Below are positions 1 through 64,000 of a stretch of DNA of 64,000 nucleotides, one piece after another (within the stretch, counting starts at the first letter, position 1; the number at the start of each line of letters is the position of its first letter). A model generated the notes under the pieces. The model had not been told where the DNA came from. It searched no databases and saw only the letters and a program-made list of their open reading frames with translations. A program made the translations under genes and the position numbers. Location of the stretch: IMG/VR virus record IMGVR_UViG_2029527006_000005; one strand, written 5' to 3'. Origin of the DNA: a virus (taxonomy: Duplodnaviria; Heunggongvirae; Uroviricota; Caudoviricetes).

Positions 1-316
1 CATAAAATTCCTCAAATGAATTAGAAATATCATTGAAAGAAAGTTGTAGTACTTCAGATTCAAAGTCGTAGTTTAAATCCACGTCCTTATCACCAGTACT
101 TCTATTGTAATCCATGATTCCCATATAAAGGGTTTTACCCTGTGCCATATATAGTGACTGCTTGAGTGCACCTTCAGGAACGGGTACTTTATTGTGAATT
201 CGACCTTGTTCATACAAGCATGGATAACCATCTGTGTTTACCCAATTTGTAATTACAAAGGTTCCATTATCTTTAATAACATCGTTGAAGTACTTCAAAT
301 AATCTTGTCGAGTCAT
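1..316 (-). CDS. hypothetical protein, N-terminal 105 aa of a gene continuing past the window start
   Basis: minus-strand ORF with ATG at 314-316 (MTRQDYLKYFNDV...) stays open to position 1; not in the ORF track because there is no in-window stop. Confidence 0.4.
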   Translation of the reverse strand, partial: MTRQDYLKYFNDVIKDNGTFVITNWVNTDGYPCLYEQGRIHNKVPVPEGALKQSLYMAQGKTLYMGIMDYNRSTGDKDVDLNYDFESEVLQLSFNDISNSFEEFY

Positions 317-469
317 ACAATCTCCAGATGAAAAAAAGCCAATAGTAGATGATTTTACTATTGGCTTAAGGGCATAATACAAGATTATGCATTTTGGTAG
401 TTTGGGGAATATCATCACTACCGGAGAGATATTTTAAGTATTTATAAAAATGCCCCGGTACGGATGTTA

Positions 470-724
470 TTACCAACCAGTACTGAACTTTTCAGGTACA
501 CGTTCTTGGAAAGGCTTAACGTACCAACGATCATCTTCAGCTTCATAAGAAGTGAGTTCAGTTGGAATAACATGCTGTGAACCATCAACCCGGCTCCTTA
601 CGTGGAATAGTTTACCACTTTTATGAACATAGATACGTTCATTACTACGGAACTCTGGAAGTTCAACATAAACGCCATTGTTCCATGACTTTTGTAAATC
701 TTCTAAAATTTTGGAAAACTTCAT
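470..724 (-). CDS. hypothetical protein (84 aa)
   Basis: track ORF 470..814 trimmed to the internal ATG at 722-724, which is preceded by AGGAG; the longer N-terminus is a read-through of the tRNA-Gly gene. Confidence 0.5.
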   Translation of the reverse strand: MKFSKILEDLQKSWNNGVYVELPEFRSNERIYVHKSGKLFHVRSRVDGSQHVIPTELTSYEAEDDRWYVKPFQERVPEKFSTGW

Positions 725-741
725 TTTATTCTCCTTTAAAT

Positions 742-816
742 TGGTGCGGGTGGAGAGAATCGAACTCTCATCCAATGGGTGGAAGCCATTGATAATAACC
801 ATTATACGACACACGC
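742..816 (-). tRNA. tRNA-Gly (anticodon UCC)
   Basis: cloverleaf on the reverse complement: acceptor GCGTGTG/CACCCGC (one mismatch), anticodon stem CAATGG/CCATTG with loop CTTCCAC, T-arm GAGAG-TTCGATT-CTCTC, encoded CCA. Confidence 0.65.
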
Positions 817-851
817 GATTTTATTTTTTATAAGAAACATTTCTTGAAATT

Positions 852-1322
852 CTAGATATTTGCATATGATGCACACCAAAAAACTTCACCCAAATATCTA
901 CAGGTTTCACCATTTTTACGACGCATTCGAATTTCAATAACTTGTTCATCAGTTAGCTTACTATTTGTATTAGATGAACCTCTTTGTGCGGTAGCTAAAC
1001 CAGTTAGATAAGCATGTTGTGTATTTTCAGAATCGGTTGCCCATTCTAAATTACTTAAATTATTGTTTAATTTATTACCATCAATATGATTGACCGTTCG
1101 TTTTTGTTCTGGATTAGGTATAAATGCATCTGCAACAACTCTATGAATTTTAAAACATTTACATATTCCAGTACGTCCACCTATTCTAGTGGAAACTGTG
1201 TAATAACCATTCTTACTTATTGTTTGTTTTAAAACTTTTTGTGTTCGTTTACTGAACAATCTTCCTTGGTTGCTAACTTGAAAATATTCCTCATAGCCAA
1301 CAACATCTTTCCATTCTTCCAT
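852..1322 (-). CDS. HNH homing endonuclease
   Basis: motif NHIDGNKLNNNLSNLEWAT (HNH_3 type) and an N-terminal NUMOD/AP2-like region; typical phage mobile endonuclease. Confidence 0.8.
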   Translation of the reverse strand: MEEWKDVVGYEEYFQVSNQGRLFSKRTQKVLKQTISKNGYYTVSTRIGGRTGICKCFKIHRVVADAFIPNPEQKRTVNHIDGNKLNNNLSNLEWATDSENTQHAYLTGLATAQRGSSNTNSKLTDEQVIEIRMRRKNGETCRYLGEVFWCASYANI

Positions 1323-1635
1323 ACATATTCCATTAAAAAATGTAAGGCCACCTTTACCAATAAATGACTTCTTACCCGTTTTCTTCCAACTCTACGTGTA
1401 CACCCTAGTAGTGAGTTAGGATGTGATGGACTCGTGTCAGCTATAAAAGCTACTAGGGATATGGGTCACTAATTCCCTCACCATGTCTAGTACTGGCAAC
1501 AACCGCTCTAGTATTTTAATTCTTCTTTAATGCTGCGTTAATGAATTCCGACAATTGTTCTTTTGTCATTATCGGTTTTATCGGTCTATTAAGATTCTTT
1601 TTGCGTTTCATAATATCCTCTTTAATTAATAGGTG

Positions 1636-1824
1636 CTACATTTTATTTACATCAAAACGTAGCCAAAATACGTACCGAAAAGAGCGAAGCAACAATGCAA
1701 CATAGCAACTTTTCAACTGAGCAATCGAGTTTATAACCGTTTCCACAACCAAGCAAGATTTAATATCTGTAATAGTATACGGAGCAAACTCTTTTTTCAT
1801 CAAATGTCTCTCAAGGAGTAACAT
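1636..1824 (-). CDS. hypothetical small protein (62 aa)
   Basis: ORF track only; weak. Confidence 0.25.
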   Translation of the reverse strand: MLLLERHLMKKEFAPYTITDIKSCLVVETVINSIAQLKSCYVALLLRSFRYVFWLRFDVNKM

Positions 1825-1894
1825 TTAATACCATGTAGTATTAGATTTCTCTAATATGCTCTTTCCGGTAAGGGAGGTCAGCGGTTAAGCGACA

Positions 1895-2494
1895 TTATAG
1901 AACTTGTAGTGCCTTAAGCAATGGCTTGTGCTTATCATCAATCTCTACTTGTAGTAGGTTGTTGATATACGCTAGCTTATCGCTAACAGTCTCTTGCTCT
2001 TGTTTGAGTTCAACATAGACTTCGTTGAAATCATTGTGATCTTCTACTGCGTAACCAGCAACTTGTACTTCACTGTTTGAGTACATAGAACCTGAGTTCT
2101 TTGCTGCGTCCTGTACTTGACGTTTGATATTAAGTACACGCTTCTCTTGTGAATCTTTGCTTGGTGCGGTGAACTGTGCTAGTACACGCATTTTGGATTC
2201 AATTTGAACCTTACGGTTTAGTAGAGAATCGATACTGTCACCGTCCACAACTTGGCTATTAAGTGCCTGTACTGCTGCACGAATTTCGCTGATGACTTCT
2301 ACAACGATTAGGGATTGCACCACTGATAGTTTGTTAGAGTTTTCTACTGCTGAAATCACTGCTAGAATCTCTTCTTCGTCTGCACTGTGGTGTAGCTTTG
2401 CAGCACCAACACGTACTGATAGATGAGATTGTAGGTCTTTAACAAGACGGTGTGCTTTACGTAGACTTAGTTTCATATATTTTGGATTCTCCAA
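1895..2494 (-). CDS. hypothetical protein (199 aa, coiled-coil-like)
   Basis: long minus ORF packed tightly with its neighbours. Confidence 0.55.
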   Translation of the reverse strand: MENPKYMKLSLRKAHRLVKDLQSHLSVRVGAAKLHHSADEEEILAVISAVENSNKLSVVQSLIVVEVISEIRAAVQALNSQVVDGDSIDSLLNRKVQIESKMRVLAQFTAPSKDSQEKRVLNIKRQVQDAAKNSGSMYSNSEVQVAGYAVEDHNDFNEVYVELKQEQETVSDKLAYINNLLQVEIDDKHKPLLKALQVL

Positions 2495-2513
2495 TTAGCA
2501 AATTTACAATTTA

Positions 2514-2729
2514 TTAGGATAAGACAATGATATCGACTAATGCTTTGCTCGATTCAACATCAATGCAATCACTAAAATCTTCACCACTTTCTTCAACGAT
2601 ATCACCAGCTTTATAACTACTTACTGATGTACAACGCCCTAGAGCGTAATCGTCATATGGACAGGATTGAATAACAATCTCTGCGTCGGGATTCTTTTCA
2701 ATCACAGCGAGCAATTCGTTAGCTTTCAT
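2514..2729 (-). CDS. hypothetical protein (71 aa)
   Basis: ORF directly downstream of conserved promoter copy P1. Confidence 0.5.
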   Translation of the reverse strand: MKANELLAVIEKNPDAEIVIQSCPYDDYALGRCTSVSSYKAGDIVEESGEDFSDCIDVESSKALVDIIVLS

Positions 2730-2744
2730 ATCTTTCCTCTTGTA

Positions 2745-2785
2745 CGTATATTATATCACATAAACTTGATTTTGTCCCAAGTTTT
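2745..2785 (-). promoter_or_regulatory. conserved sigma70-like promoter (copy 1): CTTGGGACAAA-N-TGTGATATAAT on the minus strand
   Basis: plus strand reads attatatcaca(2750-2760)...tgtcccaag(2773-2781); extended -10 TGaTATAAT, -35-like GGGACA, 17-nt spacer. Confidence 0.6.
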
Positions 2786-2787
2786 TA

Positions 2788-3036
2788 TCATTTTCCGTTA
2801 AAAACATTTCTCGTTGCATTACGCTCGTCTTCAACATTGATAAGATTTTGAGACACCATACAGCCTTGAATATATCCAAGCCAACGGTGCTTCTTCGTTT
2901 CTGACATAGTATCAGATACCAATTCGTCAAGCATCCACGCTAGGTGGTGTCTCGATGTGGGATGGTCTGGATCATTTTCAGATTTAGTGTCCAGTACTTC
3001 TAAGTACCTTTGGCGTAGATCATCGTAGAAATTCAT
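2788..3036 (-). CDS. hypothetical protein (82 aa)
   Basis: ORF track. Confidence 0.45.
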   Translation of the reverse strand: MNFYDDLRQRYLEVLDTKSENDPDHPTSRHHLAWMLDELVSDTMSETKKHRWLGYIQGCMVSQNLINVEDERNATRNVFNGK

Positions 3037-3305
3037 TGATCGTATATTCCTGCGGTAAGTAGTAGATCGGCCATACCATGTGGACCCAACTTACGGTTGG
3101 AGTTGATCACAATAGTATAAGTGGGATCTTCATCGATGTTCTTCTGTACTGAAGTCCATGAACCAAATAGATGTTCATATCCGGGAACCATAATAGTACC
3201 TGCACCATAACCTTCACTTACTGCTTCAGCAACATCTTTCATTACGAGCGGCATAGGCACACCCGGTGGGGGTTGAATGCCAATTACAGTTAATAATGTG
3301 TTCAT
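3033..3305 (-). CDS. hypothetical protein (90 aa)
   Basis: ORF track; 4-nt overlap with the upstream gene. Confidence 0.5.
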   Translation of the reverse strand: MNTLLTVIGIQPPPGVPMPLVMKDVAEAVSEGYGAGTIMVPGYEHLFGSWTSVQKNIDEDPTYTIVINSNRKLGPHGMADLLLTAGIYDQ

Positions 3306-3319
3306 GATAACCTCATTTG

Positions 3320-3407
3320 TGGTGGGAGAGGCAAGGACTCGAACCTTGCATTGTCACTAGGACTAAGACACTGGAGATGCCTATGTATACCTTTCCATCA
3401 CTCTCCC
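3320..3407 (-). tRNA. tRNA, class II length (88 nt), isotype undetermined
   Basis: reverse complement has acceptor GGGAGAG/CTCTCCC, T-arm CAAGG-TTCGAGT-CCTTG and encoded CCA; anticodon arm could not be folded by eye. Confidence 0.5.
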
Positions 3408-3409
3408 GT

Positions 3410-3480
3410 TGGTGGACATGCTGGGAGTCCAACCCAGCCTCGGATTCGCCCTAACGGGAGAACCCAATCACGCAATCTGC
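3410..3480 (-). ncRNA. tRNA-like element or small stable RNA (non-canonical)
   Basis: T-arm-like CTGGG-TTGGACT-CCCAG followed by CATGTCCACCA, but no matching 5' acceptor strand; lies immediately after the preceding tRNA. Confidence 0.25.
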
Positions 3481-3481
3481 C

Positions 3482-3655
3482 CTAGTTTAAGAATGATAAT
3501 TCTTGACTGCATTCAACAAGTACAATCGAAATATCTTCAGGTTTAGTGAATTCTGCAAGTAATATTTCACGAGCATCAGTTGCTGTATGTGCCCGGACAA
3601 CCGTTAAGCCCGGAACAATACCTTCACCCTTTACACGAAAGATATAGTTAATCAT
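3482..3655 (-). CDS. hypothetical small protein (57 aa)
   Basis: ATG (3653-3655) overlaps the stop of the upstream gene (ATGA); MINYIFRVKGEGIVPG...; below the track cutoff. Confidence 0.3.
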   Translation of the reverse strand: MINYIFRVKGEGIVPGLTVVRAHTATDAREILLAEFTKPEDISIVLVECSQELSFLN

Positions 3656-3933
3656 AGTTTATTCATCGCTACAATTTCAATCTCGCAATAATCAGGCTTA
3701 TTCGATGAGTGACTGAATTCAGTACTCTGAATGTGCCGCTGTACATCATAGATAGAATCAAAACTACCATCATCCAACCATGCAATACATGATTCATTAA
3801 CAGTTTCAGTACTATACTTCCAGCCTAAACCACTACCATCAGGGACTTTATCATGAACCTTATAACTATAACGTATAAAATACTTACTCATCTTCCCATA
3901 CCTCTTCTGGAATGTGTGGCGGTTGATAACCAT
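3652..3933 (-). CDS. hypothetical protein (93 aa)
   Basis: ORF track. Confidence 0.5.
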   Translation of the reverse strand: MVINRHTFQKRYGKMSKYFIRYSYKVHDKVPDGSGLGWKYSTETVNESCIAWLDDGSFDSIYDVQRHIQSTEFSHSSNKPDYCEIEIVAMNKL

Positions 3934-4135
3934 TTAGTTCTTTAACTTCTTCTTCGAACCAAATAAAATTACCCTGTGAATCAGTACCGTAAAAACGTTT
4001 ATGAAGTTCATCGTACTTGTAACCTTTAGCACGTGCTTCATCATAAAACTGTTTCAAGTTCACGTATACTCCATAGACTTCAGTGCGTTCTGAATCAATG
4101 TAATCAGTTTCTTTCAAAATCACAACGACTTGCAT
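3884..4135 (-). CDS. hypothetical protein (83 aa or shorter)
   Basis: ORF track; its start overlaps the upstream gene so the true start may be internal. Confidence 0.4.
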   Translation of the reverse strand: MQVVVILKETDYIDSERTEVYGVYVNLKQFYDEARAKGYKYDELHKRFYGTDSQGNFIWFEEEVKELNGYQPPHIPEEVWEDE

Positions 4136-4551
4136 TAGTAACGCCTCCTGTCAACTGAAAACTTATTAATCTCTTCTTTAGCTAAACCTAAAAGAAGTTC
4201 AAGTTTATGTACTAACTCATATGGTAACACATTATCACTCATTGTGCTAGCTTGAAATCCATCTTCTTCAGAATGTGGTACGTAGTACTCAGAAGTACGG
4301 TTAAGATTTCTTAATAATTGTACCATCACCAATGGACTTAGGGGATTATTATTCTGTTGAAGTACTACCTCTTCTTCTTTAGTTGGCTCCAAATCAGGAA
4401 GAGATATAGTATTTGTAAGACGATCAAACGTAATACGCTGACTTGCACTCCTGATGAATAAACGGTGTGGTGCACCGCTTACGAAGCCGAAAGTGAAGTC
4501 TTCAGCAAACATCATATCATCAAATAACTTTCTGTACAACTCAATGTTCAC
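4135..4551 (-). CDS. hypothetical protein (138 aa)
   Basis: ORF track. Confidence 0.5.
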   Translation of the reverse strand: MNIELYRKLFDDMMFAEDFTFGFVSGAPHRLFIRSASQRITFDRLTNTISLPDLEPTKEEEVVLQQNNNPLSPLVMVQLLRNLNRTSEYYVPHSEEDGFQASTMSDNVLPYELVHKLELLLGLAKEEINKFSVDRRRY

Positions 4552-5041
4552 GATTCATCTCCGCAAAAAACATTTCACGTGCACGTTCTACTACATCAAT
4601 GTAGAACCCCAAGTCAGTACAGGAAAGCTGGAATCTTTCTTCCTCGGAATTATACGTGTATTCCGCATCACTGAACCAGAATCCATTATACTTCAATAAA
4701 ATCTGTGAGTCAACTGCATCATGCAATTCATCACGATAATATTCAGGTGGAACACCGTACTCACTAGTGTTGAAGTGAAACATCTGGTAGATGCTCAATT
4801 CTTTAAAATCCGGGAGATAATGGAAATGGTAATTTTCAGTGAATAGATGTACTTCATTTGAATTGGAACTATTACAGTACTCACTGAAGTACTGTTCAGT
4901 GTCAACAGTGTCACGATATCCGTCTTCACCATCGTCTACCCAAACAAAAAAAGATGGCTCATCTAAGAAACCATCTTCCAAATTGTCTAAATCTTTACTT
5001 AGGTGTTCAAACATACCTTTTTGTCTGATCAGTTCTTTCAT
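4541..5041 (-). CDS. member of the EEE-FFQ-ST small-protein family
   Basis: C-terminal SEEERFQLSCTDLGFY matches the motif shared by at least 14 other ORFs in the window. Confidence 0.55.
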   Translation of the reverse strand: MKELIRQKGMFEHLSKDLDNLEDGFLDEPSFFVWVDDGEDGYRDTVDTEQYFSEYCNSSNSNEVHLFTENYHFHYLPDFKELSIYQMFHFNTSEYGVPPEYYRDELHDAVDSQILLKYNGFWFSDAEYTYNSEEERFQLSCTDLGFYIDVVERAREMFFAEMNREH

Positions 5042-5044
5042 AGT

Positions 5045-5461
5045 TCAGTACCTCATATTAGATATATTAGTCCACACTTCATGAACTTCTGACCGTTCTG
5101 TGAGTTTTTGCATCTCATTATAAATTTCAATAATTATAGTGATTTCATCACGAGATATATAATTATTAAGTTCTTTTAAAATATCAAATGTAAACCCAAA
5201 TGGTAAATCTATTCTACGGGTTGAAGAATTACAAAGAGAAAGAACTATTTTAGTTCTTAGAAGAAATATAGTACTGTATTCTTCTTCTGTTCCATTATAT
5301 AACTTAAAACGCCATATTAAATTTCCATCATATGGACTCATTACATTACTGTACTCTACTAAATGTAGATTTTCATGTACAGTAAAATGCCAGTTATGTA
5401 AGTCTCTTAATGTTTCAGTACTCTTAATATGAAAATATAAATCTATTAAATCATTAATCAT
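5045..5461 (-). CDS. hypothetical protein (138 aa)
   Basis: ORF track. Confidence 0.5.
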   Translation of the reverse strand: MINDLIDLYFHIKSTETLRDLHNWHFTVHENLHLVEYSNVMSPYDGNLIWRFKLYNGTEEEYSTIFLLRTKIVLSLCNSSTRRIDLPFGFTFDILKELNNYISRDEITIIIEIYNEMQKLTERSEVHEVWTNISNMRY

Positions 5462-5689
5462 ATAGTACCTCTTTAATTAAAATAAATCACTCAAGGCATA
5501 GCCAGTCGTTCCCAATCTTTACCACATAACCCTTGCATTTATCTTTCAGGTAGCGACCCTGATACATCCACGATGTTATGAGATTCCCTTATATTATACT
5601 TCGAAATATAATATATTGATGAGTGATTTAAAATCGTGTGAACATCAACAGTAGATGGGACTGATGACCTCGGATGCCGAAGCAGTTGC

Positions 5690-5735
5690 CTGATGTTCGT
5701 GGTAGGAAGTCTTGGATTCGAACCAAGTAATCGAG
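5690..5735 (-). other. isolated tRNA-like T-arm plus CCA element inside a 470-nt non-coding stretch
   Basis: reverse complement CTTGG-TTCGAAT-CCAAG-ACTTCCT-A-CCA with no matching 5' acceptor strand nearby. Confidence 0.25.
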
Positions 5736-5943
5736 CGATCAACCTCAACCTAACCCCACGCATACTGTCTCCATTCCAAATCGCTTCTAGACGCTTTCTG
5801 GACTCTCTGAGAGTAATTGCCGGTTCAACCTATTGTAATGCTACTAACTCGGCTCCCCATTACCGTACTTGGACTTGACCTTATTACAGGTTGGTGTGTA
5901 TGCTTAACCGCTTATACACTAGCTTTTTGCTTTCACATTGTAG

Positions 5944-6015
5944 TACTCTATAACAGAATCGAACTGTTCTTTCTGGCGTGAAAGGACAACGTCCTAACCG
6001 ATAGACGAATAGAGT
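5944..6015 (-). ncRNA. tRNA-like element (perfect acceptor and T-arm, non-canonical D/anticodon region)
   Basis: acceptor ACTCTAT/ATAGAGT, T-arm AACAG-TTCGATT-CTGTT, internal hairpin CTTTC-ACGCCA-GAAAG with a 6-nt loop; no encoded CCA. Confidence 0.35.
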
Positions 6016-6017
6016 AG

Positions 6018-6094
6018 TGGTACGGCGTACTGGATTTTAACCAATAACACCCGGATTAAAAATCCGGTGCTCTAAACAATTGAGCTAACACCGC
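6018..6094 (-). tRNA. tRNA-Lys (anticodon UUU)
   Basis: reverse complement GCGGTGT-TAGCTCAATTGTTTAGAGCA-CCGGA-TTTTTAA-TCCGG...; acceptor pairs; encoded CCA. Confidence 0.75.
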
Positions 6095-6096
6095 AT

Positions 6097-6173
6097 TGGC
6101 AGTCCTGACGGGCTACGATCCCGCGACCTCTCGCGTGACAGGCGAGTATTGTGACCAACTCAACTACAGGACT
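6097..6173 (-). tRNA. tRNA-Asp (anticodon GUC)
   Basis: acceptor AGTCCTG/CAGGACT, anticodon stem CTCGC/GCGAG with loop CTGTCAC, T-arm CGCGGGATCGTAGCCCG, discriminator G plus CCA. Confidence 0.75.
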
Positions 6174-6189
6174 AAATTTATGAGGATTA

Positions 6190-6855
6190 TCAATCCTCAT
6201 CTTTTCTCAAACGATCATGTTCTTCTCTGTGACAATTTGCACATACTAAAACACATTTATCTAATTCCGGTTGCATCGTCTTAAATGAGCGTGTAGAACC
6301 AGTTTTGGATATTGAGAAATCTTTTTGCGTAGGATCTAAATGGTGAAATTCAAGGGCTGCTATGCATTTATCATAACCGCACATGGTGCATTTACCACCT
6401 TTATATTCTACTGCTTTCAATTTAAGTTGTCTGCGATGTTCGGTAATTTTCGCATTCTTACATGGCTTACATACGTATCTACCATTATTATATGGTGAGT
6501 ATTCACATTGGTGAATATCACAGAACTTACCTTTATTGCTGACAACTTTATATGAATTTTCTTTTCCAAGAGTAATAGATTCAGATGATGTTCTTATTTG
6601 AATTCCGTTACGCTTAAGTACTGAGAGTATTGTATTTCTCGCACAAGAAAATTGTTTTCTAATTTCATTGGCTGATTTCCCAGAATTATACAAATCAATG
6701 ATTTCTTGTTCTGGTAGTTTCTTCCTCAATGTCTCCGCACGTTTTCGTTTGGATTCATCTGAGTGTACTCTCGTTTTATTAAAATGAGATAATGAACAAC
6801 TTCTGTTACAAAACTCATCATTTGTGGTGTGTTTACCACAATGTTTACATTCCAT
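6190..6855 (-). CDS. HNH endonuclease with zinc-ribbon and HTH modules
   Basis: C-terminal EFHHLDP...CANCHREEH HNH motif and multiple CxxC pairs; central NSGKSANEIRKQF...RNGIQIR HTH-like segment; sits between tRNA genes. Confidence 0.7.
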   Translation of the reverse strand: MECKHCGKHTTNDEFCNRSCSLSHFNKTRVHSDESKRKRAETLRKKLPEQEIIDLYNSGKSANEIRKQFSCARNTILSVLKRNGIQIRTSSESITLGKENSYKVVSNKGKFCDIHQCEYSPYNNGRYVCKPCKNAKITEHRRQLKLKAVEYKGGKCTMCGYDKCIAALEFHHLDPTQKDFSISKTGSTRSFKTMQPELDKCVLVCANCHREEHDRLRKDED

Positions 6856-6921
6856 GTATTAACCTCTGACATAATAAATCTTTTCTTTATTTATGTCAAT
6901 GGATCATTTAAGGAATGTAAG

Positions 6922-7010
6922 TGGCGGTTCCTGCTGGATTCGAACCAGCGGTGGAGATTTCTCTCGACAGCTTAACAGGCTGGCATCATCGGCCTCTCGA
7001 TCAAAGAACC
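6922..7010 (-). tRNA. class II (long variable arm) tRNA, anticodon loop reads CTGTTAA (GUU?); possibly Tyr/Leu-derived
   Basis: acceptor GGTTCTT/AGGAACC, T-arm GCTGG-TTCGAAT-CCAGC, variable hairpin GAGA-GAAA-TCTC, encoded CCA; the anticodon assignment is uncertain. Confidence 0.55.
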
Positions 7011-7013
7011 TTG

Positions 7014-7094
7014 TGGTCGGTGTGAGAGGATTCGAACCTCTGAAAACCCCTCCGTCCCAAACGGAGTGCTCTGACCAGACTGAGCTACACACCG
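7014..7094 (-). tRNA. tRNA-Pro (anticodon UGG)
   Basis: acceptor CGGTGTG/CACACCG, anticodon stem CTCCG/CGGAG with loop TTTGGGA, T-arm AGAGG-TTCGAAT-CCTCT, CCA. Confidence 0.7.
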
Positions 7095-7222
7095 ATACTG
7101 AAATCCATTTTTGTTTTTTTATATCCGAAAAAAGTAATTGCTGTTGGATTTCGTTTTACTAGAATCTATTTTGTTTTCACCATTGAATTTTGAATTTAAT
7201 TGCTGTTAGATTCTAAATTACA

Positions 7223-7528
7223 TTATAGCTGAATATTTCCAACTTGTAAAGTCGTTTTCTTAGCTTCCGCTGGTACTGGCTCGTTTACTGGAACATCCTC
7301 TATATTGTTTGTTGTGGACTCTTCAGGGACTTCATCAAGAAGAGTACCGTTACGCATTTTGATTAGTACTTCAGGAATGATACCCTTCTGTACGTCATCA
7401 TACATTGAAACTACTGTTTCTATACAAGCACAAAGTTCACGTACTTTGTACTGATAACCTTGAGGAAGAGGTTTGACAACTTCAAGTACTTCCTCAAGTT
7501 TTTGTAATAATTCTTTATGTACTGACAT
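7223..7528 (-). CDS. hypothetical protein (about 101 aa)
   Basis: track ORF 7223..7615 trimmed to the ATG at 7526-7528, which follows AGAGGT. Confidence 0.45.
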   Translation of the reverse strand: MSVHKELLQKLEEVLEVVKPLPQGYQYKVRELCACIETVVSMYDDVQKGIIPEVLIKMRNGTLLDEVPEESTTNNIEDVPVNEPVPAEAKKTTLQVGNIQL

Positions 7529-7648
7529 AGTTACCTCTAAGGGGTAGTAATATACCTTTGGGTCTTTCGGGATTACTCGATTACGTCCGGTACTACAAAC
7601 CCTTATTCCCAACATAAAGGACGCCTATGAGCTTAACCAGTATATTAC

Positions 7649-7897
7649 TTATTCTTTAGCCAAACGAATCTCATTGCCAGTTTTGTAAGCAATAACTCCG
7701 TCACCTAGATCATTACGACCTTCGACTAGATTACTAGCATCTACTGTCTTGGTATGAACACCGTCAGCCATAGCTGCTACTGACATAATTGTTGATACAA
7801 GTTCTTCGATTTTAACTGCGTACTGTTCAGGTAGGTCTTGAGTTGCATCAATAATACCTTGTGCGTATGCTGCTAGTGTTTCTAAACGTTCGTTCAT
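7649..7897 (-). CDS. hypothetical protein (82 aa)
   Basis: ORF track. Confidence 0.5.
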   Translation of the reverse strand: MNERLETLAAYAQGIIDATQDLPEQYAVKIEELVSTIMSVAAMADGVHTKTVDASNLVEGRNDLGDGVIAYKTGNEIRLAKE

Positions 7898-7905
7898 ATA
7901 TAGCC

Positions 7906-7989
7906 TTTAATTAATGGTGTGGGATGATGGATTTGAACCACCGTACCAATCGGAGTGGATTTACAGTCCACCACATTTAACCGCTCTGC
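7906..7989 (-). tRNA. tRNA-Tyr (anticodon GUA)
   Basis: acceptor GTGGGAT/ATCCCAC, anticodon stem GTGGA/TCCAC with loop CTGTAAA, long variable arm, T-arm GGTGG-TTCAAAT-CCATC, CCA. Confidence 0.7.
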
Positions 7990-8007
7990 CAATCCCACAT
8001 TGTTATT

Positions 8008-8379
8008 TTATTTATTTCTCAATTTCCATAGTACTTCAGAGAGATATTCATAGAATTCCCAAGAGAATCCGATATCTTTAGTAGTACTCATTTGGAAATG
8101 TTCTTCTTCTGACTGTGGCATTTCAAATTCACAACGATCATAGATATCATCTTCTGAATCACCAGTTTCGAACATTACATCCAAAACAAAACTTATGTCC
8201 CAAGTTTTACGATTAAGAGCAATTACAAATCTTACACTTGCTGTATCTTCGTTACTACGCCACTTCAATATTAAATTATCGAGGTATTGTATTTTATTAT
8301 ACGAAGAACTCATGTTAGTACCATTTAGGAAGTTTTTAATTTCGCGGAGTACTACTTTTTCAAAATCATCAAATGTCAT
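8008..8379 (-). CDS. EEE-FFQ-ST family protein
   Basis: C-terminal SEEEHFQMSTTKDIGFSWEFYEYL; tandem paralog of the next gene; trimmed to an internal Met to avoid overlap. Confidence 0.55.
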   Translation of the reverse strand: MTFDDFEKVVLREIKNFLNGTNMSSSYNKIQYLDNLILKWRSNEDTASVRFVIALNRKTWDISFVLDVMFETGDSEDDIYDRCEFEMPQSEEEHFQMSTTKDIGFSWEFYEYLSEVLWKLRNK

Positions 8380-8381
8380 AA

Positions 8382-8738
8382 TTACTCCATACGAAGTATA
8401 TCTTCTAAGTACTGGTAGAATTCCCAACTGAAGTACATATCTTTTACTGTACTCTCTTGAAAGTATTCTTCTTCAGACTCAGGTATATTTGATACCCAAA
8501 ATGATGTTCTGTCATTACCATCATCCATTTTCAGTACTATATCAAAGATAATTCTTCTGGTAATATAGTTGTATGATAACTGTACTTCAGCATCGCTATT
8601 ATCTTTTGGGGTTCTGAATGTTAAAATTATGAGTCTGAAAAGATCATAATTAGTATCTCTGTCTTTACGAGCAGGACCACAATTAAAGAAGTAATCGATT
8701 TGTTCTCTGAACATTACTTCCAATTCAGGACGTGTCAT
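8382..8738 (-). CDS. EEE-FFQ-ST family protein
   Basis: C-terminal SEEEYFQESTVKDMYFSWEFYQYL. Confidence 0.6.
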   Translation of the reverse strand: MTRPELEVMFREQIDYFFNCGPARKDRDTNYDLFRLIILTFRTPKDNSDAEVQLSYNYITRRIIFDIVLKMDDGNDRTSFWVSNIPESEEEYFQESTVKDMYFSWEFYQYLEDILRME

Positions 8739-8799
8739 AGCTAGAATCCTTTTTTTATTTTCTAAGCATGAAATTTGATTGCTGTAAGATTCTGTAATA

Positions 8800-9075
8800 C
8801 TATAGTTTATCAGTTATAGTGATAAAAAATTCAGTCATTTTTAAACCTTCATATTTTATTGATGATTCTATATTTTCATCATCACTTATTGTGAAAGTTG
8901 CAGTGTTTGTTTGCGTCTGACGACATGACCATGATTTAGCATAATAACCATATTTTTCTTTGATTTTCTTTTGAATTTCATAACAAATTGTACGGTCATC
9001 AACTTCATCATTAGAGTCATGAATATATTCAAAATTTGTTCCATCTTCACTAATATTAAAAAAATATTTATGCAT
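8800..9075 (-). CDS. hypothetical protein (91 aa)
   Basis: ORF track. Confidence 0.5.
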   Translation of the reverse strand: MHKYFFNISEDGTNFEYIHDSNDEVDDRTICYEIQKKIKEKYGYYAKSWSCRQTQTNTATFTISDDENIESSIKYEGLKMTEFFITITDKL

Positions 9076-9090
9076 TTATTATTCCAGATT

Positions 9091-9183
9091 TGGAGGTAGA
9101 TGTGAGATTTGAACTCACGAGCCGCTATTAACGGCTGCCAATTTTCAAGATTGGTGCAATAAGCCAGCCTCTGCCAATCTACC
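9091..9183 (-). tRNA. tRNA-Ser (anticodon UGA)
   Basis: acceptor GGTAGAT/ATCTACC, anticodon stem ACCAAT/ATTGG with loop CTTGAAA, long variable arm CAGCCGTTAATAGCGGCTCG, T-arm GTGAG-TTCAAAT-CTCAC, CCA. Confidence 0.75.
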
Positions 9184-10006
9184 TAGGTTTAGTCCAATAC
9201 CCTCGTGGGGGTTTTGATATATTATATTTTTTACAACGCTTTTCAATGGCTTTATCACTAACACCATACATCTTAGATAATGTTGATGCTGGATATTTCC
9301 ATATCATTTCTGAAAGTTCATCTTTTGAAATTTCAAATTTTTGTTGTGATTTTTTTGCACAAGTTTGAGAACAAAATTGTTGATCTCTGTGTTCGTGCAT
9401 ACGTTCAAATATAACACCACATGATTTACATGTCAAGCTGTGAATTTGAACTATTCTCTTTTCTTTGGGTGGTAATTTGGGTTTAACCAACTTACGTTCT
9501 TTCTTGACCGGAGTTATATTATTGTACAGTGATACAAAATTATCACCATATATACTTTTAACTTGGTCTAAAATTTCTATCATTTCGTATTTTGTCAGTA
9601 CTGTAATATATGGAAAATTATATTTTTTTATATAAGAAATTTCCGTTTCGTAACCTTTTATCTCAATTACGCTTTCATTATTAATGATGAAATCTGGAAT
9701 ATATTCATGTGACTCACCATCGATCGATGTATAAAACAATTTCTCTCGATCATATCGTTTCACTTCAATTTTATGATATTCACAATATAAAATATATGCA
9801 AGTTCCCATGAGCTATCACAAAAAATTCCTTTATACCACCCTTTCAAACCACGACCAGAACCTTTACGATAACCACCATGATTGGAAGACGATATATTTT
9901 TATTTGGATTTAATTTGCAAAATGCCTGGTGGGTTGCAATACCACGATCTTTAAATCCTTTATTACAATATTGACAATTTTTCATAAACATACCATTCGA
10001 ACTCAT
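9179..10006 (-). CDS. putative PD-(D/E)XK-type homing endonuclease with N-terminal zinc finger and C-terminal HTH
   Basis: CQYCNKGF...HQAFC; SSWELAYILYCEYHK...YIPDFII...VIEIKGY (D...ExK pattern); C-terminal ELSEMIWKYPASTLSKMYGVSDKAIEKRCKKYNISKPPRGYW is shared with the HNH gene at 25668..26186. Confidence 0.55.
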   Translation of the reverse strand: MSSNGMFMKNCQYCNKGFKDRGIATHQAFCKLNPNKNISSSNHGGYRKGSGRGLKGWYKGIFCDSSWELAYILYCEYHKIEVKRYDREKLFYTSIDGESHEYIPDFIINNESVIEIKGYETEISYIKKYNFPYITVLTKYEMIEILDQVKSIYGDNFVSLYNNITPVKKERKLVKPKLPPKEKRIVQIHSLTCKSCGVIFERMHEHRDQQFCSQTCAKKSQQKFEISKDELSEMIWKYPASTLSKMYGVSDKAIEKRCKKYNISKPPRGYWTKPR

Positions 10007-10224
10007 ATATGTTTATTTATCAAATCGTCTTGATTTTTAATTAAAAACTGGATTCATTTTGTTTGTACTATACAGGCCGCTACTGCTTATCTTTCACCTA
10101 TAAAGCCACCGTAATTTTCCGCACGTGTTCTGCGTTATATGCCCGAAGACATAACATACTTCATATAATTGTTTGAAGGTTTGCTGTATGAATCCGCTTG
10201 CTAGCGTTTTTTATCTTTCGATAA

Positions 10225-10262
10225 TTATATTATATCACTATTTTTCACTGTTTGTCCCAAGT
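10225..10262 (-). promoter_or_regulatory. conserved sigma70-like promoter (copy 2)
   Basis: attatatcac (10229-10238) ... tgtcccaag (10253-10261); 18-nt spacer. Confidence 0.55.
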
Positions 10263-10277
10263 AATTTTTAAATTTTC

Positions 10278-10556
10278 TTAGTTATTTTCGGAATCTTTTA
10301 ATAGTTCCTGATAGTGTGCGTATTCTTCTTCGTTTAGTTCAATACCTTGAGCAATACATTGTTCATAGTACTGAATATCATTACCTGTGCTATGTAGCTC
10401 ACCTACATACACAGTACTGGAACGAATAGGAATGGCATATGTACCATCAATTGATTCTAGTACTGTGTTAAGATCCCCGATTGCCGCACCTGTTTCTGTG
10501 CACTGTTCGATAAAATTATCGAGGTCTTTGAAATTGTCTTCGTTTAAATATTCCAT
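10278..10556 (-). CDS. hypothetical acidic protein (92 aa)
   Basis: ORF between two promoter copies. Confidence 0.5.
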   Translation of the reverse strand: MEYLNEDNFKDLDNFIEQCTETGAAIGDLNTVLESIDGTYAIPIRSSTVYVGELHSTGNDIQYYEQCIAQGIELNEEEYAHYQELLKDSENN

Positions 10557-10581
10557 TTTATTTTCTCCCTGTTGTTGACTC

Positions 10582-10618
10582 TATTATTATATCACAAAAT
10601 TATGCGTTTGTCCCAAGT
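10582..10618 (-). promoter_or_regulatory. conserved sigma70-like promoter (copy 3)
   Basis: attatatcaca (10586-10596) ... tgtcccaag (10609-10617); 17-nt spacer; overlaps the 3' end of the upstream gene. Confidence 0.6.
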
Positions 10619-11110
10619 TTTTTGCATGATTTTCTTATAATTATCATGTGCTTTCTGGACAATCAAATCAACATACTGTTTGTACTCGTCAAATATAATA
10701 ATCTCACCCATCAATTCAGCTTGGAAACGTTCTTCTTCAGTATCGTAGTAAGGTACAATCATATGTGAACCATCTAAATGGTTCTTGGGGCGTTCGGATG
10801 CTAGAAACAATGCTTCATTAGCGTTGTGGATTGTTGAATACGTTCTGTATGTACTTTCTAATGTCAAAAAATCATCCATTACATTAGGTACGTACATAAT
10901 GAGTTCCCCATTTTGAATTTCTACAACATTAAGAGGTGAACTTTTACCACCAGTACTATTACTATAATTGTAGTCCAATGTTTGGATACGATATAAAATC
11001 GTTGTTTTTCCAGTACGGTCAGTTTTAATTTCAGTTTGTACTGGCTCATCACTAAGAGCATACTTCTTTAAGATATACATGTACTCTTGATTAGTCATAT
11101 AGTACTCCAC
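10592..11110 (-). CDS. EEE-FFQ-ST family protein (divergent)
   Basis: C-terminal YYDTEEERFQAELMGEIIIFDEY. Confidence 0.5.
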   Translation of the reverse strand: MEYYMTNQEYMYILKKYALSDEPVQTEIKTDRTGKTTILYRIQTLDYNYSNSTGGKSSPLNVVEIQNGELIMYVPNVMDDFLTLESTYRTYSTIHNANEALFLASERPKNHLDGSHMIVPYYDTEEERFQAELMGEIIIFDEYKQYVDLIVQKAHDNYKKIMQKTWDKRIIL

Positions 11111-11114
11111 ATTT

Positions 11115-11143
11115 ACTTAAAAGTGTTGGGGCTTATGCCCCAA
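11115..11143 (-). terminator. rho-independent terminator
   Basis: hairpin TTGGGGC-TTAT-GCCCCAA (11126-11143) followed on the minus strand by CACTTTTAA; directly after the stop of 11147..11632. Confidence 0.5.
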
Positions 11144-11146
11144 CGT

Positions 11147-11632
11147 TTACCCTAGAATAACTTCTTCAGTCTTGCTGTCTTTAGTCTTCTTAGGTTGCTT
11201 TCCCTTACCATCAGTAAGTTCAAGTTGATAAATCTGTTTGATATTTTTAATACTTGGACGCTTATTGCGTAGGTCGTAAGTACCTTCCTTACCATTGATA
11301 CGGTAGATGTTACCGTAGGAATAGAACTTATTGGAAGTCCAGATTTCAATCTCTGGTTCATTACGCCAATGAATTGCGGATTCGTAAGAATCGTATTTCT
11401 CTTTAGGGTAGAAACGTAAAGTATGTTCTGTGCGTTGAACGTAGTACAGTTCAGCCTCTACTTTACCAAGCAAGATATCAATCTTGTCATTGGTTTCTTT
11501 TCCGTACTTGAGAGAACCCATTAGTACTTGCAAGCTAATGAAAGTGGTGCTTCCCATGCTAATAGTACTGAGTAGAAGCCCAATACCGAATAGGCCAACC
11601 AAACTGACACAACCAACAATGAATAACTCCAT
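11147..11632 (-). CDS. membrane-anchored protein (161 aa, N-terminal TM)
   Basis: hydrophobic N-terminus MELFIVGCVSLVGLFGIGLLLSTI. Confidence 0.55.
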   Translation of the reverse strand: MELFIVGCVSLVGLFGIGLLLSTISMGSTTFISLQVLMGSLKYGKETNDKIDILLGKVEAELYYVQRTEHTLRFYPKEKYDSYESAIHWRNEPEIEIWTSNKFYSYGNIYRINGKEGTYDLRNKRPSIKNIKQIYQLELTDGKGKQPKKTKDSKTEEVILG

Positions 11633-11633
11633 T

Positions 11634-11876
11634 TTAGGCTCCTACGATTTGCTGAATGTACTGTTCAGACATGGAAATGAATTTTACCTCTAGACCACGA
11701 ATTTCATAGTTAAGAGATGTGATAGTACTTGAGATTGAAGATAGTTCTTTACCTTCTTCTTTGGTACGTTCTTCTTTATCGTTTAGTACATGCCATGCTG
11801 ACCATTTCTCATCACGAACAACTTTTAGGTCTTGAATACGATGGTAAGTACTTCTTAATTCTTCAGTAGTAATCAT
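11634..11876 (-). CDS. hypothetical protein (80 aa)
   Basis: ORF track. Confidence 0.5.
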   Translation of the reverse strand: MITTEELRSTYHRIQDLKVVRDEKWSAWHVLNDKEERTKEEGKELSSISSTITSLNYEIRGLEVKFISMSEQYIQQIVGA

Positions 11877-11930
11877 GACATATCCTTCTATTTGAATTAA
11901 AATGCCACCACATTGTGGTGGCTTAACGTA

Positions 11931-12146
11931 TTACTTACGTTTGTTTTTGCGAGTTAGATCGTGTAGCTCGCTTTTGAGTTCATTCTTCCACTCTAGAAGA
12001 TGCACAAAAGTGATCTTCTTAACATCGGGACCAGAATGCTGATCAAGCATCGCTTCAACCTGAGAAAGTTGGAACTTGATGTAGTTCACAGTACGGTCTA
12101 GGTCAGAGATATCAGCTAGGCGGGTTTCGGTTTTAGTGTTAGACAT
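11931..12146 (-). CDS. hypothetical protein (71 aa)
   Basis: ORF track; downstream of promoter copy 4. Confidence 0.5.
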   Translation of the reverse strand: MSNTKTETRLADISDLDRTVNYIKFQLSQVEAMLDQHSGPDVKKITFVHLLEWKNELKSELHDLTRKNKRK

Positions 12147-12226
12147 ATTTGTAAAATCCTTATTTTACGTTTTTCAAAGTACTCTCAACATGAGAGCGGT
12201 AAGTTTACGCTTTACATCCGTCGATG

Positions 12227-12263
12227 ATTTATTATATCACATAATCAAGCGTTTGTCCCAAGA
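12227..12263 (-). promoter_or_regulatory. conserved sigma70-like promoter (copy 4)
   Basis: attatatcaca (12231-12241) ... tgtcccaag (12254-12262); 17-nt spacer. Confidence 0.6.
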
Positions 12264-12277
12264 TTCTGTGAAAAATT

Positions 12278-12362
12278 TGGGAGCGAAGGAAGGAGTCGAA
12301 CCTTCACGGTAGCTTTCCGACCTCAGTTATGCACATGCCTTGTCTACTGAATCGCCTGAGAA
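12278..12362 (-). ncRNA. tRNA-like element (T-arm, acceptor-like 3' end and CCA; non-canonical body)
   Basis: reverse complement ...GAAGG-TTCGACT-CCTTC-CTTCGCT-C-CCA; a 5-bp stem CTCAG/CTGAG encloses 30 nt; no canonical cloverleaf found. Confidence 0.3.
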
Positions 12363-12374
12363 CAACGCTCATTA

Positions 12375-12404
12375 TTACTTAAAATCGGGGGTTTGTCAAC
12401 CCCC
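12375..12404 (-). terminator. rho-independent terminator
   Basis: hairpin GGGGGTT-TGTC-AACCCCC (12387-12404) followed on the minus strand by GATTTTAAG; just after the stop of 12414..12935. Confidence 0.5.
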
Positions 12405-12413
12405 TTGAAACTA

Positions 12414-12935
12414 TTAGTCAGAACAGGTAACGATGATCTTGCCCTGTACTTTAGTAGTACCTAGTGGGAAGTCTTCTGCGTTTACGTTGATTTTAGGTTG
12501 CAAATCAATAGTACCGCTCTGGGTGGAAAGACGCTGTTCGTTACGAGCTACGTTCCACGCTTGTTCAGTAAAGCCAGCACCGTTCACACTACTGAATAGT
12601 GAAGAGGTACTTGTACTGGTGTTTAGTAGGTCATTACTGAAAGTAAAGCGGTTTGCGTTATCAGTAATCTTAGCTTCCGAAATCTTCCAAGAGATTTGGT
12701 TAGCGTTAGTTTTAAACGCAAAGCGTACTGCACCATCTTGAGAAGCTGATTCACCAGCAGCCAAGATGCGACCGATTTGGGTAGAACCATTTGCAAAGCC
12801 AATACCACAAGTTTTAACATTGTTGGTACGCTGGGCTTCCCATACTTGTTCGGAAGCCGAATAGTTAGGATTAGCAGACGCAGAAGATGATAATACTAAA
12901 GCAATAGCTGCACCGATGATAGCAATTTTTTTCAT
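12414..12935 (-). CDS. secreted protein (173 aa, cleavable signal peptide)
   Basis: MKKIAIIGAAIALVLSSSASA signal peptide; Ser/Thr/Asn-rich; Cys pair (KTCGIG ... VTCSD), fimbrial-subunit-like. Confidence 0.55.
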   Translation of the reverse strand: MKKIAIIGAAIALVLSSSASANPNYSASEQVWEAQRTNNVKTCGIGFANGSTQIGRILAAGESASQDGAVRFAFKTNANQISWKISEAKITDNANRFTFSNDLLNTSTSTSSLFSSVNGAGFTEQAWNVARNEQRLSTQSGTIDLQPKINVNAEDFPLGTTKVQGKIIVTCSD

Positions 12936-12936
12936 G

Positions 12937-13302
12937 TTATTTTCCTACAGTTAATGTACGTTGTTCCATAAGCTGGAGTCTCTTTTCCAACTCTTTGATT
13001 TTCATTTCTTTCTCTTTAACAACAAGGTCATACAAGCGGTTACAGTCTACTTTAGAACCACTATCCCCGATAGGAATAGAGATACCGACATAACCACCTT
13101 TATCACTTGTTTGGAAACCATAATCACTGGAGTCACTACCATATACCCCTGCGTTTACAGTTGTTTGAGCTTTTGATGTTTCACACATCATATCACCCGA
13201 TTGAATCCGGTCACGACTTTCAGCGGTATTGTTTGCAATGTAAGGCATATCTGCAAATGCTGAAGTACTGAACAGTAGTCCTGCAAAGATTATCTTTTTC
13301 AT
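12937..13302 (-). CDS. secreted protein (121 aa) with C-terminal coiled coil
   Basis: signal peptide MKKIIFAGLLFSTSAFA; KEKEMKIKELEKRLQLMEQ. Confidence 0.55.
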   Translation of the reverse strand: MKKIIFAGLLFSTSAFADMPYIANNTAESRDRIQSGDMMCETSKAQTTVNAGVYGSDSSDYGFQTSDKGGYVGISIPIGDSGSKVDCNRLYDLVVKEKEMKIKELEKRLQLMEQRTLTVGK

Positions 13303-13637
13303 TATAGCACCTTAATCACCAAACATACTTCTTGCTGGAACTGATTTGCTTGCCGCATACGCAGTGAGCAAATTGTAACTTTATCGTTCTCAATCAAACC
13401 GTTCGGTACGATGATTGGAAACTCTTCAACCGAACCCGGATACACCAACTGTTCATTACCCAATGGAATCCCATTTAAGGTAAACTTGTAGTATGCATCA
13501 TCAGGTGTGCGTAAATGCGTGATGATCATTGTGTCATTCACACCTTTACTTACAGTGTACTCTTCAGGCCAAAATTCATGTGCTTGTACTGAAGTACACA
13601 ACACACATCCCAGAACTACGCTTAAAAGTTTTTTCAT
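13302..13637 (-). CDS. secreted protein (111 aa)
   Basis: signal peptide MKKLLSVVLGCVLCTSVQA. Confidence 0.55.
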   Translation of the reverse strand: MKKLLSVVLGCVLCTSVQAHEFWPEEYTVSKGVNDTMIITHLRTPDDAYYKFTLNGIPLGNEQLVYPGSVEEFPIIVPNGLIENDKVTICSLRMRQANQFQQEVCLVIKVL

Positions 13638-13664
13638 TTTAAATCCTCATCGTTTTCTTGATGT

Positions 13665-13701
13665 GAATATTATAAGGGATTGGCGTTACCCTGTCAATCC
13701 C
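13665..13701 (-). promoter_or_regulatory. consensus sigma70 promoter TTGACA-N17-TATAAT with hairpin spacer
   Basis: minus strand TTGACAGGGTAACGCCAATCCCTTATAAT; tgtcaa at 13692-13697, attata at 13669-13674; spacer contains a GGG...CCC inverted repeat. Confidence 0.55.
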
Positions 13702-13714
13702 TATTTTTAAATAT

Positions 13715-13889
13715 TTTACGAATTCTGTTCTTTTTCTTTCCGTGCTGCCGATTTTACATTGTAGTCAGCTACATAATGACGCACGATTAGTACTGCAAGA
13801 ATACCCATCACTACCCAAATGATTAGTGCTTGTTGACCCATAATAGCTAGAATTGCCAGTACTGCTAGAGTTAGAATTGCTACAATCAT
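13715..13889 (-). CDS. small hydrophobic membrane protein (58 aa)
   Basis: MIVAILTLAVLAILAIMGQQALIIWVVMGILAVLIVRHY...; start preceded by AGAGGT; below the ORF-track cutoff. Confidence 0.4.
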
Positions 13890-13890
13890 A

Positions 13891-14121
13891 TTATACCTCT
13901 TTTTTGATAATGTTAATGATATCTACCTGCTCTAATCCAAAACGTTTTAGTGCAGCTTCTACATCGTACAAATTTACATACGGACTTAAGAATTCAACTT
14001 TCTCATGTGAGGTTGAGATAGATGATCCAGTACTGTCCATTAAGTGTTTAATGAACTGATGATAATTATCAATGTTTCCACTGTAATAATTGTCATTGAT
14101 TGCAAATAGTTTCACACACAA
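13891..14121 (-). CDS. hypothetical protein (76 aa)
   Basis: ORF track. Confidence 0.45.
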   Translation of the reverse strand: MCVKLFAINDNYYSGNIDNYHQFIKHLMDSTGSSISTSHEKVEFLSPYVNLYDVEAALKRFGLEQVDIINIIKKEV

Positions 14122-14405
14122 ATCCTCTTCGGTTTATGCTCGGTGTATCCATTTTGTTGTAGGACACGGCGAACTTGAACAATGTTAGAATCACGGATAC
14201 TCCAAGTTTCTTTGAAAGTTTCCGCTTCATTGTTTTCAATGATAACATTGTCAGTACTACTCGTTGTGCGAAAAGTATCTCTGATAATCTGCTGAACATC
14301 AGAAGGATCACGTGAGAACTCATTACCAACGAAGATGTGTTCTTGAACTACATCCTCATTGTTGAAGTATGATAACACAATAATCTTGGTCATGTCAATC
14401 CCCAT
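14112..14405 (-). CDS. hypothetical protein (about 98 aa)
   Basis: track ORF 14112..14459 trimmed to an internal Met to avoid a 65-nt overlap. Confidence 0.4.
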   Translation of the reverse strand: MGIDMTKIIVLSYFNNEDVVQEHIFVGNEFSRDPSDVQQIIRDTFRTTSSTDNVIIENNEAETFKETWSIRDSNIVQVRRVLQQNGYTEHKPKRICV

Positions 14406-15216
14406 ATTCATGTTTCGTAAGATTTGGCACTGGAAGGAACTCATCAACATCCATACCATCTTTGACGAGGATTGCTCCAGTGAATCTCATCATATCACGT
14501 AGACGACAATTGTCAACCACATTTTCTAACAAAGCCGTATATTTGTCGTAATCCTTCATAAAGAACTTGGTTCCCAAGAGTTCACGTCCACTACGTTTTA
14601 CGTACCCAACAACTTCACCATGATAACGGATAACACCAGTTACTGTACCATAGACGAAATAATCTTTAGATATATCTTCAAACACGTTGTCAATGCGTAG
14701 CACATTGGGGTCTAAAGAGTTCAAGTACTGAGATACTTTTTCTTCAGTTACGTAATCAAATTCTGGAATACCACCTAAGTACTCTATAATCTGTTCCACT
14801 AGTATTTCATTTTGACTCGTACTGAGTACTGGTGAATCATCTAGAATATCAAAAGACATAGGTTCTAACAATGCTTGTTTAACTTTAGATGCCTCGAACC
14901 AAACAGTACCGTTCATATGAACAGCCACTTCAGGCCAATCCATCTCAAAGGCAGCAGTATCATCAAATTCATATTCCCAGATATCCTGGGGTCTGGTAGC
15001 AGGAATGAATTTTGGTTCTTTATCACTTTTACCAAAAAAGATATATACCTGCTTATAGATACCCAAATCTGATTCTTCATCAGTTGGGCATTCATTAATA
15101 GGAAAAGCCATTACCCACTGTGCAGTATCCAACGCCTTATTAATCTGACGCTGAATATTGCGATCTGAATTGTTTAGCGATGTTTGGATACGGCGTAGTA
15201 TGGTATTCTCAATCAT
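14395..15216 (-). CDS. hypothetical protein (273 aa)
   Basis: ORF track. Confidence 0.55.
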   Translation of the reverse strand: MIENTILRRIQTSLNNSDRNIQRQINKALDTAQWVMAFPINECPTDEESDLGIYKQVYIFFGKSDKEPKFIPATRPQDIWEYEFDDTAAFEMDWPEVAVHMNGTVWFEASKVKQALLEPMSFDILDDSPVLSTSQNEILVEQIIEYLGGIPEFDYVTEEKVSQYLNSLDPNVLRIDNVFEDISKDYFVYGTVTGVIRYHGEVVGYVKRSGRELLGTKFFMKDYDKYTALLENVVDNCRLRDMMRFTGAILVKDGMDVDEFLPVPNLTKHEYGD

Positions 15217-15653
15217 TTTTTAAGCTCTCTGCGTGGTTCACGTTGTGCACGGTATTTCTCCGCAGCTTCTTTCATCAAAGCCTGACGATGCTCATGCAAT
15301 TGTTCGTGATAACGATTGTTCCAAATGAACTCATAAGCCCCAGCGTCATGCTGATAGAACTTCATTGGTGACGTAGGTAGGGCAGCAGGATCTAAACCAG
15401 CAGGGAAGAACTTATTGAAAAGATTCTTCATATCCTTATCCATTTCGTTACCAAGTAGTGAATTAGCATACATGTGTGTATGGTTCACAAAGATTGGTTG
15501 GTCGCGTTCGTGGAAGTCATCATGTCCAATTAGTGATAGCAACTGAGTACGCATCTCGTCTTCGGACTTCATATACGGAGAGTAAATGCCAGCAATTACA
15601 TGAGGACAACCCTGATCGTGAAATTCATAGAAAATAGATACACCCTTTTGCAT
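15213..15653 (-). CDS. hypothetical protein (146 aa)
   Basis: ORF track; 4-nt overlap. Confidence 0.55.
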   Translation of the reverse strand: MQKGVSIFYEFHDQGCPHVIAGIYSPYMKSEDEMRTQLLSLIGHDDFHERDQPIFVNHTHMYANSLLGNEMDKDMKNLFNKFFPAGLDPAALPTSPMKFYQHDAGAYEFIWNNRYHEQLHEHRQALMKEAAEKYRAQREPRRELKK

Positions 15654-15654
15654 A

Positions 15655-15882
15655 TTACTTCTCCAATAAGTTGAAAGTTTTATCCAGTACTACAAAGGTC
15701 AATCTTAGCATAGGAATTGCAATGATACAACCAACAATACGAGATGCCATATCTAGTTCTGGATAATTCATAAGTTGAATCAAAGCATTTGGTGAAATAC
15801 CTGCAATGACTGTTAATGTAATCATTATAATCGTAACAATAAGGTATGTCAAGCCTTTTAGGAATTTAATCAAGTTTAACAA
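15655..15882 (-). CDS. small two-TM membrane protein (75 aa)
   Basis: LTYLIVTIIMITLTVIAGI and IVGCIIAIPMLRLTFVVL hydrophobic segments. Confidence 0.5.
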   Translation of the reverse strand: MLNLIKFLKGLTYLIVTIIMITLTVIAGISPNALIQLMNYPELDMASRIVGCIIAIPMLRLTFVVLDKTFNLLEK

Positions 15883-16552
15883 TCCTCATATTACTTTCTA
15901 GATGGTCGTTGCGTTCCTTGTACGTATTGAAGTGATGTGAATACGAACGATTACCCCACTTGGAACGTTTTTCATCATCTTCAGATTCACAAGAACGGAC
16001 ATAATTAACAATCATGTCAATGACTTTCTGTGCCTCTTTTTCTGATTTGAAAATAGTTACAGTACTTCTTGATGGGCCAAAATCATAGGACGCACTATAG
16101 TACTTTTTGGTTTTAGCACTACGGTAATAAACAATACCGTCATCAGGATCACCGTACTCAATCGCATAGCCACTTTTCTTAATAGGCTTATCCATTTTCT
16201 CAGGGTTGACTGCAATCTTAAGTACTTCAATAACGTATAACTCTGCATCCGGGTAATTATCTAACCACTCGGACTTAAGAAGGCTTTTAGCTGCGTTTTC
16301 AGCAGTTTTCTTTTGTGCAAGCAATGCGATATTATCAATATCTTCGCTTACACTACCTCGCGTTGTATTAGTAACGTATTCTTTCGAACCATCACTATCA
16401 ATTAACATTAATCCCCACATGTTTTTATCCTCATTTGTATAAATTTTATAACCAGCATATGTACCATTAACAATAATAGTTAGTACTGCAAGTACTAAAA
16501 GAGCACTCACTGGAATGTACATATTTTCTTTTAAATATTTCCAAACTTTCAT
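15866..16552 (-). CDS. membrane-anchored protein (228 aa)
   Basis: N-terminal TM VSALLVLAVLTIIVNGTYAGY. Confidence 0.55.
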   Translation of the reverse strand: MKVWKYLKENMYIPVSALLVLAVLTIIVNGTYAGYKIYTNEDKNMWGLMLIDSDGSKEYVTNTTRGSVSEDIDNIALLAQKKTAENAAKSLLKSEWLDNYPDAELYVIEVLKIAVNPEKMDKPIKKSGYAIEYGDPDDGIVYYRSAKTKKYYSASYDFGPSRSTVTIFKSEKEAQKVIDMIVNYVRSCESEDDEKRSKWGNRSYSHHFNTYKERNDHLESNMRIVKLD

Positions 16553-16570
16553 GAGTGCTCCTATATCAAG

Positions 16571-16975
16571 TTATTTTAGTTTCCACTCTACTTTTTCGTC
16601 GTGGTAACCACCTTTGAACTGTTGCATTGGTTTTGGTGCTGCTGGGATGTGAATATCGTTATCGAAATAATACACATCAATGCGTTCAACCATGCGTGCA
16701 TGGTCGTAGTCGTATTGTACTGGACAACCACAAATACTACGTACAAAATCTTCAACACACGTATACGCATCATTTTCTACAATTGAATCCAACCAGTTGT
16801 CCCATTCTTCATCGGTACAGTCTTTGGCAATCATATCAATTTCAAGATGCTTCTGAATGAACTCAAAAGAGATAATATCAGCTTTATATGCAGTATGCAA
16901 GCGGGAAAGGATCTCTTCATGCTGGATTGGATCATTACCCATATCATCAGCCATGTGAGTAAACCAACGTGCCAC
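16571..16975 (-). CDS. hypothetical protein (134 aa; GTG start)
   Basis: ORF track. Confidence 0.5.
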   Translation of the reverse strand: MARWFTHMADDMGNDPIQHEEILSRLHTAYKADIISFEFIQKHLEIDMIAKDCTDEEWDNWLDSIVENDAYTCVEDFVRSICGCPVQYDYDHARMVERIDVYYFDNDIHIPAAPKPMQQFKGGYHDEKVEWKLK

Positions 16976-17120
16976 GTAAAGAAGTTGGGTCTACTTCATT
17001 TTTAGATTCAAGTCCTGTCCAGTGACAAGTATCGTAATCATCACCATCATTTTCCCAAGAAGTAATGCTTACTGCATAACCTTTAGGAATTGTTGTACCA
17101 CTGCGGAATAGGTCAGTCAT
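16947..17120 (-). CDS. hypothetical small protein (57 aa)
   Basis: ATG 17118-17120 overlaps the stop of the upstream gene (TAATG); MTDLFRSGTTIPKGYAVSITSWENDGDDYDTCHW... Confidence 0.3.
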   Translation of the reverse strand: MTDLFRSGTTIPKGYAVSITSWENDGDDYDTCHWTGLESKNEVDPTSLRGTLVYSHG

Positions 17121-17755
17121 TAGATAAAATCCTTAGTTAGTTTAGATACTTCATTGCTTAGATCTTGGTACTTAACCTTCCAAGCCTTGTAGTACTCATT
17201 TAGTTGTTGATCTTTCTTGTGCATAGCTTCTAAAGCTGCACATACTTCTTTCATGCAGTACTGCAATTTTGCAGCCACTTCTAATAAACGGAATGGTTTC
17301 ATGTCATCATAACCAATCAGTGTAAGCACCTCAAATTCGCGATAGGCGGCTCCCAATTCGTTTAAAAGATTTACCTCACCCTCCGGGAAAGAGAAGCGAT
17401 ACAAGTCCTCGCAGATGGCCTTACAGCGTTTTTCGGCCTTATCTACCTTTGGTCCAGTTTGTTGGAAGAAGATTTCAGAAGGTGGATACTTCTTCACGTT
17501 TTCAATCCATTCCTTCAGTACTGGTGACATTGGTGGTTCTGTACGCTGAACGGTAATCGTAGCGTGGAATTGCTGATAACGTTCAAAGTACCGGGTACGG
17601 GTACACACATTACCTTCAGGTGTTTTAACACGAGTGTCAGTACTGTTACGGAAGTCGAAAGAGGATGTAATGAATTCTTGATCACATCCTAACCAATTTG
17701 ATACTTCACCAACAATGCGGTTGATGTTCACTGCATTAAAATTCTGACGGATCAT
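17120..17755 (-). CDS. hypothetical protein (211 aa)
   Basis: ORF track. Confidence 0.55.
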   Translation of the reverse strand: MIRQNFNAVNINRIVGEVSNWLGCDQEFITSSFDFRNSTDTRVKTPEGNVCTRTRYFERYQQFHATITVQRTEPPMSPVLKEWIENVKKYPPSEIFFQQTGPKVDKAEKRCKAICEDLYRFSFPEGEVNLLNELGAAYREFEVLTLIGYDDMKPFRLLEVAAKLQYCMKEVCAALEAMHKKDQQLNEYYKAWKVKYQDLSNEVSKLTKDFI

Positions 17756-17763
17756 GATTGCTC

Positions 17764-18165
17764 CTAGTAGTCGATATCGGCGGCGTTGAATACACCTAGA
17801 GATGTTTTACCACGTAGTTTAGGGGAAATGACATATTTTGTCAAGGTTCTTTTTCCATACCAGCTTTCATATTCTTCAGGCGTTACGTATGGATTGACAA
17901 AATCATATTCACGCTTCTTGTGTAATTCCTTTGCCTGTACTTTGAGTTTCTCTAGTTCTTCGGGAGGTACATCAAAGGTTCGGTTCGTTTGACACCATTG
18001 GCCTCGGAGGGCGTTGAAAAGGAATTCTTCAGTTTCTTTCACTAGTGTAATTTTGAAAGTTTCTTTTTCTATGTTCATGTAATCATCTACATAACCATTC
18101 CAGATAACAATCTCTGGATTACCTTCAATCTCTTCTAGCATTTTAATTAGTTGATTCTTTCGCAT
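17764..18165 (-). CDS. hypothetical protein (133 aa)
   Basis: ORF track. Confidence 0.55.
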   Translation of the reverse strand: MRKNQLIKMLEEIEGNPEIVIWNGYVDDYMNIEKETFKITLVKETEEFLFNALRGQWCQTNRTFDVPPEELEKLKVQAKELHKKREYDFVNPYVTPEEYESWYGKRTLTKYVISPKLRGKTSLGVFNAADIDY

Positions 18166-18213
18166 TTTACTTTCCTATAGATAAAAGAAAAGGAAAGCAA
18201 TATGCTTTCCTTA

Positions 18214-18294
18214 GTAGTGAGCCATCGGTGAGTCGAACACCGTACCTTACCCTTATGAGGGGTCTGCTCTAACCGGAGCGTGAGCTAATGGCCC
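18214..18294 (-). tRNA. tRNA-Met-like (anticodon CAU; could also be Ile2 or fMet type)
   Basis: acceptor GGGCCAT/ATGGCTC, anticodon stem ACCC/GGGT with loop CTCATAA, T-arm CGGTG-TTCGACT-CACCG; CCA not encoded. Confidence 0.6.
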
Positions 18295-18302
18295 TAATTG
18301 TT

Positions 18303-18503
18303 TTATGCTAGCTGAATATTAAAAATATACAGTTCGTGACCTTTGAAGTACTTCGAACCTAGTTCAGCAGCTACTTGGTATTTATTCAGACCCGAAACAC
18401 GTTCTTCACGCATCTCACCATCAACACTGTATTGCACATTAAAGTAAAGTGCTGGCATTATTAACGCTCCTGAAATAAACGGCCTTTTGTATAAGTATCC
18501 CAT
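18303..18503 (-). CDS. hypothetical protein (66 aa)
   Basis: ORF track. Confidence 0.4.
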   Translation of the reverse strand: MGYLYKRPFISGALIMPALYFNVQYSVDGEMREERVSGLNKYQVAAELGSKYFKGHELYIFNIQLA

Positions 18504-18694
18504 GCATCATATTCGTTGGTATCATTGACTTGAATCATTTTACCGTTGAATTCAAATTGTACCTTACAATCGGGGTGAATGTCAAGAAATTCTTTTGCAG
18601 TGCGGAACAGTGTCCAGAAATCGGACGCTGAATAACCAGACAGCGTTATTTCTGGGAAGTGTTGCGATAGTTTAGACATTACAAATCTCCCCAA
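18461..18694 (-). CDS. hypothetical protein (77 aa or shorter)
   Basis: ORF track; overlaps its neighbour. Confidence 0.4.
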   Translation of the reverse strand: MGRFVMSKLSQHFPEITLSGYSASDFWTLFRTAKEFLDIHPDCKVQFEFNGKMIQVNDTNEYDAWDTYTKGRLFQER

Positions 18695-18864
18695 TTGGAA
18701 TGTGAAGTACCTACTTTGATTTCTTTTTCAGTGATGCGTTCGAAATCATTAAATCTGTTAGTGCGTGGGTGTTCATCCAGCATAATATTATATGCTTCTT
18801 CTTTCGAATTAGCAATTACAACTACAGAACCGTACACACCATGATCTAAAGTATAAAATTTCAT
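18679..18864 (-). CDS. hypothetical protein (61 aa)
   Basis: ORF track. Confidence 0.4.
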   Translation of the reverse strand: MKFYTLDHGVYGSVVVIANSKEEAYNIMLDEHPRTNRFNDFERITEKEIKVGTSHSNWGDL

Positions 18865-18872
18865 ATCTATCC

Positions 18873-19229
18873 TTAAAACTTAACTGGATGTGGAACTTCA
18901 CCGACGAAGTAAGTTGTTTTGATTTTATAGAACAAACGATCCTTCTCAGCAGTAAAGGAGAGTACTGGACTATCAAACTTACTAAGTAGTGCTGCTTGAC
19001 TGTAATGGTACTTAAAGTACAGTTTAAGTTGCATCAGAGCTTCTTCCAGTACTTTAAGAATTGCATCTTCAGCCATAAACAGTTCAGCCATTGCAACACG
19101 TTTCATGAATGGTAGTTGTTTTCTGACTTGTTGTGCTAAACGCAGCTTTTTAATTTCTGGAACGATTTCGTTCATCCAACCTTTTGCCACTACGTTGTTC
19201 TCTTGTACTTGCTGAATTGTCAGTGCCAT
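18873..19229 (-). CDS. hypothetical protein (118 aa)
   Basis: ORF track. Confidence 0.5.
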   Translation of the reverse strand: MALTIQQVQENNVVAKGWMNEIVPEIKKLRLAQQVRKQLPFMKRVAMAELFMAEDAILKVLEEALMQLKLYFKYHYSQAALLSKFDSPVLSFTAEKDRLFYKIKTTYFVGEVPHPVKF

Positions 19230-19318
19230 TGTTGATTCCTCTTAAAAATACTCTCACCAGTTGATGAGAGTATAATACTACAGGTCAGGACGCTCGTCAA
19301 GCATTTTCATTCCCCATT

Positions 19319-19597
19319 TTACAAACGGCTAAGAATCTCATTACAAATGTTAACCAAGATATCGGTTGAAACCGATGAATCCATTGGTGAAGCACTTCCA
19401 TCTTTCAAATTAATACCCATAGGTGAAGGTGGAACTAAACGTGTACGTTCCCACGTTCCCTCTCTTAGAGCTTTAGTGATAATACCTTCTACTTCATCAT
19501 AAATTTCTGCGTCAAAGACGGAATGTTCAAGATGAATAATAATTTCTTTAGTACTTTTCTTTGCCTTTCCTAAATCTGTAAAATGAACAAATGACAT
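19319..19597 (-). CDS. hypothetical protein (about 92 aa)
   Basis: track ORF 19319..19654 trimmed to the internal Met (MSFVHFTDLGKAKK...) that follows GGAG. Confidence 0.45.
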   Translation of the reverse strand: MSFVHFTDLGKAKKSTKEIIIHLEHSVFDAEIYDEVEGIITKALREGTWERTRLVPPSPMGINLKDGSASPMDSSVSTDILVNICNEILSRL

Positions 19598-19611
19598 TGT
19601 GTACTCCGTTT

Positions 19612-19758
19612 TATTGTAAGATGTTAGAAACAACCTTCCACGCAATAATAACAACCGCAGTGACTAGTACTGCATAGATTGCACGTTTCGGCATGTCTTT
19701 ACCAATGCTTTCAGGGTCTACTGCTTTCTGTGTATCTGGATCAATCTTGATTGACATT
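19612..19758 (-). CDS. small membrane protein (about 48 aa)
   Basis: MSIKIDPDTQKAVDPESIGKDMPKRAIYAVLVTAVVIIAWKVVSNILQ; below the track cutoff. Confidence 0.3.
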
Positions 19759-19957
19759 ACCAATCCCCTTTTGTCAACTGAATCATGTGCAGTTTCCAGT
19801 ACGTCTTTCCACGTGCACGTAGTTTTGATGTTGCCTTTGCAATATCCTTCAATGAAGGATTTTGAAGATTTTGAACATGATTGTAAACGTTAACGTTTAC
19901 AGTACTGTCATCACCAAGAACATCAGTTTTAGTGAAGATTGTGTGTGAATTACGCAT
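19757..19957 (-). CDS. hypothetical protein (66 aa)
   Basis: ORF track. Confidence 0.4.
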   Translation of the reverse strand: MRNSHTIFTKTDVLGDDSTVNVNVYNHVQNLQNPSLKDIAKATSKLRARGKTYWKLHMIQLTKGDW

Positions 19958-20156
19958 TGTTCACCTTCTTAGATTCTGGTACAGTTTTCAGTACTGAGAT
20001 TCCTAGTTCAAGAATTGGAATCCCATGATCATCGTATGGTACTACGCAGTTCAAGTCGTAATGGTCACCGTAACGAACAATTTCAATTACTGCATCATCC
20101 GGGTAACCATCCAACTGTGCTAACAGTTCACCTTTAGTCATATTAGTGAGCTTCAC
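19950..20156 (-). CDS. hypothetical protein (68 aa)
   Basis: ORF track. Confidence 0.45.
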   Translation of the reverse strand: MKLTNMTKGELLAQLDGYPDDAVIEIVRYGDHYDLNCVVPYDDHGIPILELGISVLKTVPESKKVNNA

Positions 20157-20331
20157 GACTTTCGGGTTCTACTGGTTTCTGTGGCTCATTATGAAGACCA
20201 CGTTTAGGATCGTAGCGGTCGTACACTGGAGTAGTACCACCTGCTTTGATACTTTGTTCTTTACGAACGTCCCATGCTTTTAGTGCTTCTTCGAATGGGG
20301 TAGTAAAAGATTTCAGAATACGTTTAAACAT
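20143..20331 (-). CDS. hypothetical protein (62 aa)
   Basis: ORF track. Confidence 0.4.
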   Translation of the reverse strand: MFKRILKSFTTPFEEALKAWDVRKEQSIKAGGTTPVYDRYDPKRGLHNEPQKPVEPESREAH

Positions 20332-20334
20332 AGT

Positions 20335-20577
20335 TTACTCCTTAAATTCGCTAAGTGCAAGTGTTAATAGCTTTGCAAGTTTTTCAGCTTCTTCTAAGTC
20401 AAGAGTGAAGCCTAATCCTGCTGAATTAAGTTTGAGGTTAATGCGTTCCTCATACTGTGGGTACATTGTAGCACACATACCCTTCCTGTCAAGCACATCA
20501 TCTTCATGAGTGAGCTTTATTTTCACTAAAGTGAAGCGGTCTGTATCTGGACCGGATGCGGTACGTTCTATTTGCAT
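20335..20577 (-). CDS. hypothetical protein (80 aa)
   Basis: ORF track. Confidence 0.45.
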   Translation of the reverse strand: MQIERTASGPDTDRFTLVKIKLTHEDDVLDRKGMCATMYPQYEERINLKLNSAGLGFTLDLEEAEKLAKLLTLALSEFKE

Positions 20578-20996
20578 GGTTTTAATACCGGTTTAGCTGG
20601 ACGATGTTTTAAACCTTCACCGTGGTATGCTTCAATGCCGTACTTGATAGCATCTTCAGTACTCAAGCGGTATACCCACTTGTGCTGAATAATACTGCGT
20701 ATAATGTGATCAAAATCAGCACCGTTAAGGTGATACACAGTTTTAGTGATGGTGTCAATCTCTTCGGCATTGAAGTGATCAGTTAATTTCAAACTCTTAG
20801 TAGCCATACCAGTGAACTCATAACGCTCCGGGTTACGATGTAGTTCTTTAGCCCAAACACGCAGAACACGCTGAGATGAACGGTTCCAGCAGCGACGGGC
20901 GGTATCCAGAGCATCTACCAGAGATTCGGGGTTGCCGGGTTCCATCCAGATAGCTATCATATGTTTTGCACGACGCATTTGAATTTTAGATTTCAT
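20568..20996 (-). CDS. hypothetical protein (142 aa)
   Basis: ORF track; immediately downstream of the consensus promoter at 21026..21062. Confidence 0.5.
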   Translation of the reverse strand: MKSKIQMRRAKHMIAIWMEPGNPESLVDALDTARRCWNRSSQRVLRVWAKELHRNPERYEFTGMATKSLKLTDHFNAEEIDTITKTVYHLNGADFDHIIRSIIQHKWVYRLSTEDAIKYGIEAYHGEGLKHRPAKPVLKPCK

Positions 20997-21025
20997 TTCG
21001 TATTTCCTTAATCAGTTGTCGATGG

Positions 21026-21062
21026 AGTTATTATAGGGGATTTCACATCCCCTGTCAAGACT
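21026..21062 (-). promoter_or_regulatory. consensus sigma70 promoter TTGACA-N17-TATAAT with hairpin spacer
   Basis: minus strand TTGACAGGGGATGTGAAATCCCCTATAAT; tgtcaa at 21053-21058, attata at 21030-21035. Confidence 0.55.
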
Positions 21063-21068
21063 TTATTT

Positions 21069-21221
21069 CTACAATGAGTCACGTAGATCAGAAAGTTTAT
21101 CTTGAAGTTCGATGTTTGTATCTTCATCAAGTTCCTGTGATTCGTTGATGCTCAAGTAAAGAGCATTCAAGATCTCGTCGATTTCTTCTTTAGAAAGATG
21201 TACGTTATTTTGCTTTTGCAT
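21069..21221 (-). CDS. hypothetical acidic small protein (50 aa)
   Basis: MQKQNNVHLSKEEIDEILNALYLSINESQELDEDTNIELQDKLSDLRDSL; below the track cutoff. Confidence 0.3.
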   Translation of the reverse strand: MQKQNNVHLSKEEIDEILNALYLSINESQELDEDTNIELQDKLSDLRDSL

Positions 21222-21556
21222 TACTTATGCCCCTTTATTTTACAGTTAAAGTACTTGTAGTTTGTCATTACATGAAACTCTTCAGGTACTTTAGTCATGT
21301 GATTCAACGGTATGTTCTTATGTGTCTTTTGACGGATAATCTTATAAATTGTCAAAGGAGCAACATTGTACATTTCAGCAAGTTCATTCTTATCACGGCG
21401 ATCAAAATGATGCAAGAGCTTAATCATGATAATGTCATGTGGCGTAAACTTAGAACGATGGTGAGTAGGCTCTACGTACACACTAGGAGTACTGGACATA
21501 TTCACAGCCGTTGCAAGTGCAGCACCCTTCAGATTGATCATGGTTTTAGTTTGCAT
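21221..21556 (-). CDS. putative HTH DNA-binding protein (111 aa)
   Basis: NELAEMYNVAPLTIYKIIRQKT resembles a helix-turn-helix. Confidence 0.4.
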   Translation of the reverse strand: MQTKTMINLKGAALATAVNMSSTPSVYVEPTHHRSKFTPHDIIMIKLLHHFDRRDKNELAEMYNVAPLTIYKIIRQKTHKNIPLNHMTKVPEEFHVMTNYKYFNCKIKGHK

Positions 21557-21753
21557 TAATAAGCCTTTTTGATCGTAACGATTTCGATTTTCAAGTCTTC
21601 ACGGTAATTGCGATCATCACCGAAGATTTGCCCTAAACGTACTGCTGCGTTCAGTTCAGAAGATGCGGGAATCTGATAGTTACGCTTAACCCCGTTTTTC
21701 AGAAACTCGATCAGATACAGTGCAGTAGTCTCTTTTTCAGCTTTCATGCTCAT
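21556..21753 (-). CDS. hypothetical protein (65 aa)
   Basis: ORF track; ATGA overlap with its neighbour. Confidence 0.45.
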   Translation of the reverse strand: MSMKAEKETTALYLIEFLKNGVKRNYQIPASSELNAAVRLGQIFGDDRNYREDLKIEIVTIKKAY

Positions 21754-21953
21754 TTTTTAGTTACCTCGTAACCAAGATTAATTAAGTACTCAATCGCTAA
21801 ATCCTTGATGATATCAGGATTAGTGATGTTCCACTGTTCATGTGATTTTTCAATTTCTGAAATTTTCACACGGAACCCGACGATACGGGTTTCTTCATCA
21901 CAACGGGAAGACCCGCCCGGATGGTTAATTACGCTTTCGGATTTCATGAGCAT
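21750..21953 (-). CDS. hypothetical protein (67 aa)
   Basis: ORF track. Confidence 0.45.
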   Translation of the reverse strand: MLMKSESVINHPGGSSRCDEETRIVGFRVKISEIEKSHEQWNITNPDIIKDLAIEYLINLGYEVTKK

Positions 21954-22201
21954 TGTACCTCGTAAACATGATAATGTCCAGAATCGCCATCTTCAAAATC
22001 AACTTCACCGATGCGAATGCTGTCACTTGTGTTGCAATTCCAACAACCTTCAGAAATGTATGGATGTTCAGACCAACCCTCTACTACCCCGTACATGTTT
22101 ATTGTAACATACCACACACCACGAGGTACAGGAATTTTTACATTATTAATTACAACAAAATATGGCGATACATCGGTACGGTAGATCATGATTTTCTCCA
22201 A
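21944..22201 (-). CDS. hypothetical protein (85 aa)
   Basis: ORF track. Confidence 0.45.
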   Translation of the reverse strand: MEKIMIYRTDVSPYFVVINNVKIPVPRGVWYVTINMYGVVEGWSEHPYISEGCWNCNTSDSIRIGEVDFEDGDSGHYHVYEVQCS

Positions 22202-22407
22202 TTCTTAATGCAATCAAATACGCCCATGAGGAAGATAACAGGCCAGACCAATGACCACAACACCCAAGAACGGAACAACTTATAAGTACTATAATGGAAG
22301 TACTCTTTAGGGTAGTTTGAAATTTCAACACCCTTCTTGGCTTGACCATACCAGTACCAATCGTTCAGTACACTAATGATCATACCAATGATATATGAAA
22401 TTAACAT
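22186..22407 (-). CDS. small two-TM membrane protein (73 aa)
   Basis: MLISYIIGMIISVLNDWYWY ... SWVLWSLVWPVIFLMGVF. Confidence 0.45.
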   Translation of the reverse strand: MLISYIIGMIISVLNDWYWYGQAKKGVEISNYPKEYFHYSTYKLFRSWVLWSLVWPVIFLMGVFDCIKNWRKS

Positions 22408-22763
22408 TCTTCTTCCTCATCATCTTTCTTTGGACGTTTGATTTCTTTCCCAAGTTTGTATGATACATGGCAAACTTTGAAAAGTCCAGATTTAATTGCT
22501 TCTTTATGCTGGAATGCAGTACTGCTTTCCAAATGCACAGACAGTAGGCATTTGTTAATAGTACATACCACACCGAGCGTACATGAATCCCAACAATCAT
22601 CTTCACTCTTAAGTACTGATATAATGTCAACATCCACTTCAAACACACCAAAGACGTTGCAATCAGTGATGAACATCATGCGATCCATTGCTGCTGACTC
22701 AGTGCAATAGAATGCCAGAGGCATACGGTTTGGTTTGTACACTACTGCGAACTGTTTCATCAT
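22401..22763 (-). CDS. hypothetical Cys-rich protein (120 aa)
   Basis: ORF track. Confidence 0.5.
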   Translation of the reverse strand: MMKQFAVVYKPNRMPLAFYCTESAAMDRMMFITDCNVFGVFEVDVDIISVLKSEDDCWDSCTLGVVCTINKCLLSVHLESSTAFQHKEAIKSGLFKVCHVSYKLGKEIKRPKKDDEEEEC

Positions 22764-22856
22764 TTACCCTTCTTAAAATCAACGAATACTACGTTGCTGT
22801 TTTTATTAATCATCGCCTTTAAGCGAGCCTTAACTTCTGGTGGTAGTACTTTACCA

Positions 22857-23351
22857 TTATTTGGACGTGGATTCAAGTTCTAATCTCCCAAAATAAGTAT
22901 TACGGATTTTTAGTAGCATTTCAGCTTCCTGTGCTCCAAACATGCCTAAGCTGTTAAGTAGTGAGTACTGGAAGATTGCTGGTTCAAGGTCAGTATACGG
23001 TATCTCTGGGAGATATGCAACCTGTTTTTTCGTGTCAGTAAATCTACTTATTGGATCAGTTGGGAACTCACCATCTATACGCCAACGTTCGAATATGAAA
23101 ACGTCTTCGTATAGTACAAACTCATAACGTTCACAATGGAAATGGAAGTCCATTTTTATTTCTAAGAACGGCAACGTATGGTAAGTATTGAAACGCAGGG
23201 TCATACCATTACTACCACCACGATTACCAGCATGACCAGACATACGATCACGGTCATATGTGAATAGTCTACTTACCGTGTTCGGATGGTTCACTGCTCT
23301 TAAATATTTCAAGACTGTATTCATGATTTCTCCAAATGAAAAAGCCCCCAA
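22857..23351 (-). CDS. hypothetical protein (164 aa)
   Basis: ORF track. Confidence 0.5.
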   Translation of the reverse strand: MGAFSFGEIMNTVLKYLRAVNHPNTVSRLFTYDRDRMSGHAGNRGGSNGMTLRFNTYHTLPFLEIKMDFHFHCERYEFVLYEDVFIFERWRIDGEFPTDPISRFTDTKKQVAYLPEIPYTDLEPAIFQYSLLNSLGMFGAQEAEMLLKIRNTYFGRLELESTSK

Positions 23352-23387
23352 TTAAGGAGGCCATTATATCAAGTCTTATTGTACATG

Positions 23388-23780
23388 TCAATCAAAACGC
23401 ATAGACAATTCATCACGTCCAGAATCGATGATTCGAACTTCTTCTAGTGTTTCAAAGTAACCCATCCAGAACGCATAGATTTCATGCAATTCAGTACTGT
23501 CCTTTGAGGTTCGAACATTCAATGCAAACTCAAAACTATCACTGAATCTGGATTTAACACACCAAGGCTTGGATTGAATATCTAGTTTAATCAAATCTCG
23601 TTTTACTTTATCACGTTCAGAACTGTACTGCTCGTTTAGTTTCTTGTGCTGTGCAATAAATTGCAATGCTTCTTTGGCACTTTCAAGATCTGCAAACTCT
23701 ACATCATCAATTATGGTTGTTTCGTTATATGTACCAAAAGTGTTGCCAGTACGGTAATCTACTTCTAATTTGTAACTCAT
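23388..23780 (-). CDS. hypothetical protein (130 aa)
   Basis: ORF track. Confidence 0.5.
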   Translation of the reverse strand: MSYKLEVDYRTGNTFGTYNETTIIDDVEFADLESAKEALQFIAQHKKLNEQYSSERDKVKRDLIKLDIQSKPWCVKSRFSDSFEFALNVRTSKDSTELHEIYAFWMGYFETLEEVRIIDSGRDELSMRFD

Positions 23781-24235
23781 TTATCGCTCTCCACTATGTA
23801 AGCAATTTCATTATATTTGTCTACTACTCGCATGAACCAATGTTCACCGTCTGGTACTGCACTCAAATCATGTTCAGTACTCGCTTGGAAGAATGATGCT
23901 TCATCCTTAATATCCAAAGTGTTGAATACAGCAAAGATAGGAACAATATCATAATTTTCATCAGTAGTGAAAAATTCAATACAATTACGTGCAACACGAA
24001 TTGATGTATCAATCGTTCCACTAGCCAATTCAATCCAAACATCATCTTTCTCAAAATTCATATGAGCACTAAAGATATGTTCAACACCATCGGCTTTAAG
24101 TACAAACTGTTCATATGGTTCCCATTCGTCAAGGTTTCCAATATCAAATAAGTACTCTTTACATCTAACAATGTTCAATAACGTTTGTAGTGCTTCATCG
24201 TAAAAACACAACTCATCTGTGTAATTTGATTTCAT
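23777..24235 (-). CDS. EEE-FFQ-ST family protein
   Basis: C-terminal DIKDEASFFQASTEHDLSAV; trimmed to an internal Met to avoid a 160-nt overlap. Confidence 0.5.
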   Translation of the reverse strand: MKSNYTDELCFYDEALQTLLNIVRCKEYLFDIGNLDEWEPYEQFVLKADGVEHIFSAHMNFEKDDVWIELASGTIDTSIRVARNCIEFFTTDENYDIVPIFAVFNTLDIKDEASFFQASTEHDLSAVPDGEHWFMRVVDKYNEIAYIVESDK

Positions 24236-24809
24236 CTGCATTCCAAGTATATTGCGTAGCTCCCACAGTTGACGGACCTGTTGGATTCGAGGGATCGAAC
24301 CTAGATTTAAGTACGGACGTAGTAATGACATTTGATTTTCCTGATGGTTTAACCATTTGAGATAATGAATCAAGAAGATCCTGATCTATTTGTTGCATCA
24401 TTTGATATGTCATACGTTGCGTCATTTGGTTGTACATTTGATCCATACGTTCTTGACTACGACGAAAAAGGGAAATACCCAATGAAGTTAGTTTATCTAT
24501 GTGTCTTGAAATAAATGCAAAATCATCAAGTGTTACATCTCCAAAATCATAAAGTGTTGTGTATTGAAAGAATTCTTCTTCATTAAATGCACGGTAAAAC
24601 ATTGGTTCTGAAATAGTCTTGTCTTCATATTCATAGTACATATTCTTGTGGTTAATCCACAAATTATTACCGATATGGATTTGAATCATCGAACCATCAA
24701 ACTTGGTGAATTCATTATATACATTACTGTAAAATAAATCACTATGTTTATCACTCGATAAATCTCCCATAAGTAATACTATTTTATCTAAAACATTATT
24801 TCTATTCAT
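24213..24809 (-). CDS. EEE-FFQ-ST family protein
   Basis: C-terminal FNEEEFFQYTTLYDFGDVTLDDF. Confidence 0.5.
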   Translation of the reverse strand: MNRNNVLDKIVLLMGDLSSDKHSDLFYSNVYNEFTKFDGSMIQIHIGNNLWINHKNMYYEYEDKTISEPMFYRAFNEEEFFQYTTLYDFGDVTLDDFAFISRHIDKLTSLGISLFRRSQERMDQMYNQMTQRMTYQMMQQIDQDLLDSLSQMVKPSGKSNVITTSVLKSRFDPSNPTGPSTVGATQYTWNADEIKLHR

Positions 24810-25218
24810 AGTACAAACTCCAAATTTTATTAAACACTTCAATGTCTTCCATCGTAAGGTCGAAAGTTTCTTGTACTGTGCTTAACATGAATAAATCTTC
24901 TTCGCCGCTAATAGTGTCTAAATCAAAAATAGACCAAATCTCACCCACTCGTACACCACCATCAGGATTATAAAATATACTTACTTCTCTATTAGACCTA
25001 ATGTTCGTACAGACATACCCGCTCACTTTCCCTTCTTGATATTCTTCAAATCGAGATATTATTTCTGTACTGAAATCAGTACACATACAATCGTGAGTGC
25101 GTGTAATATCTATAATTGGAACAAACTCTTCAAATTGAACATCAAGCAATTGATCAGAAACAATAGGATCAAGTAATCTCTTACACTCCCGGATATGATG
25201 CAAGATATTTTTCCGCAC
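24802..25218 (-). CDS. EEE-FFQ-ST family protein
   Basis: C-terminal SGEEDLFMLSTVQETFDLTMEDIEVF. Confidence 0.5.
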   Translation of the reverse strand: MRKNILHHIRECKRLLDPIVSDQLLDVQFEEFVPIIDITRTHDCMCTDFSTEIISRFEEYQEGKVSGYVCTNIRSNREVSIFYNPDGGVRVGEIWSIFDLDTISGEEDLFMLSTVQETFDLTMEDIEVFNKIWSLYYE

Positions 25219-25666
25219 GTATTTTGGCCTCTTCTAGTACTTCCATAACAAATGCATAAATTGCTGCATGTAATTCACATGTAAGGAAACGATGGTCGTT
25301 AATTAATGAATCCTGAAAGAATTCACCACCATCTATAATAGCAGGAATATAATAAGGATCATCACTCTCATCTATTTCATTGTCGGTCCATTGTGTTGCG
25401 AACTGAATTTCAATTACATCTGGTTGGTCACTCTCATAGAACCACAATAGAAGTACGTTTTTATATTCTATTTCAACATAAAATGTGCTTCTTTCTGGAT
25501 GATATTTTGCGTAAATCTGATTTGCCTTTCTAGGGCGAATAGTTGTATACGCATCATCATAGGGGTTTTCAATGCAGTAAATATATGCTTTTACGAGAGA
25601 GTCGATTACTTCTTCTCGTTTAGCGAGGAATTGTTTGAATTGATTTATAGGTAAAACGTTTGACAT
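25181..25666 (-). CDS. EEE-FFQ-ST family protein
   Basis: C-terminal IIDGGEFFQDSLINDHRFLTCELH; close paralog of 35817..36221. Confidence 0.55.
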   Translation of the reverse strand: MSNVLPINQFKQFLAKREEVIDSLVKAYIYCIENPYDDAYTTIRPRKANQIYAKYHPERSTFYVEIEYKNVLLLWFYESDQPDVIEIQFATQWTDNEIDESDDPYYIPAIIDGGEFFQDSLINDHRFLTCELHAAIYAFVMEVLEEAKIRAEKYLASYPGV

Positions 25667-25667
25667 T

Positions 25668-26186
25668 TTATTTCCTCAAAAAATATCCGCGTGGCATTTT
25701 AGTTACACCTAGCTTATTACAACGCTTATGTATTGCAACATCGGAAACTCCAAATATTTCAGCAATTTTGGTTACCGGATAGTTATAAACCAACATTTGT
25801 AATTCATCTGCACTTACTTCAAATTTTTTACGCGATGGATCATTAATATAACAATCAACTGAACAATATGTTCGCATATCAGAAGTCCAAAAAGAGAATA
25901 TTTTTTTGCAAATCTTACATTCTAATTCAGTAACAGAACCATTACTATGTAAGGCGGTATGTTCACTTTCTGTTAATATCTGTAAATTTGAAGGATCATT
26001 GTTTAACTTATTTTCATCAATGTGGTGTACGTGAAGGTTAGTAGTTAATTTTATTCCATAATGCTGTTGAGCAACATATCTATGTACGTAGACCTTACCA
26101 GAAGCATTTGCCATTTCGTGGGTTGGGTCATATACATAGTAATATCCAACACCCGTATCGATTCGTGCTTTTGATAGATCTAACAT
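25668..26186 (-). CDS. HNH homing endonuclease with C-terminal HTH module
   Basis: VHHIDENKLNNDPSNLQILTESEHTALH; C-terminal DELQMLVYNYPVTKIAEIFGVSDVAIHKRCNKLGVTKMPRGYF. Confidence 0.8.
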   Translation of the reverse strand: MLDLSKARIDTGVGYYYVYDPTHEMANASGKVYVHRYVAQQHYGIKLTTNLHVHHIDENKLNNDPSNLQILTESEHTALHSNGSVTELECKICKKIFSFWTSDMRTYCSVDCYINDPSRKKFEVSADELQMLVYNYPVTKIAEIFGVSDVAIHKRCNKLGVTKMPRGYFLRK

Positions 26187-26200
26187 ATATTTTCCTTAAT

Positions 26201-26282
26201 TGGTCCGGGCGGCAAGATTCGAACTCGCATACTCCAATTACTCGATTAACGACGGGTTAGAAGCCCGTTGAGATACGCCCGG
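26201..26282 (-). ncRNA. tRNA-like gene (aberrant; possibly Arg-UCU derived)
   Basis: acceptor CCGGGCG/CGCCCGG, T-arm GCGAG-TTCGAAT-CTTGC, CCA, hairpin ACGGG-CTTCTAA-CCCGT, but no recognisable D-arm; its 5' end coincides with the predicted TSS of promoter copy 5. Confidence 0.4.
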
Positions 26283-26286
26283 TTTA

Positions 26287-26323
26287 TTTTATTATATCAC
26301 ATTAACTGATTTTTGTCCCAAGA
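26287..26323 (-). promoter_or_regulatory. conserved sigma70-like promoter (copy 5)
   Basis: attatatcaca (26291-26301) ... tgtcccaag (26314-26322); 17-nt spacer. Confidence 0.6.
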
Positions 26324-26342
26324 AAAATGCCGCATTGCGGCA

Positions 26343-26678
26343 TTATTTGTTTAGTACATGATAAACGGTTTCAATAGCTAAAATATACTGTTTCTCTTCT
26401 TCAGTGAATTTTCTGATATCAGTATAAACGTCATCATTCTTATGGTAATCAGTAAATGAATACTTTTCCCATACCTGACGATACCAGTTAATTTCAGCAT
26501 CTTTAGGAAGTGTTGGATCGTTCTCACGGAAACGTCCTTCCAATAAAGATTTAAGTACTTTAATGATATCATCGACCTTCATATGAGGTAATGCTTCTTT
26601 AACTAATGTTTCAGGATGAATGTCAATTTTTACTTCTTTGACTTCAGTTACTGTTCCTGTGATTTTCACTTTGCTCAT
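26343..26678 (-). CDS. hypothetical protein (111 aa)
   Basis: ORF track. Confidence 0.5.
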   Translation of the reverse strand: MSKVKITGTVTEVKEVKIDIHPETLVKEALPHMKVDDIIKVLKSLLEGRFRENDPTLPKDAEINWYRQVWEKYSFTDYHKNDDVYTDIRKFTEEEKQYILAIETVYHVLNK

Positions 26679-26889
26679 TTACAACTACCTCACATTCGGT
26701 AATAGTTAAATATGGTCTATCTTCCTGCCAATTTGCACCGTACTGAAATTCCATCTGGTCTACAGTATCGGCACGATGGCGAAACATAGTTTCATAGATA
26801 ATTGTTTTATCTAGGGTGTTGTACCCGGTATAAAAAGTATTATTCTTTGGCATGTTGTACAAACTCTCCTTGTTTTGTAGGATCTTCAT
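26644..26889 (-). CDS. hypothetical protein (81 aa or shorter)
   Basis: ORF track. Confidence 0.4.
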   Translation of the reverse strand: MKILQNKESLYNMPKNNTFYTGYNTLDKTIIYETMFRHRADTVDQMEFQYGANWQEDRPYLTITECEVVVNEQSENHRNSN

Positions 26890-27211
26890 GATTTACGTAG
26901 CACTCGTAATTCATGCCATGATCTGCCTTGATTTTATATAGAACGTCAAAGCGTCTGATATCACGTACAGTCACTTTAATCACTTCACCGTATCCGGTAA
27001 ACACAGAATCGTTTACAACGCTCTCACTGCGGAAATAGACCCTATCTCCGACCTGTGGGTAAGTACTTTCAAAAGCAGCCGTTGCCTTGGCTTCTCTGGC
27101 GGCACTCTCACGCTTGTATTCAGTCATGGATTTGGTTTGAAATTTAAGATACAGTTTATATGCAATATCATTATTACGTGCATGTACGTGTGCGTCGAAT
27201 AGTTCCATCAT
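26840..27211 (-). CDS. hypothetical protein (123 aa)
   Basis: ORF track. Confidence 0.5.
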   Translation of the reverse strand: MMELFDAHVHARNNDIAYKLYLKFQTKSMTEYKRESAAREAKATAAFESTYPQVGDRVYFRSESVVNDSVFTGYGEVIKVTVRDIRRFDVLYKIKADHGMNYECYVNHEDPTKQGEFVQHAKE

Positions 27212-27597
27212 TTCACCTCTTCAATAAGCTGGAAGAAATGTTCAGTACCTTGTCCATTAACCCACAAATAACGTAAGTTAAATTCAGGTAGGTCTAAGTA
27301 CTCTGCACCTGCTTCCCAATAGAAAGTTGGGTCGTAACCAATGTTCTCACGTTCAGCAAAGTAATGGAAGAACATCTTAGATGGTGGTTGGATATCACCA
27401 TCGTAGATATGAATATATGGACAACGAAGTTGAGTTAACAAATCAACAACATATTGTGCTTCAATCTCGTAAGTTTTATTTTGAAGGTACTCTTCATACT
27501 CTTCAGGATAGAAACCATACAGACCTTTATATATATCACGAGGGTCCATAGCATCAATTGCAGCTAATGCTTTTGTCAGCCATTCAGTCTGATTCAT
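27208..27597 (-). CDS. hypothetical protein (129 aa)
   Basis: ORF track. Confidence 0.5.
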   Translation of the reverse strand: MNQTEWLTKALAAIDAMDPRDIYKGLYGFYPEEYEEYLQNKTYEIEAQYVVDLLTQLRCPYIHIYDGDIQPPSKMFFHYFAERENIGYDPTFYWEAGAEYLDLPEFNLRYLWVNGQGTEHFFQLIEEVK

Positions 27598-28058
27598 TAA
27601 TCAACTCCACATGGTGTAATGTTTACGTACTGGAAGAATCTGTTCTGAAGTTTCTGTACTTCTTCAATATCTTCCAAAGTAAGACCTTTAAAATCATGAA
27701 CCGTACTTTCTTGAAAATACTGTTCTTCGGTCATATTATATTTGAATCCGAGATTCATGTTACCTTCCCACGGATTCTTACCAATGCCATCATACCAGTA
27801 CTTAATATGAAAACCGGGCTTCCACGGTGTCATACACAATTGGTATTCCACCAGCAAATCGGAATCGCGTACTTTAATCTGAGCAAAACGTTCACCAACA
27901 TATACTTCAATACATGAATCATATCCCTGTCCTTTTGGGTTAGGAACACTATCAGTGTAGTATACATCATTATAACCTTTTGTTTCTAGTTCAGGTTTGG
28001 AATTCAAGTACTCGTGAGCTTTCGCTACTACTTCCATAAGTGTTAGTACTTTACTCAT
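27597..28058 (-). CDS. EEE-FFQ-ST family protein
   Basis: C-terminal MTEEQYFQESTVHDFKGLTLEDIEEV. Confidence 0.6.
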   Translation of the reverse strand: MSKVLTLMEVVAKAHEYLNSKPELETKGYNDVYYTDSVPNPKGQGYDSCIEVYVGERFAQIKVRDSDLLVEYQLCMTPWKPGFHIKYWYDGIGKNPWEGNMNLGFKYNMTEEQYFQESTVHDFKGLTLEDIEEVQKLQNRFFQYVNITPCGVD

Positions 28059-28345
28059 TACATGCTCCGTAGAAATTCTTCGTTGTCTTTTTCATTGCAC
28101 CAGCGACTAGTACAGACTACCGCGTGTGCAAGAATAGAAGCACCAGCACGACCACCACCGAGTAAGTACTGAGATAGTACTCCTAGGAGGTTGAATACTT
28201 TTTCATGCTCGGACTTCATTTCAAAACTAACTTTCCAAGCCTGATATTCTTCTTCAGAAATATTCACATCTTGGTCCGGGAGTTCTGAAAGAATCTTCTT
28301 AAGTACTGCTGATTCTTCATTCATCGCTTTCACCATAACGTTCAT
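28058..28345 (-). CDS. hypothetical protein (95 aa)
   Basis: ORF track. Confidence 0.45.
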   Translation of the reverse strand: MNVMVKAMNEESAVLKKILSELPDQDVNISEEEYQAWKVSFEMKSEHEKVFNLLGVLSQYLLGGGRAGASILAHAVVCTSRWCNEKDNEEFLRSM

Positions 28346-28384
28346 CTAGGAAATCGTCATCACGATCTAAAGGTTCTTTATTGA

Positions 28385-28636
28385 TCATAGGAAAATAAAA
28401 TCCTCCAATTCTTCTGGTGCTTCGTTGATGGTAATAAGGTCAAGTTGTCCTTTCTTCATGTACAGTTTGAATACTTTGGCATAATTACCAAATACATCTT
28501 CCGGTTCCTGAATAGTATCAGTTACCACTGTCATATGCACACCAGCACATAATTTCTGAAATAGATGACGGTAAATGTTCAAATAACGAAGGTCATCACC
28601 ACTAATCATTTTACGTGCACGAACAACATTTGCCAC
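28385..28636 (-). CDS. hypothetical protein (83 aa)
   Basis: ORF track. Confidence 0.45.
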   Translation of the reverse strand: MANVVRARKMISGDDLRYLNIYRHLFQKLCAGVHMTVVTDTIQEPEDVFGNYAKVFKLYMKKGQLDLITINEAPEELEDFIFL

Positions 28637-28639
28637 TTA

Positions 28640-28936
28640 TTATACCTCTTCTGATTTTTTAGTCATATCTGCGTAGTAAGTAAGATAACACTTTTCGTAC
28701 TGCTCGTCAAGCCCATCCAACTCCACCCATGTAATTTTTGAGTTCGTGGTCAAACCACCACGCATGAGGGAGATGAAATATTGACCATTTTTTGCATAGA
28801 CATGTCCAGTACTTTCACGTACATACAAGTCTAGTTCTTTGTATCCAGAAGTTGTCTTTACCATTACACGTGCAGGGTATAGGACAACTTCATTAAATGG
28901 ATTCACCTTAGTATTGTGTTTAATTGCTTCGAACAT
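28640..28936 (-). CDS. hypothetical protein (98 aa)
   Basis: ORF track. Confidence 0.45.
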   Translation of the reverse strand: MFEAIKHNTKVNPFNEVVLYPARVMVKTTSGYKELDLYVRESTGHVYAKNGQYFISLMRGGLTTNSKITWVELDGLDEQYEKCYLTYYADMTKKSEEV

Positions 28937-28945
28937 AATTGTTCC

Positions 28946-29320
28946 TTAGTCGTCTGGGTGACCGTAAATTAGACGTAAGTTACCTTTCGCATCAAAGTAA
29001 CGGGTTACTACCCCTTTGCGGTCGCCTTGATTACGTTCCCAATTAATTTGAGTAATCTTCTCCCCATTAGGGCAAGTATAGAACTTATTACCAGTACGTT
29101 CTTCAGTATTCAAAGAACAAGTCTTCATAAGTTCTAGGGCTTCAGCGTACAAGCCAGTATCGTTATGTTGTGGTTCAGATGCTTTGTTAGCACGTCTTGC
29201 TTGCTCAACAAGTACATCGTTTGGTGCAGAGACATTAATAATGTAATGAATGCCATTACCAGTAATCCACAACATTAACATAAAGAATACAGCCAAACCA
29301 CTATTACGTTCAAGTCTCAT
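28946..29320 (-). CDS. signal-anchored/secreted protein (124 aa)
   Basis: N-terminal hydrophobic segment LAVFFMLMLWITG. Confidence 0.45.
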   Translation of the reverse strand: MRLERNSGLAVFFMLMLWITGNGIHYIINVSAPNDVLVEQARRANKASEPQHNDTGLYAEALELMKTCSLNTEERTGNKFYTCPNGEKITQINWERNQGDRKGVVTRYFDAKGNLRLIYGHPDD

Positions 29321-29760
29321 TAATAAACCCTCACACGTTTGAGTGCCTTAAGTTCCTTAGTAGTAGGGAATACCACTAAGCCAGTATTGGTTAAACCGTC
29401 GAAGAAATTAATCCCGAAGTCATAGATAGCAAACGCATCCACTCCTTCATCTTTCAACTTCGACTTGACCTTCATCATATCACCTTCGTCTTTTAAACGC
29501 AAGACAATTTTACGACGACCGCTATCAAACCACGTTTGGAACTCTGCAAGTTCTTCTTGGGTCGCTTCAGTACTGCGATGATTCCAAACAAGATCCATCG
29601 CATGTCCTACCTGTGCAGCTAGCTTACCTTCAGGCATCTCCAAATCTTTTCTTAGGAGGATGAATACCTTCCCTTGAATTTCCGATTTTTCAATTCCTGC
29701 CATTTGAGCCAACTCTCGTGTCTCCGGTCTTTGTGTGCTTGATCCCGTTCTTTGATCCAT
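29320..29760 (-). CDS. PTH2-family peptidyl-tRNA hydrolase-like protein
   Basis: KVFILLRKDLEMPEGKLAAQVGHA and VDAFAIYDFG...GLVVFPT resemble the archaeal/eukaryotic Pth2 fold; the N-terminal 19 codons overlap the upstream ORF so the true start may be the internal Met (MAGIEK...). Confidence 0.55.
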   Translation of the reverse strand: MDQRTGSSTQRPETRELAQMAGIEKSEIQGKVFILLRKDLEMPEGKLAAQVGHAMDLVWNHRSTEATQEELAEFQTWFDSGRRKIVLRLKDEGDMMKVKSKLKDEGVDAFAIYDFGINFFDGLTNTGLVVFPTTKELKALKRVRVY

Positions 29761-30197
29761 TTGTATACGTCCTCAATGAAGTAATCTTTTAAGGCTTCCA
29801 TCTTAACATAATCTTCATGTAAAGGGAAGAACTTATCTTGTATTGTACTCTCCATGAAGTGAAATCCTTCATCGATGGCAAATGGGTACATTTTCTCACG
29901 CTCAACGCCCGGAATAAATTCAGGCTCTTTGAACATCTTACATAGCGTCATCTCTTCAAAGTTATAACGCAACCCTTCACGGCGAGTACCGTTAGATATT
30001 TTCAAATCTCTCTGGAAAGTAATAATTTTATTGTTAGTATCCACAATAACACGCAAACTCTCATACATAATACCACGATAAAAGTAATTCCCTTGATTGT
30101 TAGTAGTACGTTTCATTGAGTTCGGTGTTATGTTACGAAGTAATGCTTTCGCAGTACTAGGAGTACCACGAAAAATTGCAAATTCATTATCCTGCAT
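29652..30197 (-). CDS. EEE-FFQ-ST family protein (divergent)
   Basis: FAIDEGFHFMESTIQDKFFPLHEDY. Confidence 0.45.
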   Translation of the reverse strand: MQDNEFAIFRGTPSTAKALLRNITPNSMKRTTNNQGNYFYRGIMYESLRVIVDTNNKIITFQRDLKISNGTRREGLRYNFEEMTLCKMFKEPEFIPGVEREKMYPFAIDEGFHFMESTIQDKFFPLHEDYVKMEALKDYFIEDVYKWIKERDQAHKDRRHESWLKWQELKNRKFKGRYSSS

Positions 30198-30633
30198 TCA
30201 ACTCTACCTCACCCACGTATGCTGCTTCATCATACAAAGCCATTAGGCGAATGAATAGGTCGTGTGTTAGATCACCAACATTTTCAACTAAACTACGCTG
30301 GAAGAATGAATCTTCACGATAGAGATCATCTAACTCGTGTAATGTGAATTTAACATTTTCATGCAATTCGGTATTGTCGAGTGATTGAATTAGTTCGTAA
30401 TGGTTGATTTGGTTTTTGGTAATAAGAATACGTTGTGAATTACTGAAAGTAGTGCCAATGCGATCAAATTCATACAACCGCACAATCCAAGTATCTCCAG
30501 TTTTACGAAGATTTATTTTTAGTCCATCTTCTTCTTCAGATAACCAAATAGAATTAGTTGCACGATTTCGTACTACCATCCAAGTATGAAAATCAGTCTT
30601 CTCAAGTTTTACTACCATATCTTCAATATTCAT
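30187..30633 (-). CDS. EEE-FFQ-ST family protein (divergent)
   Basis: DDLYREDSFFQRSLVENVGDLTHDLF. Confidence 0.45.
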   Translation of the reverse strand: MNIEDMVVKLEKTDFHTWMVVRNRATNSIWLSEEEDGLKINLRKTGDTWIVRLYEFDRIGTTFSNSQRILITKNQINHYELIQSLDNTELHENVKFTLHELDDLYREDSFFQRSLVENVGDLTHDLFIRLMALYDEAAYVGEVELNAG

Positions 30634-30692
30634 ATTTTCTCCAAAAATTTATTCACAACCAATTATAGCAGATAAAAAAATAAAGTCAACGC

Positions 30693-31106
30693 TTATTCAA
30701 GATGTTGATAATCGAAATGCCACTTAATTCGATTAAGTCGGTCTATATCTTCAAAACGGATCATTTTTGTGTCAATGATCATGCTCAATTGGAATAGTTC
30801 GCACTCGTCGTCAATCTGATAAAAAGAATAGTCTTGGTTATTGGGAATGTAGATTACATCATGGATGTAGGAGAATTGATTCAAACAAAATTGAATTATA
30901 TTATCACGGAAGTAGATAGAAGTGTTTTTGAATTTCAAAACCATTTCATAAGAAGTCATTTCTACTATTCTAGATGATACATCTTCGTATATGATTTTAT
31001 TAGAAGTTTCATATACATTTTTGAAATTGCGTTTTTTATTATATACTGCTTTAATTAGTTCAGTACAGTTCTGATACAATATCAGTTGTTTATTGAGGCT
31101 GTCCAT
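30693..31106 (-). CDS. EEE-FFQ-ST family protein (divergent)
   Basis: QIDDECELFQLSMIIDTKMIRFEDIDRL. Confidence 0.45.
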   Translation of the reverse strand: MDSLNKQLILYQNCTELIKAVYNKKRNFKNVYETSNKIIYEDVSSRIVEMTSYEMVLKFKNTSIYFRDNIIQFCLNQFSYIHDVIYIPNNQDYSFYQIDDECELFQLSMIIDTKMIRFEDIDRLNRIKWHFDYQHLE

Positions 31107-31479
31107 AATTTGTCACCATATGGTCTATAGTTAAATGTTCTAGTATAAGTTTAAGTTGACCAAATACTTTAGGAGTGATGTAATCACTTTCTTTAGTACT
31201 GATCTGTTTAAAATAAGTACGTACACTTCTTAGAACTACGTTTAGCTTCGGACTTGGTGTAGGTACTTCCTCATATACTACCCAATCCATCCCCGGATCA
31301 TATGTTAGTATATAAGCCCCAATGTTATTTTCGCGATGGTTGAGCTTGATCTTTAGTTTACCAGAAAACTTATTGTATTCGATAAGGATTTCACCATTTT
31401 CAATATATGATGCACCTTGGGTGGTAATTTTAATCAAGTCAACTGATGGTACAGAAAAGAAGCGGTTAACATCTATCAT
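31090..31479 (-). CDS. hypothetical protein (129 aa)
   Basis: ORF track. Confidence 0.5.
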   Translation of the reverse strand: MIDVNRFFSVPSVDLIKITTQGASYIENGEILIEYNKFSGKLKIKLNHRENNIGAYILTYDPGMDWVVYEEVPTPSPKLNVVLRSVRTYFKQISTKESDYITPKVFGQLKLILEHLTIDHMVTNYGQPQ

Positions 31480-31494
31480 ATATCCTCCGAAATA

Positions 31495-31528
31495 ACTTAA
31501 AATAAAAGCCCCCTCATTTGAGGGAGCT
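31495..31528 (-). terminator. rho-independent terminator
   Basis: hairpin AGCTCCCTCA-AAT-GAGGGGGCT followed by TTTTATTTT on the minus strand; directly after the SPFH gene stop. Confidence 0.6.
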
Positions 31529-31538
31529 TGTTTAGTTG

Positions 31539-32375
31539 TTACTGTCCTGCTGGAACATTAACAAATGGTACTGCTTGACTACCCATCATGGTTGGTAGTT
31601 TACCGTCCCATTTTTCGATAGCTTTTAGGTCTTTAACATCTGCGTTTTTACGTAGTGCATCACCTAGGATTTCAATACTTTTCGCTTCTGCTTCAGCTAG
31701 TAGTAGTTTAGCATCTGCTTCACCTTTTGCTTGTGAACGTGCCATATCTGCTTCAGCATTCTTCTGTAGTACTTCTTGTTGACGTTGTAGTGTCTTCTGG
31801 TTCGCAGTTACTTTTGCGTTAATGGAAGCATCAACTGATGGTGGATATGCTGGTTTACCCATCCAAGATAGACTTAGAATTTGAATACCTACTGGACCCA
31901 TTTCAGCTTGAATATCTGCTAGTGCATCGTCTAGTAGTTTAGCTTTGCCACCATCAATGAACTGATCAGTACTCATTTTACTACCAAGACGTGTTAGTGA
32001 GTCACTAATCTTCTGACGTAGGTCAGTATCAGTAATATCATCTACACCTTTACGGTAAGTCTGGAATACAGTTTTAACTTTGTTTGCATCCACTTTATAT
32101 GACACACCGATTTTATAACCGATTGTAGTACCATCACGCATCTGGAATACAAATTCTTCGTCGTAGGATTTCATTTGTTTGAACATTGGGAACACATAAA
32201 GATCAGTGTTAATACCAGTCCATACACGGCCTACGCCAACTACTTCACCCACACCCTTGTCATCGCCTAGTTTGTTAACTTTAATACCAACAAAACCCGG
32301 TTCAACACGATCACAGCCTGTTAGAGCTAGTGCACCAAAAACAAGACCAACTGCTAGAATAATTTTCTTGAACAT
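31539..32375 (-). CDS. SPFH/band-7 (prohibitin/HflK-like) lipoprotein
   Basis: lipobox LALTGC; SPFH-like core followed by an Ala/Glu/Lys/Gln-rich coiled coil (ADMARSQAKGEADAKLLLAEAEAKSIE). Confidence 0.75.
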   Translation of the reverse strand: MFKKIILAVGLVFGALALTGCDRVEPGFVGIKVNKLGDDKGVGEVVGVGRVWTGINTDLYVFPMFKQMKSYDEEFVFQMRDGTTIGYKIGVSYKVDANKVKTVFQTYRKGVDDITDTDLRQKISDSLTRLGSKMSTDQFIDGGKAKLLDDALADIQAEMGPVGIQILSLSWMGKPAYPPSVDASINAKVTANQKTLQRQQEVLQKNAEADMARSQAKGEADAKLLLAEAEAKSIEILGDALRKNADVKDLKAIEKWDGKLPTMMGSQAVPFVNVPAGQ

Positions 32376-32572
32376 TATTTGAATACCTTTTTGTAAATTA
32401 CATAGATTGATGGGATACTTAGTACAAAAATACCAAATCCAATCACGTTTAGAATAGTATCAGGTGCTGATACCAATTTGGGTACTTCTACAAACATTAC
32501 AAGGATTACGTAAAGAACGATTCCTAATCCTGTAAACCATTTCATCATCAAACTTGACATTTTTTTCTCCAA
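32375..32572 (-). CDS. small two-TM membrane protein, possible NfeD-like partner of the SPFH protein
   Basis: GIVLYVILVMFV and VIGFGIFVLSIPSIYVIY; start/stop overlaps the SPFH gene. Confidence 0.45.
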   Translation of the reverse strand: MEKKMSSLMMKWFTGLGIVLYVILVMFVEVPKLVSAPDTILNVIGFGIFVLSIPSIYVIYKKVFK

Positions 32573-32681
32573 AAGAAAGCCCGTTCATATTGTAACACAT
32601 GTTCGGGCAAAAGTCAATAACAAAATTAAAGGGAAATGTCGCTATCCAAAATGGAGAAAATGAAAAGCGACGGTGGATTAT

Positions 32682-32758
32682 TGGTGCTAACGGTAGGACT
32701 TGAACCCACAAAATGCCTCATTACAAGTGAGGTGCTGTACCAATTGAGCCACGTCAGC
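32682..32758 (-). tRNA. tRNA-Thr (anticodon UGU)
   Basis: acceptor GCTGACG/CGTTAGC, D-arm GCTCAATTGGTACAGC, anticodon stem CCTCA/TGAGG with loop CTTGTAA, T-arm GTGGG-TTCAAGT-CCTAC, CCA. Confidence 0.75.
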
Positions 32759-32810
32759 AAAAATGACAAAGAACGAGCGTTTCGGAGGTGCTTGTTGTTC
32801 CCTGTCATAC

Positions 32811-32847
32811 TTCTATTATATCACATTATCAGTGATTTGTCCCAAGT
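32811..32847 (-). promoter_or_regulatory. conserved sigma70-like promoter (copy 6)
   Basis: attatatcaca (32815-32825) ... tgtcccaag (32838-32846); 17-nt spacer. Confidence 0.6.
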
Positions 32848-32849
32848 TT

Positions 32850-33392
32850 TTATTCTTTTTCTTGGATTTCTTTAAGAATTCGATCTGCAAGTTCACGTAG
32901 CTTAGTATAAACATAAGCACCATCTTGCTTCTCGATTTTTAACTCATGGGTAGCTGCATAAAGCAACTCTGCCATAGTTAGGTCTTGGCGTAGCCAGTTA
33001 CCATTCTTGAAGATAGTTAGTACACAATAAGGTTGTGGAGAATCACCAGTTTGGTCACATACCAAAATGCTTTGTACTGGTTCATCATCATAAGTACACA
33101 ACTCTGCATTCACATCAGTCATGTACTGTCGAATATCCATATTAGCTTTAGTGTTGATAGCAAAGATTTTACCATCATCAGTACTGTTAATATTCAACTC
33201 AATATCATCACCTAGCTTACGTACTGCTAGGGTATATAGAAGTAGTTCATAGCCATCGTACTGATTTTCAGTACCGCTAGCATTCTTTACTTTAATTACA
33301 CAATTTTTACTACTAGTCTCAGTACTAAAACCTTCTTTATCAGATAAGAAGGTTTCAATTTGACCGATTAGTGCTTGTACTTCTTTAATCAT
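32850..33392 (-). CDS. hypothetical protein (180 aa)
   Basis: ORF track. Confidence 0.55.
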   Translation of the reverse strand: MIKEVQALIGQIETFLSDKEGFSTETSSKNCVIKVKNASGTENQYDGYELLLYTLAVRKLGDDIELNINSTDDGKIFAINTKANMDIRQYMTDVNAELCTYDDEPVQSILVCDQTGDSPQPYCVLTIFKNGNWLRQDLTMAELLYAATHELKIEKQDGAYVYTKLRELADRILKEIQEKE

Positions 33393-33393
33393 A

Positions 33394-33747
33394 CTAATTC
33401 CTTTTAACCCTTAAAATAGGGTGTACATCTAGTTCTGCTTTTTGTAATTCTTCAGCCGATTGTTCGGGACTCATATCTCGGCATTTTATCCAAGTGTCTC
33501 TGCGAACCATCCGGGCTTCTTGTTGCATCACCTTGAATTCTTCAAGTTGCAACGGGGTGAAGCGTACTAATACGTCTTCAGTCCAAATTTGCACAGTACC
33601 GGAATCCCAATCAAATCCGTCATAAATTGCACGGATTTTAGTACATGGTGTCCCGCCTACTGTGTCTTGTGATGATTTTACTGGAATAACCACCTCTTTG
33701 TCAAGAGGTAATTGTTCTAAAATTGCAATCAATTCACCAACTCGCAT
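33394..33747 (-). CDS. hypothetical protein (117 aa)
   Basis: ORF track. Confidence 0.55.
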   Translation of the reverse strand: MRVGELIAILEQLPLDKEVVIPVKSSQDTVGGTPCTKIRAIYDGFDWDSGTVQIWTEDVLVRFTPLQLEEFKVMQQEARMVRRDTWIKCRDMSPEQSAEELQKAELDVHPILRVKRN

Positions 33748-33749
33748 AT

Positions 33750-35003
33750 TTATTTCTCACCTTCTTCAATGAAGTCCACGATGAAATTAACATCGAACAA
33801 TGAACTTGAAAGGTACTGACCTAGGATTGAATATTTAGAGGCGTTGAACTCGACAGCAGTCATTTCTACACCATCAGGATATTCTAACACAAGATCATTG
33901 ATTAGTGCAAGTGCTACTGCACCTCTTTCTGGTCGATAATCATCTTCTGCACGTTCTTTCATGCGTTGCAATGATACATCAAATTTAGCACTGATTTTTG
34001 CTACAGCAACATTTTCTTCATCTTCAGATTCTTGTTGTAAGTTCATTAGTTCTGAACCCATTTTCACAAGGAATGATGCATGTTCAGTTTTATCGTATTC
34101 CTGTCCAGCAGTCATTGGTGGTAGAATAGGAATCTGGAATGCATTCAATGCACACACAACAAATGTTAGTTCACACATACTTCGAATTACATCTAATTCG
34201 TTTTGACCTTCTAGTACTTTACCAGTAATTTCATTGTACTTAGTGTTGATGTTTGATTTACTTGCAGAGTTCTTATATGAATACTCAACTCGATTAGAAT
34301 GACTTTCTAGGCTAAATTGTGCCATACGCACAGCCTTATCATAGATTTCTTCAGCAGTAATGATTTGACCAAACTTATTGGTTTCGCCAATACTATCACC
34401 AAAAAGATCCATATACTCGGTAACCTTCTCTTCGAATTCTCTTGAATTACCGGAAAGTTCTTGTACTTTATTATCAAAGTATTCTTGTAGTGAAACATCT
34501 TGGAAGTGATTATTGAAATACATTTCATGTCGGCGTTGCATCATTAAATTATACACACTTTCATGAATAGGGAAATATCCCATGAACTTACGTCGAGATA
34601 AATCTGAAGTACTGTCAAGATTCATATTACCAAAGTGAATCAATTCTCCAATCTTTTCCCAATCCAAATCTTCTGCTTTCAAATCATAACCATCTCGATC
34701 TGATACATAAGTTTTATTTGCGGGCATTGGAGTACTGGTATAGTTCTCTTTAATGATTGCTAGATTGTATTGGGAATTGAAATTATCAACCATTTCAAAA
34801 TTACCATAATCTTCATATGTTGCATCCATTGGTAAACCCAAGAATGTAAAATAATCATAGCAATAGCAACCGAAGCCTTTATGCATATCTGTTGAATATT
34901 GAGAATGAAGAGATGTTGTACTTACAATTGGGATCAATTTAACTCGATCTCCGGGGTTAATACTGCACTTACTTACTGCACATGATGCGTTAAAGCTACC
35001 CAT
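33750..35003 (-). CDS. hypothetical protein (417 aa)
   Basis: long ORF; no recognisable motif. Confidence 0.6.
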   Translation of the reverse strand: MGSFNASCAVSKCSINPGDRVKLIPIVSTTSLHSQYSTDMHKGFGCYCYDYFTFLGLPMDATYEDYGNFEMVDNFNSQYNLAIIKENYTSTPMPANKTYVSDRDGYDLKAEDLDWEKIGELIHFGNMNLDSTSDLSRRKFMGYFPIHESVYNLMMQRRHEMYFNNHFQDVSLQEYFDNKVQELSGNSREFEEKVTEYMDLFGDSIGETNKFGQIITAEEIYDKAVRMAQFSLESHSNRVEYSYKNSASKSNINTKYNEITGKVLEGQNELDVIRSMCELTFVVCALNAFQIPILPPMTAGQEYDKTEHASFLVKMGSELMNLQQESEDEENVAVAKISAKFDVSLQRMKERAEDDYRPERGAVALALINDLVLEYPDGVEMTAVEFNASKYSILGQYLSSSLFDVNFIVDFIEEGEK

Positions 35004-35026
35004 ATAAAACCTCGTATTTTTTAAAA

Positions 35027-35250
35027 TTATTTGGAAATTTCACCAATCGCTGCTATTTCATCAATATAAATCGTGACATTCCAATATTCAGTATTGGATG
35101 GATGTGGAATAACTGGTATGCGAACTACTATATAATTATTCGATTTAAATGAAATAAATTTACCAGATATTGGTGAATCTTTTCCTCTCAAATATACTAT
35201 AACCCGATCAATTTCAGGTTTTAAACTTTCAATTACTTTAATTATAGACA
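35027..35250 (-). CDS. hypothetical protein (about 74 aa)
   Basis: track ORF 35027..35356 trimmed; its first 35 codons translate the tRNA (VGSNPTSS = T-arm); the internal ATG at 35248-35250 follows AGGAGA. Confidence 0.45.
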
Positions 35251-35271
35251 TTTTTTTTGTCTCCTGTTCAG

Positions 35272-35362
<91 letters not shown>

Positions 35363-35366
35363 GTAA

Positions 35367-35403
35367 TTATATTATATCACATTTTTCTTGCTTTGTCCCA
35401 ACT
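35367..35403 (-). promoter_or_regulatory. conserved sigma70-like promoter (copy 7)
   Basis: attatatcaca (35371-35381) ... tgtcccaac (35394-35402); 17-nt spacer. Confidence 0.6.
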
Positions 35404-35830
35404 TTCTGACATATAAATTTGCCATCAATGGTTCAAACAAATTATATAAAGTTAATAAGTCCTGGTATACTTCAATATCAATACCTATCTTCTTTAGTAC
35501 TCTACTAGTTGGTGTAGTCCAATTACCATATGATTCTAAGTCTTCATCACCTAGAGCTTCACCTATCAGTACTTCACCCTTAGAATCAATGCTAACAAAC
35601 GGACATTCTACAGTACGGTTTTCAACATAAAAAACCATCATATAGCTGGTGGGTGAATAACTAAGGGCAAGATAATTTCTAGAAGTGAAATAGTACGTAC
35701 AGCTTACGCCATACGTAGTACTGAAATCAGGCCATACAGAAATGGATTGATAAATTCTATCATCAACAAACTCTCCGTTGAATTCGGAGAGTAATTGAGA
35801 TATTAGACTTTTTGTTTTACTTAGCTGCAT
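35372..35830 (-). CDS. hypothetical protein (152 aa)
   Basis: ORF track; its 3' end overlaps promoter copy 7. Confidence 0.5.
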   Translation of the reverse strand: MQLSKTKSLISQLLSEFNGEFVDDRIYQSISVWPDFSTTYGVSCTYYFTSRNYLALSYSPTSYMMVFYVENRTVECPFVSIDSKGEVLIGEALGDEDLESYGNWTTPTSRVLKKIGIDIEVYQDLLTLYNLFEPLMANLYVRKLGQSKKNVI

Positions 35831-36221
35831 CTAATAGTGCCAAAATATCACGAGTTGCAACAATGTAATCATATGTAATATGATGATAGTTGTTAATCAA
35901 TGAATCTTGGAAGAATTCGCCTTCATCAACCGATGCTGGGAATTCTTGATTGAAACCTTCTTTACCATTCATCTTAGGTACATTTACGCTAATTGTCTGA
36001 GTACCACCATCGTACTTAACCATGATACCATCAGTGCAGATCATGATGCACGGCTTAAGAACTCCGCTTTTGGATTCTGGAGCAGCAACGATAGAAGAAT
36101 ACACAGTACCTTCATTATCACGATAACCGAGAACACTGACCTTTTCGGTGGTTTCGTTCTGGTCAACAATAATACGAGTACTCAAGAATGGAATTTTTTT
36201 AATTTGGTCATTGATATTCAT
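35817..36221 (-). CDS. EEE-FFQ-ST family protein
   Basis: SVDEGEFFQDSLINNYHHITYDY; paralog of 25181..25666. Confidence 0.55.
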   Translation of the reverse strand: MNINDQIKKIPFLSTRIIVDQNETTEKVSVLGYRDNEGTVYSSIVAAPESKSGVLKPCIMICTDGIMVKYDGGTQTISVNVPKMNGKEGFNQEFPASVDEGEFFQDSLINNYHHITYDYIVATRDILALLDAAK

Positions 36222-36421
36222 TTTATTTCCTTAGTATTCGCCATGTATTTTTCCATTGAGCGAATTGCGTTAAAAGTACGGAATTCTTTGAAACGTTCAT
36301 CAACTAGGAACGATGCTTGAAATGGATGCGAACATACTTCACATTCATTTGTTCTGTACTGATACACATGTTTACAATGTGGACAGTACAGTTTATCTTC
36401 ATAGACTTTTTCTTTGTTCAT
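36218..36421 (-). CDS. zinc-ribbon small protein (67 aa)
   Basis: CPHCKH...CEVCSH. Confidence 0.45.
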   Translation of the reverse strand: MNKEKVYEDKLYCPHCKHVYQYRTNECEVCSHPFQASFLVDERFKEFRTFNAIRSMEKYMANTKEIK

Positions 36422-36915
36422 TAAAACTTCCGCTGAATTAATTTCTGACCATCATCACGGTCACGGAAATCCACATCACTACTGTAATGATAGACAAAGT
36501 GTAAGTTACGTTGTTCATCCATTTTGTACACATTGTGCATTTTAGGATATCCAACACGAACGTACTTATTCGGTACTGCAAACATTTCAGCCCATTTACG
36601 CAAAGCAAACATATTATGATGTTCACCTAAACGCCAATTAAGATGCATATTGCCATCGTGAAGATCATAATCGCGATTGAATGCTTCCATACATACGGCG
36701 TTGTGGTTGTTATAAGCCAATCCAGCTTTGTAAGTACTTTCATCGATTTCTAGGGCTTTCATACGAGAACATTCTTGATATTTCACCCAAGGATTTTCAT
36801 CAGTATAAATTTCTTTAGCATCTTCTAAAGTACTCTCATCCGATAGAGCATAATAAGTAAAATCAGTACGACCTGTACCACTAGCATCTGTTTCATTTAC
36901 CATATAGTATTTCAT
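36421..36915 (-). CDS. hypothetical protein (164 aa)
   Basis: ORF track. Confidence 0.55.
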   Translation of the reverse strand: MKYYMVNETDASGTGRTDFTYYALSDESTLEDAKEIYTDENPWVKYQECSRMKALEIDESTYKAGLAYNNHNAVCMEAFNRDYDLHDGNMHLNWRLGEHHNMFALRKWAEMFAVPNKYVRVGYPKMHNVYKMDEQRNLHFVYHYSSDVDFRDRDDGQKLIQRKF

Positions 36916-37157
36916 GAGTTATCCTTGTTGAAGTTACCATTACAATGCCATACTAAACTGCATACAATCAATTCAATACTGAGTAGTACGAGCATGAAAA
37001 TATGACCATAGATTTTTACATCTTGGGGTACGAAAAGATTAATTACACCTACAATAGCATTGAGTATTGCTACGCTCATAATGATACGCAATGGTGTATT
37101 GAGACTTTTGAACCAATTTAGTACTGGCATGTTATCACCTGTTTTATTCGTTGTCAA
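36912..37157 (-). CDS. small two-TM membrane protein (81 aa)
   Basis: LRIIMSVAILNAIVGVINLFV and IFMLVLLSIELIVCSLVW. Confidence 0.45.
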   Translation of the reverse strand: MTTNKTGDNMPVLNWFKSLNTPLRIIMSVAILNAIVGVINLFVPQDVKIYGHIFMLVLLSIELIVCSLVWHCNGNFNKDNS

Positions 37158-37350
37158 GTTTTTCTACGAATTCGAAGCAACCGCAGTATTTGCAACCTGC
37201 TGGCTCGTTATCTTCGTAGGAATCAAAATGTCGATAGTAGACATGACCACAAGTACACATACGGTGATCACCGTAGTTTGGATTGTAGGCCATATCAATC
37301 ACAATACGTTCAGTGATGATGTATGGTAGTTCCTCATTCTTCTGAGTCAT
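37144..37350 (-). CDS. small Cys-rich (zinc-binding) protein (68 aa)
   Basis: CTCGH...CKYCGC. Confidence 0.45.
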   Translation of the reverse strand: MTQKNEELPYIITERIVIDMAYNPNYGDHRMCTCGHVYYRHFDSYEDNEPAGCKYCGCFEFVEKLDNE

Positions 37351-37579
37351 TGTTTTCTTCCTCTAATTGTCTTGCAATATCTTCTTCGTACTTGCGTTCT
37401 TCCATTTCTTCAACGGATTGCATGATACTAGAGCAAATCTCATAGAGTTGATCATATGCACGGCGTTCGTATTGGTTTAGTTCATCAGGATCGAAATCCT
37501 CTTCCCACATACGTTCTTTGATTTCTTCCATTGCGGTAACTGTATTTTCGAACATACAGTATGACATGTTAATTCCCAT
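37334..37579 (-). CDS. hypothetical acidic protein (81 aa)
   Basis: ORF track. Confidence 0.45.
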   Translation of the reverse strand: MGINMSYCMFENTVTAMEEIKERMWEEDFDPDELNQYERRAYDQLYEICSSIMQSVEEMEERKYEEDIARQLEEENNDSEE

Positions 37580-38543
37580 GTGTCAAGTCCTCTGCTAGTT
37601 TAAGTATTCTTTCTTTTTTGGCAATCTTATCTACCCATTCAGCAGGGATACCATCAAGACCATAGAAAGCACCTGCAATCTGTCCTGTAATCGCCGCCAC
37701 TGTATCAGCATCATCACCTAAGTTTGCTGCAAGTAGGATTGCATCTTTGAAGTTTTTAGTACTATAGAAGCACCACAAAGCAGCTTCTAGTGAATCAAGC
37801 ACATATCCAGTAGAATGAATATCATCGCGTTCTTTATTCTTATATGATCCACCCATGATAGTTAGTATTTCGCGTGAAGTTACAATACCTTCCCAGACTT
37901 TTTCCGGGAATGAAAGTAATGAACGTTTTGACTGTTCTTCATCAGGTTCAACCCCATCCAATTCAATACGACCATTAATTGCACGGTTAAGTAGTACTGC
38001 AAACGCAATACACGATTCACGACATAAAGTACTAGCATGTGTGGTTGAACTGCTTAAATCAGCAGCATATACTAATGTAGAAAAGTCTTCAACTGTATTA
38101 GTATTGTAATAGATTGGAATTGGAGCCAAACGCATAAGACTACCATTTCCAGAATCTAGAAAATGTTCATTATTACGCAAAATTCCATCACGTATGTAAT
38201 TCATCAATGCATTACGTGTTGTCCCACCAATATCAAAACAATGACCATTAGAACTGCAATACCCATTTTTGTACCAATCAACATAATTTATTAGTTGTTC
38301 TTCTGACCATTTGATACTATCTTGAATATCATTTACATCGTAGTTTTCTAGTAAAGCATAGCCTAAGCACAATGCCATACTTGTATCATCAGTCCATTGG
38401 CCGGGATCTAATTGAAAAGGTCCACCACCAACCATATCAGTGATGTTCTCGTAATCCCGTTCTTTGAACTCTAAGGTAGTCCCAACTGCATCACCTACTG
38501 CTAATCCCATTAGGCAACCTTGCGTTCGATTTAGTTTACTCAT
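37569..38543 (-). CDS. ADP-ribosylglycohydrolase (ARH/DraG family)
   Basis: GCLMGLAVGDAVGTTLEF, GNGSLMRLAPI and LGDDADTVAAITGQIAGAFYG are hallmark ARH motifs. Confidence 0.8.
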   Translation of the reverse strand: MSKLNRTQGCLMGLAVGDAVGTTLEFKERDYENITDMVGGGPFQLDPGQWTDDTSMALCLGYALLENYDVNDIQDSIKWSEEQLINYVDWYKNGYCSSNGHCFDIGGTTRNALMNYIRDGILRNNEHFLDSGNGSLMRLAPIPIYYNTNTVEDFSTLVYAADLSSSTTHASTLCRESCIAFAVLLNRAINGRIELDGVEPDEEQSKRSLLSFPEKVWEGIVTSREILTIMGGSYKNKERDDIHSTGYVLDSLEAALWCFYSTKNFKDAILLAANLGDDADTVAAITGQIAGAFYGLDGIPAEWVDKIAKKERILKLAEDLTHGN

Positions 38544-38863
38544 TATATGTCTCCCATTGTATCATAGATGGATTTGACCAATTCCAATTGTGATTTAATT
38601 TGTTCCTTTAGATCTAATATAGATTCAGTAGCAGAAATATCACTATAACCACGAATGAGTTCATCGTTGGAATTAGTTAAATTACTTACTGAACGATAGT
38701 TTTTATGTCTATACGAATATGTCAAATAAAAGTGTTCGTGACTAACTGAAATATCATCAGTATATGGATGACCTGCTTCTTTCCATCCGGGAAATAACGA
38801 ATTAACTTCATTTAAGAGTTCAGTTATTGTTATCATTTTTATTCCTATTATCTGATTAGCCAA
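38543..38863 (-). CDS. hypothetical protein (106 aa)
   Basis: ORF track; first gene after the long leader. Confidence 0.5.
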   Translation of the reverse strand: MANQIIGIKMITITELLNEVNSLFPGWKEAGHPYTDDISVSHEHFYLTYSYRHKNYRSVSNLTNSNDELIRGYSDISATESILDLKEQIKSQLELVKSIYDTMGDI

Positions 38864-39427
38864 TCTTACGATTGTCTAAGAATTTTCGATTCTCTTACTC
38901 ACTTCGTTCGTATCGTATCTCAATTCATTTTGTACTGTTAATACTGACGAGGTTTGTTGAGGCAATTTCATCCCCCACAGGGGGAATGAAGACAATAAAA
39001 AAGTACTAATTAAAGTACTGAATATTGTTCTGACGCTGGTGGCATCGGAATTTTCGAATCGTGAATTTCTCTGAATTTTAGACGTAACTATAGCGTACTA
39101 AAATTGGTCAAAGAACGAAAGCGGGTTGCTCTGTTTCTCTCTATCACGGTCATGTGCAACGGTCGTAGTCTTACTACACTCACACAAAGCCTATTCGAAC
39201 AAGCTCTGTGTGCAACGCCTAAGCGTTTCCCTTAGCATATTGGTGAGTGACCTCATATGTCTATCTTGGAGCCTTAACGTGCCTTACGTTGCTCTTTATA
39301 GTGCCACATTGCCGCGAACGGGTTTCATCTGCACTTCGCATGTGTGGTCATGCTCATCGTCCCTTTACGTTTTCAAGGGTTTCGGTTTAATACGTCTGCA
39401 TATAGCAGCCACAATTGTTACATCTAA
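38864..39427 (-). other. 560-nt untranslated leader, candidate structured ncRNA
   Basis: no minus-strand ORF between promoter copy 8 and the next gene; contains a perfect 10-bp hairpin TTCATCCCCC-ACA-GGGGGAATGAA (38967-38990). Confidence 0.35.
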
Positions 39428-39464
39428 ATTTATTATATCACATTATTCGCCATCTGTCCCAAGT
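39428..39464 (-). promoter_or_regulatory. conserved sigma70-like promoter (copy 8)
   Basis: attatatcaca (39432-39442) ... tgtcccaag (39455-39463); 17-nt spacer. Confidence 0.6.
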
Positions 39465-39943
39465 TTTAACGCCCTCCTGATATCCTCTAATGTCTCAGAG
39501 AACCAATCATGTCCGTCAAATGGATTAATGACTCTACCATGCATGTAGTAGTAATGACAGAACGGTAAAGTACTGGAAATTAACATCTCTTGTAGTTTAG
39601 GATTCTGTGCAATTTTACATATAATCGCACCTTGCATCACTTCTATTGTTTCTTCAGTTAAGTATTTCTCAGTTCGATCGGACTCATAACTTTGTCCTTT
39701 AACTTTAGCATAAGAACCACTTAGCGTTCTCAAATCTTCATGTTTCTGTCCGGTTAAGTACCAATAGTAAAAGCCTTCCACTGAGTTGAATTTACCATAC
39801 TCTGTATACACGAACGGGGAGAATGCAAAATTTGATAGCATCCTCCCCAATTCGGTACGACCTTTACTATATGTATTAATGTGGGTAAATCCATCATCGG
39901 TTGGATCAAAGTATTCATACTTTTCCTGTTCCCATTCAAACAT
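39443..39943 (-). CDS. NADAR (YbiA/DUF1768)-like protein
   Basis: LSNFAFSPFVY...FNSVEGFYYWYLTG parallels YbiA FSNFAAWPI...SEHYFQAQKF; C-terminal region also aligns (ICKIAQNPKLQEMLISST / RAKFEQHAELRALLLAT). Confidence 0.5.
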   Translation of the reverse strand: MFEWEQEKYEYFDPTDDGFTHINTYSKGRTELGRMLSNFAFSPFVYTEYGKFNSVEGFYYWYLTGQKHEDLRTLSGSYAKVKGQSYESDRTEKYLTEETIEVMQGAIICKIAQNPKLQEMLISSTLPFCHYYYMHGRVINPFDGHDWFSETLEDIRRALKLGTDGE

Positions 39944-40572
39944 TATTCAGTATACCTATTATTTGTTAAATCATCTAGGATTGAATTTTTATATTGCGTC
40001 AAAACATTAACTAAATCAATCTCACCTGTATATTTTATAATAAGCCTTTCAGTTATTTCAATTTTTGCATTTTGCCATGCCCGATGTGCATCAAACTCAC
40101 TATAAAAACATCCAAGGTGCTTCTTTTTATGGTTTTCATGAATACACGCATGATAATGCTTATCTCGGTTTTCAACGTATGAAACACCAATAGCATATTC
40201 ACCCCGGCCTTTCTCACTTTTTAAAATTAAAGTGTTTATTTCATGAGGGACAAAAATGCATGTTTGTGGTGAATAATGTTTATTACCGGGAATTAAAAGG
40301 TCTTTGTCAATATCACGATCTTTATAATTTTGCTTCACTACCCATGATTTAAAATTAGTAAAGGATTTCCAATCTTCATGAATAGTAGTTCCGATATATG
40401 ATGGAAATTTATCTAGAAATTTTTCACTATAACAACGCTCTAAAATATTTCTCCATGTGGTGTATATAGGACACCTCCATACTTGTTTCGATTTACCATT
40501 CACAACTTCGGATTTTGCTATTGGTTCAGGGGAGTCATTGACTCCCACACCGTATATTAGTTTCTTTGGCAT
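39943..40572 (-). CDS. putative DNA-binding / HNH-like protein (209 aa)
   Basis: basic N-terminus KVWRCPIYTTWRNILERCY; HYHACIHENHKKKH; weak resemblance to phage mobile-endonuclease accessory domains. Confidence 0.3.
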   Translation of the reverse strand: MPKKLIYGVGVNDSPEPIAKSEVVNGKSKQVWRCPIYTTWRNILERCYSEKFLDKFPSYIGTTIHEDWKSFTNFKSWVVKQNYKDRDIDKDLLIPGNKHYSPQTCIFVPHEINTLILKSEKGRGEYAIGVSYVENRDKHYHACIHENHKKKHLGCFYSEFDAHRAWQNAKIEITERLIIKYTGEIDLVNVLTQYKNSILDDLTNNRYTE

Positions 40573-40940
40573 TATTCCTCTGTATGTTCTTCTGTACCTT
40601 CAGGTAAGCCACGGACGCGTTTCATATTAATGAATACACCGTTCTTATCTTGGAAATTACATTCCCCGTTATACCATGAGTACTCACTGTTTGCTGCTTT
40701 GTGAATAGTCTTCTGTACCGTACAGTCGTACATATTCACGATATGACCTCTGTGGTCATTTAAAGTTAAACACAACATCACAATACTGAAAACTAGACAA
40801 GTCTTCCAGTAATCAGCAAAGAAGCCGAAAGCTGATGTAGTGTTTGTTTTGTAATAAAGACCTTGTAGTAATGCACAACCGCGAAAAATGAAGTACAGTA
40901 CATACAATGTCACTAGCACGATCAATGCAATCCAGATCAT
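40572..40940 (-). CDS. polytopic membrane protein (122 aa)
   Basis: MIWIALIVLVTLYVLYFIF and CLVFSIVMLCLTL. Confidence 0.5.
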   Translation of the reverse strand: MIWIALIVLVTLYVLYFIFRGCALLQGLYYKTNTTSAFGFFADYWKTCLVFSIVMLCLTLNDHRGHIVNMYDCTVQKTIHKAANSEYSWYNGECNFQDKNGVFINMKRVRGLPEGTEEHTEE

Positions 40941-41489
40941 TTATTCACCTCTTTGAAATAAGTGTAGTTTAGTAAACATGTCATAGAAAAAGTGAATGTC
41001 AAAAGGCACTGATTTTTCAACCGTGCTTTGTTGGAACACCTTCTCTTCAAAACCCATTATATCAAACCATTCGTCTTCGATCAAGATTTTTTTGTCACCG
41101 ACAAGTACTTTCATTAATTTGGCTTTGGAACCTCGGTCATTCCACTCCAAATCAATCATTCGTAGTTTATCGTCTTTGATTCGAATATTCAAGGCAATTT
41201 CGTAATATATTGGTTTGTATTCGCTGCCAAATTTCATTGAGTCATAGTTACTGAAGAAATCATGAGAATCATTAAAATCTCTAACTAGTTCTATCCTGAA
41301 CTGTTTATTGAATACTACAAGTTCTCCATCAGTTGTAACATTTACACCATTGATTGTGAACTGGTCTGAACCAATATTACTGAAAGACGAAAAATCAAAT
41401 GCTTCAATTATAGCTAATGTAGCTTCGATTTCTGATTGTAACTTTTTTCGCATAATATTATTAAGCGACGTGAGGTATACCTTACTCAT
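40941..41489 (-). CDS. EEE-FFQ-ST family protein
   Basis: MGFEEKVFQQSTVEKSVPFDIHFFYDMF. Confidence 0.5.
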   Translation of the reverse strand: MSKVYLTSLNNIMRKKLQSEIEATLAIIEAFDFSSFSNIGSDQFTINGVNVTTDGELVVFNKQFRIELVRDFNDSHDFFSNYDSMKFGSEYKPIYYEIALNIRIKDDKLRMIDLEWNDRGSKAKLMKVLVGDKKILIEDEWFDIMGFEEKVFQQSTVEKSVPFDIHFFYDMFTKLHLFQRGE

Positions 41490-41953
41490 ACAAACTCCTT
41501 TAAAAAATCTAAACTGTACTCACTTACTAAATCATTTTGAAAGATAATTTCTTCTAACTCATCGAGTGGTAAAACTACATTGAATAAAGTTAAAGTCTCT
41601 TCCTCAATATAAACGTAGAAACAAATGTTTCCATGTCTATCAGTAGCAGTAACCGACACTAGTTTGTTTTCTGAATTATAGTACATTCGTATTGAAAGAT
41701 CGTAAGAACTATACATGTACTCAATTCTTGCACAATCCCCTGCTGCACTAACATATAGATCGGTAGCACCGCGATACCCTTCAAGAGAACGAATTATAAT
41801 AGGTACTGGTTCTTCTCTTGAAGATGTTAGTCTAAGGCGACCATAAACATTAACGTCGTTAAGTTGTTTTTTTATATTTCTAATTATACCCAACGATGTG
41901 TGGAAATAATCATTGGTAAAACAATCATGTGGTAAATTATTCAAATAAACCAT
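41486..41953 (-). CDS. EEE-FFQ-ST family protein (divergent)
   Basis: LDELEEIIFQNDLVSEYSLDFL. Confidence 0.45.
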   Translation of the reverse strand: MVYLNNLPHDCFTNDYFHTSLGIIRNIKKQLNDVNVYGRLRLTSSREEPVPIIIRSLEGYRGATDLYVSAAGDCARIEYMYSSYDLSIRMYYNSENKLVSVTATDRHGNICFYVYIEEETLTLFNVVLPLDELEEIIFQNDLVSEYSLDFLKEFV

Positions 41954-42557
41954 TAGTATATACCGCCCTTAGTTCTAATAAATCTAAAAATCTAATCTTT
42001 GGATTATCACTAACTAAATCGGTAGTGAATGCATCTGGGTTATCATGGGAGTAAATCACTCCATCAACCATAATATTACCATTCTCTAGAAATAACATAG
42101 TACTGTGTACTGTATATCCCTCTTCTTGTTTCCATGTGTCATAGTCTGATGTAACTGATATTGACATTCCTCGATCTGTTTTCTTTAACCATTTAATACT
42201 TCTAACTTTAGATTTCCAATCAATATGAATTTTAATCATAAAGATTGGTTGTTTTGTTACGTGACTTGAAATCATAGCTTGTGGTTGGATTGACCATCCA
42301 CCAGAGGATGTAATCATAGTACCGGGTTGGGCTTGCATTTGGGACATAGCAATAGCTTGTTGAGGGGTAAGGTATTCGCTGGTGCTTACTTCGCGACTGC
42401 ATTTGAAGATGTATCCACCGTATTCTTCGGCTCGGTGAAAACTAAATTCGGGGGATGTGAAAATCTTAGTACCCATTATAACGTTTTGACCAACTCCTTG
42501 TATCTTTTCTAATGCTCGATGTGTTTCTAATAACCAAATATCAAATTCTGTTTTCAT
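41937..42557 (-). CDS. hypothetical protein (206 aa)
   Basis: ORF track. Confidence 0.55.
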   Translation of the reverse strand: MKTEFDIWLLETHRALEKIQGVGQNVIMGTKIFTSPEFSFHRAEEYGGYIFKCSREVSTSEYLTPQQAIAMSQMQAQPGTMITSSGGWSIQPQAMISSHVTKQPIFMIKIHIDWKSKVRSIKWLKKTDRGMSISVTSDYDTWKQEEGYTVHSTMLFLENGNIMVDGVIYSHDNPDAFTTDLVSDNPKIRFLDLLELRAVYTNGLFE

Positions 42558-42565
42558 TTTGTACC

Positions 42566-42595
42566 TATAAAAAATGCGAGTACCGAAGTACTCGC
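42566..42595 (-). terminator. rho-independent terminator
   Basis: hairpin GCGAGTAC-TTCG-GTACTCGC followed by ATTTTTTATAGG on the minus strand. Confidence 0.6.
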
Positions 42596-42606
42596 AAGTA
42601 GTTTAA

Positions 42607-43167
42607 TTATTTCTTCAAGCTAATTGGCTCTTGAATACCCGTTTCCATTGCGGTGCGGGTTTGTGCATCTGACACAACTACACAGTAGTGTGCTTTTTCT
42701 TTAGATGGGAACTGAGTACTGTCAATTATTTTCTTGTTCCAGAAGCCATTTAGGAATTTATCATATGATGCACACTGATCAATCTTCATCTTCTGGGTAT
42801 TACTGAACTGCTTACGTCCACCTTCAATCGTTGCTAGTAGTTCTTGGTAAATTTTACTATCCAAGTTCGGGATGTGCTGTTGGATAAAGGACATTACCTG
42901 CTTCTCTGATACACCCTGCTTACCATTGAAGTACTCGCCAATTACACTACGTAGGTCTGAAACATAGATATCGGAGATTTGAGTTTTCTCTTTAATAGTG
43001 AGAGTATAAGTACTCAAATCGTTTTCAGAAGCATCGTAGTAACGTTTGATGTTACTTTCAAATTCAACCGCCTGATCGTGCTTACCACTGTACATTCCCA
43101 CGACACCAGCTACGCCCAACACGACAACAACCAGTAGTGCGATAACTGCAATTAGTGCGTTTTTCAT
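42607..43167 (-). CDS. LemA-family membrane protein
   Basis: N-terminal TM, length about 186 aa and overall profile (SDIYVSDLRS..., ELLATIEGGRKQFSNTQKMKIDQCASYDKFLNGFW) resemble LemA. Confidence 0.5.
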   Translation of the reverse strand: MKNALIAVIALLVVVVLGVAGVVGMYSGKHDQAVEFESNIKRYYDASENDLSTYTLTIKEKTQISDIYVSDLRSVIGEYFNGKQGVSEKQVMSFIQQHIPNLDSKIYQELLATIEGGRKQFSNTQKMKIDQCASYDKFLNGFWNKKIIDSTQFPSKEKAHYCVVVSDAQTRTAMETGIQEPISLKK

Positions 43168-44261
43168 AAATCGTTATTCCTCATAAAGAAGCCAATACAA
43201 ATTGAGATTAGTAGTAGCACTACACTACATGCTACGATGATTTCCTTCTTAGGTTCAAGTCTGTACTTCATGTACTTGAACTCTTCATTCGGGAGTCTTT
43301 CGTATTTCTGAACAGTAGTATATACCTGTTTTTTCAACAAGTCAAGCGACATTTTCTCGCTCAACGCATCAATACGCAAGGTTGCATGAAGCATTTCGTT
43401 TTTCATACCACCAGCAAACGATGTACTGTAAAACTTAGTAACATCACCACTATCGTTGATACCGAAGAACATGAGTACATCATTCTTCTTACCACCACGC
43501 CATTTGGTCATGGTTGCATCTACAAACTGTGGATCTCTGTCATTGTACAAAACAACCGTGATGTTCAACTGCTTACGAGAACCTTCAGTTTTCAACACCT
43601 CTGATACGTACTCATTATAACCCTTTGACGATACACGTGTCAAGTTCACAATGTGATTAGTACGGTAATAATCGTAAACTCCCGGATAGTCTGGAATACC
43701 TTTTTGGTATTCTGGGTCGTACTTAGTTTTAAAATCTTCTGGTGCAAACAGTGACTGCTCATCAGCAAACAAGTAATTTGTGTACTGATGTGGTGCAGAA
43801 GCAGGTTCACCAATGCGTACTACACGGTAACGTTCAGGCATGATATCACCACGTGCGTTCACACGACGAATCTTAATCTCACCTACAGTACTTTCAACAT
43901 ACCAGTCAAACTCTGAATAGTAATCGAAAACTTTATATGAGACACATGTTTCAGTTTTGTTACCTTTACTGTCTGTACTTGAAGTACAACGCTGGTGAAC
44001 GGTATAGTTTTCACAAGAACTGTACTCAGTACAGATTTCTGTATGTTTGTACTTACCTGTTACTTCACCATTCAGTACTTCAACGTCTTGTAGATCACTG
44101 TATAGAAAATAGTAGTTCGTTCCTAGTATTGCTGCTGCACCAATGATGATTGCAATTAGATGAATACCGACTTCTTTGGGCGTAATATGATACGAGAACA
44201 TCATCTTCATTGTCACCATTACTAAAAATGCTGGAATGAAGAGAATAGCGAAGTCTAACAT
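43164..44261 (-). CDS. polytopic membrane protein (about 366 aa)
   Basis: two N-terminal TM segments, large extracytoplasmic domain and a C-terminal TM (IIVACSVVLLLISICIGFF); translationally coupled to the LemA-like gene; start trimmed to an internal Met. Confidence 0.5.
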   Translation of the reverse strand: MLDFAILFIPAFLVMVTMKMMFSYHITPKEVGIHLIAIIIGAAAILGTNYYFLYSDLQDVEVLNGEVTGKYKHTEICTEYSSCENYTVHQRCTSSTDSKGNKTETCVSYKVFDYYSEFDWYVESTVGEIKIRRVNARGDIMPERYRVVRIGEPASAPHQYTNYLFADEQSLFAPEDFKTKYDPEYQKGIPDYPGVYDYYRTNHIVNLTRVSSKGYNEYVSEVLKTEGSRKQLNITVVLYNDRDPQFVDATMTKWRGGKKNDVLMFFGINDSGDVTKFYSTSFAGGMKNEMLHATLRIDALSEKMSLDLLKKQVYTTVQKYERLPNEEFKYMKYRLEPKKEIIVACSVVLLLISICIGFFMRNNDL

Positions 44262-44316
44262 GGTTAATCCTCTTAATGTGGGTGAGCTAAGATTATAGCC
44301 CACCCGATCAGTACTG

Positions 44317-45000
44317 TCAACTTTTTTTCTTTTGTAGGCAGTACGAAATTTGTAGGGCTTCACGAGCCGCATCATAGAGCGGGTGATGCAACTCTAAGTT
44401 AACAAAGCCGTGTTCTACGCGTGTTGTAGTCTCAAACCGTCCTAGATAGTCTTTGACGATGCTATCCATTTCTTCCCGCTCTGCATCACTTAGTAGGTCT
44501 TTGATACTTCTGGCGTTCTGTGGAGCATTGTATTTCCACATTTTAGCATTACCATACATAAGTCTGTGGTTAGCTTGAAGAATGCTACAATCGAAGTGGC
44601 AGCCATTACCCCAAATCTTACCATCATATTCATCGTACTCACCATTAATGAACCAATCAACGGTTACTGATGGATCGACTAGTTTATGTGTTTGGTACGG
44701 TTGAGTACTGAGCTTGAGTTCTGCCATTTCTAATGGGAAAGATTTCTTCATTTCATGTAGTGCACGAGGATATTCTTCTGCACACATATCAAACCAGAAT
44801 GACATACATGAAGCAGAGATCTTAAGACCTTTGTCAATCTGTGGTTGGAGTGGCATTTGAACATACATCCATTCCAACTGATAGGTTTCTGGCACTTCTG
44901 GCACTTTAACTAATGCGTAGTTAGGAATGGCGATATCATACCCGCTATTCTCTGGTACTGCAAGAGATTCAATATCAATCGCCACATCACGTCTAATCAT
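44317..45000 (-). CDS. dexA: DEDD (DnaQ-like) 3'-5' exonuclease, DexA-like
   Basis: Exo I motif VAIDIESLAV; 227 aa, the same length as T4 exonuclease A. Confidence 0.55.
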   Translation of the reverse strand: MIRRDVAIDIESLAVPENSGYDIAIPNYALVKVPEVPETYQLEWMYVQMPLQPQIDKGLKISASCMSFWFDMCAEEYPRALHEMKKSFPLEMAELKLSTQPYQTHKLVDPSVTVDWFINGEYDEYDGKIWGNGCHFDCSILQANHRLMYGNAKMWKYNAPQNARSIKDLLSDAEREEMDSIVKDYLGRFETTTRVEHGFVNLELHHPLYDAAREALQISYCLQKKKS

Positions 45001-45007
45001 TTACACC

Positions 45008-45220
45008 TCACTTTATAAAATCTACTTCTTTTGCACTATATGAGTGAACATCTGAATAAAAACTGTACCGAGAACCAATATTGTCGTCAATAAAGGATGC
45101 AGTAATTTCGTGTTCGTGGCAGTATTCAAACCATGCTTTCATGGATGTGAATAAGCCGAAGAAACGTTTTTCTTCAACACCATATTGATGCTCAAAGAAT
45201 TCAACTAGTACTGGTTTCAT
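45008..45220 (-). CDS. hypothetical protein (70 aa)
   Basis: ORF track. Confidence 0.45.
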   Translation of the reverse strand: MKPVLVEFFEHQYGVEEKRFFGLFTSMKAWFEYCHEHEITASFIDDNIGSRYSFYSDVHSYSAKEVDFIK

Positions 45221-45231
45221 TTGTTTCTCCT

Positions 45232-45270
45232 AACAAAAAGGAGGCATAACGCCTCCTTTATTTTTATTAT
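45232..45270. terminator. bidirectional rho-independent terminator
   Basis: hairpin AGGAGGC-ATAAC-GCCTCCT with T-tracts on both strands. Confidence 0.6.
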
Positions 45271-46466
45271 TTCTTGTGAGTTTTATCAGCAATCTCTAGT
45301 AGAGAGTTTTTCAAATCTTGATTCATTTTTTCCATTTCAAGTTTTGCTTTCTCACGTTCTGCTGCACCGCTCTGCTCAACCATAATGGTATCGTTAATAC
45401 CTTTGAGCATAGTGTTCTGTACTTTACGTAGTGTATCCAAATCTACCACTCCACGTTGGTTAGCTTTAGCGGAATCAACCATGTTCTTAGCTACGGTATC
45501 TGCGTTATTAGATAGTAGTAGGTTAGTCTGGTCATCAATCTTCGCACCAAGCTCGTTATCTTTACGCTGTGCGTCACTGATTAGACCTAGGCTCATCTGG
45601 GTCTTCCACGCTGGAATAGTCGTGGTGATTAGTGTCTGGTACTTCTCATGTGTGTTGGTGTTTACCTTACGCATGGACATAATCTGTGGAGCCATTAGTT
45701 GAGATAGTGTAATCAAGCGACGTACCTTATCTGCCTGTTTGTCAAGTGCTTCGACAATTAGTTTCTGTTCTTCGAATTTCTCAACTTCAATGCTGTCATC
45801 TTGACGCATAGTATTAAGAATTTCTTCTTGTGGTGCTTTAACTTCTTCAATGCTAGCAAGTGCCGTTTTTAGCTCTTTGAGATGGTCGATGTTAGCAGTG
45901 TAAACACTTTCCAACCAACGACCTTCATCTTCCATACGCACTACGCCACCATCAAGAGTCTTAACGATTTCTTGGATTTGATCATAGCTGGTATTAAGCT
46001 GGTCTGTTACCTGACGTTTTGCGTCACGGAAGAGACTCATCACTTTACCCCAAACGCCCTTCTGTGGTGTACCGAGTGATTCAATGTCAACGCTGCGGGT
46101 TAACGCAAGAATGTTGTTAACACTTTCACCGAACTCACCGCTATCAGCGACTTTAACACGGTTTAGGATCTGGTCGTTGAGTACAGAAATGCTTGCACCA
46201 GCATCCATACCAAACGTGTGAATGTTAGAAACAGTTAGTGCAACGCTTTCGCCTTTAGCAGAAGTCAGTGCTGGAAGCTGTTTTTCAGTCTGTTCGAAAA
46301 CATCATTCTGTACTACGTCTTTCTCTTTAACTTTAGTCGCTTTCTTTGTTGCTGGCTTACGAGTACGAGTTTTAGTAGCTGGAGTGATATCTTTCTCTGA
46401 CATTATGAATTCCTCATGTTTGTTTAATAAGTAGTGCTGCTTGTCTATGTGAACATTATACAGCAC
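45267..46466 (-). CDS. TelA/KlaA-like toxic-anion-resistance family protein
   Basis: about 390 aa, predicted all-helical, with TelA-like segments (e.g. HLKELKTALASIEE, ADKVRRLITLSQLMAPQIMSMRKVN); a basic N-terminal extension rich in K/T/R. Confidence 0.55.
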   Translation of the reverse strand: MLYNVHIDKQHYLLNKHEEFIMSEKDITPATKTRTRKPATKKATKVKEKDVVQNDVFEQTEKQLPALTSAKGESVALTVSNIHTFGMDAGASISVLNDQILNRVKVADSGEFGESVNNILALTRSVDIESLGTPQKGVWGKVMSLFRDAKRQVTDQLNTSYDQIQEIVKTLDGGVVRMEDEGRWLESVYTANIDHLKELKTALASIEEVKAPQEEILNTMRQDDSIEVEKFEEQKLIVEALDKQADKVRRLITLSQLMAPQIMSMRKVNTNTHEKYQTLITTTIPAWKTQMSLGLISDAQRKDNELGAKIDDQTNLLLSNNADTVAKNMVDSAKANQRGVVDLDTLRKVQNTMLKGINDTIMVEQSGAAEREKAKLEMEKMNQDLKNSLLEIADKTHKK

Positions 46467-46490
46467 TACGATATGGTGTCAACAACAATT

Positions 46491-47627
46491 TTAATCTTTT
46501 TTCGTTGCCATGTTACGAATGATTGTAACAGTGTCATCGTCTAACTTAGAGTTAACGCTGTCTTGGATACGAATTACGAGAAGTGGTAGCAATACGTTCT
46601 GGATTTCGTTGAAACGTTCCATATCCATATTGAATTTCTTCTCTGCACTCATCATTGATACGCTAGTTAGATTAGCAGTTAATGACATTTTCATCAAGCG
46701 TTCTTGACGAACATCAAACTCATATGCGTCTTCAATGGTAGCAACGGCAAATTTGCAGCCTAGAACAGCCTGAGCCAAGTCTTCTTTGATCTCCGCAGCG
46801 ATGGCTTGGATTTCATCAAAGTTCGTCTGGAGTCCACTGAAGCGGCGTGAATCGATACGCACTGCTTCAGTTAGACGTGCAATCACGGAATCCATGTTTG
46901 CCTTGTCAACTTTAAAATCAGTATTACCAAAAACTTTTTGGAAGAAGCCCGGATTAACAGGGAAAATATCTTCCAGTACTGAACCAATGTTATTCATAAC
47001 ACTGTGCAAGTACTCACTATGTGAACTGATAGCTGATGCCATTTTAATCTGGCGTTCAGTCATACCACGCATTTTAACAGTTACTTCGTGGTTGGCAATC
47101 TGGAAGTTATCAACCCAATCAAGTACTACCATTGGTTTTGCAACTTCATCACCACCTTTGAACATCATTTCAACTGAAAGAATGCGGTTATCATCTTCAG
47201 TTACCGGAACACGAACCAATTCTGGCGGCGGTGGTACTTCGATGAGCATAGGAGTTTCAGTACTAACAACTGCCATGCGTTTCTTACCTTCTAAGTACTC
47301 CTGATACTCTTTCTGGAGTGGTGGTACTGGAAGGTTCTTAATACGACGATCATCGCTACCAGTTGCGAAGCCGATTTCATCAATCATGACTTCGAGCATA
47401 CGGAGGCGTGTATTGTCAAAGTAAATGTCGTTCAAATCCAGTACACGAACATCAAAGATTGGTTCGCCAGTAGGATCGTATGTACGACTTACGATAACGG
47501 TGTAGCAGTACTTGCGGTTTGCAGAACGATCATATTCTTTTAGAAAGGCGTTCCGCACGTACTTGTAATCAAATTCTGCAATTTCGATTTCTTTTCTGTT
47601 TTCAATAAAGAAGTATTTGCCTTTCAT
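46491..47627 (-). CDS. hypothetical protein (378 aa) downstream of the TelA-like gene
   Basis: long ORF; proline-rich stretch IEVPPPPELVRVP. Confidence 0.55.
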   Translation of the reverse strand: MKGKYFFIENRKEIEIAEFDYKYVRNAFLKEYDRSANRKYCYTVIVSRTYDPTGEPIFDVRVLDLNDIYFDNTRLRMLEVMIDEIGFATGSDDRRIKNLPVPPLQKEYQEYLEGKKRMAVVSTETPMLIEVPPPPELVRVPVTEDDNRILSVEMMFKGGDEVAKPMVVLDWVDNFQIANHEVTVKMRGMTERQIKMASAISSHSEYLHSVMNNIGSVLEDIFPVNPGFFQKVFGNTDFKVDKANMDSVIARLTEAVRIDSRRFSGLQTNFDEIQAIAAEIKEDLAQAVLGCKFAVATIEDAYEFDVRQERLMKMSLTANLTSVSMMSAEKKFNMDMERFNEIQNVLLPLLVIRIQDSVNSKLDDDTVTIIRNMATKKD

Positions 47628-47640
47628 TTGGGTTCCTTTA

Positions 47641-47669
47641 GCAATTAATAAGGGAGCGGGTTGCTCCCT
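47641..47669 (-). terminator. putative terminator hairpin
   Basis: AGGGAGC-GGGTT-GCTCCCT; only a weak U-tract on the minus strand. Confidence 0.35.
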
Positions 47670-47712
47670 TGATGACAGTGATTATACTATTTCAGTACTT
47701 TGGTGTCAAATA

Positions 47713-48129
47713 TTATTTGTAGAGTTTTTTACGTTCTGCACCACGTGCTTTACGGCGTTCTACAAATTTAGCTGCTTCTTTTTCCCGGCGAGCTTTAGCA
47801 CGTGCTTCAGCTTCTACTTCAGCTTTTTCTAGAGCGACGATTTTAGCCGCTTCAGCTAGGGTTGCTGCTACATCAAACTTAGACGCTAGACCGTGGATGA
47901 TTGTAGTTAGACCTGCGAAATTGTAATCTTCGTCACCGTAGTGAACGACTGCAAATTTTAGATCGTGCATCGGCACTTTGTGTTTGGACTTAGTTTTCAC
48001 ATCGTGATTGTCGGAGACAGTTTTGTAAACAATTTCAACACCCTGTTCCACGGTAATAGAAGCAGCGATTACGCCAGTTGCAGTGAAATGATGACCGTGA
48101 GTGTAGAAGAATTCAATTTTAGTGCTCAT
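47713..48129 (-). CDS. hypothetical protein with basic Ala/Lys/Arg-rich C-terminus (138 aa)
   Basis: ORF track. Confidence 0.5.
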   Translation of the reverse strand: MSTKIEFFYTHGHHFTATGVIAASITVEQGVEIVYKTVSDNHDVKTKSKHKVPMHDLKFAVVHYGDEDYNFAGLTTIIHGLASKFDVAATLAEAAKIVALEKAEVEAEARAKARREKEAAKFVERRKARGAERKKLYK

Positions 48130-48205
48130 AGGTATATCCTCTTTTTGATGAATTTTTTAAACGTGTGTACTGCAATAAAGTGAGACTAGTATATCTCGTC
48201 CAGAT

Positions 48206-48263
48206 GGGGTTGTCAACCCCTAAAAACAAAAAGAGCGTAATATTTCTTTACGCTCTTTTTTTG
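48206..48263. terminator. double-hairpin bidirectional terminator
   Basis: GGGGTTGTCAACCCC plus AGAGCGTAA-N8-TTACGCTCT followed by T8; the second hairpin contains the stop of 48248..49045. Confidence 0.6.
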
Positions 48264-49045
48264 TTCCACACAAATGTTTTGATTGGCTCAAATCTTTCTG
48301 GTAAGACGGGCAAATCGTACATAGTGGCATTTCTAAATTTTACAATATATGACTTCTGAAGTACTACGATAGCTTTTTTCATCGCTGCGTTAGCACGTTC
48401 TTTCCAGAAGTACTGGTACGGTTCCGGGCATCCGATGTGTTCAAGTTTGAACATACCTAATGCAACCTGCATCAAGCGTTGTGGAGCCTCTACTCTACCA
48501 TCAGCCAACATAGCACCATGTTGCTGTGCAGTCCATCCGGGAATACCCGGTAAGGAACAAAACAAATCGAAGTCCTTAATGGTCTGGAAATGTTTAGAGT
48601 TCTTTATCTGGTTGTGTATTACCGCTTCCTTCACTGTCTTGTACAAAGAGAAATCTAAGTACACTGCGTCGTTTCGAAATAGTTTATCTAACTCTGCATA
48701 AGTCTCTGGTACTGGTAACTCTGGCATATATGTTCCGAAAACTTCTATACAGAAGATTTTCCATAATCCCTTAGTGAACTCTACTTCTTTATCGTAGTCT
48801 TCTTGTTCAAAAAAGAATTTGTTTCTGAGGTTCTTTTCATTTATGTATACCTTACGTGCTAAGTATGACTTGAGTACTAACTCAGTTCCTACATCAACAC
48901 GTCTGATATCATCATAACCTCTACCTATGCGGTTTATTTCATAAGTCCTAACGTACAAACGTTTACTTAGACCTACTCTGCCAGATTTTTGATTACTGCA
49001 TTTTGTTGTTTCATGTAATGCTATTAAATTTGTTAGTACTCTCAT
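48248..49045 (-). CDS. hypothetical protein (265 aa)
   Basis: ORF track. Confidence 0.55.
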   Translation of the reverse strand: MRVLTNLIALHETTKCSNQKSGRVGLSKRLYVRTYEINRIGRGYDDIRRVDVGTELVLKSYLARKVYINEKNLRNKFFFEQEDYDKEVEFTKGLWKIFCIEVFGTYMPELPVPETYAELDKLFRNDAVYLDFSLYKTVKEAVIHNQIKNSKHFQTIKDFDLFCSLPGIPGWTAQQHGAMLADGRVEAPQRLMQVALGMFKLEHIGCPEPYQYFWKERANAAMKKAIVVLQKSYIVKFRNATMYDLPVLPERFEPIKTFVWNKKRA

Positions 49046-49725
49046 TAGCGAAGTACGAAGTATTGACCTTCACGGTTGCCTACAATGTACTGCTTACCAG
49101 AACGGAGCACATCAAATCCTTCACCTAGTATACTACTCAATCTTGTATTGTCAAGCTGAGTTTTATCATTGAGAAGACCCTTGACAAAAGATTCGGATAC
49201 AATACCACTTCCAAGCTGGAAGTGCAATGGACCGTACATTGTATTGAGTCGAATAGTCTCTTCTAGAATATCAACACTTACGCCAGCAGGATCAAAGAAC
49301 TCTGTGATTCTATCTGGTTGTACTAATTCCATCTTTTGAGTGATAATATCAAAATCAACATCAATTGGATCGTTCACTCCGTACAACTGAATTTTCCAAC
49401 CCGGATTAGGGCAGATGTTCTCAATTGTTTTGAGTAATAGTAGTAGTTTTTGTGGGAATTCACCATCACGTTCAAACTCAGAGAATACAATGTATCGACC
49501 GTCTACGTTAGGTGTTTCGCTAGCTTCTGTGTCAATTACACCTACTGGTGATTTCTCAATAAATGAGCTTAAGTCATACGCTGCGTCAAAGTTATCTAGT
49601 ACTTGAAACGCAACGACAACGTTGTTTTCTCCAATCTTAGAAGTGTATTCATCTACACTGAAAATTGGGTGAATTAAATCTTTTAGCATAGCAGGACGTA
49701 ATGCACGTTCATTTAGTTTTTTCAT
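49045..49725 (-). CDS. hypothetical protein (226 aa); a sliding-clamp (gp45-like) identity is possible but unsupported
   Basis: size and N-terminus MKKLNERALRPAMLKDL loosely recall T4 gp45 (MKLSKDTTALLKNF); nothing beyond that. Confidence 0.5.
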   Translation of the reverse strand: MKKLNERALRPAMLKDLIHPIFSVDEYTSKIGENNVVVAFQVLDNFDAAYDLSSFIEKSPVGVIDTEASETPNVDGRYIVFSEFERDGEFPQKLLLLLKTIENICPNPGWKIQLYGVNDPIDVDFDIITQKMELVQPDRITEFFDPAGVSVDILEETIRLNTMYGPLHFQLGSGIVSESFVKGLLNDKTQLDNTRLSSILGEGFDVLRSGKQYIVGNREGQYFVLR

Positions 49726-50297
49726 TACATACCTCCCATTGGGTTGTTATTACCTTGACCGAATTCGTCATCCATCTCTTGGACTTCTTCTTCGTTTTCC
49801 ATGCTCATATCTGGCTCTGGTTGTTCTTCATCTTCCATCTCTGCGTTCTTATTAAAAGTACTAGCAATTAGTTTGTACTCATCGAAACTTTCTGGGTTTA
49901 CAATGCGACGTGGAATTTGGAATTTGTAGAGGATAATTGGAATGCGTTCGTCTTTAGGTAAAGAGACTGAACCACTTTGAGTGCCTACTGCTTCCATATC
50001 ATTACGGCTACGTGGGAAAGCAATTGGAGTATTCTCGAAATCTCGCTTAATATAAACTTTAGTTCCCTGCTGTTCTAGTACCTTAGTTCCCATAGGATCT
50101 GGGAAAGTATCATGGTCGTACTTAAAAGTAACTTCCACCCAATACTTACTAACGATTGGTCCCTCTACTAGCTCACCGTAAATCCAGTTCTTGTAAGCAA
50201 ACAAGTCCATATCGTCGAAGTACTTCTCTACCCCTAAAAGGATATCTAGAAGTCCATCTTGATCGTACAAGTTTTGAATAGCTGAATTTTCTTCCAT
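49725..50297 (-). CDS. hypothetical protein with highly acidic C-terminal tail (190 aa)
   Basis: EMEDEEQPEPDMSMENEEEVQEMDDEF. Confidence 0.5.
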   Translation of the reverse strand: MEENSAIQNLYDQDGLLDILLGVEKYFDDMDLFAYKNWIYGELVEGPIVSKYWVEVTFKYDHDTFPDPMGTKVLEQQGTKVYIKRDFENTPIAFPRSRNDMEAVGTQSGSVSLPKDERIPIILYKFQIPRRIVNPESFDEYKLIASTFNKNAEMEDEEQPEPDMSMENEEEVQEMDDEFGQGNNNPMGGM

Positions 50298-50340
50298 GTT
50301 ATGTTCCTTTAATGTTACATAATTATATTCTTATTTACTG

Positions 50341-50375
50341 AATTTCAAAACAACAAAAGGGGATTACTCCCCTTT
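50341..50375 (-). terminator. putative terminator hairpin overlapping the gene stop
   Basis: AAAGGGGA-TTACT-CCCCTTT followed by TGTTGTTTTG on the minus strand. Confidence 0.4.
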
Positions 50376-50984
50376 AGACATTTCAGTAACTACACTGTGT
50401 ACAATTCCAGCCCAATTATCCACAAATTTGAAATCAGTACGTACCTTGTACTTCTCATTGTGTGGGCGTTTCAACATAATACCGGGAATACCCAATACCA
50501 ATGCAGTTTCGATATTCATAATGTAATCGTCTACTAAACAAACTACATCATACTGTGCTTGAAGCTGTGAAAGTACACCACGTTTAGATTCATACATTTC
50601 TACAATGTGAATCTCATCAAATACATTAGGGAATACGTTATGAATATTCACCTTCCGAAGTACTTCACCATGACCAAATGTTCCTGACTTAGTTAGTACT
50701 GCAAATACTGCATCCGGGTATGTATGACGCAATGCACATAGTAAAGACTGTGCACCTTCCAGTGGTTTTAGTAGACCAAATTCAAATGAAGTTTGGTTAA
50801 ATTGTTTGATTACTTCTTGTACTTGGACTGAACTTAGTCCCAACCATTTTTCCAACCCATATTCATGTGGGTATTCAGTTTCAGTTACAATATCAAATTT
50901 ATCTTTAACGTACTCACGTAGACCACCTAAGTGGTCTAGTAGGATTTCATCGCAGTCAAATACAATTACTTTCTTTTTTGTCAT
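50364..50984 (-). CDS. HAD-superfamily phosphatase / 5'(3')-deoxyribonucleotidase-like
   Basis: motif I VIVFDCDEIL (DxDx[TV]); about 200 aa. Confidence 0.5.
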   Translation of the reverse strand: MTKKKVIVFDCDEILLDHLGGLREYVKDKFDIVTETEYPHEYGLEKWLGLSSVQVQEVIKQFNQTSFEFGLLKPLEGAQSLLCALRHTYPDAVFAVLTKSGTFGHGEVLRKVNIHNVFPNVFDEIHIVEMYESKRGVLSQLQAQYDVVCLVDDYIMNIETALVLGIPGIMLKRPHNEKYKVRTDFKFVDNWAGIVHSVVTEMSKGE

Positions 50985-51940
50985 TACCAGTTTCCTGTGC
51001 AGATTAGATCAATTTCACATAGCAATGCACTTAGGTTCAATTCGCGGTCCGATACAGACGCTTGCTTGACCATTGCATCACGGATTTTAACGATAATCTT
51101 CATACGAGTGATTTCGTCATCAGAGAACAATTTAGCATTCTGGGAGAGGTATGTAAAGAACCCATCCATTTCATCTTCTGGGATGTTCTGGACGATGAGT
51201 TCACGCATCTCACGAATACTGCCGTTCTTTAGTGCATCAATAATAAGGGAACGATAGTTAGCTGTGCTATCCACGCTATCCTCAAGTTTTAGTAGCTTAC
51301 CATCAACGATGCTGCTTTGCAAGGTGTTTAGTGTTTTACGGAAATCAGGATAGGTTGCATTGATGTATTTGTCAACTAAAGCTAGTGATTCTTCAGTACT
51401 CAAATCTACTTCTTCAGCTAGTAGGACGTTAATAATACGGGTCATGTATTCTTCACGGTCATGCTTTTCGATAGTGATGTTTTGTACACGAGATAGAATA
51501 GGTTTTAGAATCTTGTGTGGTTCGTTAGAAGTTAGAATGAAACGTGCGTTATCCGCATAGTCTTCCATTGTACGCTTTAATGATGCTTGTGCCTTTTGGT
51601 TCATTTGTTCCATTTCTTCTAGAACAAAGATACGGTACTTACCACTTGGTGTTAGACGTGCAGATGGTTCGATTTTATCACGAACTGCATCAATACCTTC
51701 ATCTGACATGTTAAGGATCATAACATCAAAACGGTCGATAATACCATTGGCTTCTAGTCCGTTAATTAGAACGTTAATTGCGGAAGTCTTACCAGTACCT
51801 GCTGGACCGAAGAAACCAATGTGTGGAATATCACCAGTACGAACCCACTCTTCCATCTTTGCTTGGAAAGCTGGGTTTTTGAATACGTAGTTTTCCATAT
51901 CTTGTGGGCGATACTTTTCTGTCCATAGTGCATTACTCAT
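50984..51940 (-). CDS. gp44: clamp-loader ATPase subunit (T4 gp44-like, AAA+ RFC family)
   Basis: WTEKYRPQ, Walker A GPAGTGKTS, SRC-like SRV motif, arginine finger region; 318 aa. Confidence 0.85.
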   Translation of the reverse strand: MSNALWTEKYRPQDMENYVFKNPAFQAKMEEWVRTGDIPHIGFFGPAGTGKTSAINVLINGLEANGIIDRFDVMILNMSDEGIDAVRDKIEPSARLTPSGKYRIFVLEEMEQMNQKAQASLKRTMEDYADNARFILTSNEPHKILKPILSRVQNITIEKHDREEYMTRIINVLLAEEVDLSTEESLALVDKYINATYPDFRKTLNTLQSSIVDGKLLKLEDSVDSTANYRSLIIDALKNGSIREMRELIVQNIPEDEMDGFFTYLSQNAKLFSDDEITRMKIIVKIRDAMVKQASVSDRELNLSALLCEIDLICTGNW

Positions 51941-51949
51941 AAATTACTC

Positions 51950-52225
51950 CTAAATTGTCCAATCTTCATTTGGGTATAACATTGCTTGAAATAGATCACC
52001 ATTCATTTCTAGTTGACTCAATAGAAAGTCAAAGCTATTAGAACGGTTGGGTAGTTCACTACCACGTGCTTTATCTTGTGCCATTTTTACAAAGAGAACT
52101 CTGAACTGATCATGATTTACTTCGTAAACTAATTTTCTGTTCCTAGGATGTTCGAATACGAATCGTCCCGTTTTGGATTCTAATTGTACTAAATTAAAAT
52201 CTACTTTACCGTCTTCTGTTATCAT
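51950..52225 (-). CDS. hypothetical protein (91 aa)
   Basis: ORF track. Confidence 0.45.
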   Translation of the reverse strand: MITEDGKVDFNLVQLESKTGRFVFEHPRNRKLVYEVNHDQFRVLFVKMAQDKARGSELPNRSNSFDFLLSQLEMNGDLFQAMLYPNEDWTI

Positions 52226-52232
52226 TATGTAC

Positions 52233-52265
52233 CTTCAAAAATAATGCCCGAAACAATTCGGGCAT
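52233..52265 (-). terminator. rho-independent terminator
   Basis: hairpin ATGCCCGAA-TTGT-TTCGGGCAT followed by TATTTTTGA on the minus strand. Confidence 0.6.
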
Positions 52266-52269
52266 AAAC

Positions 52270-52596
52270 TTATTTTCCAAGTCCAATAAAACCTTTTGGA
52301 CGATCTGGTGATGCACATAGTACACCTTTTGGATAATCAACTAGATTCATCTGAATACCGTCAACGGTAATAGTACGTGACCATCGACCATGTTCAACTA
52401 AAATCCATTCACCTTCTTGAATATCTACAATACCTTCACCAACGCTATATACCTTAGCCCATCGACTATGGATACCACGTAGTTTACCATCATCATCTGA
52501 TAGTACAATACCACCAGCGGTTTTCTGTTCACCACTGTCTAAGTTAGTTACTAGTACTTTGCCTTTACACGCAGTAAGAACTTTTGACTCCATCAT
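52270..52596 (-). CDS. GroES/Cpn10-like co-chaperonin (functional analogue of T4 gp31)
   Basis: GKVLVTNLDSGEQKTAGGIVL ... KVYSVGEG ... has the GroES fold signature. Confidence 0.6.
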   Translation of the reverse strand: MMESKVLTACKGKVLVTNLDSGEQKTAGGIVLSDDDGKLRGIHSRWAKVYSVGEGIVDIQEGEWILVEHGRWSRTITVDGIQMNLVDYPKGVLCASPDRPKGFIGLGK

Positions 52597-52601
52597 ATGT
52601 C

Positions 52602-52994
52602 TTACTCCCCGTCTTTAGACGCACGTACACGGCGTGGGGCAGCTTTCTCTTTAACTTCAGGCTGAGGTACTACTTCTTGTGCAGGAGCCTCAGAACGAGC
52701 TACAGGCTCTTGTTCAGGCATTTCAAACATAGTGTCGTCAAAGCCGTCATCAACTTTAGCGGTCTGTACTTGTACAGAATGGCTTGTGTGCTCTGGAATG
52801 AAATCTGGGAGTTGCATTCTGCGTTCACGTTCTTCGAGAAGTTCTTCACGAGTTTTGATGATTGTACCACCTTGGCCGATTTTATCACCACGTGCGTTCA
52901 TGTTCGCATTGCCTAGTGCTGTATCGTGCTGGTTTTGATATTTCATCATTTCAATATCAATTGTCTGACCACGATAAGATGTGTGTTTTGCCAT
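52602..52994 (-). CDS. hypothetical protein (130 aa)
   Basis: ORF track. Confidence 0.5.
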   Translation of the reverse strand: MAKHTSYRGQTIDIEMMKYQNQHDTALGNANMNARGDKIGQGGTIIKTREELLEERERRMQLPDFIPEHTSHSVQVQTAKVDDGFDDTMFEMPEQEPVARSEAPAQEVVPQPEVKEKAAPRRVRASKDGE

Positions 52995-53021
52995 AGCATA
53001 TATCCTTATATTAACACGTTA

Positions 53022-53540
53022 TTACCATTTTAAGAACTCGTTTACATCTAGCTCATATTTAAGACTGTCAACTAAATGTAGTCCGAGCAAGTACAAACAA
53101 TAGCTACTCACTGAACTACCACGACCTAAGCCCCAGAAGATTTTATTCTCTTCAAGGTAGTCTACTAACCATATCATACAACGTAGTAGTTTGTTCATAT
53201 TATAGCTCTCGTATAAAGCGAGTTCTTCCAGTACTCTAGCCTTTTGTGCATCAGTTTCGCACAACCCTAGAAAGTACTCTTCTAAGTTCAAATTATCATA
53301 AGCTGGATCGTACTTCCATAGCTCATGGTTTTTATCGTGCTCAATAGTATAATCGAGCATTCGATATTCTAATCCAAATTTCTTACAGTTATCGTTGAAC
53401 TTTTCACGTTCGAATTCATCCATCTCCATTAATTTGAGATATTGCAAATCCGCACCGCAATTCATAGCGTATACTACTGCATTAAGATTGCAGTGTACTT
53501 CACCATCCTGATTTATATATCTGTTTCCTTGGACCTTCAT
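53022..53540 (-). CDS. DNA polymerase III alpha (DnaE)-like fragment protein
   Basis: LRCMIWLVDYLEENKIFWGLGRGSSVSSYCLYLLGLHLVDSLKYELDVNEFL aligns with E. coli DnaE [52 protein letters not shown]; the ORF ends just before the catalytic PDFDxDF motif. Confidence 0.55.
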   Translation of the reverse strand: MKVQGNRYINQDGEVHCNLNAVVYAMNCGADLQYLKLMEMDEFEREKFNDNCKKFGLEYRMLDYTIEHDKNHELWKYDPAYDNLNLEEYFLGLCETDAQKARVLEELALYESYNMNKLLRCMIWLVDYLEENKIFWGLGRGSSVSSYCLYLLGLHLVDSLKYELDVNEFLKW

Positions 53541-53808
53541 GTTTCTTCTTGTCTTCCTCTTCTTTATTCAAATAAGATTCAGTATCAAATACGCAACTAT
53601 CTTCATCTTCAAGTTTTTCAATTTCTTTACGAGAAGAACGTGTGAGACTTTCTTCATCACACGCTTCAATGATTAAGTACATACGAGTGAGCATGTCATG
53701 TGACATACCCGCTGCACGTGCTTGAGATATTTTAGTACTCATATCGAAAATCTTTTGTTGAAGTTCTTTATCTGTCATGCCAGATGGATCAAAAAATGGA
53801 TCAAACAT
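53500..53808 (-). CDS. hypothetical acidic protein (102 aa)
   Basis: ORF track; 41-nt overlap with the DnaE-like ORF in another frame. Confidence 0.4.
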   Translation of the reverse strand: MFDPFFDPSGMTDKELQQKIFDMSTKISQARAAGMSHDMLTRMYLIIEACDEESLTRSSRKEIEKLEDEDSCVFDTESYLNKEEEDKKKHEGPRKQIYKSGW

Positions 53809-53819
53809 ATTATGTCTCC

Positions 53820-56201
53820 TTACTGTTTGCCAACTAATGGTATAATGAATTTGTCCTGCACATACAAGTCATAGTCTTGTGTGTGGAATGTAAATTCAAC
53901 ACCATGTACCTCGAATTCGGTATTTACTAAAGTACTATGCTCGTTAGTTTGAACTAGCTTAGTAAAGAATGATTCAGCTTGACCGGGATTGAAGTAAGCA
54001 ACTGGTAGGATTGGCATAAACTGTGGAGTTAAGCCATATTCTTCATATGGGTGATTCATAAAACGAGGAACTGTATCTGTCATTTCATCGGATAGACCGG
54101 GGATGGCAGGAACAACTAAACCGCGATTTCGAAAATCATCTGGATCAGTATAAAGGTTTGTCACATCTTCACCCACTTCTTTAAAAATGTTTTGGCGTAA
54201 ACCAAACACTTCTGAGAACATTTCATTGTCGGTCGCGGTATATGAATGTGGATTCATACTGACACTAACACGTGTTCCTGATGGATGCAACTCACGATAC
54301 AATAGATCATACACCACATTCCCAAGATTGTCAAGGGCTGATGTGATTTTATAATTACCCATTACTAGACTGAAAACACCATCCGGTACGGGAGCACCAT
54401 GTTCAGGGTCTATAATAACATTGGAGAGAATCTTTTTCAAGGGTTTTATTCCGGGGAACTGATAGTTCTGTGAAATGAAGTTCTCTTTCAATAGCATTCT
54501 AGGAAGCTGTTGAACACCATAACGATCATCACTTTCTCTGTAGTAAGTTTTATTCAAATAGAAGTTAGAGGTTGCAACACTAGCAAACCATGCACGTTCG
54601 AAATTCTTACTAGGTGCAATATGTGCAGTTTGATAGTTCTGTCCAAATCCACGAATTATAGTTATATTGAATCGTTTTGTAACAGTAGCACCACCTTTAT
54701 CATTGGCGATTACGTCAAACTCTAATTTAATATCATCATTTGCTGAAAAGTCTTGGCTTCTTGCATATGCAGTGCCAACCATATAACCATCAGCAGTTAA
54801 ATCCATATTGTACTTACGAATATCATCAGGAGATGATTCATAGTTAATCCGATAAGTTACTAATGTACCACTTGCTTTAATTTTAGGATATACAGTATGA
54901 CCAAAATACTCACCAACATGAATTCTACCTAAGTTTGCATCTGTTTCAAAATCAATACCACCGCCAGTACTGGCATTTATTAATGCACGGAACATTCTAG
55001 ATTTGTTTATAAGATTTGCACCTAGTGCTAAATCATATACACCTAAATCATTCCACATAGAAGGTTCAAAAATTGCATATTCATTACTATCAATGTATTC
55101 TGATTTTATCACATAAGGATAAACAATATTGTTTTTCAACTGATATAAGTGTCCGGGCTTTGCACCACCACGAATATAACTAATGTCATTAGGACACACC
55201 CACATTTGATATGCTTTGAACCGCTTCCCTACATAGAATGCATCTCTAGGTGAACTATAGAATGCAGTAATAGGAACAATCTTAACTTGGAAATAACCAT
55301 CAATTGGATCTGATTCGTATGTCATTGTTTGAAGAAGTTGACCGTTAGCATTAAAACGCATACCAGTACTTACTAAGTTACCCAAAGTATCCATTATGAC
55401 AATATCAGTTTCTTCAGTTATTGCAGTGGTTTTTGGAATTAAAATTGTACCGCTACCGGTAATATTATCAGTGGGTATTTGTCCTTTAGTAATACGTTCA
55501 ATTTGGTAACTAGGATAGAATACACGATCTGACCTGTCATCTGGGTATGTGAAATCTTTTGAGTCATCGTATTTTCGTACTTGACCAAAGGCATCAACAA
55601 ACAAACGACTGTCCGAACCAAAACCAACTGCACCAATTGTGTACTTTTCACCTCTAGCAATAATACTAGGCGTGACCCAAATTTCATTAGTATCGTTATA
55701 TACGATATCAACAGTAGAAGTAACAATATCTCCAGCAGCTTCTTGGTTGGAAATTTGACCGTCAGTGATTGTTACAACATCCATTGTGTTTAATGTAATA
55801 TGAACAGTTTCTGGCCCGTCCCAAACACCATCATCAATAGCTATTAATTTCATGTAATAAACATCTAGTACTGAATTATCATTTACTAGATTAAATTCTT
55901 TTTTGGTCATTTTTACTGTATGTTGACCGAACATAGTTTTAATACCAGTAGTTCCTTCGTGAATGTTCACTAAACTATTCTGATTTTCACCAACGTACAA
56001 TTCGAAATCACGTTCATCTAACGTTTCACCACTTCCAGTGAAAGTGTACGTTAGTTCTAAATGCTGATCGTCACCCAACTTGTATTGGAGGTTAGTACTA
56101 TCATCATTTTTTCTTAATTGAATGCGAACAAATAAGTGTCCACCTTCTGCGATCACTGTTGCGTCAGCTTTCAAGTCCCAACGTGGCTGGAAATTTGCCA
56201 T
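53820..56201 (-). CDS. large hypothetical protein (793 aa), candidate late/virion protein
   Basis: long ORF with beta-rich composition; T4-type late promoter TATAAATA about 30 nt upstream. Confidence 0.6.
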   Translation of the reverse strand: MANFQPRWDLKADATVIAEGGHLFVRIQLRKNDDSTNLQYKLGDDQHLELTYTFTGSGETLDERDFELYVGENQNSLVNIHEGTTGIKTMFGQHTVKMTKKEFNLVNDNSVLDVYYMKLIAIDDGVWDGPETVHITLNTMDVVTITDGQISNQEAAGDIVTSTVDIVYNDTNEIWVTPSIIARGEKYTIGAVGFGSDSRLFVDAFGQVRKYDDSKDFTYPDDRSDRVFYPSYQIERITKGQIPTDNITGSGTILIPKTTAITEETDIVIMDTLGNLVSTGMRFNANGQLLQTMTYESDPIDGYFQVKIVPITAFYSSPRDAFYVGKRFKAYQMWVCPNDISYIRGGAKPGHLYQLKNNIVYPYVIKSEYIDSNEYAIFEPSMWNDLGVYDLALGANLINKSRMFRALINASTGGGIDFETDANLGRIHVGEYFGHTVYPKIKASGTLVTYRINYESSPDDIRKYNMDLTADGYMVGTAYARSQDFSANDDIKLEFDVIANDKGGATVTKRFNITIIRGFGQNYQTAHIAPSKNFERAWFASVATSNFYLNKTYYRESDDRYGVQQLPRMLLKENFISQNYQFPGIKPLKKILSNVIIDPEHGAPVPDGVFSLVMGNYKITSALDNLGNVVYDLLYRELHPSGTRVSVSMNPHSYTATDNEMFSEVFGLRQNIFKEVGEDVTNLYTDPDDFRNRGLVVPAIPGLSDEMTDTVPRFMNHPYEEYGLTPQFMPILPVAYFNPGQAESFFTKLVQTNEHSTLVNTEFEVHGVEFTFHTQDYDLYVQDKFIIPLVGKQ

Positions 56202-56230
56202 ATTTAATTCTCCAAATATTTAAAAGCTAC

Positions 56231-56268
56231 CGTATTTATAACAATAAAGGATGCACGAGGCATCCTTT
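56231..56268 (-). terminator. putative terminator hairpin after the topo gene
   Basis: AAAGGATGC-ACGAG-GCATCCTTT (9-bp stem); weak U-tract. Confidence 0.35.
56233..56240 (-). promoter_or_regulatory. T4-type late promoter core TATAAATA
   Basis: plus strand tatttata; about 30 nt upstream of the ATG of the 793-aa gene. Confidence 0.35.
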
Positions 56269-56275
56269 AATATAC

Positions 56276-57697
56276 TTAGTCTTTTTCTGCTTTTGGTGTG
56301 CAGTCCATCTTACGTAGTTTCTTGAGTTCATCAGCATAAATGGTCCAGATCTCTTCTGGATTATCTAGAATGTCCTGATACTTATTCATTAAGTCTAGAG
56401 CTTCTTGAATCTCTTCTAGTGTCTTATTGTAGTTCTCTTGTGTCCAACGATAAGAAGCATAGTTCACGATGTTTTGGATATTATCATCGGTAGCTTGAAT
56501 ATCATCATTGAGTACTGTAACAAAATCAACTAGCTCTTGACGGTTTTGGAAGTCTTTAATCTTCGTTACCATCTCATTCTCAAAACACTTAGCTACTAGT
56601 GCTTTATAACGTACTTCTGCTTCTGCTTTAGCCAATAGATGCTCATAACGTTTCACGTAATATTTGAAACGGAAATGAACAAAGTCATGGATTAAGTCAG
56701 AAGTGTTATTGTAGACTTTTACACGACCGTTCTCACCGAGTACTACAAGTGATTGGGTCAATTTACTACTCAAACCAAAGTACTTGATTACATCACTTTC
56801 TACCCATTTAGCACTTGTGCCACGTGGTAGTTTGATAGTAATATCAATCGTATCAGTACTGTCATTGTCGTAGTCACGGATTTCACCGCTGTCCTGCATA
56901 GCAATTAGTTTCTCAATAAAAGAATCAATCTTCACACGAGGTGGTAGACCTAGAATCTTAACTGAACTTGCATCAATTACTTCTGCACGACCATAGAATT
57001 CATATTTGTTTTCATCGATTTCACCAACAATATCACTAGCACCAAGTGACACACAATAAGGAGTCATTTTCTGTAGTGGCTTTTTGTTAATTACGCGTAA
57101 GCAGTTGTCGATAATATCTTCGATGCGATAAGGTAGAATCAAACTCTTATAACCTACAGACATACTATCATTACCAAATAGTGATAATGGGATAATAGGT
57201 AGGAAGTGAGTTGGTTCCATTGTTGTACCATCATAGTTTTCTTGCATTGGTACAATGTCCATATCTTGTAGTACTAACGCTTCTGTTACTGCGGTACGTT
57301 TAACGTAAGTATAACGAGCACTAGCTGGAGTACTGTTAACCTGTGTACCGAAACCACCACGTTTACCGATGAGTGGATAGTTGTTAGCTACTGGACTTGC
57401 AAGGTTCTGTAGTGTTCCTGAAGCGGAAGTGTCACCGTGAAGGTAGATACCATCACTAATCATACGTCCTGCTGCGGATACAGTTTTAATCTCACCTGAG
57501 ATTTTACTTAGCGTGAAGATAGCCTTACGCTGTGAGCTTTTCAATCCATCAATACCGGGGATTGCACGGTCGAGAGTACTGACAGAATATTCCAATGATG
57601 ATTGGTTGATATATTCAGAACTCACGTATTTTAGTAGTGTTAGCGTTGCGTTTTCAATAGCATTACTTGCAGCCGCTTTTTTAGTTGATTTAGCCAT
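56276..57697 (-). CDS. gp52: DNA topoisomerase II medium subunit (T4 gp52-like, GyrA-like)
   Basis: TopoIIA breakage-reunion region with active-site Tyr context; 473 aa. Confidence 0.85.
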   Translation of the reverse strand: MAKSTKKAAASNAIENATLTLLKYVSSEYINQSSLEYSVSTLDRAIPGIDGLKSSQRKAIFTLSKISGEIKTVSAAGRMISDGIYLHGDTSASGTLQNLASPVANNYPLIGKRGGFGTQVNSTPASARYTYVKRTAVTEALVLQDMDIVPMQENYDGTTMEPTHFLPIIPLSLFGNDSMSVGYKSLILPYRIEDIIDNCLRVINKKPLQKMTPYCVSLGASDIVGEIDENKYEFYGRAEVIDASSVKILGLPPRVKIDSFIEKLIAMQDSGEIRDYDNDSTDTIDITIKLPRGTSAKWVESDVIKYFGLSSKLTQSLVVLGENGRVKVYNNTSDLIHDFVHFRFKYYVKRYEHLLAKAEAEVRYKALVAKCFENEMVTKIKDFQNRQELVDFVTVLNDDIQATDDNIQNIVNYASYRWTQENYNKTLEEIQEALDLMNKYQDILDNPEEIWTIYADELKKLRKMDCTPKAEKD

Positions 57698-57749
57698 TCC
57701 TTTGCCTCTTTGTTATTTCGGGGTACTTCCTGTACCCCTTCTTTAGTAC

Positions 57750-59723
57750 TTAGTCTTTCATCCATTCTTTACGGTCATCAGCACGTTCTTTGTTGAAGAT
57801 TAGGTCAAGGGTTGGACCCAAGTTACCATCATCAACAATAGCTACTGCTACGCCGTTAGTTAGTGCATCACGGAAGTTACTCTTCTCTAGAGTACCCAAT
57901 CCTTTAGCACGAGTTGCTTTCCAACCTTTCCATTCTTCTGGGTTATATTCTTCTACGTTGTGACCGTAGTAATAACGACTTTCTTTTCCTTTCTCCAAAA
58001 TAATAAAAGGAGTTTTGAAAATATACACGAATGGGTTTTCGGCATCTTCGAACAATTCAGGCCAGAACTTATATAGGAAGTTCACGACTAGTGCACCGAT
58101 GTTTTTACCATCCTCATCTTCGTCAGCACAGATATATAGTTTACCGTAGTTTAATTCATCACGGATTGCTTTCTGTCCGGGGATCAAGTTGATACTAGCC
58201 ATAATGTCTTTTAGGGCATCACTATCCATTAAGTCTTTGGTCTTTTCAGTACCGTTGACGTTCTTGATCTTACCACGAAGTGGGAGTATACCATGTTTCT
58301 TAGAATCACGTGCTGCTGACATGTTACTTACCGCTGAATCACCTTCTGCAATTAGAAGAATACATTCAGTACGGTTAGAACCAGTTGCATCAAGTAACTT
58401 AGCTACTTTAGCTTTTAGAAGTTTCTTAGCTAGACGACGATCTTCATCTGCGTCCTTCTTATTAGTACGTGCAGCAGTACGCTCAAAGATTTCTTCAACC
58501 CAATCTTTGTTTTTCTTCACTAGTTCATCAAAGAACTCAGGAGTCATAGCTTTTTTAACTGGAGCAATAACGTTCTCATTAGTTAGCTTAGATTTAATCT
58601 GTGAGTTGAACGATGGTGCGTTCATAGTAGTCACGTTATAAATCATTAGACCTTCTTCAATGTCTCCACGGTTAGGAGTCATTTTGCGTTTCTTAGCTTC
58701 TTTTTCAAGTGCAGTACTAACGCCTAGGGCAAAGAACTTTTTAAATGTTTCAAGGTGAGTACCGCCATCAAACGCAGGAGCGTTGTTAACAATACCTTGC
58801 ATGTGGAAGTTGGTATTCATATCTTTTACTGCGTTTGGCACAATATAGAAAGTACTGTCAAATCCAATGCTATCATCTTTAACATTTAGGTTCATCATTT
58901 TGTTTGCACCAAAAAGAGTTTTCTCTGGTGTCGCCTTAGTAGCAATCTTCTTGCCATTAAGGATAATCTTGTACGCTGGATTAGCAGAAGCAATCTCTTT
59001 CAAGATACTGTAAACTAAATCCATTGGGAGGTTGCGATTCTTGAACACTTCTGGACTTAGCGTGAAGCTAATTGATGTACCAGTTTTATCCGCTTGAACT
59101 TTGCGAATTGTAGGTTCTTGAATATCTAGTTCAGGGAACATAATAGTACCTTCCTTGAACTTTTGGTTGAACTTATAAATTCCATCATAGCCATCATTAG
59201 ATGCTTGGGTCTTATAAGGACGACCGTTGCGGTGAATCTCTAGCTCTGCTTTCGAACTCACACACATTGTAATGGAACCACCTAGACCGTTCTGACCGAT
59301 TGTACCTTCACGTTTTGAATCGTCAAAGTTACGACCAGTTTTGGTTTCAGTTAGTACCATAGTACACAAATGTACATCGAACTCTGGTACGTAATCAATT
59401 GGAATACCACGACCGTTATCACTTATTACAAATGATAAATCGTCTTCGTTGTAATCAATTTTTAGTACAGGATCTTTTGTACCTGCTTTTTTAAACTCAT
59501 CAAGAGAGTTATCAATGATCTCACGGAACGCTGTTATTAGTGCTGGAACCCATTCTAGGTTCACAACGTTATAACCGTCTTCTTTGAAAAGTACCACTTG
59601 GTGTTCATGAACAGAACGTGAACCTAAGTACATTTCAGTACGAATGCGAGCATGTTGATAGTCGTTTAGTCGCTGAACGTCATGTTCAGAAAGCACGGAT
59701 GAGGATTTCTTTTCTTTTGCCAT
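57750..59723 (-). CDS. gp39: DNA topoisomerase II large subunit (T4 gp39 fused with gp60-like region; GyrB-like ATPase)
   Basis: GHKL ATPase motifs (EIIDNSLDE, DNGRGIP, GLGGS), Toprim region; 657 aa implies a 39+60 fusion as in many T4 relatives. Confidence 0.85.
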   Translation of the reverse strand: MAKEKKSSSVLSEHDVQRLNDYQHARIRTEMYLGSRSVHEHQVVLFKEDGYNVVNLEWVPALITAFREIIDNSLDEFKKAGTKDPVLKIDYNEDDLSFVISDNGRGIPIDYVPEFDVHLCTMVLTETKTGRNFDDSKREGTIGQNGLGGSITMCVSSKAELEIHRNGRPYKTQASNDGYDGIYKFNQKFKEGTIMFPELDIQEPTIRKVQADKTGTSISFTLSPEVFKNRNLPMDLVYSILKEIASANPAYKIILNGKKIATKATPEKTLFGANKMMNLNVKDDSIGFDSTFYIVPNAVKDMNTNFHMQGIVNNAPAFDGGTHLETFKKFFALGVSTALEKEAKKRKMTPNRGDIEEGLMIYNVTTMNAPSFNSQIKSKLTNENVIAPVKKAMTPEFFDELVKKNKDWVEEIFERTAARTNKKDADEDRRLAKKLLKAKVAKLLDATGSNRTECILLIAEGDSAVSNMSAARDSKKHGILPLRGKIKNVNGTEKTKDLMDSDALKDIMASINLIPGQKAIRDELNYGKLYICADEDEDGKNIGALVVNFLYKFWPELFEDAENPFVYIFKTPFIILEKGKESRYYYGHNVEEYNPEEWKGWKATRAKGLGTLEKSNFRDALTNGVAVAIVDDGNLGPTLDLIFNKERADDRKEWMKD

Positions 59724-59755
59724 TATTTGCTGTCCTTGTCTCTTTGTCTCTTAGC

Positions 59756-59792
59756 CAATATTATATCACATTTTTGCTTCTTTGTCTCAAAA
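59756..59792 (-). promoter_or_regulatory. conserved sigma70-like promoter (copy 9, -35 variant TTGAGACA)
   Basis: attatatcaca (59760-59770) ... tgtctcaa (59783-59790); 17-nt spacer; 30 nt upstream of the gp39 start. Confidence 0.55.
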
Positions 59793-59793
59793 A

Positions 59794-59825
59794 ATATCGG
59801 AAACACCTTGCGATGCCTCCGATAT
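59794..59825 (-). terminator. putative terminator hairpin
   Basis: ATATCGGA-N16-TCCGATAT followed by TTTTTTGAG on the minus strand; just after the stop of the 903-aa gene. Confidence 0.3.
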
Positions 59826-59828
59826 TAT

Positions 59829-62540
59829 TTATTTAACTAGTAGAAGCCGTAATTCAGCACTTGGGCTGTTTTCATCTTCGTTCCAGTATTTGTGTACTTT
59901 TTCTGGGGTAGCACGTGCTAGTACTTCACCACCACCTACAACATACACTGTATGGTTAGTAAGTAATCGTGTCCAGAATTTTATTGCATCATCACTGTGT
60001 AATCCATCACTAAGTATAGAATATCCTGCATTTAAAATATCCATATACATTTGGTATACTACACCTTTAACGTTTGATTTAGCAGCTACCGCATTTTCAA
60101 CGAATACGTTTGGTACTCCCTGTACTGCTTTTGAACTAACATGACCACTAAGTAATGCTAGTTGGTTACCTTGTTTATCTAAAGCAATAAAACCTGAACC
60201 ATTTTTTATAATCATAACATCAAATTTTTCGTGCTCTGCAAATAGTGCCATGTTATGTTTGCCTGTCATTTTTACTGACTTGTCAACAAACTCATCACGA
60301 TCTTGATTTGCGAATGCATCAAAACGCTGTGGCATTTCATCTAACTTAACATCACGTTCAGTACTAGTACCTGCGTGAACTGGTGCTGATTTCTGATTTG
60401 GCTTAACTGGTTTCCCTTGTAAGTCATATTCTTCTTCTTCACCTAGTTGGTTAATAGTATGCTGTTTATTTTTCTTAGCTTTGTTCATTAAGTTAACATC
60501 AGTCATTTTATTAGCTTGATCAATACCATCTGCAATTTCAGCATCTTGTACTAAATCCATAAAGCCACGCATTGAAGATTCTTCAACTGGTGCTCTAGAA
60601 CTTTCTTGGACATATCGCCATACGTTGTCAAGACTATCTGGGGTTGTTGTCTTATCAAGATTTTTGAATACACGGTTGAATTGTCTGTCAGTACTTTCAA
60701 GATAAATCTCAAATAGTCGAGTCATTACATGTTCTACATCTTTATAAGAAATTCTAGTTATCCCATCATATGTTTCAGCGTTATCTATTTGAACCCCATC
60801 AGCATAACCAGCTTGCATATATAATGGAATACGAAGACCTTTAAACTCAATATATAGAGTTCCTTCATCAATGTAAGCATTTAATTTTTTACCTTCAGGT
60901 TCACCGCCCATTTTCTTAACAGCAGAATTATACCAATTACCAAATTCATCAGCAATATCTTCGATACTCATTTCTGAACCATCAACCTTGTGTTGGAGTT
61001 CATTAATGAATCGTTCGGTCATGTCAAAGTTCTTAAACCAATTAATATATTCGGTAATTATATCAGCTTTGTCAAATGGAATATCCATATTAACTGCGTT
61101 TCCATCGGATAATGCGGAGCGATCTTTCCATGCGGTGAGCATAATCTTACCATTATATTTCATGAAACGTAATATACTATCATCACTCAAATGATAAACC
61201 ATCGAAGCTAGTTTATTATATGGGTTTGCATAATCATCGCGTGGAGTACCATGTTCACGTTCTTCTTCAACATTGTATGGTTTAAGATCGTTTGTAGATT
61301 CCATTGCACGATAGATTTTAACCATTGGGTCATTACCATCTGCATCTTTGTCTGGACCGTTAGTACTAGAATGATACATACGGTTTTCACCACCATCAAC
61401 ATCTTTAGGTTCTAAATCCAATTCTGAATCTTCTTCATTATCCATTTCTTGATAATGTTTTGCAAGTCCTTTAAAAATAAGAGTCATATGTTTTTTAGCA
61501 TTAGCATCTTCTTTATAATTTTTAAGAGCTTGATATACACTACCTTGACCATGAGCTAAACGTTTAAATGCATATTGAATCGCATCTTTAATATCACGAT
61601 TCATATTACCACTTAATTCATTTCTGTCTTTTTGATTATCTAACCACAATATCCCAGCATTTATCATATCTTTAGTTTGTGGACCAAATTCAACACCACT
61701 TGCGTGGTATGCATCGTCCATGCCACCATAACCTTTCTTCATTTCAAGGTTTTTGTCTTTTAATGAACTCACTTGAGTTGTTACGATTTCTTGGAATGCG
61801 TGTTGCATTTCGTGCTCTAACGAACCCAAGAAATAATCCATACGTTCCATAGTCTTCGTAATTCCATCTGTACCGGATGTAGAAGAGAATTGAAAATATT
61901 CTGGTCTTAGGGAAAGAACAATTTCACTTGTGCGGTCATTAATTTTTTTAGCATGACCACCAGCACGACGATTATAATAGTTAGCATCGAAAGTTACAAA
62001 TACTGCCATCTTTTCGATGATTGCTTTTACTTTTTCATTCTGTAAAGACTTAGGTAATTCCCTGAAAATTGCTTCATGGTCAATTGGCATTTTAATACTT
62101 TGGTTCACATACCGTTTCATACTAGCATCATTCAGTACTTGAGCACCGTACTTCTGTTGGAAACGTTTTAGGAACGGAAGAATTTTAGATGCAACTAGCT
62201 GATCTAATTCATCATCTGTATTTTGTTGCATCTGTTGGAATGATTTATATGCAAGTGTTAATACAATTGAAGACGCATACTTTTGCATTAGTTTTAACGA
62301 ACTTGGTGGTACTGGAAAATTACCAACCCCACTAGCTTCATCTAATAGTTCTTCGTCTAGAATTTCTTCTTCTTTTACACGTTCTGGTTTCTTGGAACCC
62401 TTCTTGAGAGTTCCCGCCTTTTCGTCGGCCTTATTCCATTCTTTGGCGGTTTTAGTAGACATACCCGCTTTCTTAGCGAAATCCGGGTTATGTGCTGCCG
62501 CAGCAAAAAATCTAGCTTGTGCTTTTGATTTACTAGGCAT
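59829..62540 (-). CDS. large HExxH (zincin-like) protein, 903 aa
   Basis: HEMQHAFQE motif; basic N-terminus MPSKSKAQARFFAAAAHNPDFAKKAG; paralog of the next gene. Confidence 0.65.
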   Translation of the reverse strand: MPSKSKAQARFFAAAAHNPDFAKKAGMSTKTAKEWNKADEKAGTLKKGSKKPERVKEEEILDEELLDEASGVGNFPVPPSSLKLMQKYASSIVLTLAYKSFQQMQQNTDDELDQLVASKILPFLKRFQQKYGAQVLNDASMKRYVNQSIKMPIDHEAIFRELPKSLQNEKVKAIIEKMAVFVTFDANYYNRRAGGHAKKINDRTSEIVLSLRPEYFQFSSTSGTDGITKTMERMDYFLGSLEHEMQHAFQEIVTTQVSSLKDKNLEMKKGYGGMDDAYHASGVEFGPQTKDMINAGILWLDNQKDRNELSGNMNRDIKDAIQYAFKRLAHGQGSVYQALKNYKEDANAKKHMTLIFKGLAKHYQEMDNEEDSELDLEPKDVDGGENRMYHSSTNGPDKDADGNDPMVKIYRAMESTNDLKPYNVEEEREHGTPRDDYANPYNKLASMVYHLSDDSILRFMKYNGKIMLTAWKDRSALSDGNAVNMDIPFDKADIITEYINWFKNFDMTERFINELQHKVDGSEMSIEDIADEFGNWYNSAVKKMGGEPEGKKLNAYIDEGTLYIEFKGLRIPLYMQAGYADGVQIDNAETYDGITRISYKDVEHVMTRLFEIYLESTDRQFNRVFKNLDKTTTPDSLDNVWRYVQESSRAPVEESSMRGFMDLVQDAEIADGIDQANKMTDVNLMNKAKKNKQHTINQLGEEEEYDLQGKPVKPNQKSAPVHAGTSTERDVKLDEMPQRFDAFANQDRDEFVDKSVKMTGKHNMALFAEHEKFDVMIIKNGSGFIALDKQGNQLALLSGHVSSKAVQGVPNVFVENAVAAKSNVKGVVYQMYMDILNAGYSILSDGLHSDDAIKFWTRLLTNHTVYVVGGGEVLARATPEKVHKYWNEDENSPSAELRLLLVK

Positions 62541-64000
62541 TTATATATTCCTTAATTTATTAATCTTCTCAATGTAACTGGAGAAGTCTAATAGTACTTC
62601 TCTCGCTTCGTTAGGATTATTTACTGAACCCTGAACGAATGATTGTAGTAGGTTTATTACTTTCATAGGTGGAAGTACGAAATAGAGTTCTTCACCCGGA
62701 TCTTTAACTATTAAACGATCCTTATTATCTTCATCCAAATACAAACCTAATGGTAATCCTGCAATACTAAATTCTGCTCCCGCTTCATCATCAAATGGAA
62801 CCTTCATGAATTCTGCATAATTCAAAATACGTTCTTTAATGTTAAGTAGATTTTGTTCTGTTAAATCTTTACCTTTATCTACATAACTATCGAAGGTTGT
62901 TAGTACATCATCAGCATCAAAATATGTATTTTCGGTTATGATTCCAATAAAGTTTAACAAAGATTGAGAATCTAATGTTTCCATTTCATCATAATTACCG
63001 TGCTTGAAAGTAACTTGGTATTCACCATTACTTTTAGGAGCAACAATAACTTCCCAATTGGAATTCTTAGATTCCAATGATAACCATTGAATATCGTCAC
63101 CTTTTTGTCTACCATTAATAGTAAACTTCTCTGACTTCTTACGCATCATTTGTAATGCAGTTGCTAGTACGTTTATATTAGCTTCTAGTACTTCAGGCTC
63201 CAAATCAGAATAACGATAATCTACGCCATTTTGTTGTAACTGTTTATACACAGGAGCAACTTTGGAATAGATTGCTTTTAGGGCTTTCTGATAACCATCT
63301 GGATTATGCTTGCGTTGATAGCCTAGGAAGTCTCTAATAGTTTTGTCTTCTTGGAAAGCATCAACTAATGCATTGTTTATTGCTCGGTTCATCTTTTTAT
63401 CAAGTACACCACCAATAGAATCACGTTCTAAAATATCATTAATAGTATTAATAACATCTCCTAACTGTGGAGTATATTCAATACCACTTGTGTAATATCC
63501 TTGGGCTGCATCACCGTAGTTATCACCTCGGTCTAGTTGCTTGTTGGTCTTATTTGGATTTTTGTTGTTTTGGATAGTTTTGATAGCAAAATCTTGCACT
63601 ACGTGTTGGCACTCATGGTATACAGTACGCATAATAGCGTTTGCCGTATTGAGAGAGTTACGACCATTCAATCTACCAGTATGTACCATTAGACGAACTA
63701 TCTTTCCGTCATTAGTTATGGAACCAGCAGCTTCACTTGAGCCACCTACAATAAAGAGTTCAAACTTAGCATTGTTCTTCACTTGTTCGACCATCTCCGG
63801 TGTAATACCTTTATAGTTCAACTCATTGAAGAAACGATCATAGTCTAGATCTAAACGGATGTTCTTTCCATCTAGTTGGCTAAATGTAGCAGTACTAATA
63901 TTCTTTGCACCAAACTTCTGTTGTAGTTTACCGATAGTTTGTTTTATATCGTTTTGAATCTTTTGTTTTTCATGTTCTGGTGTATTTTCATTATTAAGCA
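62541..64000 (-). CDS. large HExxH (zincin-like) protein, paralog; C-terminal 486 aa of a gene continuing past the window end
   Basis: HECQHVVQD motif; the frame is open upstream of the track's start (which is a TTG codon) to position 64000. Confidence 0.6.
   Translation of the reverse strand, partial: LNNENTPEHEKQKIQNDIKQTIGKLQQKFGAKNISTATFSQLDGKNIRLDLDYDRFFNELNYKGITPEMVEQVKNNAKFELFIVGGSSEAAGSITNDGKIVRLMVHTGRLNGRNSLNTANAIMRTVYHECQHVVQDFAIKTIQNNKNPNKTNKQLDRGDNYGDAAQGYYTSGIEYTPQLGDVINTINDILERDSIGGVLDKKMNRAINNALVDAFQEDKTIRDFLGYQRKHNPDGYQKALKAIYSKVAPVYKQLQQNGVDYRYSDLEPEVLEANINVLATALQMMRKKSEKFTINGRQKGDDIQWLSLESKNSNWEVIVAPKSNGEYQVTFKHGNYDEMETLDSQSLLNFIGIITENTYFDADDVLTTFDSYVDKGKDLTEQNLLNIKERILNYAEFMKVPFDDEAGAEFSIAGLPLGLYLDEDNKDRLIVKDPGEELYFVLPPMKVINLLQSFVQGSVNNPNEAREVLLDFSSYIEKINKLRNI

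Follow-up and report, generated by a model that had tools for sequence, protein, structure and literature searches.

A predicted large structured RNA gene between ADP-ribosylglycohydrolase and NADAR-fold genes of a Rak2-like jumbo phage

Bacteriophage T4 gp30.3, also known as AdfN (anti-DarT factor NADAR; Phage_30_3/NADAR superfamily), is a small free-standing protein that hydrolyses guanine-linked ADP-ribose on DNA (PMC11825919), and the catalytic residues of NADARs, together with the ‘His in phage NADARs’ that replaces E125/D171, have been described (PMC11543638). Tri1, a T6SS immunity protein of Serratia proteamaculans, shares with DraG an ADP-ribosylhydrolase domain bearing the E-D-D metal-binding/catalytic motif set, to which it adds an N-terminal extension of ~65 residues that plugs the Tre1 toxin (PMC8120803). 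Among RNAs, ROOL and GOLLD, found in tRNA-rich regions of phages, prophages and other mobile elements, are large, elaborate non-coding molecules whose long loops are invariant, and ncRNA001 and ncRNA002 of phage PA5oct are lncRNAs of a few hundred nucleotides (451 nt for ncRNA002) that RNA-seq has defined as abundant transcripts. Large structured RNAs of such quality are rare, and have repeatedly been a route to new biochemistry.

Relatives of both enzymes flank a structured RNA in the interval analysed here, which lies within a 64,000-nucleotide stretch of DNA (the window) from the ~350-kb genome of an enterobacterial, Rak2-like jumbo phage. A preliminary description had placed an ADP-ribosylglycohydrolase (ARH) and a NADAR-like protein some 900 bp apart on one strand, with the eighth copy of a promoter driving a 560-nt untranslated RNA between them. 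This arrangement is borne out: the two ORFs are 899 bp apart on the minus strand, the promoter at 39440 is the eighth of nine strict-consensus copies in the window, and a ~560-nt untranslated stretch runs from the predicted start at ~39425 to a TTG at 38863, with no minus-strand ORF of at least 40 aa within 38864..39442 (579 nt). Reading along the minus strand, the gene for the NADAR-fold protein (39443..39943; 166 aa), whose start is overlapped by the stop of an upstream HNH-like ORF (39943..40572), is followed by a sigma-70-type early promoter (39432..39463), a structured non-coding RNA of ~430 nt (38997..39425, from predicted start to the end of the terminator U-run), its intrinsic terminator (38994..39020) and a conserved post-terminator tail (38944..38991), and further on by ARH (37569..38543; 324 aa) and, after it, the conserved 81-aa orf81 (37334..37579). 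The order NADAR, RNA, ARH and orf81 is a conserved neighbourhood among relatives, with orf81 retained in GAP32 and CBB, both of which lack ARH. Because a promoter sits at the NADAR stop codon and the terminator covaries, we read these as separate transcription units, and the interval probably comprises three separate minus-strand units rather than one module with a leader.

The ARH matches Pfam PF03747 over its full length (profile positions 1-287 of 287; E 2e-70; 238.2 bits, with the gathering score at 26.2) and the Tri1 structure 6DRE over chain residues 68-358 (E 8e-77). In that alignment it agrees exactly with Tri1 at the motifs GDAVGT17, LEF24, WTDDTS50, FDIG103 and GDDADT276, so that the metal-binding and catalytic Asp/Thr/Glu motifs are all kept, as the earlier assignment to this family supposed. 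The protein falls below the equivalog cutoffs of both Tri1 (NCBIfam NF041672; 342.6 bits vs 490) and DraG (TIGR02662; 151.8 bits vs 337), and consists of the hydrolase domain only: alignment begins at Tri1 residue 66-68, the toxin-occluding extension being missing. It further differs from Tri1 in being the product of a lytic phage and in having no transferase partner gene nearby; no ADP-ribosyltransferase was found among its neighbours, nor by a T4 Alt search of the 64-kb window of the ~350-kb genome. A Tri1/DraG-type enzyme of this kind most likely strips ADP-ribose from protein arginines, which would undo attack by the ADP-ribosyltransferases of host or competitor, or balance a transferase of the phage. 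Between the untranslated gap and ARH lies a 106-aa candidate coding sequence, orf106 (38543..38863, minus strand), that was absent from the preliminary description; it starts at a TTG, with AGGA ahead of an in-frame ATG at position 38836, and its stop overlaps the ARH start. It has no family match and no homolog, closest relative included. PADLOC returned no match for ARH, the NADAR-like protein or orf106.

The NADAR-like protein is a more distant relative of known enzymes. It lies below the Pfam gathering scores for NADAR (PF08719; 16.3 bits vs 35.1) and Phage_30_3 (PF08010; 13.4 vs 36), and among 25 family members 10 match Phage_30_3 and 6 match NADAR, every score below threshold. Homology to NADAR, as first proposed, is seen with the family profile and with hhalign: the sole significant match of the profile in the PDB is 8BAU (E 3.2e-4), and hhalign aligns the N-terminal two thirds with T4 gp30.3 (93%, E 3.4e-7, 35% identity over 84 columns). 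The fold is that of NADAR (YbiA-like), with YbiA the closest structural match, and judging from sequence T4 gp30.3/AdfN is the closest characterised sequence relative. The two share the motif LSNF..PF..G.F..EG, whose conserved catalytic Glu had been singled out for checking; it is E56 here, invariant in the family and placed by both alignments at the catalytic Glu, which is E43 in 8BAU, E88 in E. coli C7 and E36 in T4. Seven residues on, a Leu occupies the position of the phosphate-binding Lys of known NADARs (K50, K95 and K43, respectively); K67, four residues further, matches T4 K43 only across a 4-residue gap, and its position is K, Q or V in the family. H130, in an H-Y-Y motif, is invariant, and T4 has H123 equally far beyond the last helix that could be aligned, in a segment outside the hhalign alignment; the C-terminal third as a whole is not alignable to gp30.3. 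A phage-type NADAR enzyme such as this most likely removes guanine-linked ADP-ribose placed on phage DNA by DarT1-type host toxins, a reading against which we count the failed Pfam cutoff and the variable catalytic Lys. A single-sequence phmmer search of the PDB returned MecA as its only match, which is spurious. The branch is divergent enough for standard annotation to call it hypothetical, and PHROGs lists its families (652, 11222 and 1017) as of unknown function.

The larger point of the locus is the RNA. Its strict promoter consensus, CTTGGGACAAA-N10-ATGTGATATAAT, occurs nine times in the window (2758, 10237, 10594, 12239, 26299, 32823, 35379, 39440 and 59768), the copies at 35379 and 26299 standing immediately upstream of tRNA genes. 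At the RNA the -35 element CTTGGGACA (39455-39463) is embedded in the last part of the NADAR ORF, whose TAA stop immediately precedes the extended -10 element TGTGATATAAT (39432-39442); TGnTATAAT is invariant across all homologous copies. The gap at 38864..39442 is predicted to fold much more stably than shuffled versions of it (MFE z = -4.73; none of 100 as good), an observation absent from the preliminary description. The RNA comprises helices P1-P15 and long invariant single-stranded blocks, for example GCUAAGGGA (39228-39236) and CGACCGUUGCA...GAGCAACCCGCUUUCG (39112-39165). RNAalifold found compensatory changes at 35 of 73 pairs, in a global fold with doubtful long-range pairs that was replaced by ten hand-checked helices; this explicit structure is 95.8% paired, with double changes at 28 of 56 pairs and none of 500 shuffles as high. 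Six further helices (P1, P2, P7, P8, P10 and P13) covary by eye; as MAFFT does not align them correctly, they were not formally counted. G-U pairs make up 106 of 1297 cells (8.2%) in the ten-helix table, which is why the promoter-sense strand is taken as the folding strand. The terminator (AGUACU/AGUACU in the window, then U6) is itself covarying helix 9 (AGUAC/GUACU, AGAGAC/GUCUCU, AGAUCC/GGGUCU), with a near-invariant U-run and a hairpin missing only in EJP2. Beyond it the tail, near-invariant in all copies, comprises a C5/G5 hairpin (UUCAU-CCCCC-UGU-GGGGG-AUGAA) and the 19-mer CCUCAACAAACCUCGUCAG; it was never found without the RNA, nor elsewhere as an independent signal.

Thus the element has its own predicted promoter, a covarying secondary structure and an intrinsic terminator, the attributes of a free-standing non-coding RNA gene, and with its ends predicted it is a previously undescribed, strongly structured example of one. 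A host-RNA-polymerase early promoter would fire an RNA of ~430 nt that ends at the intrinsic terminator and is followed by the conserved tail of ~50 nt; this transcript model is incomplete, since sequence is conserved past the terminator and EJP2 has lost the latter. A scan of Rfam 15, which took in RNase P, tmRNA, group I and II introns, ROOL, GOLLD and riboswitches, gave no match at gathering score, at E<=10 (1.2 kb) or at E<=1 (eight divergent copies). The RNA shares with ROOL and GOLLD an elaborate predicted structure, long loops that do not vary and a setting in phages and mobile elements within a tRNA-rich region, but has no sequence or covariance-model similarity to them; it is smaller (~430-480 nt), occurs only in Rak2-like jumbo phages of enterobacteria and in two islands, and has two copies per genome. 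A resemblance to the S-domain of RNase P was rejected, with no nhmmer or Rfam match and a local score of 19 against E. coli rnpB (shuffles 18.3 +/- 2.2; 112 of 300 as high). PA5oct is a distant relative within the clade, but its transcripts were rejected as homologs (no profile match, invariant motifs all missing). The long-range GAUGAG/CUCGUC closing helix of the RNAalifold fold was also discarded: both sides are invariant, and XbC2, L021 and RaK2 disrupt the pairing with no compensating change. When the invariant blocks were compared with E. coli 16S, 23S and 5S rRNA, three tRNAs and M1 for base-pairing, nothing was significant over 63 comparisons; the best case, 15 nt paired with 16S 1413-1427 and including four G-U pairs, was matched by 2 of 100 shuffles.

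The element is present in 62 phage records and in RaK2 itself, in IMG/VR only on ~350-kb contigs, and every clade genome examined has two full copies (a and b) ~80 kb apart. An initial scan for the exact pattern across 185,579 species genomes had zero matches, and a scan with the tail pattern returned 26 loci, real only at a Citrobacter locus. Copies reside in two enterobacterial integrative islands, in E. coli (LR-29-1) and Citrobacter chromosomes; one copy keeps 51 of the 56 pairs and has 9 double changes, the other keeps 53 and has 14. An mSLOG-DUF4326/DUF488/DuOB operon lies on the other strand of the E. coli island, ~2.4 kb away from the RNA.

These contexts bear on what the RNA might otherwise be. 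The preliminary description treated it as a long leader within a counter-defence module, and such a riboswitch-like or attenuator 5' leader, controlling ARH in cis so that NADAR, leader and ARH form one ADP-ribose-reversal module, would explain why a co-oriented RNA lies directly upstream of ARH, or of a small ORF and ARH, in the window, Munch, Hallingskeid, EJP2, BF and XbC2; attenuators work via a terminator within the leader, EJP2 lacks the terminator, and CGUCAG is duplicated on both sides of it, which could permit alternative pairings. A cis-acting leader, however, always has its co-oriented regulated gene downstream, and this holds neither for the b copies, which in PBECO4, UE-S1, A4, BF and L024 are followed by convergent genes on the opposite strand, nor for the E. 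coli copy, followed by 700 nt of non-coding DNA. Moreover, GAP32, CBB and Yen9-03 carry the RNA and lack ARH, the RNA matches no riboswitch or leader family, and the full 430 nt are equally conserved in every such context. From the convergent genes, the RNA without ARH and the bacterial copies we conclude that it is not a leader, and consider that reading very improbable; the preliminary interpretation as a whole is partly supported. In five lineages ARH comes shortly after the a copy, and there could be some read-through coupling. A replication origin, whose promoter yields a structured primer RNA, is somewhat less remote but still unlikely. ColE1 RNA II and the T4 oriE, oriF and oriG RNAs are likewise promoter-driven, structured intergenic transcripts, several to a phage genome, with G/C-run hairpins and AU-rich segments, and the AU-rich 3' part, C5/G5 hairpin and repeated CGTCAG would here be DNA-level origin features. 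Two copies per genome, always intergenic and each with an early promoter, fit such a role, as do conserved sequence beyond the terminator and the position of the b copy beside recombination endonuclease, endonuclease VII and baseplate-hub genes, which resembles that of T4 oriE. The tail CGUCAG is always in the same state as that at 39030-39035 (51 of 51 copies), so that the two motifs change in concert like iterons, and the islands would carry the element so that the phage replisome copies them, as would suit a satellite borrowing a helper origin. Yet the concerted change amounts to only 2-3 independent events, the element has no linked initiator gene, and ten covarying helices with 8% G-U over 430 nt place RNA-level constraint far above what is known for origin transcripts. 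The element also differs from these in ending at an intrinsic terminator; a covarying one would end the primer before any downstream unwinding region.

The enzymes, too, might serve something other than counter-defence, an account we consider doubtful, though less so than an origin: the NADAR-like protein would break down soluble signals derived from ADP-ribose or be an N-glycosidase of the YbiA type, and ARH would provide a timing switch by reversing a phage-encoded Alt/Mod-like transferase. Jumbo-phage NADAR and Macro domains have been proposed to degrade soluble ADP-ribose derivatives, and the ADP-ribosyltransferases of T4-like phages target host proteins (Iyer et al. 2021, PMC7824862); the YbiA match and the variable Lys point the same way. 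Against this, the nearest characterised sequence relative acts on DNA guanine-ADP-ribose, and no transferase was found in the 64 of ~350 kb searched. As agents of counter-defence, the two enzymes would carry phage reversal of ADP-ribosylation-based immunity into a jumbo-phage clade.

As for the RNA, our guess is that it acts in trans early in infection, as a stable RNA in an RNA-protein complex, a scaffold or a decoy, and it is perhaps important enough to infection that chromosomal islands copied it to interfere with or exploit the phage. Speculatively, and with little confidence, it may belong to a new class among large structured RNAs and be essential to Rak2-like jumbo phages as an early factor, captured by E. 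coli and Citrobacter elements as a handle in phage-island conflict, either as a decoy titrating a phage partner (an RNA-based defence) or as a signal for a satellite exploiting a jumbo-phage helper. Still bolder would be a tie to NAD/ADP-ribose chemistry, for instance as an NAD-capped or ADP-ribosylated RNA, given its place between NADAR and ARH in phages and near the mSLOG-DUF4326 operon in the E. coli island. Satellites of, or RNA-based defences against, jumbo phages are hinted at by the island copies and have barely been explored (PMC13359090, a 2026 review); structure-preserving copies in related integrative elements of two enterobacterial chromosomes offer a genetic handle on RNA function. 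The RNA, in which ten helices covary and invariant loops span 30 nt, occurs twice per genome across several giant-phage genera, and in the public records examined it is either unannotated or mis-annotated as small hypothetical proteins.

The window derives from a Rak2-like jumbo phage of ~350 kb, matches Salmonella phages Munch and 7t3 best at the DNA level (~81%) and carries many tRNA genes. The two open reading frames that the preliminary description had proposed as an ADP-ribosylation reversal pair lie where it placed them, at 37569..38543 (324 aa) and 39443..39943 (166 aa), 899 bp apart in a region where all genes occupy the minus strand. Between them are a 106-aa ORF (38543..38863, minus strand) and 579 nt (38864..39442) devoid of minus-strand ORFs of at least 40 aa. 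The locus comprises three separate units: a NADAR-like enzyme, a covarying RNA bounded by its own promoter and terminator, and an ADP-ribosylglycohydrolase (ARH) of which the RNA is independent, both enzymes being recognisable by fold and motif. We consider it reasonably likely that the first would reverse DarT1-type DNA modification, that the second, whose expression, ends and function are all predicted, would act in trans as a stable early RNA, and that the third would reverse modification of protein arginines.

The ARH product matches Pfam ADP_ribosyl_GH from end to end (E 2e-70) and its GDAVGT, LEF, WTDDTS, FDIG and GDDADT motifs are intact, in keeping with its original assignment. Among solved structures, Tri1 of Serratia proteamaculans (6DRE, E 8e-77) is nearest, and the alignment begins at Tri1 residue 68; the N-terminal extension of Tri1 is thus missing from the phage protein. 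Protection by Tri1 is twofold (PMC8120803): the extension occludes Tre1, its cognate toxin, and the DraG-like domain undoes the ADP-ribosylation of arginine. Of these two parts the phage protein has the DraG-like domain only. It scores under the NCBIfam equivalog cutoffs of both Tri1 and DraG, and we class it as a DraG-like ARH, most likely arginine-specific, rather than as either of these proper.

The NADAR identity claimed for 39443..39943 fails on a literal reading of the refuting condition set in the preliminary description, since in Pfam the hits to NADAR (16.3 bits, cutoff 35.1) and Phage_30_3 (13.4 bits, cutoff 36) are sub-threshold, but stronger comparisons reverse this outcome: a profile of 25 homologues has one significant match in the PDB, the NADAR protein 8BAU (E 3e-4), and hhalign pairs the family with T4 gp30.3 (93% probability, E 3e-7). 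The corresponding PHROGs families are annotated as of unknown function. Schuller et al. defined catalytic Glu, Lys and Glu/Asp positions in NADAR, the third being His in phage NADARs (PMC11543638). The expected catalytic Glu is present as E56, invariant in the family, and H130 (H-Y-Y), likewise invariant, is a candidate for the His expected towards the C-terminus; K67 aligns with T4 K43 through a gap only and varies across the family, and assignment of the catalytic Lys is doubtful. In T4, gp30.3 (AdfN) takes guanine-linked ADP-ribose off phage DNA and overcomes DarTG1 (PMC11825919). Because of these family matches, the conservation of E56 and H130 and the identity of gp30.3, we class the product as a divergent phage NADAR with a plausible, predicted anti-DarT1 role. 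NADAR domains in jumbo phages have already been noted in general terms (PMC7824862); both enzymes described here add new and divergent members to families already known.

What had been read as a long leader between the two genes is instead a separate RNA gene of a predicted ~430 nt (38997..39425, minus strand), with its own promoter and terminator. The promoter, at 39440, is indeed the eighth of nine copies of the strict consensus CTTGGGACAAA-N10-ATGTGATATAAT in the window; its -35 box lies inside the 3' end of the NADAR ORF and its extended -10 begins right past the stop codon. From the predicted start at ~39425 onward, the sequence has a much stronger fold than its shuffled versions (z -4.73), and the predicted RNA ends at a terminator hairpin with U6 (38994-39020, minus strand). 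Beyond it, on the same strand, a C5/G5 hairpin and a 19-mer are both conserved, and this tail is never found without the RNA.

The element is known in 28 distinct copies of 60-99% identity. RNAalifold, applied to 13 of these, gave compensatory changes in 35 of 73 pairs. Ten helices (56 pairs) were then defined by hand on a 24-sequence alignment and counted: standard pairs fill 95.8% of cells (82.4% in shuffles; 40-49% with partners slid 1-3 columns along); double changes affect 28 pairs (168 cells); and covariation scores 0.402, where shuffles give 0.160 and slid partners no more than 0.068. On each of five measures the observed value exceeds those of all 500 shuffles, although related sequences without structure can also beat shuffles; the slid-partner control retains relatedness, and there the signal collapses. 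Supported helices include the terminator stem and a long-range helix with the variants CGUGA/UCACG, UGUGA/UCACA, AGUGA/UCACU, UGCGA/UCGCA and CGUAA/UUACG, with several further helices beyond the ten supported by eye only. G-U pairs make up 106 of 1297 cells and would be C-A mismatches on the opposite strand, so the promoter-sense strand is the one that folds. A CGUCAG motif occurs before and after the terminator, at 39030-39035 (3' strand of helix P14) and 38944-38949 (tail), in the same state in 51 of 51 cases (37 CGTCAG, 13 CGTCAAG, one CTTCAAG, in RaK2; 0 discordant); this concerted change probably represents only two or three independent events, and points to a partner in common or to alternative pairing. 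A sub-module of ~25 nt, UACAAnnnAGnUnnGUCnAAAAUU, has two alternative places (columns 286-340 or 465-499 of A3, the RNA alignment): inside a variable hairpin after GCUAAGGGAG in the second, distant (b) copy of phage BF and in related loci L028, L016, L030 and L024, or after the CGCUUUCGUUCU block in most copies from the NADAR/ARH neighbourhood, with the 121Q copy holding it in both.

By blastn the element is present in 62 Rak2-like phage records, mostly without an annotated feature or crossed by called small hypothetical ORFs, and in IMG/VR its exact core pattern is confined to ~350-kb contigs or their fragments. Each examined genome of the clade holds two complete copies ~80 kb apart, and one copy falls in the window (64 of ~350 kb). 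RaK2 itself carries a full but divergent copy (E 5e-45), located immediately downstream of a gene with the annotation RNA polymerase sigma factor (L084, NC_019526; 221-1117 and 1220-1690), and hypothetical ORF245 is called across this RNA. Synteny, assessed by tblastn over related phage loci, revealed the order orf122, NADAR-like, HNH or large ORF (where present), RNA, small ORF (where present), ARH and orf81 in Munch, Hallingskeid, EJP2, BF and loci L019 and L026, with GAP32 and CBB lacking ARH alone; the shared order thus makes the pair a conserved neighbourhood, always with the RNA inside. The 106-aa ORF has no homologue in any library or related locus, closest relative included; L019 lacks it, yet its RNA is 93% identical to that of the window. 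In other phages its position is either empty or taken by small ORFs (74-78 aa) with no relationship to it. A small hairpin at 38859-38876 (minus strand), immediately ahead of the ribosome-binding site that serves the downstream ORF, covaries between clades (CAAUC-GUAA-GAUUG or CAUUC-GAA-GAAUG) and is confined to copies with a co-oriented gene after them. A 209-aa HNH-like ORF (39943..40572, minus strand), whose stop overlaps the NADAR start and which has no counterpart at the same place in Munch or L019, may be a homing endonuclease that is mobile or in decay. It matches HNH homing-endonuclease profiles over their C-terminal half only (194-398 of the 420 positions of phrog_953), and a 58% identical copy occupies the same place in CBB (L023, 2994-3620).

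The exact core pattern had no match in 185,579 species-representative genomes, but two of 5,426 complete genomes of E. coli proved by BLAST to contain a full-length copy. That of E. coli LR-29-1 (L032, NZ_AP027515.1, 4655-15000; RNA at 8620-9250) lies in a ~10 kb island between ffs and ybaA. The island also has a resolvase, an integrase disrupted by IS3 and an mSLOG-DUF4326 / DUF488 / DuOB operon; two genes of this operon, DUF488 and DuOB, match PDC-M45 (C and A), a candidate defence system in PADLOC. E. coli EEC_W5 has the same PDC-M45 match, and the LR-29-1 island contains 700 nt more non-coding DNA with ATCGATCGTT-type repeats. A second scan yielded a related integrative element in Citrobacter amalonaticus P55 (L053, 1845-7000; RNA at 3517-4132) ordered as large serine recombinase, two tandem TGGTATAAT promoters, RNA and CI-like repressor module; type IV pilus genes adjoin the insertion. 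The two elements have in common a 118-aa protein (73% identity) and TGnTATAAT promoters on their RNA copies, which retain 51/56 and 53/56 pairs, show 9 and 14 double changes when compared with the window and are therefore maintained as structured RNAs. Such a link to chromosomal islands is unusual.

The contexts in which the RNA occurs bear on two other readings. As a cis-acting 5' leader it should serve ARH, upstream of which it lies in some genomes; in GAP32, CBB and Yen9-03 it precedes unrelated genes, the b copy sits between endonuclease VII and baseplate-hub genes with convergent genes downstream, and these convergent contexts, together with the bacterial ones, make a leader very improbable. 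A replication origin with a primer transcript fits the number of copies and their intergenic positions, the conservation of DNA past the terminator and the presence of copies in islands, but the depth of RNA-level constraint and the terminator itself argue against it, and we regard it as unlikely. The favoured reading, a trans-acting RNA flanked by genes for two predicted ADP-ribose-removing enzymes, concerns a molecule for which no Rfam family matches any copy examined and no description was found in the literature. Three possible relationships were rejected on comparison: a resemblance to RNase P, homology to the ncRNAs that RNA-seq defined in PA5oct, and base pairing to rRNA, tRNA or M1 of the host. 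The RNA is a new family among large structured phage RNAs, a kind already known.

The nine near-identical early promoters, all on the minus strand, stand at 2758, 10237, 10594, 12239, 26299, 32823, 35379, 39440 and 59768. Those at 12239, 10237 and 59768 have no obvious start codon at once after them, and their products may be further non-coding RNAs. tRNA genes directly follow the promoters at 35379 and 26299, and a tRNA-Thr lies ~50 nt past that at 32823. The tRNA at 26204-26282 (minus strand) was missed by ARAGORN and matched in Rfam (35.1 bits), and that at 35272-35362 (minus strand) was called by ARAGORN as Ser with the unusual anticodon ACT.

Follow-up and report, generated by a model that had tools for sequence, protein, structure and literature searches.

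A gene for a large, pseudoknotted non-coding RNA kept as ancient paralogs by Rak2-like jumbo phages

The question raised by this locus is what a phage encodes in a gap that lies behind a predicted promoter and holds no apparent protein-coding gene. The gap lies in a stretch of 64,000 nucleotides from a member of the Caudoviricetes (IMG/VR record IMGVR_UViG_2029527006_000005), hereafter the window, and a preliminary description had proposed for it a structured non-coding RNA (a regulatory RNA, a decoy or a cis element) containing a perfect hairpin. The structured non-coding RNA is supported: covariation between homologs shows that the gap encodes a large structured non-coding RNA with about 17 helices. 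The proposed extent, 38864-39427, needs correction, as the RNA fills the whole gap up to the ribosome-binding site (RBS) of the next gene and is one member of a multi-copy family. The features of the locus are as follows.

38855..39425, minus strand: the whole RNA gene, about 570 nt, supported by an nhmmer family profile (418 bits), alignments and conservation of the 3' extension.
39432..39460, minus strand: sigma-70-type promoter, with -35 GGGACA (39460-39455), a 17-nt spacer and an extended -10 TG-n-TATAAT (39440-39432).
38543..38846, minus strand: downstream ORF of 97 aa, outside the RNA, with RBS AGGA (38843-38846) and ATG 38836.
37569-38543: ADP-ribosylglycohydrolase gene, following the 97-aa ORF.
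39126..39548, plus strand: 140-aa ORF antisense to the RNA, spurious; its length, frame and strand are unconserved in homologs.

Between the stop codon of the upstream gene (39443) and the next listed minus-strand ORF (TTG 38863), no minus-strand ORF exceeds 39 aa. The likely start of that next ORF is ATG 38836 with its RBS, rather than the listed TTG, which falls within helix P17 of the RNA. On the plus strand, the stop-free stretch falls from 113 codons here to 90 in phage Munch and to 75 in a relative with 94% identity, and in other homologs the longest open stretch shifts in strand, frame and position. The earlier judgements that the gap has no plausible minus-strand ORF and that the 140-aa frame is likely spurious therefore both held, and a conserved coding frame in homologous phages, which would have refuted a non-coding RNA, was looked for and is absent. 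Some depositors have assigned small hypothetical ORFs to homologous regions. An HNH endonuclease gene lies close by in the window.

The promoter matches 10 of 12 consensus positions (GGGACA-17-TATAAT, with the upstream TG) and meets the criterion for a sigma-70 extended -10 element, its activity being inferred from sequence. The word TGATATAATA occurs nine times in the 64-kb window against 1.4 expected, exclusively on the minus strand; the copy here is the eighth, as had been counted, and three further copies lie directly upstream of tRNA genes. Among the listed copies of the RNA family, 12 of 19 are preceded by TGnTATAAT. Transcription is predicted to start near 39425 on the minus strand. Both this start and minus-strand transcription of the gap remain inferences, the former from the promoter and the latter from the promoter and strand-specific G.U pairs, as there are no expression data.

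The evidence for an RNA fold comes from stability and, above all, from covariation, two of the checks that the preliminary description had named. The 564 nt of the minus strand fold at -159.8 kcal/mol, far more stably than shuffled sequences (-127.0 +/- 5.9; z = -5.5), and covariation across related phages gives overwhelming support. Over 24 divergent copies, 94.4% of the modelled cells are paired, against 38-46% when partners are slid by 1-3 columns; two-sided changes are found at 58 of 96 pairs, against 17-25 in the slid controls; and none of 500 shuffles reaches the observed values. The mutual information (MI) and shuffle statistics ignore phylogeny, whereas the slid controls preserve sequence relatedness. 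When 41 non-redundant copies were scanned by MI/APC without bias, the model helices ranked at the top and pseudoknots PK2-PK5 came to light. At many pairs G.U predominates across copies (columns 364-375, 366-373, 440-461 and 599-613), and would be an A.C mismatch on the opposite strand, which points to the minus strand as the one transcribed. Roughly 130 nucleotides, in loops and junctions, are invariant, and in the family alignments indels are restricted to hairpin tips, where they may be of any length. Compensatory changes that exceed both the shuffled and the slid controls, together with the lack of a conserved frame, satisfy the generic criterion for a structured non-coding RNA.

The gene begins with a 5' leader, continues through a core (P0-P13), P14 and the tailed P15, and closes with a 3' extension (P16a, P16, P17); the family has a single copy in the window. 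Five long-range pairings (PK1, PK2, PK3, PK4 and PK6) show two-sided changes, and a sixth, PK5, is tentative. These pairings hold the invariant loop and junction nucleotides together in a compact fold of two domains, a 5' domain comprising PK6, P1-P7, PK3 and PK4 and a 3' domain comprising P8-P13, PK1 and PK2. The elements of the leader and the 5' domain are:

39409..39413, minus strand: PK6 5' strand, UGUGG, pairing with the P2 loop CCACA (39343-39347).
39396..39408, minus strand: P0, hairpin CUGC/GCAG, varying between paralogs.
39361..39379, minus strand: P1, hairpin CCCUU/AAGGG with conserved loop GAAAACGUA; 92.5% paired, two-sided changes at 3 of 5 pairs.
39338..39353, minus strand: P2, stem GCA/UGC; 100% paired, two-sided changes at 2 of 3 pairs.
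39300..39335, minus strand: P3, AGUGC/GCACU, enclosing J3/4 AGAUGAAAC and P4 (CCG-UUCG-CGG).
39307-39309, minus strand: PK4 5' strand, AUG, in J4/3; partner CAU 39257-39259.
39269..39294, minus strand: P5, hairpin whose loop GGC(A) (39280-39283) makes PK3 with UGCU 39234-39237.
39257..39259, minus strand: PK4 3' strand, CAU; 97% paired, with 39307-39259 GC in 34 copies and AU in 6.
39244..39255, minus strand: P6, hairpin UGAG-GUCA-CUCA; 83% paired, two-sided changes at 2 pairs.
39214..39227, minus strand: P7, hairpin AACGC-UUAG-GCGUU; 92% paired, two-sided changes at 3 of 3 pairs.

PK6 is supported by complementarity of 5-8 bp between leader and P2 loop in most copies, and no fewer than 10 distinct combinations of complementary sequence realize it (CUGAUUGA/UCAAUCAG and CUGAAAGG/CCUUUCAG among them); the P2 stem that presents this loop is longer in the window copy. 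P0 aligns poorly and is only 60% paired, yet a hairpin is found there in most of the listed copies. P3 and P4 are 99-100% paired, and two-sided changes are seen at 4 of 5 pairs in P3; in other copies P4 carries a variable hairpin of 20-45 nt. PK3 covaries at 39282-39235 (GC 20, UA 10) and 39281-39236 (CG 22, AU 10). The MI pairs of P7 are 39226-39215, 39225-39216 and 39224-39217, and other paralogs have as many as about 70 nt inserted at the P7 site. The 3' domain comprises:

39181..39212, minus strand: P8, 13-bp hairpin; 91% paired, two-sided changes at 11 of 13 pairs.
39165..39177, minus strand: P9, hairpin GUAGU-AAG-ACUAC; 92.5% paired, two-sided changes at 3 of 4 pairs.
39156..39160, minus strand: PK2 5' strand, GUUGC, inside invariant CGACCGUUGC; partner GCAAC 39125-39129 in the P11 loop.
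39060..39148, minus strand: P10, CGUGA/UCACG, enclosing P11 and P12.
39053..39059, minus strand: PK1 3' strand, AUUCGAA, pairing with the P8 loop; 7 bp, 99.3% paired.
39032..39046, minus strand: P13, hairpin GAUG-CCACCAG-CGUC, containing the first CGUCAG motif.

PK1 joins its 3' strand to the P8 loop UUCGAA (39194-39199); all seven positions have changed on both sides, and at six of them all 41 copies are paired. The PK1 strands are palindromic (UUCGAA) in the window copy only and non-palindromic in the others. Whether this pairing is intramolecular or, as in a self-assembling cage of the GOLLD/ROOL type, intermolecular cannot be distinguished from sequence. PK2 is 100% paired, with 39156-39129 appearing as CG 27 times, UA 12 times and AU once. 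Within P10, P11 (GAGAG/CUUUC) carries a near-invariant 15-nt loop, AAACAGAGCAACCCG, and P12 (UCU/AGA) carries a variable hairpin; P10-P12 are 99-100% paired, with three two-sided pairs per helix and pairing in 41 of 41 copies. P13 is the most weakly supported helix, its outer two pairs being invariant and its inner pairs weak.

Several other pairings were considered and set aside. A closing helix between the 5' and 3' parts (GAUGAG/CUCGUC) was dropped, as the pair breaks wherever one side varies; GCAAU/GUUGC, joining J4/3 to J9/10, was replaced by PK2, since variation at the discriminating position tracks the P11 loop instead. Pairing of the P1-loop AACG with CGUU was also dropped, being kept poorly (22-35 of 37-41 copies), and a long-range AGG/CCU pair proposed by RNAalifold is unsupported.

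The hairpin of the preliminary description belongs to the 3' part of the RNA, which has these elements:

38997..39019, minus strand: P14, hairpin AGUACU-UUAAUU-AGUACU followed by a U-run; 95% paired, two-sided changes at 4 of 6 pairs.
38967..38990, minus strand: P15, 10 bp including one G.U; 92.5% paired, one-sided changes only.
38944..38966, minus strand: conserved single-stranded tail AUUGCCUCAACAAACCUCGUCAG, containing the second CGUCAG motif.
38861..38926, minus strand: 3' extension, comprising P16a, P16 and P17 and followed by GGCUAAUC.
38922-38926 with 38880-38884, minus strand: P16a, GAAUU with AAUUC.
38910-38912 with 38896-38898, minus strand: P16, UAC with GUA, loop GAACGAAGUGA; stems vary and the loop is kept.
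38861-38874, minus strand: P17, CAAUC-GUAA-GAUUG; present in 16 of the 24 copies, where its complementary stem takes 6 distinct sequences.

The position given for that hairpin, 38967-38990, held. The claim that it is a perfect 10-bp hairpin held in part, and for the minus-strand RNA only, where the arms UUCAUUCCCC/GGGGGAUGAA close a CUGU tetraloop with nine Watson-Crick pairs and one G.U; the plus-strand DNA instead has unequal arms, of 10 and 11 nt, and a single bulged A. The hairpin is a minor part of the whole: it is P15, a peripheral helix of a ~570-nt RNA. The inner five pairs of P15 are formed in 41 of 41 copies, the tetraloop is UGCG (UNCG-type) in most, and a compensated version (ACUCUC/GGGAGU) is found in a remnant in E. 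coli EC23-1020, where a degenerate P14/P15/tail module occurs without the core. The sole link from P15 to the core is PK5, in which GUC 38991-38993, just 5' of P15, may pair with GAC 39149-39151; this rests on one covarying pair (39151-38991; GC 21, AU 16) that splits along paralog groups.

P14 is optional, being missing from c- and d-type paralogs (121Q_c, 7t3_c/d and XaC1). A terminator scan requiring at least three G-C pairs did not call it, the stem having two, and a U-run (38997-39001) is present; longer stems, such as AGUACAC/GUGUACU of GAP32, occur in several copies, in every case ahead of a U-run. The transcript would end either at P14 (about 425 nt) or past the 3' extension (about 570 nt), both ends being inferred. 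The motifs of the 3' extension each occur once in the window and hence are not generic to all promoter copies. Given the terminator-like P14 inside the unit, it is possible that P15, the tail and the 3' extension form a separate element.

The RNA is not peculiar to this phage. The region is conserved at the DNA level in 62-71 jumbo-phage genomes at 3-5 places each, IMG/VR jumbo contigs carry 3-4 copies, and paralogs share 54-70% identity; the family thus comprises 3-5 ancient paralogous loci kept by Rak2-like jumbo phages, the only phages in which it is found. Among the phages examined it occurs in Mimasvirus, Asteriusvirus, Eneladusvirus, Alcyoneusvirus and relatives, jumbo myoviruses of Enterobacterales and Xanthomonas, with copies in fHe-Yen9-04, for example, near 25, 174, 260 and 335 kb (these are 350-kb genomes). 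Metagenomes added only three jumbo-phage contigs carrying the RNA. No plasmid matched the family, and exact-pattern scans of bacterial and archaeal species representatives, which would miss diverged copies, found no match.

The loci, here called a to d, differ in context. The a locus, that of the window copy, is syntenic in Munch, GAP32, CBB and XbC2, and its 3' extension ends 10-25 nt short of the next start codon, often that of an ADP-ribosylglycohydrolase. This gene directly follows the RNA in Munch (which lacks the 97-aa ORF), BF, L011 and L033, and is separated from it by one small ORF in the window phage and XbC2. The b locus adjoins endonuclease VII in PBECO4, BF and XaC1 and has baseplate-hub genes on its other side, the genes on both sides being on the opposite strand; it has no co-oriented downstream gene, and the RNA copy there ends in its own strong terminator. 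Copies of c type have a terminator-like hairpin directly after the promoter. Downstream genes differ among the a, c and d loci; the glycohydrolase recurs at the a locus only, and there is no partner protein in conserved synteny.

One further context is bacterial. Of 5,426 E. coli genomes, 2 carry a full-length copy with a phage-type promoter inside a defence island (strain LR-29-1 has the island RNA), where it occupies a variable cargo slot that in a related island holds a restriction-type gene. This copy consists of the RNA and its promoter alone, without any phage gene, and homology between phage and island stops at the tail (38944..38966). Genes of the island include mSLOG-DUF4326, DUF488 and DuOB; its recombinase genes lie kilobases away from the RNA copy.

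Could this be a known RNA? Rfam 15 (4,227 covariance models), the remaining database check named at the outset, was run over the whole window at the gathering threshold and returned only tRNAs elsewhere, and thus no known family. At E <=10 over 38700-39600 the only match was a chance one to STnc410, on the other strand and mostly outside the RNA. At E <=5 over 11 homologous loci there was only a sub-threshold VqmR match over one RNA copy, on the opposite strand (26 bits, where the gathering score is 76), and no match recurs across copies. The models covered RNase P, tmRNA, group I/II introns, GOLLD, ROOL, OLE, HEARO, raiA, 6S and riboswitches. ARAGORN found 11 tRNAs in the window, none within 38855-39425, and no tmRNA. 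A full-text literature search, including papers on PA5oct and CBB, jumbo-phage comparative genomics and a viral csRNA survey, found the RNA undescribed.

In design the RNA resembles RNase P RNA (M1), sharing with it a core of about 400 nt, long-range pseudoknots, invariant junctions, stable-RNA-type promoter and tRNA-rich setting. Look-alike blocks can be found by eye (ACGACCGUUGCA and ACAGAGCAACCCGC against ACGACCAGUGCAACAGAGAGCAAACCGCC; GCUAAGGGAG against GGUAAGGGUG; AGAUGAG...CAGAAGAAACCCG against AGAUGAAUG...ACAGAACCCGG). However, they are scattered, out of order and in other structural contexts (GAGAG is a helix strand here), and no equivalent of helix P4 of RNase P (CR-I with CR-V) was identified. 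RNase P RNA was rejected, as the family profile gave no alignment to E. coli rnpB with all filters off and no Rfam model matched. A group I or II intron was likewise rejected: the element lies outside any gene, the genes on either side are intact and unrelated from one locus to the next, and there is no Rfam intron match.

GOLLD and ROOL, 'ornate' RNAs of roughly 500-800 nt with many conserved nucleotides in phages and prophages (PMC12286853), are similar in kind, being large stand-alone folded RNA genes of tRNA-carrying phages with no syntenic protein partner and unknown function (PMC12286853). They differ in that their Rfam models do not match, in that they occur in Lactobacillales or rumen phages, and in that the jumbo-phage RNA has 3-5 diverged paralogs per genome. 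PA5oct, related to the group of 121Q, RaK2 and GAP32 (PMC7318152), expresses two ORF-free lncRNAs defined by RNA-seq, ncRNA001 and ncRNA002, of 236 and 451 nt, which account for 1-5% of phage reads depending on infection stage (PMC7318152); this jumbo-phage group therefore makes abundant long non-coding RNAs. Neither is similar to the present family in sequence (nhmmer, all filters off, sequence level only). The put RNAs of HK022 are about 70 nt, form two stem-loops and act only in cis. Like them, the jumbo-phage RNA is a structured RNA right behind a promoter (an early one for put), containing or preceding terminator-like hairpins, but it is some eight times larger, pseudoknotted and found as a stand-alone gene. 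It also recalls HEARO and omega RNAs, as a large structured RNA moving between mobile genomes as a discrete unit; unlike these, none of the examined phage copies is adjoined by an IscB, TnpB, reverse transcriptase or recombinase gene, and there is no Rfam match.

How the RNA acts is less certain. We lean toward a gene for a large, stable, trans-acting non-coding RNA rather than mainly a cis leader, with the caution that transcription and trans action are inferred and the target and chemistry unknown. Trans action is favoured because the b locus is stand-alone with its own terminator and the island copy came without a phage gene; the same two observations disfavour the cis-element option of the preliminary description. 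In the proposed mechanism, transcription would start at the strong extended -10 sigma-70 promoter, of the type driving the phage's tRNA genes, and the RNA would act as an autonomous machine: a ribozyme, the core of a ribonucleoprotein whose protein comes from host or phage, or, in phage-host conflict, a decoy or sponge. Neither catalytic nor binding activity can be inferred from the sequence.

The strongest rival is a cis-acting giant 5' UTR controlling read-through into, or translation of, the 97-aa ORF and glycohydrolase gene, as a riboswitch, attenuator or put-type antiterminator would. This remains possible. In its favour, the a-locus 3' extension stops just before a start codon with the glycohydrolase recurrent downstream, the internal P14 could serve as a regulated stop, and c-type copies have their terminator-like hairpin right behind the promoter. 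Against it, b-locus copies lack a same-strand downstream gene and have their own terminator, so that the riboswitch/leader criterion is not met; the genes that follow are not the same at the a, c and d loci as in the island or as one another; the island copy was gained without a phage gene; and the promoter is of tRNA type. To our knowledge, no riboswitch or leader is as large or has so many conserved pseudoknots. A cis role for the a-locus copy, given how close its 3' extension comes to the next start codon, nonetheless cannot be excluded.

A mobile or selfish cassette of promoter, RNA and 3' module is unlikely; such a non-autonomous element would move from locus to locus and between phages and islands, persisting because it is mobile and not because it serves the phage. 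Multiple copies in unrelated contexts would fit, as would the finding that precisely the RNA unit is common to jumbo phages and the E. coli island, the variable cargo slot and the nearby HNH endonuclease gene. However, old paralogs (54-70% identity) occupy syntenic a and b loci across genera, and recent transposition has not occurred; the ~130 invariant positions and compensatory changes show that purifying selection maintains the fold in all paralogs; and a non-exhaustive look saw no terminal repeats or target duplications.

Two further alternatives are very unlikely. The first is a replication-origin transcript (a primer or R-loop RNA, cf. ColE1 RNA II and T4 oriF/oriG) or a functional DNA element, for which one could cite copies dispersed round 350-kb genomes, each with its own promoter, and the G-run/C-run hairpin after a U-run (P14/P15). 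However, covariation keeps RNA pairs including strand-specific G.U, and therefore RNA rather than duplex DNA is under selection; no AT-rich unwinding element or repeated protein sites were noticed in the alignments (without a dedicated search); and a phage origin has no obvious use in a chromosomal island. The second is an extremely divergent or permuted known large RNA (RNase P, group I/II intron, tmRNA, GOLLD or ROOL), suggested by the M1-like blocks, the ribozyme-like size and pseudoknots and the tRNAs under the same promoter type; it is countered by the lack of any match in Rfam, ARAGORN or the rnpB profile comparison and by the reordering and differing contexts of the blocks. An unrecognised protein-coding gene or pseudogene, despite the 140-aa plus-strand ORF and the small ORFs annotated by depositors, is all but excluded by the lack of any frame conserved in strand, phase or length, by compensatory helix substitutions and by indels of any length at hairpin tips.

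The trans-acting RNA gene remains our preferred reading. There are few large RNA classes with complex folds, chiefly RNase P, tmRNA, group I and II introns, OLE, GOLLD, ROOL, HEARO and raiA, and each opened new biochemistry. The present RNA matches no class in the databases or literature searched and is, on balance, best read as a new one; the candidate is notable in scale, its ~570-nt unit being built around a core of about 400 nt and each phage having several ancient paralogs. Rak2-like jumbo phages, with E. coli, Salmonella and Klebsiella among their hosts, are under development for therapy, yet current annotations leave the RNA blank or overlay it with spurious small ORFs. A bolder reading is possible, in which this is an undescribed, multiply pseudoknotted RNA class (ribozyme, machine or decoy) that takes part in phage-host conflict and needs no dedicated phage protein; such autonomy would explain how nothing more than promoter and RNA could be exchanged into the E. 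coli island at its cargo slot. It is also possible that a link to NAD or ADP-ribose exists, given the phage glycohydrolase gene and the mSLOG-DUF4326, DUF488 and DuOB genes of the island. Capture of the RNA and its promoter by the island may in any case provide a genetic handle on the outcome of jumbo-phage infection, one for which the mechanism need not be known beforehand.

The gap at 38864-39427 very likely holds a gene for a structured RNA, and the unit to which it belongs is conserved, multi-copy and non-coding. All surrounding genes lie on the minus strand, and no minus-strand ORF longer than 39 aa was found between the upstream gene and the next ORF. The sole long frame in the gap is a plus-strand ORF of 140 aa (39126-39548), which shrinks already in relatives with 90-94% identity; the longest stop-free stretches vary among copies in strand, phase, position and length, and no reading frame is conserved. 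The preliminary description had observed a non-coding gap with a promoter and a hairpin, interpreted it as a candidate structured RNA, and accepted that a conserved protein frame in homologous phages would refute this. No such frame was found, so the non-coding claim stands; the observation held in every part except transcription, which is only inferred, and the interpretation is supported and considerably enlarged. The features on which the argument rests are as follows.

39443-39943, minus strand: upstream gene, 166 aa, phrog_652, no known function, with its stop at 39443
39460-39432, minus strand: sigma-70-type promoter, GGGACA, a 17-nt spacer and TATAAT with TG before it, matching 10 of 12 consensus positions
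2749-2758, 10228-10237, 10585-10594, 12230-12239, 26290-26299, 32814-32823, 35370-35379 and 59759-59768, minus strand: eight other copies of the promoter core word TGATATAATA
Up to 38861, minus strand: structured 3' extension of the RNA, comprising helix P16a, helix P16 with loop GAACGAAGUGA, and helix P17 with six covarying stem variants

The upstream gene has no Pfam match, and beyond it, two genes upstream of the RNA, is a free-standing HNH endonuclease gene (39943-40572, minus strand, phrog_953, E = 1e-80). Downstream, the listed start of the small minus-strand ORF at 38543-38863 (TTG 38863) falls within P17, and the ATG at 38836, behind AGGA, is likely the more plausible start. This ORF is missing in Salmonella phage Munch, where a glycohydrolase gene follows the RNA directly.

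Covariation supports a structured RNA. In alignments of the family, invariant sequence blocks (for example CGACCGUUGC, GAUAGAGAGA, GAGCAACCCGC, UAAGGGA and GAUAGA) alternate with hairpins whose stems change compensatorily and whose tips accept insertions of any length. A structure model was built in window coordinates and counted on 24 distinct copies, with 3' partners slid by 1-3 columns and 500 column shuffles as controls. Across these copies 94.4% of modelled cells were paired, against 38-46% in the slid controls; two-sided changes occurred at 58 of 96 pairs (17-25 in slid controls) and in 301 cells (26-42), and on all five measures the observed value lay beyond every one of the 500 shuffles. 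An unbiased scan for mutual information, run on 41 non-redundant copies, placed model helices at almost all of the top ranks and also revealed additional tertiary pairings. Five long-range pairings are best supported by covariation: PK1, between the P8 loop and the strand just 3' of P10 (6-7 bp, with all positions covarying and all 41 copies pairing); PK2, between GUUGC and GCAAC in the near-invariant 15-nt P11 loop (discriminating pair CG in 27 copies, UA in 12); PK3, between the P5 loop and UGCU in the junction J6/7; PK4, between AUG and CAU (GC in 34, AU in 6); and PK6, between the 5' leader and the P2 loop (5-8 bp, with at least 10 different complementary versions). PK5, which would join GAC and GUC beside P15, remains tentative, with a single covarying pair. 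Many modelled pairs are G.U in most copies, and the selected molecule is therefore the minus-strand RNA, with strong purifying selection acting on its fold. The folding check proposed in the preliminary description gave -159.8 kcal/mol for the 564-nt minus strand, against -127.0 +/- 5.9 for shuffles (z = -5.5).

The 10-bp hairpin noticed at 38967-38990 proved to be helix P15 of this larger RNA. Its position held; the 10 pairs in the minus-strand RNA are nine Watson-Crick pairs and one G.U, closed by a CUGU tetraloop, and as plus-strand DNA the arms are of 10 and 11 nt. The five inner pairs of P15 are retained in all 41 copies, with one-sided changes only; in a distant remnant, from E. coli EC23-1020, the stem is compensated (ACUCUC/GGGAGU). 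On the 3' side of P15 lies a conserved tail ending in CGUCAG, followed by the structured extension. Since the extension reaches 38861 and is followed by a conserved GGCUAAUC, RNA likely fills the entire gap, roughly 39425 to 38855, with transcription inferred. The two CGUCAG motifs (39030-39035 and 38944-38949; CGUCA(G/A)) vary in parallel among copies, as do two positions upstream of each (39039 with 38952, and 39048 with 38962), with counts of 27 GG and 13 AA, and of 28 UU and 13 CC; this could reflect a shared ligand or only the phylogeny of the paralogs.

In the window the promoter core word TGATATAATA is found nine times where 1.4 would be expected, without exception on the minus strand, and the copy at the RNA is, as had been claimed, the eighth. 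Three of the other copies each stand immediately upstream of a tRNA gene (26290 before 26204-26282, 32814 before 32682-32758, and 35370 before 35272-35362); the promoter consensus is common to RNA and tRNA genes. Within the family, 12 of 19 listed copies have a TGnTATAAT promoter 55-90 nt before P1. The remaining five copies in the window may possibly drive further small RNAs. Among the tRNA calls (3320-3405, 9091-9183, 26204-26282 and 35272-35362), the tRNA-Ser that ARAGORN places at 35272-35362 has an unusual anticodon, ACT, and three tRNAs are called by only one of the two methods, two by ARAGORN and one by Rfam.

The 3' end may differ among copies of the paralogous loci (a to d; the window holds an a copy). 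P14, a hairpin followed by a U-run, is present in a- and b-type copies and missing from c- and d-type; its stem in the window is too A+U-rich for the terminator scan to call. With P14 inside the unit, two isoforms are plausible by inference, one of about 425 nt ending at P14 and one of about 570 nt with P15 and the 3' extension. A strong terminator ends b-type copies about 40 nt past P17, and a-type copies continue into the ribosome-binding site of the next gene. In c-type copies (121Q, L047 ~2780-2880; 7t3, L056 ~1400-1475) a strong hairpin and U-run, for example AAGGTGAC...GTCACCTTTTTTT, stand between the promoter and the conserved RNA body, possibly as an attenuator or a separate tiny transcript.

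The window is part of a Rak2-like jumbo phage, with Salmonella phages Munch, 7t3 and SE_PL as nearest relatives (~85-89% identity in this region). The intergenic DNA matches 62-71 phage records, every genome 310-386 kb, at 3-5 places per genome, with recorded hosts in Escherichia, Salmonella, Klebsiella, Erwinia, Yersinia, Serratia, Cronobacter, Pectobacterium and Xanthomonas; the 64-kb window contains one copy. A degenerate-pattern scan of IMG/VR, confirmed with the family profile, returned 40 loci, of which all except L078 hold full or partial copies, on jumbo-size contigs or fragments and up to four per contig. The paralog groups are ancient, 54-70% identical to one another and at syntenic loci. 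At the a locus of Munch, BF, L011 and L033 the RNA is immediately followed by an ADP-ribosylglycohydrolase gene; in the window and XbC2 one small ORF comes in between. The b locus in PBECO4 and BF lies between endonuclease VII and baseplate-hub genes, both on the opposite strand, and XaC1 retains endonuclease VII upstream; c and d loci have other contexts. At one locus at least, the RNA is a stand-alone gene.

A bacterial island has also acquired the unit by itself. A full-length copy (411 bits against the family profile) occurs in 2 of 5,426 complete E. coli genomes, nearest the phage b type (80.6% identity to Serratia phage BF); the RNA segment is the sole stretch in common with phages, and it retains a phage-type promoter, GGGATGA...TGTGATATAAT. 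The island that carries it in LR-29-1 (NZ_AP027515.1; L061 11655-22000; ~11 kb) is integrated beside ffs and encodes an IS3-split integrase, a serine recombinase, and mSLOG-DUF4326, DUF488 and DuOB proteins, the last two matching the candidate defence system PDC-M45. A sister island in EC23-1020 (L088, 4686-15613) shares the DUF4326 and DUF488 proteins and has a third gene at the DuOB position. There the RNA core is missing, and the same cargo slot is occupied by a type III restriction res-like gene; around that gene stand the same promoter, a degenerate P14/P15/tail and a stretch similar to the 3' extension. Given this exchange within one slot, the promoter-plus-RNA unit behaves as an exchangeable cargo cassette, and we infer that the RNA is probably useful in a cell without phage proteins. 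Pattern scans did not find the family in species-representative bacterial genomes, nor was it found in plasmids.

None of the known RNAs compared accounts for the element. Rfam 15, searched against the window and 11 homologous loci with permissive thresholds included, gave no family match, and ARAGORN reported nothing in the RNA region. To the eye, several of the invariant blocks look like conserved regions of RNase P RNA; membership was rejected because the family profile does not match E. coli rnpB even with all filters off, and because the blocks come in another order and serve other structural roles. An intron was likewise rejected, since the genes on either side are intact and, from locus to locus, unrelated. 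The related jumbo phage PA5oct has RNA-seq-defined lncRNAs (PMC7318152; L062 764-999 and 14452-14902), which resemble this RNA in being non-coding but show no sequence similarity to it. The literature searched, including clade-member genome papers and a survey comparing 224 jumbo phages, contains no description of this RNA.

NAD/ADP-ribose-related genes adjoin the RNA in two unrelated settings: the phage a-locus glycohydrolase gene (window 37569-38543; L001 3616-4581; L054 2160-3086) and the island neighbours mSLOG-DUF4326 with DUF488 and DuOB (L061 18693-20424), the mSLOG-DUF4326 domain having been linked to Macro, SLOG and NADAR systems (PMC7824862). This is a lead only, and may be coincidence.

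The main rival to a role in trans is that the a-locus copy acts in cis, since its 3' extension runs right up to the following gene, in many cases the ADP-ribosylglycohydrolase; one role does not rule out the other. Explanations as an origin primer, a selfish cassette, a divergent known RNA (without an Rfam match) or a coding sequence (without a conserved frame) are less likely. In the absence of data on molecular function, we lean modestly toward the trans-acting reading, which is inferred as a whole. In that reading the RNA would be stable, abundant and expressed early, and would work alone or with host factors, given the lack of a syntenic protein partner and the island copy. The large core, dense pseudoknots and many invariant unpaired nucleotides are typical of ribozymes and of ribonucleoprotein cores; the evidence fits equally well with a decoy or sponge directed at a factor of the host or the phage. 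Though its function is not established, the element likely represents a new class of RNA.

Follow-up and report, generated by a model that had tools for sequence, protein, structure and literature searches.

Probable nucleotide-binding half of a split, minimal Pol III alpha-like enzyme, encoded by a short jumbo phage gene

The DNA analysed here, a stretch of 64,000 nucleotides (in the following the window) from IMG/VR virus record IMGVR_UViG_2029527006_000005, contains a 172-aa gene whose product, here called the N-unit, is probably one half, the nucleotide-binding one, of a minimal Pol III alpha-like nucleotidyltransferase without PHP domain and thumb. The enzyme would be encoded by two genes and form as a heterodimer of the N-unit with a second protein, the C-unit. 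This split enzyme is typical of jumbo phages of the Rak2/121Q/PA5oct/XacN1 type (group 2.2), and it is already known as a computational prediction: a minimal split Pol III alpha of the group 2.2 jumbo phages, consisting of an N-terminal NTP-binding unit and a C-terminal Mg2+/template-binding unit that are encoded by distant genes, was described by Iyer, Anantharaman, Krishnan, Burroughs and Aravind (Viruses 2021, PMC7824862; Iyer et al., 2021). The family treated here (PHROG 11127) is identical to theirs and differs in nothing essential. What looks like a puzzling "DnaE fragment" is a conserved half-enzyme that had been described before, and it is neither a discovery nor genomic debris. To the published account the present analysis adds the partner gene with its coordinates in several phages, a mapping of residues onto the DnaE proteins of Escherichia coli and Mycobacterium tuberculosis, co-occurrence counts, two conserved gene blocks and the coincidence of the break with an intron site.

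The window stems from a Rak2/121Q-like (group 2.2) jumbo phage. Its N-unit region is syntenic and shares 81% nucleotide identity with Salmonella phages Munch, 7t3, SE_PL and PHA46 and Klebsiella phage fENko-Kae01, all of which are Rak2/121Q/GAP32-like jumbo myoviruses with genomes of 337–360 kb. The exact N-unit protein is on record only from a contig of 361,872 bp in NCBI WGS project AGFT01. Coordinates of all features are compiled in Table 1.

Table 1. Positions of the two units, their parts and the conserved neighbours of the N-unit in the window, in related phages and on M. tuberculosis DnaE1.
Feature	Sequence	Position	Strand	Basis or remark
N-unit, complete CDS, 172 aa + stop	window	53022..53540	minus	ORF list; start ATG at 53540, stop at 53022-53024
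N-unit, N-terminal region, aa 1-96	window	53253..53540	minus	poor conservation across the family
N-unit, conserved core, aa 97-171 (N-terminal part of the Pol III alpha palm)	window	53028..53252	minus	PF07733, gapless profile alignment
N-unit, GRGSS loop (G139 R140 G141 S142 S143)	window	53112..53126	minus	GGT CGT GGT AGT TCA, read directly
Conserved downstream neighbour, 130 aa, PHROG 14844	window	52602..52994	minus	E=1.6e-47
Cpn10/GroES-like protein, 108 aa	window	52270..52596	minus	PF00166 E=4e-5, above gathering score
RFC/gp44-type clamp-loader AAA+ ATPase, 318 aa	window	50984..51940	minus	PF13177 E=4e-12, PF00004 E=2e-10
N-unit	Munch	250107..250622		33 kb from C-unit
C-unit	Munch	217128..217727		33 kb from N-unit
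N-unit	121Q-like phage OR844650.1	62347..62865		31 kb from C-unit
C-unit, 212 aa	121Q-like phage OR844650.1	93198..93836	minus	sole ORF from motif screen; 31 kb from N-unit
N-unit	PA5oct	EST35_0288		about 44 kb from C-unit
C-unit	PA5oct	EST35_0220		about 44 kb from N-unit
C-unit profile 5-16	M. tuberculosis DnaE1	413-424		MPDIDIDF
C-unit profile 45-84	M. tuberculosis DnaE1	485-525		weak segment, no conserved motif
C-unit profile 60-150	M. tuberculosis DnaE1	568-671		GLLKMDFLG...ALYRPGP
C-unit profile 159-180	M. tuberculosis DnaE1	765-787		FNKSHAAGY

The N-unit and its relation to bacterial DnaE

Over practically its whole length (residues 1–171 on a profile of 171 positions) the N-unit matches PHROG 11127, a family annotated as 'DNA polymerase', with an E-value of 2e-80. 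Its residues 97–171 correspond to positions 21–95 of the 260 positions of Pfam family PF07733 (DNA_pol3_alpha; E=5.4e-8), and the score of 33.2 bits lies above the gathering score of 23.9, so that the profile search for DnaE similarity proposed in an earlier note on this DNA gives a positive answer. The Pfam scan of the N-unit at E<=10 yielded nothing besides PF07733, and no match outside these residues. When a profile derived from 55 diverse N-unit homologs (alignment A1) was compared with the PDB, nine Pol III alpha sequences were the top matches (E 0.006–0.02). Residues 100–172 can be aligned without a gap to residues 320–392 of the E. coli alpha subunit, a segment that runs EYDERLETEL...LLFERFL, as well as to residues 336–406 of M. 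tuberculosis DnaE1 and 384–454 of the Thermus alpha subunit. The earlier note had described a stand-alone ORF that is homologous to DnaE, follows one named segment of it nearly position for position and ends before the catalytic aspartates. In view of the gapless alignment, according to which the N-unit extends as far as the counterpart of E. coli L392, nine residues short of the catalytic D401 and D403, this description is accurate in every particular.

The conserved core consists of two helices, the GS loop, a further helix and the ...EFL end, and corresponds to about residues 320–392 of E. coli alpha. Within it, G139–S143 are aligned to E. coli G361-R362-G363-S364-G365 (GRGSG) and represent the hG[GS] motif, by which the Pol-beta-like nucleotidyltransferase fold binds nucleotides; the loop is unchanged in all 55 family members aligned. 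None of the catalytic carboxylates (E. coli D401, D403 and D555) is found in the N-unit chain. Compared to bacterial DnaE (PDB 2HNH, 2HPI, 5LEW), the N-unit is thus homologous to the palm segment 320–392 including the GRGS loop, but it has a length of only 172 aa as opposed to about 1,160 aa, its N-terminal 96 residues are unrelated, and it possesses neither catalytic aspartates in the same chain nor a PHP domain, thumb, fingers (PF17657), HhH motif (PF14579), beta clamp-binding motif, OB fold or tau-binding domain. E168, a nearly invariant glutamate of the N-unit family, is aligned to E. coli R390; this exchange speaks against the role of a conventional polymerase, as does the observation that an unsplit form was not seen.

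For the N-terminal residues 1–96 no significant match to a Pfam family or a PDB sequence was obtained. In alignment A1 only W75 and Y81 are nearly invariant in this part, which is modelled as a beta-hairpin followed by helices with pLDDT values of 65–90. The AlphaFold model of the entire N-unit has a pLDDT of 85.8, and six of its seven best PDB matches are Pol III alpha or PolC chains; these matches are weak (E 0.2–6), as is expected if a fragment of 172 aa is compared with chains of 900–1,150 residues. In the model, the segment preceding the GS loop (about residues 132–146) contains no strand and has a lower pLDDT, which might hint at a strand that requires the sheet of a partner.

The earlier note also asked whether the ORF is conserved in related phages, and this is clearly the case. 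Homologs were detected by tblastn in 95 phage records, with identities of 75–92% in Rak2-like phages (including Munch, 7t3, GAP32, CBB, 121Q and RaK2), about 50% in PA5oct-like phages and 29–53% in XacN1, Xoo-sp13, RsoM2USA, Atu_ph07 and SCTP-2. A scan of 1.84 billion cluster representatives, with homolog clusters defined at 50% identity, returned 880 matches, 643 of them with E<=1e-10. Nearly all of the 150 matches listed are about 150–190 aa long and are matched up to the C-terminus. Likewise, most of the 120 and 150 homologs listed are of full length (about 150–196 aa) and share a common end position, and the shorter ones appear to be truncated gene calls. All members of alignment A1 terminate just past ...EFLK, and its 13 invariant columns (R102, E106, G137, G139, R140, G141, S142, S143, S146, Y147, L149, H155 and S159) are located without exception in the core. 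The gene is under purifying selection: the Munch ortholog, CPT_Munch_353, is 92% identical to the N-unit protein, and dN/dS between the two genes is 0.052/0.90 = 0.058.

These data bear directly on the possibility, raised in the earlier note, that the ORF is a decaying relic, here taken as a functionless remnant of a captured host dnaE. Such an origin would account for the fact that only about 75 residues of a protein of roughly 1,160 aa are covered. It conflicts, however, with the low dN/dS ratio, the 643 clusters, the 13 invariant positions, the near-constant length among the matches listed and a gene order that is retained across lineages with 50% identity or less (see below), and we consider it extremely improbable.

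The separately encoded C-unit

The earlier note suggested a search for the complementary palm and fingers fragment. This search was successful in the genomes of relatives, and it was negative within the 64-kb window, where tblastn detected no C-unit. In the complete genome of the 121Q-like phage OR844650.1, the partner was located by a regular expression that combined the two most conserved catalytic motifs of C-family polymerases. The ORF retrieved contains, in this order, TDIDIDF (at residue 15), PHNSGVHF, YQKVDILSQ (with KVDILS at residue 80), AMFIAMIRPGKRQ and KKPHAYAYS. Other approaches and candidates were rejected. A phmmer search with the DnaE of Thomasclavelia phage TR-TP2 against the ORFs of the window and of the 121Q-like phage recovered the N-unit only, and the weak phmmer match of ORF e_266129, which aligned to the PHP region, is noise. 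An HMM of 120 phage DnaE relatives had LysM/lysozyme-like and low-complexity proteins as its best matches (E=0.011 and 0.019), and it assigned about 0 bits to the true C-unit. Among the N-unit's own surroundings, ten neighbouring or large ORFs were identified by Pfam and PHROG comparison as virion structural proteins, a HAD-type nucleotidase or unknowns, and none of them is a piece of DnaE; ORF 49045..49725, which contains the string 'DVDFD', is a virion structural protein (PHROG 13138) with no Pfam match.

The C-unit family comprises 785 matches, and nearly all of the 120 listed have a length of 190–220 aa and lack a precomputed Pfam assignment. The residues that do not vary are D12, D14, D16, H44, G47, P54, G73, K76, D78, Y85, R145, P146, K148, H186, Y190, Q197 and N199, and they include the motifs DIDID, KxD, RPxK and HAxxY. 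A comparison of the family profile with 177,635 PDB sequences produced only two matches, both of them to M. tuberculosis Pol III alpha; their E-values are marginal (0.12 and 0.31), and the matches to DnaE1 comprise four collinear segments (Table 1). The fingers family PF17657 matches the C-unit below the threshold (E=0.045), and hhalign of the C-unit against a DnaE alignment gave P=6.5e-5 at the HxxG...KxDxLG segment of the palm. The matches between C-unit and DnaE that use sequence only are individually marginal (E 0.045–0.3). The AlphaFold model of the C-unit has a pLDDT of 94.5 and a pTM of 0.83, and Pol III alpha chains take the first 13 places among its PDB matches (probability up to 0.99, E from 5e-3), with the rest being noise.

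On DnaE1, the match of the N-unit ends at residue 406 and that of the C-unit starts at residue 413, and the two units therefore represent adjacent, non-overlapping parts of one palm. According to the motif alignment, D14, D16 and D78 of the C-unit are the equivalents of E. coli D401, D403 and D555, and K76 is that of K553. The phage pair carries the DxD, KxD, RPG and KSHAxxY motifs in the same order as bacterial DnaE, but the region between the DxD and KxD strands, which is occupied by the thumb in DnaE, is reduced from about 150 to about 60 residues.

The two units also occur together. By tblastn, the C-unit was found in 96 and the N-unit in 95 phage records, with matching numbers in nearly every genus listed (Escherichia 34/34, Pseudomonas 11/11, Salmonella 8/8, Erwinia 8/8, Xanthomonas 4/4, Yersinia 4/4, Klebsiella 11/10). 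IMG/VR contains at least 593 loci of the N-unit and at least 570 of the C-unit. Among the best 80 of about 600 IMG/VR loci per family, on contigs that are mostly short, both units share a contig in GAP32 and on one contig of 66 kb, where they are separated by 44 kb, an overlap too limited to be informative. Thus, of the three readings offered in the earlier note for the DnaE-like ORF, that of a split polymerase piece has held up: a gene of about 210 aa with the DxDxD, KxD and finger motifs co-occurs with the N-unit and begins, in terms of the DnaE sequence, where the N-unit stops. The other two fared worse, as the relic reading is contradicted by the conservation data and the decoy reading finds no specific support. 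As the closest relatives Munch, SE_PL and fENko-Kae01 have a C-unit, the source phage of the window should encode one as well, and from the spacing of 31–33 kb in ECO103 and Munch it is predicted to lie at about 84–87 kb on the scale of the window, past its right end. None of 19 environmental C-unit loci has an N-unit within 2 kb, and neither a fused N+C protein nor an adjacent N/C gene pair is present among the matches listed; hence there is no Rosetta-stone support for an interaction of the two units.

Both genes are embedded in replisome modules. The large ORFs around the N-unit are all on the minus strand, and a block consisting of the N-unit, the PHROG 14844 protein, the Cpn10-like protein and the clamp-loader ATPase is kept in the window, in the PA5oct-like phage Paride and in XacN1, i.e., across three deeply diverged lineages with identities of 50% or less. 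Homologs in the equivalent position are Paride_0088 (E=4e-13) and, with weak similarity, XacN1 ORF244 for the PHROG 14844 protein, and Paride_0089 and XacN1 ORF243 for the Cpn10-like protein. Orthologs of the clamp loader, which was assigned by PF13177 and PF00004 matches above the gathering scores and by a PF21328 (Gp44_lid) match below the cut-off (E=0.003), are encoded in XacN1 and Paride two to three genes past the N-unit. The neighbourhood of the C-unit, in turn, is marked in both PA5oct and the 121Q-like phage by a gene for a primase or primase-like protein, two genes away; in the 121Q-like phage this is followed by a helicase of the DnaB type (PF03796, E=3e-17). With the N-unit close to the clamp loader and the C-unit close to primase and helicase, the two halves belong to different replisome modules. 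In PA5oct neither unit is flagged as a virion protein, and the main text of the PA5oct paper does not mention the polymerase.

An N-unit without catalytic carboxylates of its own, located in a conserved clamp-loader block and never fused or adjacent to the C-unit among the matches listed, could also act alone as a non-catalytic adaptor or decoy that binds the clamp loader, the family-B polymerase or host Pol III partners, and its co-occurrence with the C-unit would then merely reflect shared ancestry. The residues that are invariant in the family, however, form the GRGSS loop and its flanking helices and not a surface patch. The beta-, tau- and epsilon-binding regions of Pol III alpha reside in its C-terminal region and PHP domain, and they are absent from the N-unit. 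Moreover, the catalytic triad of the C-unit has stayed intact in hundreds of lineages, and it would be of no use without the half that carries the GS loop. A decoy for host replisome partners, as envisaged in the earlier note, likewise leaves both the invariant loop and the co-occurrence with a catalytic partner unexplained. A role as adaptor or decoy therefore appears quite unlikely.

The break between the units

The break between N-unit and C-unit falls at almost the identical codon as an interruption in a conventional phage dnaE gene. Many conventional phage DnaE relatives have an apparent start, M(F)xNPSRVTNADIDTDY, directly past the N-unit boundary. On contig ena:ERZ27297680:k141_1489056 (locus L040), an upstream ORF of 384 aa with PHP and N-terminal palm regions ends with ...KFGLNFFR, and a downstream ORF of 673 aa begins with MNPSRVTNADIDTDY. 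These two pieces are 950 nt apart, and the sequence between them contains a group I intron (RF00028, E=5e-9) with a LAGLIDADG ORF, which is positioned within about two residues of the N-unit/C-unit boundary. The boundary of the N-unit thus coincides with an intron homing site of full-size phage dnaE genes. A recurrent split of conventional phage DnaE into a two-protein enzyme was considered as well and discarded, because in this one example the apparent split is an effect of gene calling across the group I intron. The L040 gene is presumably spliced to yield one full-size protein with PHP domain, thumb and fingers, whereas the two halves treated here have no intron, are encoded tens of kb apart and are much smaller.

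The same coincidence is one reason to consider that the N-unit is the initial exon or extein of a single polymerase gene, whose polypeptide is restored by splicing of an intron, an intein or a split intein. There is also a known precedent for a divided polymerase of this family. In cyanobacteria such as Synechocystis and Nostoc, DnaE-n and DnaE-c are encoded by two distant genes and are joined by a naturally split intein, with protein trans-splicing ligating the halves in the fingers at a site unlike the phage break. The phage enzyme would likewise be a C-family catalytic subunit derived from two distant genes, but its halves contain no intein fragments. With ...EFLKW as the end of the N-unit and no more than about 10 residues in front of DIDID in the C-unit, neither of them has spare sequence for an intein fragment, the halves of split inteins having roughly 100 aa and 35 aa. 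Consequently, any association of the two units has to be non-covalent. Furthermore, no Rfam family, group I introns included, was matched in window positions 50000..56500, and in the relatives the partner is called or annotated as a separate gene at a distance of 31–33 kb. An exon of a gene interrupted by an intron or intein, which the earlier note had named as the outcome that would overturn its reading, is therefore very unlikely.

Predicted activity and evolutionary context

In the two-protein enzyme that we regard as the probable form, the N-unit would supply two helices, a strand with the GRGSS loop that holds the triphosphate of the incoming nucleotide, and a subsequent helix. The C-unit of about 210 aa would contribute the DIDID strand with two metal-binding aspartates, the KxD strand with the lysine and the third aspartate, and a reduced finger module with the RPxK and HAxxY motifs. 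We infer that both proteins associate physically, in a non-covalent manner, so that a single palm of the Pol-beta type arises whose active site is a composite of the two, and that the pair would have polymerase activity and a biological role, probably in replication or repair alongside the family-B replicase. Such an arrangement is in agreement with the published proposal, in which the minimal Pol III alpha accompanies the family B polymerase that defines group 2.2 and works together with the T4-like replisome in replication or repair (Iyer et al., 2021).

The combined 384 aa of both units lack a thumb, most of the fingers, a PHP domain, a clamp-binding motif and an OB fold, and processive DNA synthesis is therefore doubtful. 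The composite enzyme might instead have the Pol-beta fold but function as a non-templated or otherwise specialised nucleotidyltransferase, for example in end-tailing, primer processing, second messenger formation or DNA modification. The absence of a thumb, of most of the fingers and of the regions that bind clamp and tau, the glutamate at the position of E. coli R390 and the family B replicase that these phages already have according to the literature on their relatives would all fit this possibility. Contrary to it, the invariant RPxK and HAxxY motifs of the C-unit align with ALYRPGP and KSHAAGY of DnaE, and the two genes are placed in replisome modules, next to the clamp loader and the primase-helicase, respectively. 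On balance, we consider a specialised activity of this kind unlikely and a Pol III alpha-like function of the heterodimer probable.

If the heterodimer is active, its two chains with about 384 aa together would constitute a minimal polymerase of the C family and thus show which catalytic core of the bacterial replicase fold cannot be reduced any further. Such an activity would also have a bearing on the evolution of Pol III alpha, and the phage replisome would combine a eukaryote-like family B polymerase with one of the bacterial type. Since all members seen are unfused and their genes belong to different replisome modules, assembly of the active site may be a regulatory step, which could, for example, restrict synthesis to places on the lagging strand where the machineries for clamp loading and priming come together. 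As for the position of the break, it may go back to a site at which a group I intron or homing endonuclease was inserted and which remains occupied in full-size phage dnaE genes. Taken together, the propositions that this is the smallest known C-family polymerase, a heterodimer of 384 aa with its active site across the subunit interface, that its assembly is regulatory and that its break derives from an intron site make up a speculative picture, whose joint validity we regard as doubtful. For the phage form as such, it has been argued that it may serve as a model of the ancestral state of Pol III alpha (Iyer et al., 2021).

No experimental follow-up on the split minimal Pol III alpha was found in the literature. 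The N-terminal piece has been annotated since 2013–2017. In the paper on phage CBB (PMC5259590), the 172-aa protein CBB_328 is reported as a "truncated" Pol III alpha, in addition to the gp43 homolog CBB_263 and a DnaQ-like protein, and the Atu_ph07 paper lists the N-unit homolog as gp316. In several recent GenBank records the C-unit is already labelled "DNA polymerase" or "DnaE-like".

Gene neighbourhood of the polymerase fragment

Rak2-like, PA5oct-like and XacN1 phages share a conserved gene order: first the N-unit (the 172-aa, GRGSS-loop half of a predicted split minimal Pol III alpha), then a PHROG 14844 protein, a Cpn10/GroES-like protein and, last, the clamp-loader ATPase. The PHROG 14844 member of this block has 115–130 aa and an unknown function. 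In this block the polymerase piece and the clamp loader have, unexpectedly, a GroES-like gene between them. The start codon of the N-unit lies within the 3' end of the upstream 102-aa ORF, and this 41-nt overlap (53500-53540) suggests co-transcription and possibly translational coupling. Directly after the clamp loader, where T4 carries the gene for the small clamp-loader subunit gp62, the window phage instead encodes a HAD-type 5'-deoxynucleotidase-like protein, whose homolog is Paride_0092 in a PA5oct-like phage.

Positions of the genes discussed in this part
Feature	Position	Strand	Remarks
N-unit to clamp-loader block	window 50984-53540	minus	comparable: L002 4686-7763; L003 4806-6940
102-aa ORF upstream of N-unit	window 53500..53808		PHROG 15348, function unknown
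HAD-type 5'-deoxynucleotidase-like ORF	window 50364-50984	minus	PF06941 (E=1.7e-4) and PF13419 (E=7e-4), both below gathering score
Two adjoining ORFs, 473 aa and 657 aa	window 56276-59723	minus	synteny with Salmonella phage Munch
226-aa ORF with DVDFD	window 49045-49725	minus	PHROG 13138, E=2e-100
Group I intron in DnaE gene	L040 4036-4884		RF00028, E=5e-9
DnaE gene split by HNH endonuclease gene	L004 3041-7666		551-aa and 496-aa ORFs

The two adjoining ORFs nearly equal CPT_Munch_350 (472 aa) and CPT_Munch_349 (657 aa) of the Rak2-like relative in length and position, both of which are annotated as DNA topoisomerase. Purely on this synteny, the pair is a candidate for the two-subunit phage topoisomerase II treated by Iyer et al. 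(Viruses 2021, PMC7824862). A 226-aa ORF whose DVDFD resembles the DnaE catalytic motif was rejected as a polymerase candidate, as it encodes a virion structural protein; the likeness is due to chance.

Interrupted DnaE genes in other phages

A group I intron that contains a LAGLIDADG ORF breaks up the conventional phage DnaE gene on contig ena:ERZ27297680:k141_1489056 (L040). The insertion site lies within about two residues of the position that corresponds to the end of the window N-unit (53022-53030) and to the start of the C-unit family, the separate DIDID/KxD half found in relatives. It can be speculated that an intron at this boundary was the evolutionary source of the split. Many database 'DnaE' proteins of 663–690 aa that begin with MNPSRVTNADIDTDY may be gene-calling products of this same intron. 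In Thomasclavelia phage TR-TP2 the conventional DnaE is split by an HNH endonuclease gene at a different site, immediately downstream of KLDILGL, the motif with the third catalytic Asp. The most conserved catalytic motifs in phage DnaE seem to be repeated targets of mobile endonucleases.

Database occurrence of the two halves

The identical N-unit protein is recorded solely in the NCBI WGS project AGFT01, on a contig of 361,872 bp. This contig is a complete-looking jumbo-phage genome within a nominally bacterial assembly. INPHARED does not contain this genome, its closest match having 81% nucleotide identity. C-unit genes occur in GTDB MAG contigs (L021-L039) labelled as Pacearchaeota, Natrialbaceae, Rickettsiales, Cloacimonadota, Verrucomicrobia, Dojkabacteria and others; most likely, these are jumbo-phage contigs that were mis-binned into cellular MAGs.
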